NCBI RefSeq assembly: GCF_009914755.1
Contig: NC_060925.1
Reading direction: 5' to 3' (one strand)
Length of the DNA: 64,000 nt
DNA from: the human T2T-CHM13v2.0 reference genome, Homo sapiens
Part shown: in pieces, positions 1 through 64,000 of the stretch
How positions within the stretch are numbered: position 1 is the stretch's first letter
Layout of the letters: each line of letters starts with the position of its first letter
Program-made: the position numbers and the translations under genes
Notes under the pieces: generated by a model
What the model saw: only the letters and a program-made list of their open reading frames with translations
The model's database searches: none
What the model was told of the DNA's origin: nothing

Positions 1-772
1 TTAAGTGCCCACTTGAGGTAAGTGGTCATGAATTTAAAGCAGTCCAGTCAACACAGTTGCTTTTCTTCAGCCATATTCGGCAGCATCGATGTAGATATAG
101 AAGAACTGGATTTCACAAGGGTTTGGGTTTTGCCAAGCAACTAATACAAATTGAGGGTTGATAATACAGTTGAGGGTAATTGCAATGGCTGATTATGATT
201 GAGCATGGAATTTAAACTGGGTGAGGAAGTGTATTGGTCAGTTCAGGCTGCCGTAACAAGATATCACAGAATGGGTGACTTAAACGACAGACATTTATTT
301 TGTCATCTTTTTTGTTTGTTTGTTTATTTTGAGATAAGGTCTTGCTCTGTCACCCAGGCTGTATTGCAGTGGTGTGATCATGGCTCACTGCAGCCTCCAC
401 TTCCCTGGGCTCAGGGGATCCTCCTACCTCAGCCTCCCAAGTAGCTAGGACTACAGGTGTGCACCATCACACCCAGCTAATTAAAACAAAAAAAAATTTT
501 TTTTAAAGACAGGGTCTCCCTATGTTGCCTAGGCTGGTTTCAAACTCTTGACCTCAAATGATCCTCCCACATCAGCCTCCCAAAGTGCTGGGATTATAGG
601 TGCGAGCCACCACACCCGACTATTTTCTTCTAATTTTAGAAGCTGGACTTCCAGGATGGAGGTACAAGCAGGGTATGGTAGGTTGCTGGTGAGGCTTGTG
701 ACATCTGCCTTCTGGCTGTCCTCACATGACCTTTCCTCTGTGACTATGCAGAGAGCTCTCTGGTGCCTCTTC

Positions 773-778
773 CTATAT

Positions 779-844
<66 letters not shown>

Positions 845-885
845 TATATAAACACACACACACACACATATATATAATATATATG
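773..885. repeat. (TA)n-(CA)n compound microsatellite
   Basis: Directly visible. Confidence 0.95.
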
Positions 886-894
886 AAATTATGA

Positions 895-1600
<706 letters not shown>

Positions 1601-2254
1601 TGTCTAAGGTGATTTCTTCGTGTTCTTATAGGGACACTAGTCCTATGCGATAGGGCCACTCTTACAACTTCATTTAGCTTTAATTACCTCTTCACATGCC
1701 CTATTTCCAAATGCAGTCACATTGGGGGTTAGGGTTTCAATGTCTGAACTTTGGTGGGGGGCACAATTTAGTCTGCAACAGGAAGGAGTGAGATAGATGA
1801 GGGCACAGTGGTAAGATGAATGCATTGTAGGTAATGATCACTGGAGCTAGAGCGTTAGGTGTGAGCTGAAAATAGGAGGAGCTGATTGGAGAATGGGGTG
1901 TGTGAAATTGGGAGCAAAGAAGGGTTGCAATAATTTGTCATAACAAAATCTAGGGTATGACTATGGGGATGAGTGGCTGACTTAGTGGATAAAAAGACCA
2001 CAGGAGGAGGGTATGCTAAGGAACCGACAGGCCAAAGCATTAGAAGGAATATCTCTACTGAAATTAGCAGGAATTATCACATGAATGGTGCTGAAGAGAG
2101 TCACAGTGAGCCAGGTGTTAAATCTTCAAGAAGGAGGGAGCATAACCTAAGGTAAAATAAGGGCAATAAGGCAGGGGTACACTGTGTTGGGGGAAAAATG
2201 CAGCATAACCAAACACAAGTCATAGAAGAAAATATCTGCAATGCATGTAACTAC

Positions 2255-2668
2255 TAGGAGGGTCACAGATTGGATTCTCCAGATGCAGATGCTGAGATGG
2301 AATCTGAGGTGCAAGAAGCTTAGTAGGGATCAACTCTTGTGAAAGGAAGGAGAAGGAAGCAGGATTGGGCAGAGGAAGAACTTGAACTGAGAATCAGGCC
2401 CCACAAAGCCTCAACCAACCCAGCAGGGAGCTCTGGAGCAAACACTGTACATCAAAGTGTTCTAAGTTAGGCCAAAATAGCTGGGCCTTTCTACCAGCTA
2501 CGGATTGCTGGGAAGCGTATGACCTTGGGTGAAGCAGCTCTCTGCAGATGAGGCAGATCCTGAAATAGCTGACAGTTGGAGGCTGTCTGCCTAATGCACT
2601 CCCTGCAGCTGGGCAACAAGTTCTTCCTTGAAGGGGGATCTGGGCAGTGCGTCTCTGTGTCTGCCACA
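2255..2668 (-). mobile_element. ERVL solo LTR (LTR16-like)
   Basis: gcagatgctgagatgga..ggattgggcagagg..gggagctctggagc..ccaca pattern, typical of the LTR16 family by recollection. Confidence 0.5.
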
Positions 2669-2796
2669 AAGAGAGTTGTATTTTATTTTGCAAACATAAA
2701 GAACCCGTACAAATCACTATGAACTTCTGAGTTGCCAAAGATAATAGTGGCTGTCCAAATCGGAATCGCTTCATATCCCAAGCAACCATATAGAAC

Positions 2797-3255
<459 letters not shown>

Positions 3256-4026
3256 CCAGGTGCTGCCACACCTGTAATCCCAGGCAGGAGGATCTCTTGA
3301 GGAGTTCTAGACCAGCCTGGGCAACACAGTGAGATCTTGTCTCTACAAAAAAAAAAAAAAAAAAAAAAAAAAAGAAAAGATTTGTTGACTCCTGGTTCTT
3401 GATACAGAAAAAAATAATAACAAAAACTAAATTCTCAGCATAACTGGATGACAGAGAATTCCTAAACTTTAAATTACCTGTAAGTAGAAAAAATAAACAC
3501 CAAATTCCAGTGAGATGGCTTTCACAGTTCTACTGCAAATCTTTGTGGAGAGCAAGGGCAGTCCTGGAAAAACTGTGGAAGAGAAGAGGGGGCAGGTAAC
3601 AGCAGGCCAAAGATTGATCTGAAATCATTGTGTTAAAGAGAAAGTCCGCCCTAAGAGAAACAACACGAAAACGAATCCTGTAGATCAGAGCACTGACCAC
3701 GGGGAGGGACTGAAAAGGGCAGCGTAGCCTCAAGGAGACAACCTCAGAAAAGTCGCGCTTCTGGGGAAATAGAATGCAAGAAAGGAAAGGAGAGGCACAC
3801 TTTGAAGATTAGGTGGTGAAGGGGAAAAGAATCAAAAGGTGCTATAACCAGTGAGTACCCAGGGGGAGAAAAAAAGAATCAAAAGAGGAAAATGTAGGGC
3901 ATGTAACACAAAACAGAACCCAAAACTTGCAGGAGATACAATTCCCACCACACACACACACGCACACGCACACACACACACACACGCACGCATGCACACA
4001 CACACACACAGAGCCATCCATTAAAG

Positions 4027-4851
<825 letters not shown>

Positions 4852-4998
4852 TATTCATTGCTTGAGCCTAGGAGTTCGAGGCTGCAGTGGGCTAGGATGG
4901 CATCACTGCACCCCAGCCTGGGGGGTGAGAGAGAAAAACTCTGTCTCAAAAAAAAAAAAAAACCCAAAAAACAACAACAACAACAACACACACACACA

Positions 4999-5029
<31 letters not shown>

Positions 5030-5214
5030 CACTTCCCTCCCCCAAATTTAAAAAGAACTACTGCATTAAAAAAAAAAAAAAAAAACTTGCTCTTTGGGTC
5101 AGGTGCAGTGGCTCACACCTATAATCCCAGCACTTTGGGATGCTGAGGTGGGCGGATCACCTGAGGTCGGGAGTTCGAGACCAGCCTGACCAACATGGAG
5201 AAACACCATCTCTA

Positions 5215-5376
<162 letters not shown>

Positions 5377-6415
5377 TCAAAAAAAACTTGTACTTCACTA
5401 CACTGACAGAAGGGGACGCCATTCAACTAAGAATCTTGGAGACCACTCTCATTCCAAAAAATAAATAGCCAAAAACAGATTAAACGTTTCTATAAGAAAA
5501 TAGAAAATGAGAACCAAAATAGCTCAAGTGATGAACATTTCTACATTTCCCCCCAAAAGAAAAATTACCATGAAGCAGAAGAAAAATGCTGTAACACAAC
5601 ACACCAAACTCAATGAATTGTTGTCTTCAGGCAAACATTTGAGGATATGACAAATCACTCTTTAGCTTTTTTTTTTTTTCCTTTGAGACAGGGTCTCATT
5701 ATGTTGCCCAGGTTGGACTTGAACTCTTAGGCTCAAGCAATCCTCTCACCTCAGCCTTTCGAGTAGCTGGGTACCCTTTACTCAAGGGGTACAATATATG
5801 TGACTTGAGTGATAGACCCCCTAAAAGCTCTGACTTGACCACTATGTAATCTATTCATGTTACAAAATTATACTTGTACTTCAAAAATTTATCAAAAAAA
5901 ACCCAAAAAAAACAAAAAAAGGAAAACCATCTTGAAACCAAAATTCAAAAATTAAAAGCAAATGGGCATCCCCCTGCTCTGAAGGAATAAATTAAGAGTT
6001 CACTGAACTCAGGAAAGAAGGAACAGACAAAATGATTTCGGAAATAAAGCCTACATTATAAGGTACTCAAAGGAGAATTCAAATTCAAGTGGAAATGTAA
6101 TAAGAGGCATTGAAGAAAGACAGTTTTGCTTGATGTGATCCTATTTGTCCATGTTTGCTTTGGAAAAACCAAGAGGATGAAAATGAAATCAAGAGAAAAG
6201 GGTTGGGAAGAAAGACTTCTCCTCTACCAACCTAAGTCCAGCTGGTTGGGGGCCTGTGAATTAAATGGCAATAGAGTAACGGGGGAAAATACACATGTGG
6301 GCGTACCCTATAGAGAGAGTAGCTCCCTGAACAGCTGGGGGTAAAAGTTTATGTACCAACCTATATACTACCCCAGCGGGGCTTTAGGACTTCAAAGAAT
6401 GGAAGCTTCTTATGA

Positions 6416-6740
<325 letters not shown>

Positions 6741-7149
6741 TAAAAAGTGTCTTGATGTTCAGCGTCAGTGCTTCTGTGACCAGAGACCTCTGGAGGAGGG
6801 TTTGTGGCAGCTATGTCTCCTAAGGCTCTGAGTTAGTCAGATAAGGGAAGTTTCAGATAAGATTTCTCTCTGCGTCTGTTGTAGCTCAGATATTTTTCAT
6901 TGGAAGTTATCTCTTTACCAAGTTAGTGTACTGTTTTCTTCAGAAGTAAAAAGAGTCAGAGAGAAAGTGCTTGAAATGGAAGACAGAGAAGAAACAGTCC
7001 AAGTTAAACCTTGGACAACCTGAGTCTGAACTACGTGAGTCCACTTAGATGTGGATTTTTTTTGATCAAACAATATTCGCCAGATGCAAAACCCATGTAT
7101 ATGGAGGGGTGACTTTTCATATACCACGATTTTGCAGGCTGACTGCAGG

Positions 7150-11520
<4,371 letters not shown>

Positions 11521-11549
11521 AAAAGATTATTTTTAAATCTTTTTTGTGA

Positions 11550-13760
<2,211 letters not shown>

Positions 13761-14804
13761 CCATTCTATGACTTTAGACAAAAGTATAATGACATGTATC
13801 CACCATTGTAGTATACAGAAGTTTTACTGCCCTAAAAACCCTCACATTTTTAGGTTGATATCTAACATTTTCATTGTAAATTGAATAGTTGCAAAGGATA
13901 TAATTTCTGGAGTACTATAAACATTGACATTTAAAAACACAACTACTACAACACTCTAATACCATCTAAATATTAGGACTCTAAGTACCTTCAGAATTTT
14001 TTTAACTTTTTATTTTGAAATAATTTCAGATTTACAGAAAGTTTCCAAGAATACTACAAAGAATTCCCATGTACCCTCACTCAGATTCCTCAGATGTTAA
14101 CCTTTTACCACATTTGCTCTATCTACCTACCTACCTATATCTTTATCTCAAAATACAGTGTAGATTTCCTAAAAACAAGGCCATTCTGTTACAGAACCAC
14201 AATATAAACCTCATAATCAGGAAACTAATGCTGATATTTATACTAAATGGTCTTATTCAAATTTTTCCAATTGTCCTAATAACATTCATTATAGGCAAAG
14301 AAAATCTTGGACCATGAGTTACCTTCAGTTGTTATGTGTCACGTCTTCTTTATGACTGAAACAGTTCCCCTCCGTCTTTCCTTATCTTTTATGACCTCGA
14401 CATTTTGAAGAGTACAGTCAGGTTACTTTGTGGAATGTCCTTTAATTTGGGTTCGTTTGATGTTTCCTCATGATTAATTCGAGTTATGCATTTTTTGGCA
14501 GGAATACCAGATAAATGACGTTGTGCCCTTCTCAATGATCACGTCAGGAGACACATGGTATCTATTTGTCTTTTTACTGGTGATGTTAACTTTGGTCACA
14601 AATTTCTCCACTATAAAGTTACTATTTTTCTTGATATTTTAAGAAAATTGAATCATATAAAATGCTCAGTTAAAACCACAAAATGCAGCCAGGCACGGTG
14701 GCTCATGCCTATAATCCCAGCACTTTGGGAGGTCGAGGCAGACAGATCACTTGAGCCCAGGAGTTTGAGACCAGCCTAGGCAATGTAGTGAAACCGTGTT
14801 TCTC

Positions 14805-14836
<32 letters not shown>

Positions 14837-15396
14837 CCCACAAAAATTAGCCAGGCATGGTGGCATGCACATGTAGTCCCAGCTGCTCAGGTGGCTGAGG
14901 TGGGAGGATCACCTGGACCCATGAGGTCAGGGCTGCAGTGAGCAGCCTCTATTGCCAACCTGGGCAATAGATTGAGACCCTGTCTCAAAAACAAACAAAC
15001 AAACAAACAAACAAAAGAGTGGAAGTCAAAATGGGAACAAAGAGGAAGGGCAATGAATAGAAAACAAATATGGTAGATATTAATCCAACTATATCAATAA
15101 TCACTTTAATTGTCAATGGTCTAAATATATTGATTAAAAGATTCTCAGAGTAGATCAAAAAACAAGACCCAACTATATATTCCTACAAAGAACCCACTTT
15201 AGGCCGGGCACGGTGACTCACACCCATAATCCCAGCACTTTGGGAGGCTGAGGTGGGCAGATCACTTGAGGCGGACAGATCACTTGCGGTCAGGAGTTCG
15301 AGACCAGCCTGGCCAACAACGGTGAAACCCTGTCTCTACTAAAAATACAAAAATTAACCAGGTGTGGTGGTGGGCACCTGTAATCCTAGCTGCTCA

Positions 15397-15582
<186 letters not shown>

Positions 15583-15975
15583 TCATAGCACGAACACCAG
15601 GAGTGAATCCTAATAGAAACTGTAGACTTTGGGTGATAATGATCTGTCAGTGTAGGTTCATCGATTGTAACAAATGCACCATTCTGGCGCAGGATGTTGA
15701 TAGTGGGAATAGCTGTGCACATGTGGCCAGAGGGGTGCTTGGAAACTTTCTGTACTTTCTACCTATTTTTTCTGTGAACCTAAAACTGCCATAAAAAAAG
15801 TTGCTTGATATCTTGTCATATATATAATATAATATAATAAGCTTATTTATTTAAATGTGTGGAAGGACACAAAGAGGCTTTTACAGGTAAATGAGAAAAA
15901 TAATTTGAGCTCACTTCCCTAGAGGATTTGTGGCATGTTCGCCAGAATGCTTATATGAGAACAATCATAGCAGCA

Positions 15976-17662
15976 ATGTTTTGTTTTTGTTTTTGTTTTC
16001 AGAGCTAGCTGAGGTTATATTTTGGACACACAAAAAAGAAAAAAGCAATTGAATTGTTTTGTAGCTGGAGACATGGGCAAGGGGGTATCCCCAGGCAGTA
16101 AACTCCTCCGCAGGTGGGCTGAGGCCTAGGGCTGAGCCTCAGGTGGGTCTCCCGTTCCCTGTGCTCCCCTGCACAGCGGCCTCCCTCCCGGGCTCTGGGG
16201 CAGCCGCAGGAGGGGCAGGCTGGGAGGGGCTGCCCTGGCTGTTCACTTGGGCAGGACGTCAAAGGACTCGGACACCGGCTTCCCGTTGCAGGTCTGGATC
16301 TTCTTCACAACCACGGCCCTGGTGGAGCTGGTGCGGCTGAAGGAGCTGGAGCCCATGCCAGAGCCAAAGCTGGAGCCCAGACGGTAGCTGAGGCCGGGGC
16401 TCGTGAGGCCCCCATAGGCCGAGCTCAGCGCACCTGCATAGCTGCTGGTGGTCTTCGTATGGATACTCATGTTCTGCATCCCAGACTCCAGCCGGCTCTC
16501 CTCGCCCTCTAGCAGCTTCCCGTAGGTGGCGATCTCGATCTCGATGTCCAGGGCCAGCTTGACGTTCATCAGCTCCTAGTACTCACGCAGCTGCCGCGCC
16601 ATGTCCTGCTTGGCCGGCTGGAGGGCGGCCTCCAGCTCGGACAGCTTGGCGTTGGCACCCTTAACTGCCCAGCTCCTCAGGCTGCTCGGCATCTGTGATG
16701 GCGGCCTCCAGGGAAGCCCTCTGGCCTTTGAGGCACTCAGTCTCAGCCTGGAGCCCACTGATGTTCCAGTTTATCTCGGAGGTCTCAGTCTTTGTATGCT
16801 GCACGTCATCCCAGTGCCTCCCAGCCAGCGCCTGCAGCTTCTCATACTTGATCTGGTACATGCTCTCAGCCTCAGCCCGCCTGCGGTTGGCGATCTCGTA
16901 CTGCGCCTTGACCTCAGCGATGATGCTGTCCGTGTCCATGGAGCGGCTGTTGTCCATGGACAGCACCACAGACGTGGCGGAGATCTGGGACTGCAGCTCC
17001 CGGATCTTCTCTTCATACAGCCGCCTGAGGAAGTTGATCTCGTCAGTCAGCCCTTCCAGGCCAGACTCCAGCTCTAACTTGTTCATGTAAGCTTCATCCA
17101 CATCCTTCTTGATGAGGACAAATTGATTCTCCATCTCTGTACGCTTATTGATCTCATCCTCGTACTTGTTCTTGAAGTCCTCCACCAGCCCCTGCGTGTT
17201 GCCAAGCTCCGTCTCCAGCTTCAGCTTCTCCTGGCCCAGAGTCTCCAGCTGCCGCCGCTTCTCCTGGCCCAGAGTCTCCAGCTGCCGCCTAAGGTTGTTG
17301 ATGTAGCTCTGGAACATGTTGTCCGTGTTGCTCCCAGCCGTCTGCTGCTGCTGCAGGAGGCTCCACTTGGTCTCCTGCATCTTGTTCTGCTGCCCCAGGA
17401 ACCGCACCTTGTCGATGAAGGAGGCAAACTTGTTGGTGGGGTTCTTGATCTGCTCCTTCTCCTGGGTGCGCATGGCCTGGATGTTGAGATCCACCTCCTA
17501 AGGGGGCTCAGCAGACTCTGGTTGACTGTGACAGCGGTGATGCCTCCCATGCCGCTGGTCCCACCATAGCCTCTGCCCAGGCCAGCCCAGAAGCTGCTGC
17601 TGCCCAGTAGGGAGAAGCTCTAAGAGCTGATGCAGGCACTGGGCCCACTCGTATAGGAGCGG
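15976..17662 (-). pseudogene. KRT8P47: Keratin 8 processed pseudogene (probably the annotated KRT8P47)
   Basis: Intronless KRT8 rod and tail ([58 protein letters not shown]) with frameshifts and stops. It is 5'-truncated at RSYTSGP, has a 3'UTR and decayed poly(A), and has TSD catagcagca at 15966-15975 and 17663-17672. The locus number is from memory. Confidence 0.9.
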
Positions 17663-18641
17663 CATAGCAGCATTTTTACAATAATCCAGTAACCCTGTTG
17701 TTCATCAATAGCATAATTGAGAAATATATTGTGATATATTTATACGATGGAAACTATTCAGCAATGGGAATGACTGAACTATGAATCTTATAGATTGAGT
17801 ATACGAAGCAAGATACAAATTACTCCATTTATATAAATGTAAAAAAAAAAAACAAAACAAAACCTAGGCAGCATAGCCAAACCCTGTCTGCACAAAAATG
17901 TAAAATAAAATTAGTCAGGTATGGTGGAGGATGAGTCCTAGCTACTTAGGAGGCTGAGGTGTGTGGATCACTTGAGCCAGGAGTTCAAGGCTGCAGTGAG
18001 TCATGACAGGACAGAGGGAGACCTGTCTACTGTCTGTCCCTATAGAAAAAGAAAAAAGTAAGTCAAAAAACAAGCCAAATGAAACTATATTGTTGAGAGA
18101 TGTGTATATAAGTGGTAAAATGGAAAACAAGCAAGTGGCTAACATAAAATTCAAGATCATGGTTACCTCTAGAGATAGAATGGGGTGTGTGACCTGAGGG
18201 AAGTCTCGTATGGATGAAGGGCTGCTTTTGGGGTGCTGGGTAAATTCTAATTTTTGAAGTGGGTGGTGGTGGAATGTTTTAAAAACATTAAAACTTTTTA
18301 AAATGAATGGTGCTTATAAGGGATTAAAAAAAAAAACATGAAGCATAACCTGAAGTTTTCATGATGCCAGTCTCCTGGTGTCTTTTCCTGAATTTGGCAG
18401 ACAGGGTGGCCAGAGGAAATGCATCAATGCAGAGGGACAGAAACAGCAGTGTGGCCCGGGAAAGGTGAGTGGCCACTGCTTCAGCCATGGCATTCGCTAC
18501 AGCAGTGCTTCTTTTTCATTATTTCTTTTCCTTTATCATCTTATTTTAAAAACATTTTGCATGTATATATTTTCAAGTTTCCACACAATGCATTGATTTA
18601 CTTATATTTTCCATTTTTTTCTTTTTAATTTTTTTCTAGAA

Positions 18642-18797
18642 CAATGCTTCTTAAACTTTAGTGTGCACACTGGGACTCTTACTAAATGCAGATTCTGGTT
18701 TAGTAGGTCCCAGGGAAGGACCAGGGATTCTGCATTTCTAACAAGCTCCCTGGTGAGGTCCTTGCTGCTGGTTCACGGAACCCCACTTTGGCCAGAA
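18642..18797. mobile_element. MER5A DNA transposon fossil
   Basis: aaatgcagattctgg..gtaggtc..tctgcatttctaacaagctccc..ccactttg motif. Confidence 0.75.
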
Positions 18798-19925
18798 GCT
18801 AGAGCATTTCCAAGTGGAAAGTAGCCTCTGCAGCCAGGTTCAGTGGCTCACGCCTGTAATCTCAGCACTTTTGGAGGCTGGGGTGGGAGGATTGCTTGAG
18901 CCCAGGAGTTTAAGACCAGCCTGGGCAACATGGTGAGATCCCATCTCAGGAAGGAAGGAAGGAAGGGAGGGAGGAAGAGAGAGAGGGAAAGAGGGAAAAG
19001 CAAGCAAGCAAGCCATCCTGCCAGTTTCCTACCCGAGTGTTGACTGCTGAATGAGGAGACCTCATCACAGGAAGTACACTCATCCTATTCCTACTTCCAC
19101 TCTCCTTCCATCACCACTCCTATCTCCATACTGGTTCTGAGCTCATAGGTCCCAGGGAGGGGCCAAGGATCCCTACAGATCCACCTGCCCATCTCCATTC
19201 CACTCCCACTTATCTCCTCTGTCCCTCTCTCCATCCTCAGATTCTTTCCCAACCCCATCTGCATGTGGTCTCCATTGCATCCATATCGCTATCTTCATTT
19301 CTGTCTGTTTTCCCATCTGTTGCAATCTCCAGCTCCAGGTGAATCCCAACTCCCATTGCTATCTCCATCCTATCCCCACTATACCCCATCCCTATTCTGA
19401 TACACTTCCTTTTCACCCTTACTTTCTCCAGAGTGAAAATTGAGGCAGATTCATAAAGAAGTCTAAGAGTTTTGGGGATGTTGGGGACTATCAAGGTTGA
19501 CAGTCTCTCCATATAGAAATTCTTCCCCAGATTCCCAGGAGAAACTTTGAAATAAATTACTCAAGTCAAGATTTCAGATATAACTTATTCACTGCCCATG
19601 GTGAGTATGGGGGAGGGCTAGGACTGGGATGGGAAGCAGGAGGGAATAAAAAGGAGATAGGGCTCTCCAGAGAGACAAGAAGGTAAAGATTCAACAAGGG
19701 AAGCTAAGAAGTCACAGACTGGGAGACAGAGGCAAATGAGAAATGTATGGATAACAGATCTCAAATCTAGTTTAACCTCTTCCCCACCTTCCCATCCCCA
19801 TACAGGTCAGGCTTTGACACAAGGAATTTAGAGAAGAAAAAAGGTGTGGTCTGCTGTTTCATTCAGTCCATTATCTGTTGAGCATTCCTTTTTTTATTCA
19901 AATAGAGCAGAAGAAAGGAGCTTGA

Positions 19926-20919
<994 letters not shown>

Positions 20920-21576
20920 TATATTGAATGACTAGAAGATGAATGAGCCCATCCAAGATACTGTTAAGGCACAGAGAAGGGAAATGTGACAACACTGAGT
21001 TGAAGGCAGTGACTGGAGGAAAATAAAACAGTTTCATGTTTGTGCCCCCACTGAGTTTCAGATTATTCAACTAACCAGTCACCTGCCGTGTAGAGCTTCT
21101 TTCTTTCCCAAGATCTTGCTGTCTTGCTTAGAGATTTCAGGTTTCTTCCCTTATATGCGTGCTGGGAATTCAGCAGTGGAAGCTCTGTCCAGATGCCTTC
21201 TGCTGGAATTAGCAATAGAATCTCACAAATTGTTTAAGCCCAGCTATGTCTCTTCTTGACTTCTTGAGTGAATCCCAAGAGGCATTGGAACTTTACTTTT
21301 GCTGACTGTTTCCCCATTTTTCCTTCTGATTCTTTCAGTTTCTGGTTATTGGCTAGGGTTGTTTGTGAGTCATCTAACTTGTATTTTTGCTGTTCCATAG
21401 CCTGCCCATGAATGCAGGGGATTGGGGTGAGAAGGCAGCCCACGCATTCAAGTTGAATTTGTGCAGGGTGGTGAGCTTCCCCCTGGGTAGGCAGCAGACT
21501 TGGTTAGGAGCCTGGTTTCATGGTTTGACCACTGGTGATCTCTGCTGGGTGGCTGGTGGGATCTAGTCTCTGATAG

Positions 21577-21997
<421 letters not shown>

Positions 21998-23413
21998 TGA
22001 GATCTGTCTGAACTGGTGAGTTTTTGTGGTTCTGTGGCTACTGACCGATGAGGAGTTATAAAAATGAAGCTGCAAACTCTGGGGTCTCTAGGCCTGTAAA
22101 TGAGAAAAGCCTTAAATCTCATTGTGTGAATGGGGAAAATTTTTCTACCTCCTGAGGGTATTAACAAATTAGATTATAAAGATTTAAATTAAAGGGGCTT
22201 TGTCCTGATTGGTTTATAGAGACCAGTAAGAGCTTTTGTAAATCCAATTTTGCCCAAACTCCCAGAAAACAAAGAAGCTGAACTCCTAATACTTTAAATG
22301 GGATAAGCAAAACAAAACAAAAACCTTTTTCATAGAAACTGCTAGCTCAGAAGCAATTTTATACAATAATCCACGGTTCATGTAATCAGGAAAGGTTTAA
22401 TCCTTGGGCAAGTCAGACTGATTTGATGATTTTGCCCTAAAAAGTAACATCTTTTTACTGATTTTACCAGTGTAGAATATAATACAAACATATGTTTCAG
22501 TTTATTTTATTTTTTTTAACTGTACCTGCTGGAATAGGATTAGTTTGATTTTAAGAATTGCTTTTGTTTTCTTATGGAGAAAATAATCTGTATACCGAAC
22601 ACACAGACGTACTCCTCTGCCTCTGTTGGTCCCAGTATCAATCACCCTTCTTCCAACTTTATCAATCACCCTCTTTCCAACTTTACCTAAGTAGCTAAGT
22701 TCTGTTTCAGGGAGGGAGAGAACTGGGAGGTAGGGCATGGAGAACTATCTATTATATACAAACATTTTATCAAATCAACAGTGTTTACAAAGAATATATA
22801 ATATGACCCCCACAGCCATATACATATATCTTTTTTATACTTTTTTTTTTTTTTTTTTTTTGCGGGGGGGACAGAGTCTCACCCTGTCACCCAGGCTGGA
22901 GTGCAATGGCACGATCTCGGCTCACTGCACCTCCGCCTCCCGGGTTCAAGCAATTCTCCTGCTTCAGCCTCTTCAGTAGTTGGGATTACAGGCATGTGCC
23001 ACCACGCCTGGCTAATTTTTGTATTTTTACTAGAGACGGGGTTTCACCATGTTGGCCAGGCTGGTCTCAAACTCCTGACCTCAAGTGATCTACCTGCCTC
23101 AGCCTCCCAAAGTGCTGGGATTATAGGCGTGGGCCACTGGGCCTGGCCTACACTTTCTTAAAATGGCAATGATGAACACACTCATGAAAATGACCCAAAG
23201 GTTAAGCCACTCCATAATATAGAAAAGTAAGAAGTAAAGGTAGACAGACTATGCTTGGTGACCCATGTTTGAGCATTCTATCTTAATTAGAAATTATCCA
23301 GATACCCAAAAATTATTATTTAATATTTAACCTAGGTTTTAAAGTTAGCTGGCCGGGTGCAGTGGCTCATGCCTGTAATCCCAGTGCTTTGGGAGTCCAA
23401 GGCGGGCAGATCA

Positions 23414-23695
<282 letters not shown>

Positions 23696-24566
23696 CTAAA
23701 GATCTTGGGGATTATATTTAAACGGATGTATTATAGAACCTAACTACTACTTATATAAAAAAATTGGTCAGAATTGTGCTTCAGCTGGCATGGTGGCTCA
23801 CACCTATAATCCCAGCACTTTGGGAGGCCAAGGCAGGAGGATTGCTTTGAGCCCAGGAGTTTGAGACCAGCCTGGGCAACAAAGCGAAACCCCATCTTAA
23901 AAAAAAATAATTTAGTTAAACGCATTATTCTGTTTTCCTTTTTTTTGAGACAAGGTCTCTCTCTGCCACCCAGGTTGGAATGCAGTGGTGTGACCATGGC
24001 TCACTGCAGCCTTGACCTCCTGGGCTCAATTAATCTTCCTACTTAAGCCTCCCTAACAGCTGGGACCACAGTGCACACCACCACTCCCAGCTATATATAT
24101 ATTCTTTAATGCTTTGTAGAGATGAAGAAGTCTCACTGTGTTGCCCAGGCTGGTCTCAAACTCCTGGGCTCAAGCGATCCACCTGCCTCGGTCTCCTAAA
24201 ACACTGGGATTACAGGCTTAAGCCACCATGCCCGGCCTGTGTTTTTCTTAATCTTACTATCTCAAATTAGGTATCTATCATTCCCATGGATGTTTTTATG
24301 TCTTTATTACATATGTTGGTGTATCCATAAACAATTTCTACTATTTTGCATGTTTTAAAGCTTTTTGTAAATGCTGTTATTTTGCATGAATTCCTTTGCA
24401 ACTTGTTTTTTTTTTTTTTTTTTTGAGCTTATATTTTTAAACCTTCTTATTTGGGAATAATTTTAGGTTTACAGGAAAATTGCAAAAGTAGTACAGTTAC
24501 TGTATGCCTTTCAGTCAGCTTCTAATGTTAACACCATACATAACTGTGGTGCATTTATCAAAACTA

Positions 24567-24877
<311 letters not shown>

Positions 24878-27589
24878 CTATTAACTAAGCTATAGACTTT
24901 ATTCAGATTTCACCAGTTTTTCCACTAATGTCCTTTTCCAGGATCCTACCCAGGATACCACATTACACTTAGCAGATTGCATTTTTGAGATTTATGATGA
25001 CACATGACATTTTAATTTATTCATTCTAATTGAAGTTGGATTCCCATTGTTTGACCATACCAACATGTATTTATTCTCCTGTCGGTAGGTAGTTAGGTTG
25101 TTTCCAAATTTCTTTTACTATTACAAACAATGGTGCAATACTTGTACCTCTGTCCTTATCTTCTTTACACTGTCAGGAAACAGAGAGCACCTATCTATAA
25201 TTTACGATGAAGTCTAAGCCTGTACCTTCAAAACCTGGCTCTGACTTTTTCTTCTAGCCTCCTCTTCATCTCCCACCAAACCTCCAGGTTCAGGACTGGT
25301 TACTCCAGCTCTCTCCAATGTTTTCTTTTTCTTTCTTTTTTTTATTTTCTTTTTTTATTTTTTAGCATCAGGGTCTCACTCTTTTTGTCCAGGCTGGAGT
25401 ACAGTGGCATGAACATAGCTCACTTTAACCTTGAACTCCTAGGCTCAAGCAATCCTCCCACCTTAGCCTCCCAAGTACTAGGACTACAGGCACTTGCCAC
25501 CATGCCTGGCCATTTTTATTGTTTATTTTTGAAGAGACGGGGTCTTGCTTTGTTGCCCAGGCTGGTCTGGAGCTCCTGGGCTCAAGCAATTCTCCCACCT
25601 CGGCCTTGCAAAGTGCTGGGATTATGGATGTGAGTCACCGCAATTGGCCTTCAGCCTTCCCTTTTCTGGTCATCTTTCTTACCCCACTGCCAGCCCCAGC
25701 AGTGTCTATCTGAATGCTGTGCAATTTAAGAGTAAAATAGGGTTAGTAAGGAAAGCTTGGACTGGGCATGAAAGAGACTTATGTTCATGTCTATCTACCT
25801 CTTCATTTGACAAAGGGTTCCTAATTATCTCCCATGTGGCAGACACAGTGCTAGGTACCCAGAGGTTTGTCCTTAGATGCTCCCCTTTTCATTCCACATC
25901 TCAGGGGCTCTTGTTCATTCTGATGGCTTCAATTCTGAAATCCATAACTCCAGCCCAGACTTTGTTTCCTGAGCTTCTAGCTCATATATGTAACTGCTTC
26001 CTGGACATTCCCATTTCTCATAGGTAACCTCAAAGTTGATTTGTTCAAAAATTACTTCATGGCTGGGTGCTGTGGCTTATGCCTGTAATCCCAGCATTTT
26101 GGGAGGCTGAAGTGGGAGGATTTCTTGAGCCCAAGAGTTCAAGAAATTTCAAGACAGCTTCTTTCAATTTCTGTAGCTATCCAGTTGCAGACTGGTGAAA
26201 TTTGCAAACCATTGTTAACCACAGACCACACTTTGAGTAGCACCAAAGAGAGGCAACAGAACAGAATGTACATATGTGGTCCTTAGAGCAGGACAGCAGA
26301 AGGCAGAAAAAGAAGATTCTTTTAAGCAAACAGGTAATAATGACATCATCAGTAACTACAGTTACTGATGTAGTTCTCTACTAAGTTCTCTGTACTCAAT
26401 CAGTTCTCTGTACTAAGATATGGGTAACCCGGGGCAGTGCAAGTGCAGAGGAGGCACCTAGGCCAGCCTGGGTATCAGGGAAGGCATAAGACAGGTAGGA
26501 GTTGGGTGGGGGAAGCATTAGTGACGAGTGGGAAGGACACTCCAGGCAGAGAAACAAGTTCTGGAGTCATTCTGCAGCATATGGGTTAGAGGATGACCTT
26601 TCCTGTGATTTGATGGCTACTTGTCTCTGCGCATCAGCATTAGTTTCCATGTGTATAAAATGGATATGATAATCCTTTCTTTGAATCACAAAAAGATAAA
26701 GCATGAGATGTACCTGTTATAATGCCTGGTGCTTGCTAATATTGCTGTTCTGTGTGTAAAAGATACAGGAGTCAGAGCTGCCACAGACAGCGAGTTACAG
26801 CACTTTGCAGGGGACAGCTCATGGACCCAGGACTGGAGCCCAGAATGACAAGGGTTCTGGAAGGTAACAGGGAAAATGGCAGTGGGGTGGGCAGCATGCC
26901 TGCCCCTGAGTCATTCCCAGGCCTAGGTGTGTGTCTACAGGATGGACTGTCAGGGGAGGATAGGGTGCATTGTAAGGTTGGGGGAGGAGGCAGGACCTCA
27001 GGGCAAACTCCTCTGACCTACAAGGCCCAGGCATTCCAGATGTCCACGCAAAAATTGGCTCCAAATTAAAAGGCTGAAAGGTGGGGCTGGCTCTGTCCTA
27101 TTTTGATATGCTTTGAGGCATTCGATAAAGATGTTAATGGGATCATTCATAAATCAGGAAACTAATCCTCTGAGGTGCTGGTTGCTAATGAAGCGAGAAT
27201 CAGGAAGATTAAATCACAGATTTCAAAATCTCAGGCTGGAATTTAATCCCAGACCTTGAGTCCAGACTTCATCTCAAACAGATGGCATGGTTCGAAACAT
27301 ATCCCGACTGCAGTAGTCACTTGGAAATGAGTTCCCAGTAGTCCTTGCAGTTCAACCAAATACTACTTCTGGGAATGGGGCATGGAAATGGGACGTCGGG
27401 GTGCAGCAAAGGCTTCCTGGAGGTGACCCCAAGGGAGAGTGGCCTATAGTAGACACTCATTAAATATTGGTAAAACAAATGGAGTTAGTAGATGAAGAAA
27501 AGGGGGAAGAGCATTCCAGGCAGAGATAATACAGGGCCACCTGGCAGGGTCAAGAAGACTTGGGGCCCCTTGGCATATTAAAGTGGGCG

Positions 27590-29020
<1,431 letters not shown>

Positions 29021-30040
29021 GATCCATTCTACAAATATTTCCTAAATGCCATGTTGGGAGAAACACTAGGTATGTGGGAACTGAAAGAGGCATCAAATGG
29101 GAGTCAGAGATGGCCCCAGGAGGAGGTGATCCTGGAGTTGAGAGCTGAGCCATTGTTAGCCATAGAATCATAGCCACCATTTCTCAAGGGCCTGCTCTCA
29201 GCCCCACTCCATACTAGTAGTTGGGGACCCTAAGATACATAAGAGCCTTCTTACCCCACTTGTTATGATAGAGCAAATGTCCCTGCTCTCACTAAAGGCC
29301 CACTTGTCTATTGGTACTCCAGATCCTGTCCTTTCTTGATTCATCCATGACTTTGCTCTTATAATTGAGCCCTCTGTTTCTATATCAGTTTCTCCTTTGG
29401 TGCATCCCCATCAGCCTATAACATGCCCTCCCTTAACTGCCACCTCATTTTTCTGCTCTCATTCGTAGCAAAACTTCTTGTTTAGAGTTTAGAGATAATG
29501 TCCCACTCCATCAACTCCTCTTCCCTTGGCAGCCCAGTCCAATCAGGCTTCCTTTCTACTGCACTTGGTTTTGTCAGAGTCACCAGTGACCTCCGTCTTG
29601 CCAAATCCAGTAGTCACTTACCTGTTTATTTCAACCTCTCAGGTTCTTTGGATGACTTTGCTGTTCTGCTGGGCCTTAAATGTAGGAGTCCCCAGGCTCT
29701 GTCCTCTGTCCTGTTGTCAAACTATCTCCAGTGTTGATAGCATCCACTCTAATGGCCTTCTAACTACCATCTCTATGCTGACAACACCCAAGTTTACATT
29801 TACAGCCCTGACCTTCTCTGAGCATAATTAATAGACATCTCAAAATCAGTGTCTAAAATGGAATTCTTGTTTCAGTTGCCTCCAAATCTGCTCCTCTTCC
29901 TATCTTTCCATATACCAAGTGGCACGATCATCATGCAGTTGCTCAAGCCAATAATCTAGGAGCCTTTTTGATTCCTCTTTCCCTCCCTCCCTACCCCCTT
30001 CTGATCCATTACAAATTCTGTTTTTCATTCTTTTTTTTTA

Positions 30041-30746
<706 letters not shown>

Positions 30747-31549
30747 TAGATTTCTAACTGGTGTCTCTGCACCCCTCTGGCCCTTTATAATCCATAAGGA
30801 GCCAAATGGTTTATTTTAAAAACATATATCAGATCACATCAAATTCCTGTTTAAAAGCATCAGTGGCTTCCCGCCACACTTAGAATAAAATCCAAATTCC
30901 TTTCTATGGTCTTCAAGGCCCTATCCCTCTGTCCTCGTGTCACTGTCCATGTGGTATCACCGTGGTCACCTTGCCTTCAATTTCCTTCTAGCACCGTTGG
31001 GCTCTTTTTTGCCTTAGAGCCCTTCAATCTTCCTATGGCTGGCTCCTTTCAGGCATTTCATTTTCAGCTCACATTTCTGTTTTGGTTTTCCATAGCACTC
31101 ACCACCACCTAAAATTATAATAGTTAACAACTTTATTACTCATTTCTTGTCTTCCCGTATAAGATGGAAATTGACAGCAAGGACTTTGTTCTGTCCTGTT
31201 TACTATTTTACCCCTAGTTCAGAGATCAGTGCCCAACACACACGGGGCACTCAGTAAACACTGCGGAATAAACAGGTTGTGCCATGAAGCTCCCAGTCTT
31301 CAGTTCGTACAGACAAGGGACAGAGGTGCACAGACTGTAGCAGAAAAGCTCCAGCCCTTCCAAAGCTTATGGCAAGATCCCGACCTGAGAGAGTGCTGGT
31401 GGAGGCTCTCCTATCGGTAGAGGCCCTACACCCAACCTTGCCTCTCTCTCCAGCCTCGCCTCTCTCTCCAGCCTCCTCCTGGCTGGAGTTGGAGACCTGG
31501 GTGTCCTCAGTCCCCACTTGGGTGAAACAGTTGCTCAGACTGAGGGGTG

Positions 31550-31845
31550 GAATGGGTCGGTTGGGTGGGCGGACCAAATTCCTTTAAGAAGCGTTCAAGG
31601 CCTGAAGTGGCTGTCCGTGAGGCTGCCTTGGTTGGGGCATGGTGAGGGTGGGTGGCAGCCTGGGGCAGGGCTGCGAGGGCGGCGCAGGGCGGGACGGGTG
31701 GGGCCTGACCCCGCCCCTTGGCGCAGCTGTAAATAGGTAAATAGAAGGTGATTGTGGCGTGGCGATGTACCGATACCCGCCTGCGACGCCGTGGTGGCTG
31801 GTTCCCTGTCTCTTCAGTAGAGAGTCTAGACCCCACCCAGTCTTC
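31550..31845 (+). promoter_or_regulatory. KLF17: KLF17 promoter / CpG-rich 5' region
   Basis: GC/KLF boxes (gggcggg 31687, gggtggggc 31696, ccccgcccc 31709), E-box cagctg, and tandem GTAAATA (31729-35, 31737-43) at a TATA-like position. CpG-rich to ~32000. Confidence 0.75.
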
Positions 31846-31926
31846 ATGTACGGCCGACCGCAGGCTGAGATGGAACAGGAGGCTGGGGAGCTGAGCCGGT
31901 GGCAGGCGGCGCACCAGGCTGCCCAG
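31846..31926 (+). CDS. KLF17: KLF17 coding exon 1 (MYGRPQAEMEQEAGELSRWQAAHQAAQ)
   Basis: Recognised KLF17 N-terminus; donor cag|gtgagt, phase 0. Confidence 0.95.
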
Positions 31927-32047
31927 GTGAGTCAGGTGCCAGCCCCTGGCAGGCCGGGCGGGCCCAGGCTAGGGGGCGGCGGGGAGGGGAGGCCTTGGAG
32001 GAGAGGTGAGGCGGAGGGAAGCAGAAACCCGAGGGGTAGAAATCCGA

Positions 32048-32180
32048 GGGGAGGGGTGGCAAAGGAAGGAATGGGAGATTGGGGAGGGGTTGCAAAGGGA
32101 GGGATGGGAGATTGGGGAGGGGTTGCAAAGGGAGGGATGGGAGACTGGGGAGGGATTGGAAAGGGAGGGTTGTGAGATTG
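32048..32180 (+). repeat. G-rich 33-bp tandem repeat, ~4 copies
   Basis: Unit ggggaggggttgcaaagggagggatgggagatt; the ORF track shows GGVAKGGMGDW-type repeats. Confidence 0.9.
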
Positions 32181-34031
32181 AGGGTGTAAATCATACGTCG
32201 TTTATTCCAACAATGTTCGCCCAGCAGTAGAGCTTGTGTTGGCCGCGTGGCGGGTAAGAGGGTTCTAGGCAACTTTCTGGTGAGGGACTTGAGTAGGCAG
32301 GACAGCAAAGACCAAGTTAGGAAGTGAGCAGGAAACAACAGGAAAAAAAAAAAAAAACCCCAAAAATGTTAATTGGAGCCCTACTAAGTGGTAGGCTTTT
32401 CCCAGACCCTGGAAATACAATGATGAATTTACCATGAAACAGATATATATAAAATTGTATGAATAAATCGTTAACTGAATGATTGGAATTGTACAGCGTT
32501 ACATGAAGAAGAAGTCAGGGGCGCGTGGGAGCAGATACCAGAGGTGTTTGACCCGATTTGGGAGGCTTAGGAGACAGCTGAGACTCTGTTCTGGGACTAA
32601 AGAACCCGTCAGGTGAAAGGTTCCCAGGTCTGAGACCACAGGCTGCATGCTTCCTCTTAGGAGGAACTGAAAGACCAGGGCCTAGACAGTGATGGAAGGG
32701 TGGCCCCAGGGACACCATTGAGATCATTCAGGGCTTGTTTATTCCAAGAACAGTGGGAAGCCATTGATGAGTTTAAACATAATCTGTCTCAATTAGATTT
32801 GCATTTTCAAAGGAGTGCCCTGGTGGATGTGGGCTGGATTCAAGGCAACAGTTAGAAAGCTTTTGTGATAATCCAGGTGAGAATTCAAATGGCGGCCTAC
32901 CTGCAGAAGTGAGAGTGGAGATGGAGAAGCTAAATATATCATAGATTGTGGAGATGTTTTGGAGGCAGAGACCACAATCATTGGTCCCCGGGTGGTGAGG
33001 GAGACATCTAGAGTAACAGATTTCTTGCTTGCACAATTGGGTGACAATAGTGACATTTTCTGAGAGAGAGTGAAGGATGAGATGGACAAGATTAATTTGT
33101 TGTTTGAGGGAGGTGGGCAAAGATGCTAGTGAATTTTGGCCATAGTCCATTAGAAGAGCATGTGGGCCATCCGAAAGGACTCAAACAATAGGTAGCTGGA
33201 AAATTCAGGAGCCATCTTCGCCAGAGCGAAGATTCCAGATTTAGGAATAGTTGGACTGTAAACAGAAACAAAACCACTGGCATGGGGAAGCTTGCCCAGA
33301 GAGAGCAGGGAAAGGGAAATCTGCAAAAGAAACTGTGAAGGAGGGGGTCTGAGAGAAGGGAAGGAGAAAAACTTGGAAAGTGTGGCCATGCGTGTTAGAG
33401 AGGCCAAGCATTCTAAGAAGGGTGTGGCCAGTGGTCGTATAAGCTCCTGAGAGTTCAAGCGAGGAGTCTGGAAAGTGCTGCTTGGTCATAGTGGGATGGA
33501 AGTCATCAGTGGTGACCTTTATGAAAGCTGGTTCTGTGGAGAGATAGAGGCCAGAGCAAATTTGGGAGACTCATAAGGCAAAGTAGTGGTGAAGGCATGT
33601 TTAGACAACTTAATTTGCCATGAAGGACTGGGAAAACAAGAGGGCCATTGCTGAGAGTTAGGGAGGAGAGGCTGAGCACCCCAGAGGTGCCCACCCAATA
33701 GTCATTTACCTAGTTCCTATTATATGTCTGTCTTATGCTAGTTGCTGAGCATATAGTGGTAAATAAAACAGATAAGGCTGGGCATGGTGGCTCACACCTG
33801 TAGTCCCAGCAGCCCAGGAGGCTGAAGCAGAAGGCTCGTTTGAGCTCAGGAGTTTTAGGCTGTGGTCCACAACGATCACACCTGGGCATAGCCACTGCAC
33901 TTCAGCCTGGGCAACATAGTGAGATCCTGTCTCTAAAATTAATTAAATAAAAAATAAAACAAGATCTTCCCAACTCTTCTAGAGTTTTTTTTAAAAAATG
34001 AACATTTTTCTCTATAGCCAAAACCACATAA

Positions 34032-34229
<198 letters not shown>

Positions 34230-34956
34230 TAATTTTAGTAGCGGGATTTTGCTATGTTTGTCAGGCTGGTCTCAATCTTCTGCCCTCAAATGATCTACCC
34301 GCCTCAGCCTCCCAAAGAGGTGGGATTACAGGCATGAGCCGCCACGCCCAGCCGATAATTCCTTTAAATTATCTTAGATGCAAGCCTTATTCAAATGCTC
34401 CTAGCTATTCCTAAAATGTACTTCGTAGCTGGTACGTCCAAACCAGAATTTAAGACCATACACTGTATCTGGTGATTATGTCCCTTGAGTCTCTGAAATT
34501 AGAATAGTTTTATTTTTTCATGATTGGGATTCAGTTTTTCATGATGCTAACTTTTGTCTTATAGAATGTTCCTTTCCGATATATCAGATTGCTTCCTCAT
34601 GATAACATTTAGCTTTATCTTCTATCACTTGTATTACCTTTAAGTTATGATTAGATCTTACAGCTTAACTGGATTCAAGATTTTTGGCAAGAATGCCTCA
34701 TGTGTATGGTAGGTTTCATCTTGCATTACATCAGGAGACACATCTGGCTACCATTTGGTGATACTTGTATTAAGGTAGTGAAAAGCCTCATTGATCTCTC
34801 TGTAGAAATTTACCTTGTGGTCAGAAAGTAATCTGTGTGATTCTGCCTTTTGTGTATCCAGTGTCCAGTTCCCTACCAGCCATTCACCTACTGGTTTTAA
34901 CACCAAATTTAAATTTTTCCTCAATTAAATTTCCTTAGGGATGGCAAAATAAATTT

Positions 34957-35836
<880 letters not shown>

Positions 35837-36274
35837 AGCAAAATAAATTTTCTAATTCCACCATTCATTCTACATTTATTAGTTTGTATTCTTCTGTAAA
35901 GTAGGAAGTAATATTTAACTGCAATTATTTGGTAATTTTGAATTTTTTTTTCTTTTAGAGGCAGAATAAATGCTTAATTTATTCACTTCTATTAGCAATC
36001 TTCAAAGTTAGGATAAGAGCTGAGCTTTTGTCACGTGAGGCTGCAGTGAGCCATGATCATACCACTGTATTCCAGCCCAAAATGAACCATGATTGATCGC
36101 ACCATTCACATCTCAGCCTCTGGAGTAGCTGGGACTACAGACACTTGCCACTATACCTGGCAATTTTTAGGGTTTTTTTGTAGAAATGGGGGGTCTCACC
36201 ATGTTGCCCTGGCTGGTCTCGAACTCCTGGCCTCAAGCGATCCACCTGCTTCGTAGTCTCAAAATGCTCAGCCT

Positions 36275-39550
<3,276 letters not shown>

Positions 39551-40029
39551 TTCCTGTCTCCTTTTGACCCAGTCCTAATCTTTGAAAGCTCCCTTATTTT
39601 CTGGCACGAAATGTACCAGTCTCCCTTAAACCTTCCTTTTCCCAGTCTTGGAGTCAGGAAATTCTTGGTCTAACTTTTAGCAAGGAATAGAATTAGAGAC
39701 AAGTCTAGGCTCTAGAGGCACACGTTGTTATTAGAGTCACAAATGCTTCGATAGGCTATTTTACTGGACAGAGCTAGAAAAAATATATATATTTTTTACC
39801 TTGTGAATTAGTATAGAATATTTCCTATTTAAATTTAGCATTATTATTATTTATTTTGAGATGGGGTCTCACTCTGTCACCCAGGCTGGACAGCAGTGAT
39901 GCGATCACAGCTCGCTGCAGCTTCGACTTCCCAGGCTCAAGTGATCCTTTCCACTTCAGCCTCCTGAGTGGCTGGGACCACAGGCGCATGCTACCATGCC
40001 TGGCTTGTTTTTTTTTTTTTTTTTTTTAA

Positions 40030-40149
<120 letters not shown>

Positions 40150-40447
40150 TAGCAATACTAACTTATTTTAAACCATATTGCTAAAAATGACATTCAAACA
40201 GAAAAGTGAATGTAAGTACAGCTTCTACAAAGTAATGAACTGTTTGTTACAAAGTAAAACCTGTGAAACTGTCACTCAGGTCAAGAAATAGAAGCCCGTC
40301 CAGTGTCCCTTTCTTATCTTTCCCCATTCCCTACTCTCTAATATAACCCCATCCTGTTGTCTGGATGTAACTTTTTTGAATTTCCCTATTTCTGACCTGT
40401 GATGTTCCTATAACTGCTGCAAAATTTGTAATTGCTTCAAGTTTTTA

Positions 40448-40610
40448 CTTCCTTCCTTCCTTCCCTCCCTCCCTCCTTCCCTCCTTCCTTCCTTCCTTCC
40501 TTGAACTCCTGACCTCAAGTGATCCACCCGCCTCGGTGGATCTTTCCCTTTCTTTCTTTCTTTTCTTTTCTTTTCTTTTCTTTTCTTTTCTTTCTTTCTT
40601 TCTTTCTTTT

Positions 40611-40667
<57 letters not shown>

Positions 40668-40762
40668 TCTTTTCTTTCTTTCTTCTCTTTTCTTTCTTCT
40701 CTTTTCTTTCTTTCTTCTCTTCTTTCTTTCTTCTCTTTTCTTTCTTTTCTTATCTTTTCTTT
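40448..40762. repeat. (CCTT)n / (TTTTC)n / (TTTC)n polypyrimidine microsatellite with a 36-bp Alu scrap
   Basis: Directly visible. Confidence 0.95.
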
Positions 40763-41052
40763 CTTGTGTTTGATTGTTGTTACGTTTTCCCTTGATTTGT
40801 AGCAACAATTTTCGGGTGACTTTTTTTTTTAATTGCAATCTTCAATTTCTGTCTTGGTGGTTTATTATCTTGTATGGATATTGTATTTTAAACTTCTCTT
40901 TTGGTTGTCATATTTGAATGGATTGTTCTTTTCTGGACCATCCCAATTGAAGAGTGAATAGGAGATGATAGGATAGCTTTATTCGTTTCTCAACTCAAGA
41001 GCTCCCTCTTCTATTGCTACAGTAATGGACTTTTTTGTTGCTGTTGTCTTGA

Positions 41053-41193
<141 letters not shown>

Positions 41194-41857
41194 TAGCTGA
41201 TTTTGTTTTTCTTTTTGAAATTTCTGAGCTCAAGCAATCCACCTGCCTCGGCCTCCCAAAGTGCTGGGATTACCTAGTTGTGAGCCGCTGCGCCTGGACT
41301 ACTGACAGCTTTTAAAAATATGGTTCTTGGCTTCTATCCTATTTTAAGACCTTCTACCACCAATCTCTTTCTTACCCTTCATGCAAGTCAGTCATTAAGG
41401 AAACTGCCCCTGACTTCCAGACAACCCCCATCCCTTTTTTTAAGAAGTGTTTTTTTCACATCTGCCTTTTCCCCATCTCTCCTCCAGTGCTTGATCTCAG
41501 ACCTGCCCAGGCAGTTCCCACTCAGGGCAGACGCTGTAAATATTTGCAGATGATGTCTAAGTTTTGCCAAAGCCGAGACCCATCTGCAGCCTCAATTCCT
41601 TTCATCTCTGTGGCTTTCTGCACCCGTTCTGCTGGTTTGGGATGTTCTTTCACTTTCACACTTATGTATAATTTGGAGTTTGGGCCAGGCGCGGTGGCTC
41701 ACGCCTGTAATCCCAGCACTTTGGGAGGCCAAGGTGGGCAGATCACCTGAGGTCAGGAGCTCAAGACCAGCTTGACCAACATGGAGAAACCCCGTCTCTA
41801 CTAAAAATACAAAATTAGCTGGGCATGGTGGTGCATGCCTGTAATCCCAGCTACTCA

Positions 41858-41962
<105 letters not shown>

Positions 41963-42304
41963 TCAATAAAAAGAAAAAAAAAAACTGGAGTTTGAACATT
42001 TTCTCAGTTTTGCTGAAGGTGTAGGTTATGGACTGTTTTATTTGCTCTCTTTGTTGCTTTGTGTGAAATAAAAACCAAAAACATGTCCAAGGGAAGGTGG
42101 CATGAGTTACATTTAGGCTTCCGTGGGGCTTGTATCAGCCAGACCGCATGTTAGAAAGCCCAAGCTGGGAAATGGTCTGGAGGCAGGATAATTCAAGCAA
42201 GAGATGGAAATAGAGGGCTGGATTAGGATGGGGTCTGGGGATGAAGAGGAGGAACATGTGGAACTGGAATTTGAGCAAAAATCACCTGACTCTTTTTCCC
42301 CAAG

Positions 42305-43148
42305 GATAACGAGAACTCAGCGCCCAACTTGAACATGTCTTCATCTTCTGGAAGCTCTGGAGTGCACACCTCTTGGAACCAAGGCCTACCAACCATTCAG
42401 CACTTTCCTCACAGCGCAGAGATGCTGGGGTCCCCTTTGGTGTCTGTTGAGGCGCCGGGGCAGAATGTGAATGAAGGGGGGCCACAGTTCAGTATGCCAC
42501 TGCCTGAGCGTGGTATGAGCTACTGCCCCCAAGCGACTCTCACTCCTTCCCGGATGATTTACTGTCAGAGAATGTCTCCCCCTCAGCAAGAGATGACGAT
42601 TTTCAGTGGGCCCCAACTAATGCCCGTAGGAGAGCCCAATATTCCAAGGGTAGCCAGGCCCTTCGGTGGGAATCTAAGGATGCCCCCCAATGGGCTGCCA
42701 GTCTCGGCTTCCACTGGAATCCCAATAATGTCCCACACTGGGAACCCTCCAGTGCCTTACCCTGGCCTCTCGACAGTACCTTCTGACGAAACATTGTTGG
42801 GCCCGACTGTGCCTTCCACTGAGGCCCAGGCAGTGCTCCCCTCCATGGCTCAGATGTTGCCCCCGCAAGATGCCCATGACCTTGGGATGCCCCCAGCTGA
42901 GTCCCAGTCATTGCTGGTTTTAGGATCTCAGGACTCTCTTGTCAGTCAGCCAGACTCTCAAGAAGGCCCATTTCTACCAGAGCAGCCCGGACCTGCTCCA
43001 CAGACAGTAGAGAAGAACTCCAGGCCTCAGGAAGGGACTGGTAGAAGGGGCTCCTCAGAGGCAAGGCCTTACTGCTGCAACTACGAGAACTGCGGAAAAG
43101 CTTATACCAAACGCTCCCACCTCGTGAGCCACCAGCGCAAGCACACAG
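42305..43148 (+). CDS. KLF17: KLF17 coding exon 2 (Pro/Ser/Met-rich region plus zinc finger 1)
   Basis: Acceptor tttttccccaag|GATAAC; finger 1 YCCNYENCGKAYTKRSHLVSHQRKHT; donor acag|gtgaag, phase 1; 844 nt. Confidence 0.96.
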
Positions 43149-43333
43149 GTGAAGGAGGTGTCAGGTGGGGTGGGGATGGAGGAGTCTCTGGGCTTTAGAT
43201 TTGTCCTGGGCCACTGGTGGGTAATTGTTTGGGATGAGCCTTTCATCTTCCAAGCTTGGAACTAAGCTAGACTGGCCCCCCGACTTGCCATACAGGAGGA
43301 CTGTGCCAAGATGACTGGGGCGGGCACTCCTGA

Positions 43334-43708
<375 letters not shown>

Positions 43709-44544
43709 GTCAGTCTCCTCTCCTCATTCTGGGTTTTCTTTTTCCTTTTTTCCTTTTTATTTTTTTGAGACGGAGTCTCACTCTGTCTCCCAGGCTGGAG
43801 TGCAGTGGCGCAATTCGGTTCACTGCACCTTCCACCTCCCAGGTTCAAGTGATTTTCCTGCCTCAGCCTCCCGAGTAGCTAGGACTACAGGCACGTGCCA
43901 CCAGGCCCGGGTAATTTTTTGTATTTTTAGTAGAGACGGGGTTTCACTGTGTTAGCCAGGATGGTCTCGATCTCCTGACCTCATGATCCGCCCACGCTGG
44001 CCTCCCAAAGTGCTGGGATTACAGGCGTGAGCCACCGCAGCCGGCCTCATTCTGGCTTTTCTACACAGATCCTACCTGCCTCTGACCAGTTCTTCTCTTT
44101 GGTGGGTGTAGGATTAGATGAAGACAGGAAGATTATGGGTCAGTGTTGAAGCCTACACGGAGCTCTGGAGCCAGAGACTCCTCAAACCCTGTCTCGGATG
44201 CCCTTAACCTCTCTGGGGCCACCTGCTTCTGCTGGAGTTTAGTCAGATGCGAATGTGGAGCACAGTAGAGACTGGGAGCTTCATTAAAATGCTCTTTATT
44301 TCTTGTCGCTCCCCAGCTTAAAACCCTTTAGTGACTCCTTTGCTTGCTACATAAAATCCAGTTTCCAGAGCCAGACTATTTTCAAATCCTGAATTTGCCA
44401 CTTAATATCCATGTGACCTTGAGAAAGTTCTTGGATCACTATGCTTTGTTTCTTCCAGAAAATGAAAAAACTAGTTTTGGACTGTATTAGACGTGGCACA
44501 TATACTGCATCATTCTCCCTGGCACTCACTGGCCATGTACCCAG

Positions 44545-45610
<1,066 letters not shown>

Positions 45611-45696
45611 GAGGACTAGGAGGGAGAGGAGGACCTAAGCCTGGGGCAGATAAAGATGAATCTCACTGTAACTTCTTCTCCTCCCACCTTCCTTAG

Positions 45697-48095
45697 GTCC
45701 CTGGACTACAAAGCACCAGATATTAAGTGGCCTATCTTTCCTTGCTCTCCCTTGGGGTTAAGGGGATAATGACTATCTTGGCAAACCAGCCAGGTAGTTT
45801 AGAACCTCATATTTAGACTCGGCAGGCTGTTTTACTCCAGGAAATTGATAGAGAGAAAGGAACTTGGCCAAGCTATCAAGTGCAGATCTAGAATCCCAAC
45901 CAGGATCTGTCTGCCCCAGAGGTGGTCTCTTCCGTAAGAAGATGGTGCCTTCTATGGGTGTTTCCTGAACGAGGCTGGTGCCAAGCACAGAGAGATGAAT
46001 CAGAGCTGGTTTCTGTGCTCAAGGGACCGTCTTGATCTGGGGGCTCAGAGGTCCACCTCGGTACAGTAGCCATGGGGAAGAGGAGCCCCTAATGGAAGGG
46101 TCAGAAAGGCTTTCTGGAGGAGGTAATCCCTGGGCCCAGTAAGAGTGTAACACCTAGTAATCCCTCAAATTTTGAAATAAACTGAACAGGTGAATGAAGA
46201 AGGAAGAGGATTCCAGGCTGAGAGCACTGGACGTGGCAACTGTTCAGAGGAGAGGCAGTCTTCAAGTTCTACATTCATTCAGAAAAATGTTTTTTGAGCC
46301 TACAATACTGAGCGCAACAAGGCTGTGGAGACCCATGGTGAGGAGCATGGAGTTAACTAAAGGATGTGTCAGGGAAGAAAGACTTCTCAAGGAGGTGCCT
46401 CCATCAGACCCAAAGGACTCATGGGGGCTAGCTGCACCTCACATTTCTTGGACATATACCGTTGGACATGTCTATCTTCTGGAAACTATGGCATGGACAG
46501 TAAGGATTCAGAAGTGCATGAAGGCACCCTGCCTCTGCAGAGCAGAAAGATCATAGACAACATTTATGAATGTGCCCAGTGCTGCCAAGAAGAGAAGCCG
46601 GTCCTCTGCAGGCTCAAGCCTATCTGGGCCTCTGGGGAAGCCCCACAGCCTTGGCTGTGCCTGCCCCTGCCCTCTCACCCCTACCCTGACCTTGTCCTAC
46701 TTCACTGCCTTTGTCTGTGTTACTAGTGGCCCCAGTATACCTGGGATGGACATCCAGGTGCCCTTCATCCAAGCTCCTATGTGAGGGGAATGGACATTAT
46801 TAAAAGAACAGGGGCAGAAGTGGCTCATTTATGACCCATTCACTAGCCCCAGGGATTGAAGTCTTGGGTACTCAAAGTGTCTTTCTACCAGGGCACCAGA
46901 TCCCTTCCATGGAGCAGGTCATCTCGGGTTCACTGGGCCAGGGATGGTCTCTGTTCCCCAGCCCACCTGGCTCACACACAGCCTCATGGGTAGGGTCAGC
47001 AAACCAGATGGCTTGTTGTTGGAATGTAGGATGAGAGGCCTGCTTGGTGACCTAGCATTTTCACCAAGAAGTGGACGTGGAGAGGACCAGAGTGATCAAG
47101 GGTGTATGATGTGCACTACAATGGTGGGCAAAACAGGCTCCTGCTCTTGTGGAGGTCACAATCTAGCGGAGAAAGGATGTTACTAGAAGTACACAAATTG
47201 GGCCCGGCGCGATGGCTCACGCCTGTAATCCCAGCACTTTTGGAGGCCGAGGCAGGCGGATCATTTGAGGTTAGAGATTCGAGACCAGCCGGGCCAACAT
47301 GGTGAAACCCCATCTCTACAAAAAATACAAAAATTAGCCTGGCATATGGCGGGTACCGTAATCCTAGCTACTCGGGAGACTGACGGGAGAATCGCTTGAA
47401 CCCAGGAGGCGGAGGTTGCAGTGAGCTCAGATCTCACCATTGCACTCCAGCCTGGGCGACTGAGCGAGACTATCTCAAAACAATCAAAACAAAAAAGACC
47501 TGTGGACTCTAGTAGATTTTGAATCCTGCCTCTGCCATTTCCTGGCTATGAGGTGTCTTGAGAAATTTACTTGTCACTCTTGCTTCTGATAGTAAAGGGG
47601 ATGGTGCGATAGATTCAAGATGGAGAGATAAGGTTAAGTGTTTTCTTTGGCTGCAACATGGAGATTAGATTAGAGCAAGGATGTAAGGGAGAGGAAGGGA
47701 CATAGCAGTATTTCAGGTGAGAGTCAAGGTGGCTTTGGCTAGGGTGTGAGAGTGGAGGTAGGGAGAAGTAGGAAAGTGATAGTTAACTGGATTTGTTAGG
47801 TGAGGGTGAGGCCAAGGGTGACTTCCAGGTTCCTGACTTGTGTTATAAGTAACACAGAAGAAGAATGGATGAACTTGATTCGTTTTCCATTGATTGTGAT
47901 ATCTATCATACCTGCAAAAAATATTTTGTATATATCCAATTTAATAATAAATGCACTCATGTTAGGAAGGTCAAAAAAAAGGAAAAAAGAAAAATAATAA
48001 AAAATAATAAAAATCCTTAGGATAACTTGAGGCCAGGAGTTTGAGACCAGTGTGACCTTGTCTCTGTAAAAAATAAAATTAAAAGAAAAAGAAGG
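45697..48095 (+). other. KLF17: KLF17 terminal non-coding exon (3'UTR), containing an Alu at ~47201-47495
   Basis: Donor tag|gtcagt right after the stop; strong acceptor cttcttctcctcccaccttccttag|gtcc; AATAAA cluster at 47946-48077. The 3' end is approximate. Confidence 0.7.
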
Positions 48096-48499
48096 GAAAG
48101 TGATCTACTAGTACATTTAAAGCTTTGAATTCCCCATCCTTCTTTGCAGAGGTAACCACTATACTGAATTTTGATTAATCTTGCCTTAGCTATTTATTGT
48201 TTTTACCACATAATGTATCTGTTCTTAAATATAGTGATTGATTTTGTATGGTTTTGAACTTACCTTTATTCTGTTTAGGATTCATCAAACTTTTTCAATC
48301 TAAATGTTTAGTGGTCTTAATAAAATTTGGAAAAATTTTGGGCATTGTTTTGTCAAATTTTGGGGTTCTCCTCCACCTTCTATTTCTGACACAGTCTGCC
48401 TATATGATGGAGCACTTGATATTGTCCCTCAGGTTACTGACACCCTGTTCATTTTTTTCGGTTCTTTTTTTTCTTTTTTTTTTTTTTTTTTGAGACTGA

Positions 48500-48601
<102 letters not shown>

Positions 48602-49426
48602 TAGCTGGGATTACAGCTGTGTGCCACCACACCCAGCTAATTTTGTATTTTTAGTAGAGACTGTTTCTCCATGTTGGTCAGGCTGGTCTCAAACTCCCAA
48701 CCTCAGGTGATCTGCCTGCCTTGGCCTCCCAAAGTGCTGGGACTATAGGTGTGAGCCACCACACCTGGGGGTTTTATATAATGTGAAATCCTTGGTGGAT
48801 TGTTAGAATATATAAGGGTTGTAGTGAAATCTGAAGAAATGTTTGGGGTTTTTGGATGGGTTGGGAATATGTTACTATTTTTCATATTTAGGTTAATGAA
48901 ATAAAAACTTTAGTCTAAAAATTTATGATCTAGCAGATTAGATCTGGATAATGAACAGCTGTATGATCTTTTCTTTTTATAGTTGTTGTACTTCATGTAA
49001 GACTCTAGCGCACTCTCAGATTTCTTTGGTCTCTCACTCCCCCACGCCCACCCTGCTGTGTTGACAATGTAGAGAAGTTTTGTTTGGGGTTGTTATGGAT
49101 TCTTTTTATTGGCCTTAGTAATAACATGGATGAAATCTTAGAGATAATGTGTTGAAAACAAGGGAGTTTCAGAAGAAACTTAGTATAAGTTATATAGCTT
49201 AGTATAATATTTATGAAGCTCAAAACAAAAAAACCCTGCAAATTATCTTTGAATACATGCATTTTTGATAAATGTATCAAGGGATTTATATATACAAAAT
49301 GCAGGGTAGTCATCAATTCTAGAAGATAGACAGAAGGATGGGTAGGGGAGCTCACCAGACTTGGCACATAGCCGGGGCATTGCAGTTTTCTGAAAGGAGC
49401 TATAGTCAAGGACTTGGCATCCCCAC

Positions 49427-49870
49427 TGTAAAGCAAGTTCACTGTGCACTGGTTATCAGCTTGTCTGAGTCCAGTGAGATCCAATGACACCCATACACAC
49501 AACAAGTTAAATAAAATAGGTTTATTACAGGCAGCAAGGGACAACAATCTAGGATTCACTGGGAGTGAGTCCCCCAAGGCTCAGGAAAGCTGCCCAGCGG
49601 GGATGGAGTCTTAACTGCATGTATCCCACTTGTACCACAGCTGAAGGACCCCAGAAAGCAGCCAGTGCACAGTTTTATACCCTGGGTTTATGTGGATGAT
49701 TGAAGGACGATGGTGCTTCCATGCAGAGGCCTCCTTATTTGGGGTCTTGGCTAAGGCTATCTCCCCCATCTGCTCTGCAGCAGTCAGTAAATAAGGCTTG
49801 ATCATTCCTTTCCATCTGGCTCATTGTTCCGATTGGCCATATCAACCCCTGATTGCATGACACTGGGTGA
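49427..49870 (-). mobile_element. ERV solo LTR (MER68/MER77/MER21-like)
   Basis: Minus-strand TATA (gtataaaa, 49680-73), downstream AATAAA (49526-21), CCAAT near 49833, and a ..taca terminus at 49427. Confidence 0.6.
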
Positions 49871-50769
49871 TGAGCTCTTACAGGTGCTCATTTTTTCTAC
49901 TTATAACTTAAATATCTTATTCAATATATTTCATATATAATATTACACAATATCTTTTTTTTTTTTTTGAGACAGGGTCTCGCTATGTCGCCCAGACTGG
50001 AGTGAAGTGGTGTGAATATAGCTCACTGCAACTCCAACTACTGAGCTCAAGTGATCCTCCCAGCTCAGCCTCCCAAGTAGCTGGGACTACAGGCATGCAC
50101 CACCACACCCGGCTAATTTTTGTATTTTTTTTTTGTAGAGACAGAGTTTCGCCACGTTGCCCAGGCTAGTCTAGAACTCCCAGGCTCAAGCAATCTGCCC
50201 ACCTTGGCCTCCCAAAGTGCTAGGATTACAGGCGTGAGCCACCACACCTGCCTGAGGTTGAACCTTTGAATAGGCTAAGTACTCTTCTAAGCAAAGTCCA
50301 TTTAACCTGAGACCACTTTACACTGGACGTGACTGAGCGTCCCCTCCTTTTCACCTCATAGGAATGAAGCTCCAAAGAAACATGGACTCAGCTACAGACA
50401 AAAAATGTTTCATTCTTTACCCTCTGAGCTATACACATATCAATCTCAATCACCTACATAGATACGTTTTAAAAGTACACATACAGGTAAATACAGAGTA
50501 AGATCTAGAAGGATTCACAGCATGCTGATAAAAGCCGTTACCCTGAGAGAGGGGAATGAATGAAGAGGGCTTCTGGTTTCAAGTTGAAAGTCATCCAGTT
50601 TTTACATGAAAATGCATACCTACTTTTTTTGTATATTTTAGAAAACTTATGAATAATATTAAGCACCTACTAGCTACTGGCATAGGGAAATAGGGGAGCT
50701 TGTTCAAGGGAAACAACCTCAATAGGGAGAATCTTTTAGCTGTACACATTTCCACATGGGCTGAAGGGT

Positions 50770-50988
<219 letters not shown>

Positions 50989-51619
50989 TCATACATCAGG
51001 GTGAGGTAGGGCAGGGACATTGAAAGTGAACAAGAAAACGTTTTTGAACAAGTTGGAGTGGGAGAGGGAGAGCCAGAGGAGACGGGAGTGGTGGAGGTGA
51101 GTGAAGGAGGAGGGGAATGAGGGCCGCAAAAGCTGGAGAGACAAGAGGAAAACTGTGAAGAAGGGAAGAAGAGGAAAGGAAGAAGAAAAAAAACAAACAG
51201 GAGGAGAGACAGTTATTGGCAGGCAAGTTAGTGGGGGGAATAAGGAGGATGAGGGAAGTGGGGCCTGGGGGCCCTGTCACTACGAAGTGACGGTCCCAGT
51301 AGAAATAGCATCAAGAACATCTACCTGCAAGAGGCCAAAGAAATCCCTCCACTTATTCCCATCAAACCAGCAGTCAACACCACTAAAGGCTATAGCCAGC
51401 CTGGCTCTGGTCCAGGACTAGAGCCTGTCCCTGGTCCAGGACTAGAGCCTGTCCCTAGGACTGCTTTATCTACCCTTCTGAAGGTGCCAACCTTTTCTAT
51501 TATAGAATTTTTTGAATCCCTGGCTTAAAGGAAGTGGCAGCAATCTCAAATGCTTCCGGGGCTTTGTAAAGGCACAAATCTGTAGCCACTTGCCCCTCAC
51601 CCCTGTTTCTGGGCCCTCA

Positions 51620-54586
<2,967 letters not shown>

Positions 54587-55203
54587 TCATCCCAGCTCAA
54601 ATTCCAATCCCCACATACCCTCCTTCTCCGTCCCTGTTGACCCTATCCTAATCCAGCCCACCATCATCTCTTGCCTAGAAGCCTGTAGTTGCCTTTCAAC
54701 TGACTCTGGAGTTAACTTCATCCAGTGTCCCCTCCACACACAGAGTAACATTTTAAAAGTGCAAACATTTCTCAAGTGCAAACTTTTACTAAGCTACTCC
54801 TATCTACCAATGGAGATGAGAGTCTAGATGGATGTTGTGAATCTCCTATCATCCTCTGAAGAGATCTCACCCCAGAGGCTTTTCCAAAGTCTCCTCTCCA
54901 GACATCTTACCGGAGATTCAGCTGATTAAATTTTCAAATAAATTATCTCATTTCATTTCCACCATGACCCCAGAAAATAAGGGTCATAATTAATCCCATT
55001 TTAAGGAAAATAGAAGTCCAGGGAGGTAAATTGACTTGGCCCAGGTGGAAGACTCTTAATTTGTACTGGACCTATCTGGCTGTGGGTCCTTACAGTCCCC
55101 TAGATAAATGGGATATTTCTCCCAGAGATCTCACTGGGGGCACCCACTGATTCTAGCCTCCTGAGAACCATCCTGGAAACCACCAGCTTCTAGGAACCAT
55201 TCT

Positions 55204-55475
55204 ACTATGGACTGAATGTTTGTGTTTCTCCAAATTTCATATGCTAAAACTGAATTTCCAGTGTGATTGTATTAGAAGGTAGCGCCTTTGGGAGATGATT
55301 AGGTCATGGAGACAGAACCTTCAAGAATGAGATGAGTGTTCTTCTAAGGGGCTGAGGGTCAGAGTTCTTTACTTCTACCAAGTGAGGACACAGCTAAAAG
55401 GTGCCATCTATGAATCAGAAAGTATGCCCTTACCAGACACCGAATCTACCAGCTCCTGGACAGAACAGACTAAGA
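55204..55475 (+). mobile_element. MaLR LTR (MLT1A/MST-like) in KLF18 intron 1
   Basis: tactatggactgaatgtttgtgtttctccaaatttcatatgct..gcctttgggagatgattaggtcatg..aggacacagc..gccatctatgaatcagaaag..cagacaccgaatct. Confidence 0.8.
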
Positions 55476-56479
55476 TACATTCCAAGAAGCAGTTTCTTTG
55501 GAGACAGAGGCGTAACTGTGCATATGGACAAGGTTTATATTTCTGTTCAAAGTGGCCATCCATATGCTTCTAGGCTTCCTTTGTCTCTGGTATCAAGTGT
55601 ATGTATGTATGTATGTATGTACTTATTTATTTATTTATTTATTATTTTCTCTTTTTTCTCTGCCCCATATGATCTGCAAGAAAAGTGTCAAGTTTATAAT
55701 GAGCTCCCCAAAGCCACCATCTGGGTAGCCTCACATCTTTTTCATCCCCTGTGCCTCTTCCCTGCTTTTGTCCTACTCTAGCCAGATCAGTCTACTCAGT
55801 TTTGCCATGTTCCTATCCAATCCATTGCTCAGTCTGCCTTATCCAGCCAAATTATCTTATCTAATACGTTCTCCTTTCCCATCTCTGCCATCAAAGTCTG
55901 GTCCCTCCTGCCTTGTCCTGACTCTCAGAATAGAGAAATACCATAATTCCCCCAGGCTGTATTCAAAATGTGTGACAGGACTGCCATTGAATATGGTGGA
56001 CTGAGGAGACCCTGAAGTCCTTCCCTTCTATACCAAATCATAGAAATGATAGATGGCTTTAAATATATAGAAATATATATATATATATAATATATGTACA
56101 TATATTACATATATTTAAAGAAAAATTTTAAAACCCAAAGAATATACATATATAACATATATCTATTTATGATTGGAAATAAGTGGAATTTCCCAAGAAC
56201 TAGAAGGAGGTACCCTTAAAAGAAGGGAGATAATTGAAGCCACAGTGGAAGCAGAAGCCACTTTCACTTGGAGGTCTGGGCTGATGCCACTTCTTGTGGT
56301 GACACCCTACCAAGAGGAGCTCTCAAAACCTAGGAATTCTTTTTATTTTTATTTTCAGAGATGGATTCTCTCCAAGTTACCCCGGCTGGATTTGAACTAC
56401 TGGGCTCAAGCGATCTTCCTGTCTCAGACTCCCTAGTACGTGGGACTACAGGTGCTTGCCACCACATCCACCTCTAAAT

Positions 56480-58575
<2,096 letters not shown>

Positions 58576-59081
58576 TTCAAAAAAAAAATTCCAAACAGGA
58601 AATCTTTGAAATGATGTCCTCTGAGATTAAAATCAATCTCTAGCTATCACAGCACCTCTAGCTCTAGGTACTCAGAGGCTGTGGGACGAGGTTCCCTTGA
58701 GCCCAGCAGTTTGAAGCCAGCTTGGGCAACATAGCAAGAACCCCCTCCTCTCTAAAAAATAAATACATAAAATTAAACTTTAAAAATCAATCTCTAATAG
58801 CATCTTACTCTTACACTTAGTTTCCCACCATTTCTACTCATGTAAAAGCTTAACTCCTGTCTACCCCCTCTCCCCACCACTGGACTAGAAGCTCCTCTGA
58901 GCAGACAGAACTCTATTTCGTTCTGAGCAAGGCCTGATGGATCCCACTGGGAACCTTAGAAAACAGGAACCCAGTGAGGGACTGATTCCCACTCCACCTG
59001 CTCTAGGTCTGCTTCTGGTCCCTAAAGTTTCTGGCCCTTGGAAAAACAGAAGGATTTCAACCCCAGTTTAAGGAATTATTA

Positions 59082-59465
<384 letters not shown>

Positions 59466-59895
59466 CTATGCCTCCTTCTCTTGATCTCTAATAATTCAAC
59501 CCAACCCACCCAGGCCCCTCTGACTCATGGGCCTAGCGTTCCTTGTATACTTCCATGAGACTTCGACCAGACCACGATCTCGTCCTGGGCTCCTGCCAAC
59601 ATGATAGAAAGACCTTCGGGTGCCATCGAGAGACCCCCAGGATCACAACCACAGCCTTCTCTGCAGGCCCCGCGTCTGTCTGATGAAAGGGTCTGTCTGA
59701 TGAAAGGCATGCCCTGCGGAGGGCAGGCTCGTGGAAGTAAAAATGGTCCTCAATAAATGAACCGTTTCAGACACTTCTCTGTCCTCCCCTATTAGCGGGC
59801 TCCCTTGCTAGGATTCTGGACGCCTACATCTTTGAATTTCTGACCTACCACTCCATGACACCGACCTTCGCCCTTTCATTTGGAGATAGACTTAC

Positions 59896-59910
59896 CAGAA
59901 ATTGATCCAT
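59896..59910 (-). CDS. KLF18: Predicted KLF18 first coding micro-exon (MDQFL)
   Basis: gccatATGGATCAATTTCTG|gtaagt has a consensus donor in phase 0, in frame with the acceptor at 54559. It is the first ATG downstream of the TATA box. Confidence 0.7.
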
Positions 59911-59959
59911 ATGGCAGGCCGGGCACTTTGCTACTTGCAGACGGAGAGGAACACACTCT

Positions 59960-60190
59960 GAAACTTCTGGGCGCCTTCTGGGGCCTGGGCTTTTATACAG
60001 CCTGGCTCGGATGCACCCAGGTCACTGCTTTGCGTCTTTGGTCGGCCACACCCCTCGGGGCGGAGCCCCAGCGACCTACCTACCGCCTGTATAGGCAGAG
60101 TGATTGAGTTACCTACCAGAGGCCTCTGGACATTAATGCAATCACTTCCCCTGTTCTCATTGTGCAGGGAAGCAATTGGCATTAATTAGC
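59960..60190 (-). promoter_or_regulatory. KLF18: Predicted KLF18 promoter: TATA box, KLF and GC boxes, DUX4-type motifs
   Basis: TATAAAA 59997-59991(-); GGCCACACCC 60044-53; GGGGCGGAGC 60057-66; TAACTCAATCA 60111-60101(-); TAATGCAATCA 60134-44(+). CpGs are retained locally. Confidence 0.75.
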
Positions 60191-61061
60191 GAATTTTACC
60201 CTCACCAGTATTAGGAGGTGGATTTTATCATTGTTATCATGTAAAGCGAAAACTGAGACTCAGAGATATTAAGTATTTGCAGGTCACAGAATCAAACACT
60301 GATAGTAGATTTGAACTCAAACGGTTTTGCTCTTATGATCTGAGTCCTTAAACACACTAGAGGCATCAGATTCAATCAGCTGTTCACTTATGCAGACTCC
60401 ACCTCTTTGGCAGCTGTAAACTTAATCAAATTACTTCTACTGTGAAATCCTGATAATTCCATCAGTTTACCCTGGAAACTTAATGGCTTTTTTTTTCTGT
60501 GGTTTTGACTTATTTACTTATTTATTATTTATTTATTTATTTTATCTTGCATAATTATCTTGATAATTCCATCAGGTTACCCTAGAAATGATCGTGGTAC
60601 TTTTTTCTCTTTCTTTCTTCCTTCTTTCCTTTTTTCCTTCCTTCCTTCCTTCCTCTTTCTTTCTTTTTCTTTCTCTCTCTCTTTCTTTTTGGCTGTGGTT
60701 TTTACTTACTATTTTTAATTTTTTTGCCACCTATTTATTTTTGAGACAGCGTCTTACTCTGTTCCTCAAGCTGGAGTGTAGTGGTGCAATCATGGCTCAC
60801 TGTGGCTAATTTTTAAATTCTTTGTAGAGACGGAGTCTCATCATGTTGCCCAGGCTGCTTTCAAACTCCTGGACTCGAGCGGTCCTCCCACCTCAGCCTC
60901 CTAAAGTGCAAAGATTACAGGCATGAGCCACCATGCCCGGCCTTCATTTTGAATGTAAAAAAAAAAAAAACCAGATAATTTCATTTTACATACATAGCAC
61001 GTTCATCCACTCATTGTTGATAAAATTTTAGAAATATTTGCTATACAAATTTAGTATTTGA

Positions 61062-61403
<342 letters not shown>

Positions 61404-62159
61404 TGATTTCTACAGGTACAGAGTTCCCATCCTCACCCTCATTCCTACCAATTCTGAGAAATTTTAAAAACATGGAAAAGTATAAAAAATAAGACTAGAG
61501 ATCCATATACCACAGTACAGAATTAATCAGTATCTTCCTCTATTTACTTGTAGTCTTTTTTTTTTTTTTGACACGGAGTCTCGCTCTGTCGCCCAGGCTG
61601 GAGTGCAGTGGCATGATCTCGGCTCACTACTTGCAGTCTTTTTAAAGAAAAGATGTTTAGATACAAAGCTGAAGTCTCACACTCACTCTCTTCCCTTCTT
61701 CACTCTTTACAGGTGACCACTAGCAAGTATTGGGCTATATTCTTCCAAACCATTTCAGAAACATTTACGTACATACATGTATAGTATGTGTATAGTACTG
61801 AATTTTGTGAGGGAAATTTTAATTCAAATTTACAAAAAGTGGCTGAACATGGTGGCTCATGCCTATTACCTCACCCTTTGAGAGGCTGAGATGGGAGAAT
61901 TGCTTGAGTCCAGGAGTTCCAGACCAGCCTGGGTAATGTAGCAAGACCCCGTCTCTATTTAAAAATAAATTAAAAATTAGGTCGAGTGCAGTGGCTCACG
62001 CCTGTAATCCCAGCCCTTTGGGAGGCCGAGGCGGGTGAATCACTTGAGGCCAGGAGTTGGAGACCAGCCTGGCCAACATGATGAAACACTGTCTGTACCA
62101 AAAAATACACAAAAAATTAGCTGGGCGTGGTGGCACGCACCTGTAGTCCCAGCTACTCA

Positions 62160-62273
<114 letters not shown>

Positions 62274-62864
62274 TTAATTAATTAAACAAATAAATAACAC
62301 AAAACAGCAACACATTTACAGAAAGTCATTGTACTATATGCATCATTCTGCAACTTGATATTACCCCCCTCAACATGATTCTGAGATCTTCCTGTTAATA
62401 CATGTGAATCTCAGGTGTTGCACTTACAGACATATATTATTCCATCATAAGGATTTCTTCTTTTTGATGTTTCCAATTTTTGGCTACTACAAATCAAACC
62501 ATAGTAAATATCCTAGTACATATTTCCTGAGCATACACATTCAAAAGTAGAATTGCTAAGTATTTCTGAAGTTGTTACAAGGAATGTTTCCCTACTCCCA
62601 AAGTCATATAATTTTAATACATAGCTTTTTCAATGCCTGCTTTTCATCTCTGTGGATTTTACTTTTGTGTATGGTTCATGGTCTATTTTTCCCTACTTGG
62701 AGAACAGATTACCTCCAAACCATTTTTAAAAATCGTCCCATATTTCCTCCTATCCTGATTCACTTCTATCGTATTCCAAATTCAAATAATGCATAGGTCT
62801 CTTTCTGAAATCTGTTCTGCTCTGTTCAGTCAACACCACAAGAGTCTTATGTATTTATAGATGA

Positions 62865-63275
<411 letters not shown>

Positions 63276-63349
63276 TGACCTCAGGTGATCTGCCTGCCTC
63301 AGCCTCCCAAAGTGCTGGGATTATAGGCATGAGTCACTGCACCTGGCCA

Positions 63350-64000
63350 GACTCAGGCTTTTTATCATATGAATACCCTTCTCTTCAGAAGGACATTGAA
63401 TTTTCTGATGTCCCACAAGTTACATACATAAAGTATCTGTTAAAATTTACCTTATTTGTGGTGCTTTGCTGCAAAATGATTATTTCTGATGCATTATGAG
63501 GTGTACATTCCTGATAAAAGCACTCCCATTTTCAAGGTTTTTATTAATTTTTTTTGTAGAGGCGGAGTCTCCCTGTGTTACCCAGGCTTGTCTCGAACTC
63601 CTGGGCTCAAGTGATCCTCCTGCCTCAGCCTTTAACGGTGTTGGGATTACAGGCGTGAGCCGTCATGTCCTGCTGGAGTTTTTAAACGAGTATGACTTTT
63701 CTGGAGTCTGATGTGGTGTGACTTCTGGCTGAAAGCTTCCCACATTCACCATACTGATAAAGCTTCCTACCTGTGTGTATTCTTACATACAGAGCAAGAG
63801 TTGAGAATTGGGAGAAAGCTTCCCCACAGCCATGGAAACCATAGGGCTGCTCACCTGCGGGGCTGCTCACACACACAGTAAGCAATGAACTGAGACAAGG
63901 CTTTTCCACAGTGAGTTCATAGGGTTGATCATCTGAAATCTCACATCTACAATAAGTGGTATTTGCTGACAGAAGATGTTTCCACATTCCTTACACTCAT
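63350..64000 (-). pseudogene. Decayed C2H2 zinc-finger (KRAB-ZNF type) pseudogene fragment, Alu monomer inserted at ~63548-63670, runs off the window
   Basis: ECKECGK.., [40 protein letters not shown]; Cys/His ligands lost and frameshifts present. Confidence 0.75.

What the first reader, a model, noticed from the sequence alone, without database searches (positions are those of the whole stretch)
59896..60190. Hidden first exon and TATA promoter of KLF18, 5.3 kb upstream of the repeat exon
Seen on the - strand: TATAAAA (59997-91), a plausible start ~29 nt downstream (~59968), a ~58-nt ATG-free leader, then ATG GAT CAA TTT CTG and a perfect GTAAGT donor. The main KLF18 exon has a good acceptor (T7gcag|GAT at 54559) in the same phase, giving [25 protein letters not shown].. 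(1046 aa versus 1025 aa from MDSS). This mirrors KLF17: short phase-0 first exon, exon 2 starting with GAT, and a phase-1 intron at TG^E. As I recall, standard KLF18 models have 2 exons and start at MDSS, so the real promoter and a 21-aa extension may be missing from them. That last point is inference.
Basis: partly seen in the sequence, partly recalled or inferred. Interest (0 to 1): 0.85.

Follow-up and report, generated by a model that had tools for sequence, protein, structure and literature searches.

The report
KLF18 upstream DUX4-driven promoter and first exon
The stretch is very probably the real, DUX4-switched promoter and tiny first exon of the early-embryo gene KLF18, which current gene models leave out but a 2026 paper has already reported; what remains open is whether it adds 21 amino acids to the protein.

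Summary
This includes the TATAAAA box, the 58-nt ATG-free leader, the five-codon ATG exon, the GTAAGT donor, the in-phase acceptor at 54559, and the 1046 versus 1025 aa lengths.

New support:
- The only two exact DUX4 consensus sites in the window plus 10 kb further upstream lie 105-150 nt upstream of the TATA box.
- The donor ranks 1 of 349 GT sites.
- The acceptor aligns with the KLF17 exon-2 acceptor.
- The 16 residues before the annotated Met are 57% identical across 11 mammalian homologues. Six of the 11 lack that Met.
- A 2013 Genscan model for gibbon has a 15-nt first exon 5,340 nt upstream.

The promoter is already in print. Hamm et al. 2026 report a DUX4 ChIP peak in a MIR upstream of KLF18 and a transcript with unannotated first and second exons.

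None of 10 candidate middle exons keeps the frame open. The 21-aa extension is therefore plausible but unproven, and I found it discussed nowhere. Interest is modest.

The parts
60130..60330 (-). Old SINE-like (MIR) segment. Its 3' end carries the first DUX4 site. The boundaries are approximate.
   Evidence: Two papers call the DUX4-bound element upstream of KLF18 a MIR. The resemblance to the MIR core is by eye, against a consensus I recalled. It was not testable here: there is no repeat library, and a self-BLAST in the window found no other copy.
60134..60144 (+). DUX4 consensus site TAATGCAATCA
   Evidence: One of only 2 exact matches to TAAYBBAATCA in 64 kb (0.87 expected). The consensus is quoted in PMC4321439.
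60101..60111 (-). DUX4 consensus site TAACTCAATCA
   Evidence: There is no further exact match in the next 10 kb upstream (L003).
60046..60063 (-). GC box (CCGCCC, 60063-60058) and CACCC/KLF-type box (GGGTGTGG, 60053-60046)
   Evidence: Motif scan. The 59900-60100 stretch has GC 0.60 and CpG observed/expected 0.56, against 0.41 and 0.20 in the intron. Function is inferred.
59991..59997 (-). TATA box TATAAAA
   Evidence: It is the only TATAWAW in 59900-60200.
59896..59968 (-). Proposed exon 1. It comprises an inferred TSS near 59968, a 58-nt ATG-free leader, and ATG at 59910-59908 followed by 4 codons (MDQFL).
   Evidence: The ATG context is ccatATGg, with a weak C at -3 and a G at +4. The TSS position is inferred from the TATA spacing.
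59890..59895 (-). Splice donor GTAAGT
   Evidence: It has the best donor score of 349 GT sites in 54300-60400 on the - strand (position weights recalled).
54560..59895 (-). Proposed intron 1 (5,336 nt). It contains antisense Alu and other repeats and may hold the published second unannotated exon.
   Evidence: The gibbon Genscan model has a 5,340-nt intron after a 15-nt first exon.
54512..54559 (-). First 16 codons of the main exon ([16 protein letters not shown]), treated as 5' UTR in current models
   Evidence: Pooled identity is 96 of 168 (57%) in 11 homologues, against 118 of 265 (45%) for the next 29 residues.
54509..54511 (-). Annotated start codon (MDSS), context gagATGg (strong)
   Evidence: and the hub annotation (coding part ends at 54511).
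54595..54674 (-). Last ~80-110 nt of the intron, homologous to the 3' end of KLF17 intron 1 (42197-42276)
   Evidence: 77% identity over 84 columns, E 7e-8. Alignment shown. Single copy in the genome at the sensitivity.

Best explanation
The stretch 59896-60190 (- strand) is the DUX4-responsive core promoter and first exon of KLF18.

The proposed sequence of events is as follows. DUX4 binds two consensus sites (60134-60144 and 60101-60111) at the end of an old MIR element. A TATA box 105 nt downstream, with a GC box and a CACCC box between, sets the start near 59968. The 73-nt first exon carries a 58-nt leader and ATG plus four codons. It is spliced from the GTAAGT donor at 59895 towards the acceptor at 54560/54559, which is the counterpart of the KLF17 exon-2 acceptor.

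When exon 1 joins the main exon directly, the first AUG of the mRNA is in frame and gives a 1046-aa protein: MDQFL, then the 16 conserved residues now treated as 5' UTR, then the annotated 1025 aa. The first AUG has a weak -3 base and the annotated AUG has a strong context, so both forms may be made.

Shown: the sequence features, the motif rarity, the acceptor paralogy and the protein-level conservation. Taken from print: DUX4 binding and an upstream DUX4-induced start. Inferred: the exact TSS, the direct splice and use of the upstream AUG.
For: **Sequence features**
- All are present at the stated coordinates, and the frame is open.
- The only 2 exact DUX4-consensus matches in 64 kb (0.87 expected) are 33 nt apart and 105-150 nt upstream of the TATA box. 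There are 0 matches in the next 10 kb upstream.
- The donor ranks 1 of 349 and the acceptor 5 of 459. This is the only one of 4 upstream ATG-plus-donor candidates with a TATA box.
- CpG is locally enriched.

**Print**
- Hamm et al. 2026 report a DUX4 ChIP peak in a MIR upstream of KLF18, an alternative upstream TSS and unannotated 5' exons.
- A figure legend in bioRxiv 10.1101/2024.04.18.589901 places a DUX4-bound MIR in the KLF18 promoter region.

**Acceptor**
- The 3' end of KLF17 intron 1 aligns to the sequence before the KLF18 acceptor, with the AG at the same place.
- The hg19 Genscan main exon is 3,016 nt. That equals 2,935 nt in this assembly plus 81 nt, which matches the 27-aa repeat difference between the 1052- and 1025-aa forms. 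This points to the same acceptor.

**Coding extension**
- 27 homologues were found, and 11 of them cover residues 1-16.
- In those 11, identity is 96 of 168 (57%) for residues 1-16 against 118 of 265 (45%) for residues 17-45. Six of the 11 have no Met at the annotated start: A, I, T, V, V, A.
- Two models (P0003, P0020) carry MDPLM directly before the conserved D. That cannot be a read-through of an AG acceptor.
- The gibbon Genscan model has a 15-nt first exon 5,340 nt upstream, and the squirrel monkey model a 36-nt one 5,269 nt upstream. The human intron is 5,336 nt.
Against: - Hamm et al. describe two unannotated upstream exons, not one. I could not see where they lie. If the second lies in 54560-59895, the MDQFL frame is probably broken: 0 of 10 candidate internal exons keep it open.
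- The upstream AUG has C at -3, while the annotated AUG has a strong context.
- Five of the 11 homologues keep a Met at the annotated position. Five further models start at a Met there: P0006, P0014, P0019, P0021, P0023.
- The similarity of MDQFL to MDPLM is not significant. 165 of 1000 shuffles scored as well for P0003, and 952 of 1000 for P0020.
- There is no DNA homology between this promoter and exon 1 and those of KLF17 (score 18, reached by 170 of 300 shuffles).
- The homologues are unnamed predictions. Some read through the acceptor, and some may be pseudogenes or extra copies.
- The Genscan models are ab initio.
- The MIR identity was not testable here.
Confidence: 0.75

Rival explanations
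1. The promoter and first exon are real, but exon 1 is in effect non-coding. The main DUX4-induced transcript carries a further exon between 59896 and 54559 that breaks the frame. MDQFL then opens only a short upstream reading frame, and the protein starts at the annotated MDSS (1025 aa).
For: - Hamm et al. report unannotated first and second exons.
- 0 of 10 candidate internal exons keep the frame open. The best-scoring one is 57354-57233, 122 nt.
- The upstream AUG has a weak -3 base and the annotated AUG a strong context.
- Met is kept at the annotated position in 5 of 11 homologues, and 5 models start there.
Against: - The 16 residues before the annotated Met are at least as conserved as those after it, and 6 of 11 homologues lack that Met.
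- Two spliced-looking models place a 5-residue MD... peptide directly before the conserved D.
- The gibbon Genscan model joins a 15-nt exon directly.
- The second published exon may lie upstream of the ATG exon rather than after it.
Confidence: 0.35
2. The published DUX4-bound MIR and upstream start lie somewhere else. The TATA box, ATG and donor at 59896-59997 are a chance constellation that is not transcribed.
For: - I could not read the exon coordinates in Hamm et al., because the supplemental figure is a PDF.
- ATG-plus-donor candidates are common: 22 of 65 donors on the - strand of the window have one, and 4 such candidates lie in the 9.4 kb upstream.
- The MIR identity is untested.
Against: - No other exact DUX4 motif occurs in the window or in the next 10 kb upstream.
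- The two motifs sit just upstream of the only TATA-linked candidate and of the best donor in the region.
- The gibbon 15-nt exon lies at the same distance.
Confidence: 0.1
3. KLF18 is also, or mainly, transcribed from a proximal start just upstream of the main exon, as in the RefSeq model whose 5' end is at 54630. The sequence there that is conserved with KLF17 would be a promoter or enhancer, not merely an intron end.
For: - The hub annotation gives XM_047443665.1 starting at 54630.
- The stretch 54595-54674 is 77% identical to the end of KLF17 intron 1 and is single copy.
- It holds a GGATTA (TAATCC-type homeobox) motif in both genes.
Against: - The XM model is a prediction.
- Hamm et al. 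show the DUX4-induced transcript starting upstream.
- Nothing in print that I saw shows a start at 54630.
- The region ends in a good acceptor, ranked 5 of 459.
Confidence: 0.1

Closest known systems
DUX4-induced upstream KLF18 transcript of Hamm et al. 2026 (Genes Dev, PMC13224869; sections 5, 9, 10, 17 and passages read)
   Same: Both have a DUX4 site in a MIR upstream of KLF18, an alternative upstream start, and 5' exons missing from annotation. KLF18 is induced within 4 h of DUX4 induction.
   Different: The paper reports two unannotated exons and uses the GENCODE protein throughout. Its main text has 0 occurrences of 'start codon', 'ATG' or 'in-frame', so the 21-aa extension is not discussed there. 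The exon coordinates are in a PDF figure I could not read.
Genscan KLF18 models in Table S1 of Pei and Grishin 2013 (PMC3820594; supplement read, part 1 of 2)
   Same: Gibbon has a 15-nt first exon 5,340 nt upstream of the main exon. Squirrel monkey has a 36-nt first exon 5,269 nt upstream. The human main exon length fits the same acceptor.
   Different: These are ab initio models with no promoter and no expression data. The human model was joined to far-upstream exons 9 and 30 kb away, not to this one.
KLF17 exon 1 and intron 1 (the neighbouring paralogue, 31759-42304 on the + strand)
   Same: Both have a short phase-0 first coding exon, an exon 2 starting with GAT, a homologous acceptor region, a phase-1 intron in zinc finger 1, and a TATA-like box plus GC box before the start.
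   Different: There is no detectable sequence homology of promoter or exon 1. KLF17 codes 27 residues in exon 1 against 5 here. According to Hamm et al., KLF17 has no adjacent DUX4 peak, and there is no exact DUX4 motif near it.
Current KLF18 gene models (RefSeq XM_047443665.1 on T2T-CHM13; GENCODE 1052-aa model)
   Same: They share the main exon, the zinc-finger exon and the reading frame.
   Different: The models have two exons and start at MDSS. They lack the promoter, exon 1 and the 21 N-terminal residues.

Membership tests
DUX4-driven, repeat-associated alternative promoter | Consensus DUX4 motif (TAAYBBAATCA) close upstream of the start | tested here: met
   Two exact matches 105-150 nt upstream of the TATA box. 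They are the only 2 in 64 kb, with 0 in the next 10 kb.
DUX4-driven, repeat-associated alternative promoter | DUX4 occupancy and DUX4-dependent transcripts starting there | not testable with these tools
   Reported in print, but without coordinates that I could read.
DUX4-driven, repeat-associated alternative promoter | The motif lies in a transposable element (MIR) | tested here: inconclusive
   No repeat library is available. A self-BLAST found no other copy in the window, and a genome search found only the region itself. The name comes from the papers and from my recall of the consensus.
TATA-box RNA polymerase II core promoter | TATAWAW about 30 nt upstream of a pyrimidine-purine start | tested here: met
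   TATAAAA lies at 59997-59991, and CA at 59969-59968. The start itself has not been mapped.
U2-type GT-AG intron | Consensus donor, and an acceptor with a pyrimidine tract | tested here: met
   The donor ranks 1 of 349 and the acceptor 5 of 459, with recalled position weights.
U2-type GT-AG intron | Spliced reads across the junction | not testable with these tools
   No transcript data can be reached. No processed copy of KLF18 exists in the human genome that could act as a fossil of the junction.
KLF17/KLF18 shared gene layout | Homologous exon-2 acceptor and a phase-1 intron in zinc finger 1 | tested here: met
KLF17/KLF18 shared gene layout | Homologous promoter and exon 1 | tested here: not met
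   Best local alignment score 18, reached by 170 of 300 shuffles.
Protein-coding N-terminal extension | Open frame from an upstream AUG, and conservation of the added residues as protein | tested here: met
   A 1046-aa open frame. Identity is 57% over residues 1-16 in 11 homologues, and 6 of the 11 lack the annotated Met.
Protein-coding N-terminal extension | Ribosome initiation or a peptide at the upstream AUG | not testable with these tools
   No Ribo-seq or mass-spectrometry data can be reached.

The most novel reading that the evidence does not exclude
The native KLF18 protein starts in the upstream exon and carries a conserved 21-residue N-terminus: MDQFL, then the D-P/L-T-x-E-D-L-V/I-Q-x-S-G-N segment. 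This is missing from RefSeq and GENCODE and from every expression construct used so far. The published N-terminal tag at the annotated start would then sit inside the protein. The missing segment could matter for activity, partner binding or turnover, and could bear on why the annotated KLF18 alone did not switch on its full programme.
Probability: 0.45. Interest if true: 0.45.

Novelty: already known. Interest (0 to 1): 0.3.

Why it matters
KLF18 has recently been shown to be a necessary early link between DUX4 and part of the human 8-cell/FSHD gene programme (Hamm et al. 2026). Reference gene models still lack its promoter and 5' exon(s).

Fixing the model would let expression studies count the right reads. 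It would place the two DUX4 sites and the TATA box for reporter and editing work. It would also settle which protein is made. If the 21-aa extension is real, the constructs and tags used so far are slightly truncated versions of the native protein.

The gain is an annotation correction and a sharper experiment, not a new kind of biology.

Tried and rejected
- **Word-indexed protein search.** A search with the first 170 residues found nothing: 3950 candidates, none at E <= 0.001. That database seems to hold no mammalian proteins. The exhaustive library did find homologues.
- **Paralogy of promoter and exon 1 with KLF17.** No signal.
- **Collinear matches between the proposed KLF18 intron (57668-56788) and KLF17 intron 1 (36279-36815).** At first these looked like paralogy. 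The segment is in fact a dispersed repeat, with 3178 first-look candidates and 40 scored at 78-83% identity. I rejected it as evidence.
- **Processed KLF18 copy in the human genome.** I looked for one that would preserve the exon junction. None was found; both queries are single copy.
- **MIR identity.** A self-BLAST in the window found nothing.
- **Similarity of the exon-1 peptide to the MDPLM of two homologues.** Not significant.
[quoted passage not shown] Only chance numeric matches came back, so this is uninformative.
- **Zheng et al. 2025 (Sci Adv, DUX4-induced isoforms).** I saw this only as an entry in Hamm's reference list.
- **Unread files.** Hamm et al. Supplemental Fig. S1A and Table S9 (PDFs) and Table S1 (too large) were not readable. 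They may give the exact exons and primers.

Full report
**1. Observation**

Read on the - strand, the window shows the following.
- TATAAAA at 59997-59991.
- A CA dinucleotide at 59969-59968, 29-30 nt downstream.
- No ATG from 59990 to 59911.
- ATG GAT CAA TTT CTG at 59910-59896, then GTAAGT.
- 5,336 nt further on, tttttttgcag|GAT, with the exon starting at 54559.

A script that joined the pieces by coordinate gave a 3141-nt frame of 1046 aa without internal stops, against 1025 aa from the annotated ATG at 54511. There is no other ATG in any frame between the two starts. KLF17 has 81 coding nt in exon 1 (phase 0), its exon 2 begins with GAT, and both genes have a phase-1 intron after ...KHT.

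**2. Chance**

An ATG with an open phase-0 frame ending at a decent donor is common. On the - strand of the window, 22 of 65 donors scoring at least 8 have one, and 4 such candidates lie in the 9.4 kb upstream of the main exon. So the ATG-donor pair alone proves little.

Three things set this candidate apart.
- It alone has a TATA box upstream.
- Its donor is the best of 349 GT sites and the acceptor the 5th of 459 AG sites in 54300-60400. I scored these with position weights recalled from memory, so the ranks are approximate.
- The published DUX4 consensus TAAYBBAATCA (quoted in PMC4321439) has exactly 2 matches in the 64 kb window, where 0.87 are expected. Both are here, at 60134-60144 (+) and 60101-60111 (-), 105-150 nt upstream of the TATA box. 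The next 10 kb upstream has none. With one mismatch allowed, the window has 21 matches against 19.3 expected, so only the exact pair stands out.

Between the DUX4 sites and the TATA box lie a GC box (60063-60058) and a CACCC-type box (60053-60046). The 59900-60100 stretch has GC 0.60 and CpG observed/expected 0.56, against 0.41 and 0.20 in the intron.

**3. What is in print**

A full-text search for KLF18 returned 56 papers. Narrower searches added nothing on transcript structure.

Hamm et al. [quoted passage not shown] The stretch 60130-60330 looks like a MIR to me by eye, but that rests on a recalled consensus. I could not test it.

The existence of an upstream, DUX4-driven promoter and missing 5' exons is therefore already known. 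Hamm et al. use the GENCODE protein (1052 aa; 1025 aa in CHM13) throughout. Their main text has 0 occurrences of 'start codon', 'ATG' or 'in-frame'. The exon coordinates are in a PDF figure that I could not read.

**4. The acceptor**

The last ~80-110 nt before the KLF18 acceptor align with the 3' end of KLF17 intron 1. Identity is 77% over 84 columns with E 7e-8, and the AG falls at the same place. This piece is single copy in the genome at the search's sensitivity. The acceptor is therefore the paralogous counterpart of the KLF17 exon-2 acceptor.

Table S1 of Pei and Grishin 2013 gives the hg19 Genscan main exon as 3,016 nt. The exon in this assembly is 2,935 nt from 54559. The 81-nt difference equals the 27-residue repeat difference between the 1052- and 1025-aa forms. 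My inference is that Genscan used the same acceptor.

**5. The first exon in other species**

In the same table, the gibbon Genscan model has a 15-nt first exon 5,340 nt upstream of the main exon. The squirrel monkey model has a 36-nt first exon 5,269 nt upstream. The human distance is 5,336 nt. These are ab initio models, but they imply that an ATG, an open frame and a donor exist at the same place in two other primates.

**6. The 16 residues before the annotated Met**

An exhaustive search with the first 170 residues of the main exon found 27 unnamed homologues at E <= 0.001.
- 18 of the 27 aligned to the first 45 residues with a score of at least 40.
- 11 of them cover at least 12 of residues 1-16.
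- In those 11, identity is 96 of 168 (57%) for residues 1-16 and 118 of 265 (45%) for residues 17-45.
- At the position of the annotated Met, 5 have Met and 6 have A, I, T, V, V or A. Two partial ones also lack it.
- Two models (P0003, P0020) have ...GHT-MDPLM directly before the conserved D. An M codon cannot be a read-through AG acceptor, so these look spliced to a five-codon MD... exon like the human one.
- Two others (P0009, P0010) start with M directly before the D.
- Four read through the acceptor (LQ|D, FLQ|N, FSQ|D, FFK|D), which shows the acceptor is conserved.

Against this, five models start at a Met aligned with the annotated one. The MDQFL/MDPLM likeness is not significant: 165 of 1000 shuffles did as well for P0003, and 952 of 1000 for P0020. 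The proteins are also unnamed predictions of unknown standing.

**7. What does not fit**

I listed 10 candidate internal exons in 54560-59895 with acceptor score at least 8, donor score at least 7 and length 30-300 nt. The best is 57354-57233 (122 nt), in a repeat-rich stretch. None keeps the MDQFL frame open. If the published second exon is one of these, MDQFL opens only a short upstream frame in that transcript and the annotated AUG is used.

The upstream AUG has C at -3 and G at +4. The annotated AUG has G at -3 and G at +4. Leaky scanning to the second AUG is therefore plausible even in the directly spliced mRNA.

The promoter and exon 1 have no detectable homology to those of KLF17.

**8. 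Dead ends**

- The word-indexed protein database gave nothing.
- The apparent collinearity of the two introns is a dispersed repeat.
- No processed KLF18 copy exists in the human genome.
- No ChIP-peak coordinates near the promoter were found in the supplements (the coordinate offset was recalled, so this is weak).

**9. Verdict**

The sequence observation is right. The site is very probably (about 0.75-0.8) the DUX4-driven KLF18 promoter and first exon that Hamm et al. reported in 2026, so the main claim is already known.

- The exact motif layout: two DUX4 sites, a GC box, a CACCC box, the TATA box, the leader, the ATG and the donor.
- The paralogy of the acceptor with that of KLF17.
- Comparative evidence that the 16 residues before the annotated Met are coding, and that the ancestral start lies in an upstream exon.

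Whether human cells make the 1046-aa form is open; I put it at about 0.45. I found it discussed nowhere in the texts I could search.

Noticed in passing
window 54595-54674 (-) and 42197-42276 (+): The last ~80-110 nt of KLF17 intron 1 and the sequence before the KLF18 acceptor are 77% identical. This is unusually high for intron sequence of paralogues thought to date from early placental mammals. Both keep a GGATTA (TAATCC-type homeobox) motif, at 54654-54649 in KLF18. The 5' end of the RefSeq XM model (54630) lies inside this stretch. It could be a shared regulatory element, an alternative start, or gene conversion.
   Followed up: partly
window 60046-60063 (-): A GC box and a CACCC-type (GGGTGTGG) box lie 50-70 nt upstream of the KLF18 TATA box. 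This is the kind of site KLF/SP factors bind, so KLF18 or KLF17 might feed back on this promoter. A search of the Hamm et al. supplements found no matching ChIP-peak coordinates, but my coordinate conversion was recalled and is weak.
   Followed up: partly
window 57445-57668 (-) and 36279-36503 (+): A dispersed repeat family (3178 first-look candidates in the genome, copies 78-83% identical) lies in the same orientation relative to the gene in both the KLF18 upstream intron and KLF17 intron 1. It mimics paralogy.
   Followed up: yes
window 57233-57354 (-): This is the best-scoring candidate internal exon between the proposed exon 1 and the main exon: acceptor score 13.5, donor score 9.7, 122 nt, frame-shifting. 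It lies in a repeat-rich stretch that matches Alu-like repeats elsewhere in the window. It is a possible identity for the published second unannotated exon.
   Followed up: partly
protein P0003 (unnamed homologue): This homologue carries three tandem copies of the N-terminal segment that begins with the D-x-T-x-E-D...Q-L-S-G-N motif. In some mammal, the region just after the exon-2 acceptor has therefore been triplicated.
   Followed up: no
window 31728-31759 (+): KLF17 has a TATA-like CTGTAAATAG about 28 nt before its annotated start and a CCCCGCCCC box 11 nt upstream of that. The layout resembles the KLF18 promoter (CTGTATAAAAG plus CCGCCCC), although the two do not align significantly.
   Followed up: partly

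What the first reader, a model, noticed from the sequence alone, without database searches (positions are those of the whole stretch)
59896..60190. Hidden first exon and TATA promoter of KLF18, 5.3 kb upstream of the repeat exon
Seen on the - strand: TATAAAA (59997-91), a plausible start ~29 nt downstream (~59968), a ~58-nt ATG-free leader, then ATG GAT CAA TTT CTG and a perfect GTAAGT donor. The main KLF18 exon has a good acceptor (T7gcag|GAT at 54559) in the same phase, giving [25 protein letters not shown].. (1046 aa versus 1025 aa from MDSS). This mirrors KLF17: short phase-0 first exon, exon 2 starting with GAT, and a phase-1 intron at TG^E. As I recall, standard KLF18 models have 2 exons and start at MDSS, so the real promoter and a 21-aa extension may be missing from them. 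That last point is inference.
Basis: partly seen in the sequence, partly recalled or inferred. Interest (0 to 1): 0.85.

Follow-up and report, generated by a model that had tools for sequence, protein, structure and literature searches.

The report
Upstream first exon of human KLF18
A short, unannotated first exon with its own TATA promoter and a DUX4 binding motif lies 5.3 kb upstream of the annotated KLF18 gene; upstream exons were published in 2026, but this one may also add 21 amino acids to the protein.

Summary

The core idea is already in print. Hamm et al. 2026 (PMC13224869) report a DUX4-induced KLF18 transcript. It starts next to a DUX4 site in an upstream MIR and has two unannotated exons upstream of the annotated ones. 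Their coordinates are in a closed supplement.

- The only perfect DUX4 motif in the 64 kb window lies 104 bp upstream of the TATA box, beside a MIR-like repeat.
- No usable acceptor lies in or just upstream of the exon.
- A colugo gene model aligns best, window-wide, to 60054-59895.
- The acceptor at 54559 is positionally homologous to the KLF17 exon 2 acceptor.

The 16 codons upstream of the annotated Met are more conserved than the following 40. Mean identity to 20 orthologue models is 54% against 41%. That supports an upstream start codon.

The direct 59896-to-54559 splice is unproven, because the paper describes a middle exon. All 9 candidate middle exons I predicted carry an in-frame stop.

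Verdict: real, mostly already known. The 21-aa extension is plausible and untested.

The parts
60130..60350 (-). MIR-like interspersed repeat, in the same orientation as KLF18
   Evidence: 60350-60185 matches two unrelated chr1 loci at 64% over 180 bases (E 2e-8) and 67% over 81 bases (E 0.009). The name MIR comes from Hamm et al., from a bioRxiv figure legend and from my recall of the MIR core. No repeat library was available. The 3' limit near 60130 was judged by eye.
60134..60144 (+). DUX4-like motif with one mismatch, inside the MIR-like repeat
   Evidence: It is one of 18 matches with up to one mismatch in the window, where 14.7 are expected. It is therefore weak evidence on its own.
60101..60111 (-). 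Perfect DUX4 consensus motif (TAAYYBAATCA, consensus recalled)
   Evidence: It is the only exact match in 64 kb on both strands. The chance expectation is 0.74, and 56 of 100 shuffles had at least one match. The position is what is informative, not the count.
60044..60063 (-). GC box (CCGCCCC, 60063-60057) and inverted CACCC-type box (GGGGTGTGG, 60054-46); candidate SP/KLF sites
   Evidence: Read. The motif identities are recalled. The colugo model alignment begins here, at 60054.
59991..59997 (-). TATA box
   Evidence: The colugo model aligns across it: PGAIRAQA against human PGCIKAQA in an alternative frame.
59911..59968 (-). Predicted transcription start (initiator-like CCCAGA at 59971-59966) and 58-nt leader without ATG
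   Evidence: The start site is inferred from TATA spacing and has not been measured.
59896..59910 (-). Coding part of the proposed exon 1: ATG plus 4 codons (MDQFL), ending in phase 0
   Evidence: The start context is C at -3 and G at +4.
59890..59895 (-). Splice donor GTAAGT
   Evidence: The PWM score is 9.65, the 70th percentile of 263 true donors. The colugo alignment ends at 59895.
59510..59713 (-). Best-scoring predicted candidate for the published 'second' unannotated exon (204 nt); unverified
   Evidence: The acceptor scores at the 71st percentile and the donor at the 26th. In the MDQFL frame there is a stop at codon 63.
54595..54674 (-). Intron 3' end homologous to the end of KLF17 intron 1
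   Evidence: blastn against window 42197-42276 gives 77.4% identity over 84 bases, E 1.6e-8. The match is collinear with the zinc-finger exon matches (alignment). The 5' end of the RefSeq model (54630) lies inside this block.
54560..54570 (-). Polypyrimidine run and acceptor AG
   Evidence: The PWM score is at the 25th percentile of 280 true acceptors. It is aligned with the KLF17 exon 2 acceptor, and both exons begin with GAT.
54512..54559 (-). 16 codons ([16 protein letters not shown]) annotated as 5' UTR; probably coding
   Evidence: Mean identity to 20 orthologue models is 54%, against 41% for the next 40 annotated residues. In the unspliced sequence an in-frame TGA lies 10 codons upstream with no ATG in between.
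54509..54511 (-). Annotated start codon (MDSS)
   Evidence: The context is G at -3 and G at +4. Met occupies this position in 3 of 20 orthologue models (dog, pangolin, colugo), and Fukomys has a Met next to it.

Best explanation
Window 59968-59896 (minus strand) is the true first exon of the DUX4-inducible KLF18 transcript.

Proposed mechanism:
- DUX4 binds the consensus site at 60111-60101, at the edge of a MIR. This is inferred from the motif plus published ChIP-seq whose coordinates I could not see.
- RNA polymerase II starts about 29 nt downstream of the TATA box at 59997, with GC and CACCC boxes in between. This is inferred.
- The 73-nt exon ends at a strong GTAAGT donor.
- Transcripts reach the big repeat exon through the acceptor at 54559. 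This acceptor was inherited from the KLF17/KLF18 ancestor (shown by paralogy).
- When exon 1 joins 54559 directly, the first AUG (MDQFL, moderate context) is in frame. It gives a 1046-aa protein on the CHM13 allele.
- Its residues 6-21 are a segment conserved across placental mammals. Leaky scanning to the strong MDSS AUG would also give the annotated 1025-aa form.
- Transcripts that include the published middle exon probably stop the MDQFL frame. They would then make only the annotated form.
For: - Published: a DUX4-induced transcript initiates next to a DUX4 site in an upstream MIR and has two unannotated upstream exons. A bioRxiv legend also shows DUX4 on a MIR in the KLF18 promoter region.
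- The only exact DUX4 motif in the window is 104 bp upstream of the TATA box, beside a MIR-like repeat.
- The donor scores at the 70th percentile. No acceptor above the 17th percentile lies between 60100 and 59905, so the exon is a first exon and not an internal one.
- Colugo model residues 28-79 align to 60054-59895. This is rank 1 of 854 bins in a frameshift-tolerant protein-to-DNA scan (65 against a next best of 52). It is also the best tblastn HSP in the whole window (E 0.033).
- The acceptor is positionally homologous to the KLF17 exon 2 acceptor.
- The 16 'UTR' codons are 54% identical on average to 20 orthologue models, against 41% for the next 40 residues. The only indel against the Euarchontoglires models is in frame, and the segment cannot be reached from an AUG without an upstream exon.
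- The spliced CDS is open and encodes 1046 aa.
Against: - The coordinates of the published exons were not visible because the supplement is closed.
- A second MIR-like repeat at about 55050-54920 carries a one-mismatch DUX4 motif. A LTR-like element at about 55460-55200 carries two more. The published MIR could therefore be a different one.
- The paper counts two unannotated exons, so the direct splice may be minor or absent.
- All 9 of 9 predicted middle exons have in-frame stops.
- The N-terminal extensions of 6 laurasiatherian models do not align significantly to the exon 1 region. Scores were 20-35 against 99th percentiles of 33-45.
- KLF17 and KLF18 promoter similarity is at chance level.
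- The count of exact DUX4 motifs (1) equals the chance expectation.
- The upstream AUG has a weaker context than the annotated one.
- Met at the MDSS position is shared with colugo and lies next to a Met in Fukomys. This fits a start codon that moved downstream in this clade.
Confidence: 0.62

Rival explanations
1. The exon and promoter are real, but the mature mRNA always includes a middle exon. The MDQFL AUG then opens an upstream ORF, and the protein starts at the annotated MDSS. Conservation of the 16 codons would be a leftover from the ancestral start.
For: - Hamm et al. describe first and second unannotated exons and place the VNTR in the third exon.
- 9 of 9 PWM-predicted middle exons carry a stop in the MDQFL frame.
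- The MDSS AUG has the stronger context.
- Met at that position is shared with colugo, dog and pangolin.
- Endogenous tagging and transgenes based on the annotated start gave working protein.
Against: - The 16 codons are better conserved than the annotated residues that follow (54% against 41%). This is hard to explain for a UTR.
- The middle exon was predicted, not observed.
- An N-terminal tag placed at MDSS would also sit inside a longer protein, so the published experiments do not discriminate.
Confidence: 0.28
2. The published DUX4-bound MIR and start site are the nearer MIR-like repeat at about 55050-54920, or another place. The reader's site would then be a conserved but unrelated promoter-like sequence, or the promoter of another transcript.
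For: - A second MIR-like repeat carries a one-mismatch DUX4 motif at 54933-54923 and is followed by donor-like sites at 54911 and 54871.
[quoted passage not shown] This could mean close to the annotated start.
Against: - The nearer motif lacks the first T of the consensus.
- No acceptor at or above the 25th percentile lies between 54911 and 54560, so two extra exons do not fit there.
- Hamm et al. call the start 'alternative upstream'.
Confidence: 0.12
3. Chance co-occurrence of a TATA-like heptamer, an ATG and a GT with no function.
For: - The same composite occurs once elsewhere in the 528 kb scanned, at a place that is not an annotated exon.
- The exact DUX4 motif count equals the chance expectation.
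Against: - The best match of the colugo model in the whole window falls exactly on this 160-nt stretch.
- Published evidence exists for upstream exons.
- The conserved 16 codons need an upstream AUG.
Confidence: 0.04

Closest known systems
DUX4-induced KLF18 transcript of Hamm et al. 2026 (Genes Dev 40:873; PMC13224869)
   Same: It has an upstream alternative start next to a DUX4 site in a MIR, and unannotated exons upstream of the two annotated ones. The CHM13 allele is annotated as 1025 aa.
   Different: The main text keeps the GENCODE start and protein length. It contains no 'start codon', 'open reading frame' or 'untranslated'. Coordinates are in a supplement I could not open.
KLF17, the neighbouring paralogue (NM_173484.4)
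   Same: It has a TATA-like element 29 nt upstream of the annotated start. Its short first exon ends in phase 0. Exon 2 begins with GAT at a homologous acceptor, followed by a phase-1 intron inside the first zinc-finger linker. Gnomon isoforms that lack the coding first exon start at an internal Met 10 codons into exon 2. The annotated KLF18 start follows the same logic.
   Different: KLF17 exon 1 encodes 27 residues, not 5, with no similarity to MDQFL. The promoters are not detectably homologous. Hamm et al. report no adjacent DUX4 peak at KLF17.
DUX4-driven alternative promoters at repeat elements (MaLR LTRs and others; recalled from the DUX4 literature, not read here)
   Same: A DUX4 motif at a repeat lies about 100-150 bp upstream of a new first exon that splices into a downstream gene.
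   Different: Here the repeat is a MIR (a SINE) and not an LTR. The TATA box, GC box and exon lie outside the repeat and are conserved in colugo. The promoter therefore looks ancestral, with the repeat supplying or flanking only the DUX4 site.

Membership tests
TATA/initiator RNA polymerase II core promoter | TATA box about 25-31 nt upstream of the start site | tested here: inconclusive
   TATAAAA is present at 59997-59991. The start site itself is only predicted.
TATA/initiator RNA polymerase II core promoter | Initiator motif at the start site (BBCABW, recalled) | tested here: met
   CCCAGA lies at 59971-59966, with the A at 59968, 29 nt after the first T of the TATA box.
TATA/initiator RNA polymerase II core promoter | Measured transcription initiation (CAGE, 5' RACE) | not testable with these tools
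   No read data were available. RefSeq lists no CAGE or promoter feature in 48000-64000.
DUX4-responsive promoter | DUX4 consensus site close upstream of the start | tested here: met
   An exact match lies at 60111-60101, positions -143 to -133 relative to 59968.
DUX4-responsive promoter | DUX4 occupancy and DUX4-dependent transcript at this place | not testable with these tools
   This is published for 'a MIR upstream of KLF18', but the coordinates were not visible. A second MIR-like repeat exists.
U2-type GT-AG intron (59895-54560) | Donor and acceptor within the range of true sites | tested here: met
   The donor is at the 70th percentile and the acceptor at the 25th percentile of 263 and 280 true chr1 sites.
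U2-type GT-AG intron (59895-54560) | Spliced reads joining 59896 to 54559 | not testable with these tools
   No reads were available. No processed copy of KLF18 exists in the genome to act as a fossil cDNA.
KLF17/KLF18 shared gene structure | Homologous acceptor and equal intron phases | tested here: met
   Intron ends are 77% identical over 84 bases, E 1.6e-8. Both exons start with GAT, with phase 0 followed by phase 1.
KLF17/KLF18 shared gene structure | Homologous promoter and first exon | tested here: not met
   There was no blastn match at E <= 1e-3. The local alignment score was 11, and 497 of 2000 shuffles scored as high.
Protein-coding N-terminal extension | The extension is conserved as protein in orthologues | tested here: met
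   This holds for the 16 residues encoded in the big exon. Identity ranges from 44 to 69%, mean 54%, to 20 models. All 20 carry the segment as coding sequence, and two bat models cover it only in part.
Protein-coding N-terminal extension | The start codon and exon 1 codons are conserved | tested here: inconclusive
   Camel, two whales and goat show a Met-Asp-x-x-Met pentapeptide before the junction. Their upstream parts do not align significantly to the human exon. Colugo DNA appears conserved across the ATG and the GT, but the ATG depends on an unknown third codon base. No primate model was available.
Protein-coding N-terminal extension | Translation from the upstream AUG (ribosome profiling, peptides) | not testable with these tools
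   No such data were available.

The most novel reading that the evidence does not exclude
The true N-terminus of human KLF18 is 21 residues longer than in GENCODE, RefSeq and UniProt. It consists of MDQFL from the hidden exon plus a 16-residue segment. That segment is better conserved across the 20 placental orthologue models than the 40 annotated residues that follow it. If so, all published KLF18 expression constructs and the endogenous 'N-terminal' tag lack or interrupt a conserved N-terminal element. In addition, the KLF18 promoter (TATA box, GC/CACCC boxes) is ancestral at least to primates plus colugo, with the DUX4 site beside a MIR added on.
Probability: 0.45. Interest if true: 0.5.

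Novelty: already known. Interest (0 to 1): 0.38.

Why it matters
KLF18 has recently been shown to be a required component of the DUX4 programme of human zygotic genome activation. It is also a candidate modifier of facioscapulohumeral dystrophy (Hamm et al. 2026).

Reference annotations still lack its real promoter and first exon(s). As a result, expression quantification, promoter analyses, CRISPR designs and variant interpretation at this locus all use the wrong 5' end.

If the 21-residue extension is translated, the constructs used so far omit a conserved N-terminal segment. That could affect conclusions about what KLF18 can do on its own. Otherwise this is an ordinary annotation gap.

Tried and rejected
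- **Protein word search with the N-terminal 130 residues of the big exon.** It returned nothing, and 148 candidates of untold source were left out. No primate KLF18 was ever retrieved, so conservation within primates is untested.
- **Search of the whole genome for a processed KLF18 copy that might preserve the exon junction.** Only the locus itself matched.
- **Search of the genome with the MIR-like stretch.** Only the stretch itself matched. The RefSeq masked-repeat table does not cover it or the two dispersed matches, and the window file has no soft-masking. The repeat name therefore rests on the papers and on recall.
- **KLF17 against KLF18 promoter homology.** MAFFT, blastn and Smith-Waterman with shuffles were all negative.
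- **Mapping the N-terminal extensions of 6 laurasiatherian models onto the human exon 1 or the intron end.** By eye I saw TATA-like and 'VPG/MD..L' matches, and equally good matches to the intron end. The frameshift-tolerant scan put both at noise level. A plain tblastn was only noise. I rejected these resemblances as evidence. Whether the Met just before the junction in 15 of 20 models belongs to an upstream exon or to the big exon cannot be told without their DNA.
- **The 'AW|D' match between the colugo model and the end of the predicted middle exon.** The colugo segment aligns better to the opposite strand (score 67 against 45), so I rejected it.
- **The count of exact DUX4 motifs.** It is not above chance.
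- **Literature.** A search for 'KLF18' found 56 papers, and 'KLF18' plus 'exon' found 19. Only Hamm et al. and one bioRxiv legend bear on the promoter.

What I read of each paper:
- Hamm et al.: outline, passages, and sections 5, 9, 10, 11 and 17.
- Pei and Grishin 2013: passages.
- The two preprints: passages.
- No supplements were requested, because they are closed. Supplemental Fig. S1A and Table S9 of Hamm et al. would settle the coordinates.

Full report
**The observation**

- TATAAAA lies at 59997-59991.
- A 58-nt ATG-free stretch runs from about 59968 to 59911.
- ATG GAT CAA TTT CTG occupies 59910-59896, followed by GTAAGT.
- A run of seven T, then GCAG, then GAT at 54559 opens sixteen codons. 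These lead to the annotated ATG at 54511.
- Joining 59910-59896, 54559-51625 and 50960-50770 in a script gives an open 3141-nt CDS of 1046 aa. The annotated product is 1025 aa.
- The hexamer around 59968 is CCCAGA. It fits the human initiator pattern as I recall it.
- RefSeq on T2T holds one Gnomon model with two exons starting at MDSS, and no regulatory feature between 48000 and 64000.

**Is it more than chance?**

I trained position weight matrices on 263 GT donors and 280 AG acceptors. These came from select transcripts in twenty 10-kb stretches of chr1.
The acceptor scores at the 25th percentile of true acceptors.
- Between 60400 and 54540 only 15 of 343 GT sites and 9 of 436 AG sites reach the 25th percentile.
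- I scanned for a composite of TATAAA[AT], an equally strong donor 60-200 nt downstream, and the first ATG in frame and open to that donor. It occurs twice in 528,000 strand-bases. One occurrence is this site. The other is not an annotated exon.

Sequence alone therefore makes the site unusual but does not prove it.

**What is already published**

Hamm et al. 2026 (PMC13224869; I read the outline, passages and sections 5, 9, 10, 11, 17) aligned published RNA-seq and DUX4 ChIP-seq to the locus.
[quoted passage not shown] MIR element'.
[quoted passage not shown] The VNTR lies in 'the third exon'.
- They keep the GENCODE protein of 1052 aa and note that CHM13 is annotated as 1025 aa. This matches the window.
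- Their main text contains no 'start codon', 'open reading frame' or 'untranslated'.

A bioRxiv preprint (10.1101/2024.04.18.589901, passages only) has a figure legend on the same point. [quoted passage not shown]

Pei and Grishin 2013 (passages) predicted KLF18 without expression data and did not describe a first exon.

Evidence for a match:
- The window holds one exact DUX4 consensus match, at 60111-60101 on the KLF18 strand, 104 bp upstream of the TATA box. The count itself is what chance gives (0.74 expected), so only the position counts.
- Immediately upstream, 60350-60185 matches two unrelated chr1 loci at 64-67% identity, as an old interspersed repeat would. By eye it resembles the MIR core (recalled). 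A one-mismatch DUX4 motif lies inside it.
- No acceptor between 60100 and 59905 exceeds the 17th percentile. The exon therefore behaves as a first exon.

Evidence for ambiguity:
- A second MIR-like stretch at about 55050-54920 carries a one-mismatch motif at 54933-54923.
- An LTR-like stretch at about 55460-55200 carries two more (names recalled).
- That nearer site leaves no room for two further exons. No acceptor at or above the 25th percentile lies between 54911 and 54560. Its motif also lacks the first consensus base.

**Conservation of promoter and exon 1**

The protein word search gave KLF18 models from other mammals (526 proteins at E <= 1e-5 among 1610 candidates, 120 listed). I examined 27 of them.

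The colugo model (P0009) is an odd prediction whose N-terminus reads through non-coding DNA, so it serves as a proxy for colugo DNA.
- Residues 36-85 score 65 against the human minus strand ending at 59895. This is rank 1 of 854 bins on both strands, with a next best of 52 and a 99th percentile of 43.
- The best tblastn HSP of its first 138 residues in the whole window is 60050-59895, E 0.033.
- The traceback runs from the CACCC-type box across the TATA box and the ATG to the donor, with four frameshifts. That is what conserved non-coding DNA would give.
- The GT and the five-codon spacing appear preserved. The ATG depends on an unknown third base.

The same scan with six laurasiatherian N-terminal extensions was negative. 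Scores were 20-35 for the exon 1 region and 16-29 for the intron end, against 99th percentiles of 33-45. I therefore discard the motif matches I saw by eye.

**The acceptor**

The last 80 nt of KLF17 intron 1 (42197-42276) match 54674-54595 at 77% identity, E 1.6e-8. The match is collinear with the two zinc-finger exon matches. In the alignment the two acceptors coincide and both exons begin with GAT. The acceptor at 54559 is therefore inherited from the duplication. The 5' end of the RefSeq model at 54630 lies in what is intron in the paralogue.

The promoters are not detectably similar. There was no blastn hit. The local score was 11, with 497 of 2000 shuffles and 213 of 1966 genomic windows scoring as high.

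**The 16 codons**

- All 20 orthologue models that cover the region carry the counterpart of [16 protein letters not shown] as coding sequence. Identity to human is 44-69%, mean 54%, against a mean of 41% for the next 40 annotated residues.
- Fifteen of the 20 have a Met directly before the segment. Human has the acceptor there.
- Met at the human MDSS position occurs only in dog, pangolin and colugo. Fukomys has one adjacent.
- In the unspliced human sequence the frame is closed by a TGA ten codons upstream of 54559, with no ATG in between.

A conserved, open segment that cannot be reached from an AUG without an upstream exon is the strongest argument here that translation starts upstream. 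The MDQFL ATG is the candidate. Its context is C at -3 and G at +4, against G and G for MDSS. Both starts could therefore be used.

**The middle exon**

I paired predicted acceptors and donors at or above the 25th percentile, 30-400 nt apart. This gave nine candidate internal exons. All nine carry a stop in the MDQFL frame.

The best is 59713-59510: 204 nt, acceptor at the 71st percentile, donor at the 26th, and a stop six codons before its end. If the published second exon is one of these, MDQFL opens an upstream ORF in that isoform and MDSS starts the protein. This is prediction only.

**Verdict**

- The hidden promoter and first exon are very probably real, but their existence was published in June 2026.
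- The single-intron structure is at odds with the paper's count of exons.
- The 21-residue extension is plausible and supported by conservation. I did not find it discussed in the texts I could search, and it remains untested.

Noticed in passing
window 60044-60063 (-): The putative promoter of KLF18, itself a KLF factor, carries a GC box and an inverted CACCC-type box about 75-95 nt upstream of the predicted start. These are possible sites for auto-regulation or cross-regulation by KLF17/KLF18 or SP factors. The motif identities are recalled.
   Followed up: no
window 54920-55460 (-): A second MIR-like stretch (about 55050-54920) and an LTR-like stretch (about 55460-55200; it resembles a MaLR LTR from recall) lie 0.4-0.9 kb upstream of the big exon. 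Between them they carry three one-mismatch DUX4 motifs (54923-33, 55264-74, 55296-306). They are followed by donor-like sites at 54911 and 54871.
   Followed up: partly
window 59511-59665 (+) versus protein P0009 residues 90-137: The second part of the colugo model's N-terminus aligns best to the strand opposite KLF18 (score 67, rank 1 of 854 bins; the same segment scores 45 on the minus strand). The first part aligns to the KLF18 strand 250 bp away. This suggests a small inversion between human and colugo, or an error in the colugo assembly. No strong inverted repeat flanks it in human.
   Followed up: partly
window 54595-54674 (-) and 42197-42276 (+): The last 80 nt of the intron before the big exon are better conserved between KLF17 and KLF18 (77%) than the exon sequence that follows. 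This may be a shared intronic splicing or regulatory element. The RefSeq KLF18 model starts inside it.
   Followed up: partly
window 42335 (+): Three Gnomon KLF17 isoforms with far-upstream non-coding exons start their CDS at an internal Met 10 codons into exon 2. This is the same kind of truncated start as the annotated KLF18 Met.
   Followed up: no
window 60440-60720 (-): A GA-rich microsatellite (about 60600-60700) is followed by two copies of a roughly 50-nt unit (about 60550-60600 and 60440-60490) separated by an A/T-rich run. It lies just upstream of the MIR-like repeat.
   Followed up: no
window 51625-54511 (-): The CHM13 KLF18 allele (annotated 1025 aa) is a minor VNTR variant. According to Hamm et al. 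it is at 3.3% in the HPRC set, the commonest variant is 1039 aa, and GENCODE has 1052 aa. Protein lengths quoted for this window do not transfer to GRCh38.
   Followed up: yes

What the first reader, a model, noticed from the sequence alone, without database searches (positions are those of the whole stretch)
60040..60580. Cluster of DUX4-type motifs plus KLF boxes at the predicted KLF18 promoter: candidate DUX4-KLF17/KLF18 feed-forward circuit
Seen: a perfect TAAYYYAATCA match (TAACTCAATCA, 60111-60101) and a 1-mismatch TAATGCAATCA (60134-44). Also AGATTCAATCA (~60368-78), a paired-type palindrome TAATCAAATTA (60423-33) and two TAATTCCATCA (60454-64, 60564-74). Between these and the TATA box lie a canonical KLF site (GCCACACCC) and a GC box. 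Established: DUX4 binds TAAYYYAATCA and drives zygotic genome activation and FSHD genes; KLF17 is a preimplantation/naive factor; KLF fingers bind CACCC. Inference: DUX4 fires KLF18, and KLF17/KLF18 then sustain or restrain it through the CACCC box.
Basis: partly seen in the sequence, partly recalled or inferred. Interest (0 to 1): 0.8.

Follow-up and report, generated by a model that had tools for sequence, protein, structure and literature searches.

The report
Published DUX4-responsive upstream promoter of KLF18
This stretch is the DUX4-bound upstream promoter that switches on the embryonic gene KLF18, a link already shown experimentally and published, while the added idea that KLF proteins feed back on it through the CACCC box finds no support in the published data.

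Summary
The cluster exceeds chance: 5 hits with at most one mismatch, against 0.15-0.28 expected from local shuffles. On the minus strand the layout is two perfect DUX4 sites (60101-11, 60134-44), a GC box, a CACCC box, TATAAAAG (59997-59990), then a short exon ending in a GTAAGT donor. This lies 5.4 kb upstream of the RefSeq KLF18 model.

Published data explain it. Young et al. 2013 list a DUX4 ChIP-seq peak with height 362 and 5 motifs, which I map to window 59853-60568. Hamm et al. 2026 show a DUX4-induced KLF18 transcript starting at a DUX4 site in an upstream MIR, with two unannotated exons, and an ordered DUX4→KLF18→KLF17 feed-forward network.

The KLF-feedback half is not supported:
- None of the 958 KLF18-FLAG peaks lies at the promoter.
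- KLF17 or KLF18 overexpression leaves endogenous KLF18 at about 0 counts.
- KLF18 knockouts raise KLF18 mRNA only by log2 0.42-0.55.

Verdict: a real and functional element that is already known. Interest is low.

The parts
60101..60111 (-). DUX4 site 1, TAACTCAATCA. It is a perfect match to TAAYYYAATCA, about -133 to -143 from the predicted TSS.
60134..60144 (+). DUX4 site 2, TAATGCAATCA. It is a perfect match to TAAYBBAATCA and one mismatch from TAAYYYAATCA, about -166 to -176 from the predicted TSS.
60099..60146 (.). Imperfect palindrome that places the two DUX4 sites as inverted arms around a perfect 14-bp palindromic core, CCAGAGGCCTCTGG.
   Evidence: (74% self reverse-complement match over 47 bp)
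60057..60066 (+). GC box GGGGCGGAGC (SP/KLF type), about -89 to -98.
60045..60053 (+). CACCC-type KLF box GCCACACCC, about -77 to -85.
59990..59997 (-). TATA box, TATAAAAG on the minus strand.
59896..59968 (-). Candidate unannotated KLF18 exon 1. The TSS at about 59968 is inferred from TATA spacing. It holds an ATG at 59910-59908 and five codons (MDQFL), and the donor GTAAGT follows at 59895-59890.
   Evidence: donor score 6.6. The TSS is not measured here. Hamm et al. report an unannotated first exon.
60368..60378 (+). AGATTCAATCA, a degenerate DUX4-like motif with 2 mismatches.
60418..60433 (+). Composite of AAACTTAATCA (1 mismatch) overlapping the paired-type palindrome TAATCAAATTA. It lies within 7 bp of where Young's best-scoring 17-mer maps.
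60454..60464 (+). TAATTCCATCA, copy a (1 mismatch), in a local direct repeat.
60564..60574 (+). TAATTCCATCA, copy b (1 mismatch), a duplicate of copy a.
59853..60568 (.). Footprint of the published DUX4 ChIP-seq peak hg19 chr1:44612645-44613360 (height 362, 5 motifs) after my coordinate calibration.
   Evidence: The mapping assumes no large indel between 55.3 and 60.6 kb.
60140..60370 (+). MIR-like SINE remnant with approximate bounds. The label comes from two papers and my recall, and no tool here confirmed it.
   Evidence: papers. (my tests) were inconclusive.
54511..54559 (-). 5' end of the large KLF18 coding exon as it would be spliced. The acceptor tttttttgcag precedes base 54559, and 48 nt are open in frame up to the annotated ATG at 54511.
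   Evidence: acceptor score 7.2
55264..55306 (-). Second DUX4-bound site of the locus. Two 1-mismatch motifs (TAATACAATCA, TGACCTAATCA) lie in a region that Young et al. label MLT1A0 (peak height 101, 2 motifs).

Best explanation
The region is the DUX4-responsive upstream promoter of KLF18.

Shown in published data: DUX4 occupies the region, and KLF18 mRNA goes from zero to high within hours of DUX4 induction. The transcript starts next to the DUX4 site and carries unannotated exons upstream of the RefSeq/GENCODE model. KLF18 then binds the GC/CACCC-rich KLF17 promoter and turns KLF17 on. DUX4 and KLF18 together drive a subset of 8-cell genes in a feed-forward network.

Inferred from the sequence: DUX4 binds mainly the two perfect double-homeobox sites, which sit as inverted arms of a 47-bp palindrome at about -133 to -176. 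It probably also binds weaker sites around 60368-60433. From there it activates a compact core promoter (GC box, CACCC box, TATAAAAG) that starts transcription on the minus strand near 59968. A roughly 73-nt first exon ends at a GTAAGT donor at 59895. The GC and CACCC boxes most likely serve generic SP/KLF proximal-promoter factors rather than a KLF17/KLF18 autoregulatory loop.
For: Sequence: motif positions and promoter order come.

Occupancy: Young et al. 2013 Table S1 (read as a supplement) lists a DUX4 peak at hg19 chr1:44612645-44613360 with height 362 and 5 motifs. In the part I read (part 6 of 400, chr1 44.5-51.5 Mb) it is the tallest peak (next is 344) and the only one with more than 3 motifs. 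Calibration places it at window 59853-60568. Two anchor pairs give an hg19-hg38 shift of 465671 and 465672.

Transcription: Hamm et al. [quoted passage not shown] It has unannotated first and second exons, is induced by 4 h, and precedes KLF17. Table S2 gives KLF18 counts of 0/0/0 without dox and 936/1045/992 with dox (log2FC 12.07).

Independent support: a figure legend in preprint 10.1101/2024.04.18.589901 (one passage seen) describes DUX4 ChIP binding to a MIR in the KLF18 promoter region.

Consistent contrast: the KLF17 promoter (30752-31926) has 0 DUX4-like hits at up to 1 mismatch and 5 CACCC/GC-type boxes. That matches Hamm's statement of no adjacent DUX4 peak at KLF17 and a KLF18-FLAG peak at the KLF17 TSS.
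Against: 1. No paper text I could read gives the coordinates of the TSS or exons. The match between their MIR site and 60.1-60.4 kb therefore rests on my coordinate mapping of Young's peak.
2. Young's table labels the best motif of this peak 'Unique', not MIR. That motif maps near 60408-60424, with a 7-bp mismatch to the nearest motif, rather than onto the two perfect sites. So the operative site or sites are not settled.
3. Young's expression test for this peak ±1 kb was 'Inf' with FDR 0.119, which was not significant in their conservative analysis.
4. My three attempts to show MIR homology with tools found nothing.
5. No motif-mutation or reporter test of this promoter appears in the Hamm text I read.
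Confidence: 0.88

Rival explanations
1. KLF17 and/or KLF18 act back on this promoter through the GCCACACCC box (and the GC box), either sustaining it (positive feedback) or restraining it (negative feedback).
For: The box is canonical and sits at a typical proximal position, about -77 to -85, next to a GC box. KLF18 mRNA is modestly higher in both frameshift knockouts (log2 +0.55, padj 1e-15; log2 +0.42, padj 1e-9; Hamm Table S2). That is compatible with weak restraint by KLF18 or by its target KLF17. Hamm's discussion raises possible suppressive, incoherent feed-forward effects in general terms.
Against: None of the 958 conservative KLF18-FLAG ChIP peaks lies at the promoter (hg38 about 44.1471 Mb). 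The only peaks at the locus are at the KLF17 TSS and two in the KLF18 gene body. Without DUX4, endogenous KLF18 stays at 0/4.97/0 counts with KLF17 overexpression and 0/0/0 with KLF18 overexpression (GFP 0/0/0; Table S4). KLF18 is not needed for its own induction (Table S2). The knockout effect is below the authors' own threshold and could reflect clonal differences. One CACCC box is not beyond chance. I looked for no KLF17 ChIP data.
Confidence: 0.12
2. The distal motifs (the AAACTTAATCA/TAATCAAATTA composite, TAATTCCATCA x2, AGATTCAATCA) are used by other DUX4-induced paired-like homeobox factors (DUXA, LEUTX, TPRX-type). These would prolong or shut off KLF18 after the DUX4 pulse. This adds to DUX4 firing and does not replace it.
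For: TAATCAAATTA has the paired-type palindromic form TAATNNNATTA (form recalled; position). Hamm et al. found paired-like homeobox motifs, including DUX4 and DUXA, enriched in their ChIP data set. The ChIP peak is unusually wide at 716 bp and spans these motifs.
Against: I saw no binding or perturbation data for these factors at this locus. A wide peak is explained equally well by several DUX4 sites. The two TAATTCCATCA copies come from a local duplication next to low-complexity DNA.
Confidence: 0.2
3. The operative DUX4 promoter of KLF18 is the MLT1A0 LTR at about 55.3 kb, and the 60.1-kb cluster is only a bound bystander or enhancer.
For: Young's Table S1 shows a DUX4 peak there (height 101, 2 motifs) with log2FC 10.24 and FDR 6.8e-20 for the peak ±1 kb. 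MaLR LTRs are the classic DUX4-created promoters (Young 2013 abstract). The LTR-like sequence runs in the KLF18 orientation.
Against: That ±1 kb window overlaps the 5' end of the large coding exon (from 54559 down), so its reads need not start there. Hamm et al. and the preprint both name a MIR, not an LTR, as the bound element at the TSS. The 60.1-kb peak is 3.6 times taller. A TATA box plus a short exon with a strong donor lies directly downstream of the 60.1-kb sites.
Confidence: 0.06
4. The motif cluster is a chance product of AT-rich, SINE-derived DNA and has no function.
For: The region has 39% GC against 44% for the window. One perfect match is expected by chance in 64 kb. Two motifs are a duplication.
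Against: Zero of 2000 local shuffles reach the observed cluster. There is a strong published ChIP peak and DUX4-dependent transcription.
Confidence: 0.02

Closest known systems
DUX4-induced alternative upstream TSS of human KLF18 at a MIR element (Hamm et al., Genes Dev 2026, PMC13224869)
   Same: Same locus, same strand logic, a DUX4 ChIP site next to the TSS, unannotated upstream exons, and the DUX4→KLF18→KLF17 order. I take it to be the same element.
   Different: The text I could read gives no base-level motif map, no TSS coordinates and no test of the promoter's own GC/CACCC boxes. This report adds the motif map. The palindromic arrangement of the two perfect sites and the core-promoter layout come from sequence only.
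DUX4-bound retroelement promoters (MaLR/ERVL LTRs; Young et al., PLoS Genet 2013, PMC3836709)
   Same: Multi-motif DUX4 peaks that create alternative upstream promoters for genes. Peaks with more motifs are taller and more often activate transcription. This peak appears in their Table S1.
   Different: The flanking repeat is reported as a MIR SINE, not an LTR. Young's best motif here is labelled 'Unique'. The TATA, GC and CACCC core lies outside the SINE-like stretch.
Mouse Dux → Zfp352 / Gm12845 (KLF18-derived genes)
   Same: A DUX-family factor drives KLF18-family genes at genome activation. Their expression is reduced in Dux knockout embryos (Hamm section 9; the origin of Zfp352 from KLF18 mRNA is in Pei & Grishin 2013).
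   Different: Zfp352 is a retrocopy at another locus with a different promoter.
ZSCAN4 promoter, a classic direct DUX4 target
   Same: A DUX4-bound promoter that DUX4 alone activates, without KLF18 binding (Hamm).
   Different: A ZSCAN4 reporter has been tested. In the text I read, no reporter of the KLF18 upstream promoter is described.

Membership tests
Direct DUX4 target promoter | One or more matches to the DUX4 double-homeobox motif near the TSS | tested here: met
   Two perfect TAAYBBAATCA matches at 60101-11 and 60134-44, about -133 to -176 from the predicted TSS. The cluster is beyond local chance.
Direct DUX4 target promoter | DUX4 occupancy in ChIP-seq | tested here: met
   This is a look-up of published data, not a new experiment. 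Young 2013 Table S1 lists a peak at hg19 chr1:44612645-44613360 with height 362, which I map to window 59853-60568. Hamm text and a preprint legend agree.
Direct DUX4 target promoter | DUX4-dependent transcription starting next to the site | tested here: met
   Published: Hamm section 5. Table S2 gives counts of 0/0/0 rising to 936/1045/992 with dox. The exact TSS coordinate was not available to me. The sequence shows TATA plus an exon with a donor directly downstream.
Direct DUX4 target promoter | Loss of induction when the motifs are mutated | not testable with these tools
   This needs a reporter or genome edit. None is described for this promoter in the Hamm text I read.
MIR (SINE)-derived regulatory element | Sequence homology of the bound DNA to MIR | tested here: inconclusive
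   Single-sequence blastn and nhmmer against the window found nothing. The same searches against 8 loci chosen from Young's MIR/MIRb-labelled peaks also found nothing. The label rests on two papers and on my recall of MIR.
KLF autoregulatory loop at the KLF18 promoter | KLF-type box in the proximal promoter | tested here: met
   GCCACACCC at 60045-53 and GGGGCGGAGC at 60057-66.
KLF autoregulatory loop at the KLF18 promoter | KLF18 (or KLF17) occupancy of that box | tested here: not met
   Zero of 958 KLF18-FLAG peaks map to the promoter. The locus peaks are at the KLF17 TSS and in the KLF18 gene body. KLF17 occupancy was not examined.
KLF autoregulatory loop at the KLF18 promoter | KLF18 mRNA depends on, or responds to, KLF17/KLF18 | tested here: not met
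   Overexpressing either factor leaves endogenous KLF18 at about 0 counts. Knockout changes it by only log2 +0.42 to +0.55. Positive feedback is excluded in myoblasts. Weak negative feedback is not excluded.
DUX4-initiated feed-forward network (DUX4→KLF18; DUX4+KLF18→targets) | The upstream factor induces the intermediate, and both are needed at shared targets | tested here: met
   Published conclusion of Hamm et al., read but not re-derived here.

The most novel reading that the evidence does not exclude
The promoter is more than a DUX4 on-switch. Its CACCC/GC pair could mediate weak negative autoregulation by KLF18 or KLF17, given that KLF18 mRNA rises 1.3-1.5 fold in both knockouts. Its distal paired-type motifs could recruit DUX4-induced homeobox factors. 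Together these would make an incoherent loop that shapes the short KLF18 pulse at genome activation. The palindromic pair of perfect DUX4 sites would be the element that gives KLF18 its early (4 h) response.
Probability: 0.12. Interest if true: 0.45.

Novelty: already known. Interest (0 to 1): 0.22.

Why it matters
KLF18 was long treated as a possible pseudogene with no expression data (Pei & Grishin 2013). It is now a required intermediate of the DUX4 programme in cleavage-stage cells and in FSHD muscle (Hamm 2026). The RefSeq and GENCODE models still lack the upstream promoter and its exons. A base-level map of the DUX4 sites, core promoter and first exon is therefore useful for annotation, reporter design and reading variants at this locus. 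The biology itself, that DUX4 directly fires KLF18 within a feed-forward network, is already in print.

Tried and rejected
1. MIR identity by tools. I ran blastn (word 7) and nhmmer of 60100-60400 against the window. I ran 60120-60385 against eight 4-kb loci fetched at places that Young's table labels MIR/MIRb. I also searched the 600-bp segments cut around the motif hits of seven of these eight loci (L006 was left out) and a window segment, 60051-60450, against each other, and the seven locus segments against the window. None gave a hit at 60.1-60.4 kb. MIR copies are too diverged for single-sequence searches, so the result is inconclusive rather than negative.

2. Copies elsewhere in the genome. 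A whole-genome search of 60090-60400 returned only itself. That search skips common words.

3. Shared ancestry with the KLF17 promoter. There was no significant similarity between 59700-60600 (-) and 30700-32300 (+). The two promoters are separate modules.

4. Exon 2. All 10 candidates printed carry stops in the frame set by exon 1. The scan cannot decide between them.

5. N-terminal extension. The exon-1 ATG would be in frame with the annotated ORF only if exon 1 spliced directly onto the large exon. The open 16 codons and the phase match are easily chance, and the paper reports an intervening exon. I treat the ATG as a probable short upstream ORF.

6. KLF boxes under the gene-body KLF18-FLAG peaks. 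There are none, so those peaks are not motif-explained.

Full report
OBSERVATION.
- TAACTCAATCA at 60111-60101 on the minus strand
- TAATGCAATCA at 60134-60144
- AGATTCAATCA at 60368-60378
- TAATCAAATTA at 60423-60433
- TAATTCCATCA at 60454-60464 and 60564-60574
- GCCACACCC at 60045-60053
- GGGGCGGAGC at 60057-60066
- TATAAAAG on the minus strand at 59997-59990

CHANCE. A single perfect TAAYYYAATCA match in 64 kb means nothing on its own: 0.53 are expected, and 44 of 100 shuffles have at least one. The clustering is what counts.
- Under the ChIP-derived form TAAYBBAATCA (motif recalled), the only two perfect matches in the window are these two, 23 bp apart.
- Five of 16 (YYY) or 5 of 21 (YBB) hits with at most one mismatch lie in 60101-60574.
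- In 2000 dinucleotide shuffles of 60040-60580, none reaches 5 such hits (means 0.15 and 0.28). Only 1 reaches two perfect YBB hits.
- Of 6346 sliding 541-bp windows, only 8 reach five hits, and the five printed all start at 60061-60101.

Two caveats apply. The two TAATTCCATCA copies lie in a local direct repeat of about 29 bp (27 of 29 identical, my count from the two stretches printed), so they are one event. One GCCACACCC is not beyond chance (2 found, 0.40 expected, 5 of 100 shuffles).

ANATOMY. Read on the minus strand, which is the KLF18 strand, the region is a compact promoter. The order is:
- DUX4 site 2 at about -166 to -176
- DUX4 site 1 at about -133 to -143
- GC box at -89 to -98
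- CACCC box at -77 to -85
- TATAAAAG at -22 to -29
- a predicted start near 59968 (inferred from TATA spacing, not measured)

An ATG follows at 59910-59908 with five codons. The exon ends at 59896, before a GTAAGT donor. My rough donor score for it is 6.6, higher than any of the 309 candidate donors in the 5.3 kb downstream (best 5.7).

The two perfect DUX4 sites are inverted arms of an imperfect 47-bp palindrome at 60099-60146, around a perfect 14-bp palindromic core.

This lies 5.4 kb upstream of the 5' end of the RefSeq KLF18 model (54630). On the same strand a strong acceptor (a run of T, then GCAG) precedes base 54559, which is 48 nt before the annotated ATG at 54511.

WHAT IS PUBLISHED. 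Hamm et al. (Genes Dev 2026, PMC13224869) is the main source. I read the outline, sections 5, 8, 9 and 14, passages from other sections, and Tables S2, S3 and S4 in part. They report:
- DUX4 induces KLF18 in myoblasts, iPSCs and hESCs.
[quoted passage not shown] MIR element', with 'unannotated first and second exons'.
- KLF18 rises by 4 h and KLF17 by 8-12 h.
- KLF18 is needed for KLF17 and for a subset of 8-cell genes.
- The whole arrangement is a DUX4 feed-forward network.

Table S2 gives KLF18 counts of 0/0/0 without doxycycline and 936/1045/992 with it.

Other sources agree. [quoted passage not shown] An embryo single-cell study lists KLF18 as a hub factor of the 4-cell module and KLF17 of the 8-cell module (PMC9691860, one table seen).

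TYING THE PAPERS TO THESE BASES. None of the readable text gives coordinates, so I used Young et al. 2013 (PLoS Genet, PMC3836709). Their Table S1 (part 6 of 400 read) re-analyses the same ChIP-seq on hg19. It lists three DUX4 peaks at the locus:
- 44600211-576: L2c, height 57
- 44607824-8265: MLT1A0, height 101, 2 motifs
- 44612645-44613360: height 362, 5 motifs, best motif labelled 'Unique'

I calibrated the coordinates in two independent ways. First, the best-motif cores of the first two peaks fall on window motifs at 47662 and 55296. Second, the ends of ENST00000634670 in Hamm's Table S3 fall on the window's CDS ends. The two anchor pairs imply the same hg19-hg38 shift, 465671 and 465672.

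In the stretch of the table that I read it is the tallest peak (next is 344) and the only one with more than three motifs.

Three points cut against a tidy story:
- The best-scoring 17-mer maps to 60408-60424. That is 7 bp off the AAACTTAATCA/TAATCAAATTA composite, not on the two perfect sites.
- Young's label is 'Unique', not MIR.
- Their expression test for this peak ±1 kb gave 'Inf' with FDR 0.119. A plausible reason is that only a tiny exon lies in that interval.

By recall, the stretch at about 60140-60370 looks MIR-like. My tool tests of that were inconclusive.

THE KLF-FEEDBACK HALF. Hamm's own tables speak against that in myoblasts.
- **Occupancy:** among 958 conservative KLF18-FLAG peaks, the locus has one at the KLF17 TSS and two in the KLF18 gene body (about 51.6-52.0 and 52.35-52.8 kb). 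None lies at hg38 about 44.1471 Mb, where the box maps.
- **Sufficiency:** without DUX4, endogenous KLF18 stays at 0/4.97/0 counts with KLF17 overexpression and 0/0/0 with KLF18 overexpression, against 0/0/0 for GFP (Table S4).
- **Necessity:** in both KLF18 frameshift lines KLF18 mRNA is slightly higher (log2 +0.55 and +0.42; Table S2).

Positive feedback is therefore excluded. Weak restraint remains possible, but the effect is small and confounded by clonal variation. I did not look for KLF17 ChIP data.

The sequence contrast between the two paralog promoters fits the published order. The KLF17 promoter has no DUX4-like hit at up to one mismatch and five CACCC/GC-type boxes. The KLF18 upstream promoter has the DUX4 sites. 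The two share no detectable similarity.

MECHANISM. Shown in print: DUX4 occupies the region, KLF18 is switched on from an upstream start, and KLF18 then activates KLF17 and co-activates a subset of DUX4 targets. Inferred here:
- The palindromic pair at 60099-60146 is the main DUX4 entry point.
- Weaker sites to 60433 widen the peak.
- The GC and CACCC boxes serve general SP/KLF promoter factors.
- Transcription starts near 59968.
- The exon-1 ATG is probably a short upstream ORF. Every exon-2 candidate from my rough scan carries stops in its frame, although a direct splice onto the large exon would be in frame.

VERDICT. Its main interpretation was published in June 2026, and the DUX4 peak has been listed since 2013. 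The remaining novelty is a base-level map and a weak, unproven feedback idea. Novelty: already known. Interest: low.

Noticed in passing
window 59896-59910 (-) and 54511-54559 (-): The candidate exon 1 holds an ATG with five codons ending in phase 0. The 48 nt between the exon-3 acceptor and the annotated KLF18 ATG are open in the same frame, so a direct exon 1 to exon 3 splice would extend the protein at its N-terminus. All exon-2 candidates from a rough scan carry stops, so the ATG is more likely a short upstream ORF.
   Followed up: partly
window 55264-55306 (-): A second DUX4 ChIP peak (Young Table S1: height 101, 2 motifs, MLT1A0, log2FC 10.24) lies in LTR-like sequence oriented like KLF18, 0.7 kb upstream of the large coding exon. 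It could be an enhancer or an alternative promoter.
   Followed up: partly
window 47662-47672 (-): A third DUX4 ChIP peak (Young Table S1: height 57, L2c, log2FC 8.52) maps onto TAATCTAATCT inside the KLF17 3' UTR exon.
   Followed up: no
window about 51600-52040 and 52350-52790: The two KLF18-FLAG ChIP peaks at the KLF18 locus fall in the gene body (the large repeat-bearing exon and its 3' edge), where no CCMCRCCC box occurs. They may reflect a highly transcribed or repetitive region rather than motif-driven binding.
   Followed up: partly
window 50770-54511: The KLF18 gene span is 69-70 bp shorter in this assembly than in hg38/hg19. I infer this from the two coordinate offsets. It is in line with the variable tandem repeats that Hamm et al. 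describe in the large exon.
   Followed up: no
window 60446-60600: A direct repeat of about 29 bp (27 of 29 identical) flanks a T-rich low-complexity stretch, and each copy carries TAATTCCATCA.
   Followed up: yes
window 31563-31716: The KLF17 proximal promoter holds five CACCC/GC-type boxes and no DUX4-like motif. A published KLF18-FLAG peak covers it.
   Followed up: yes
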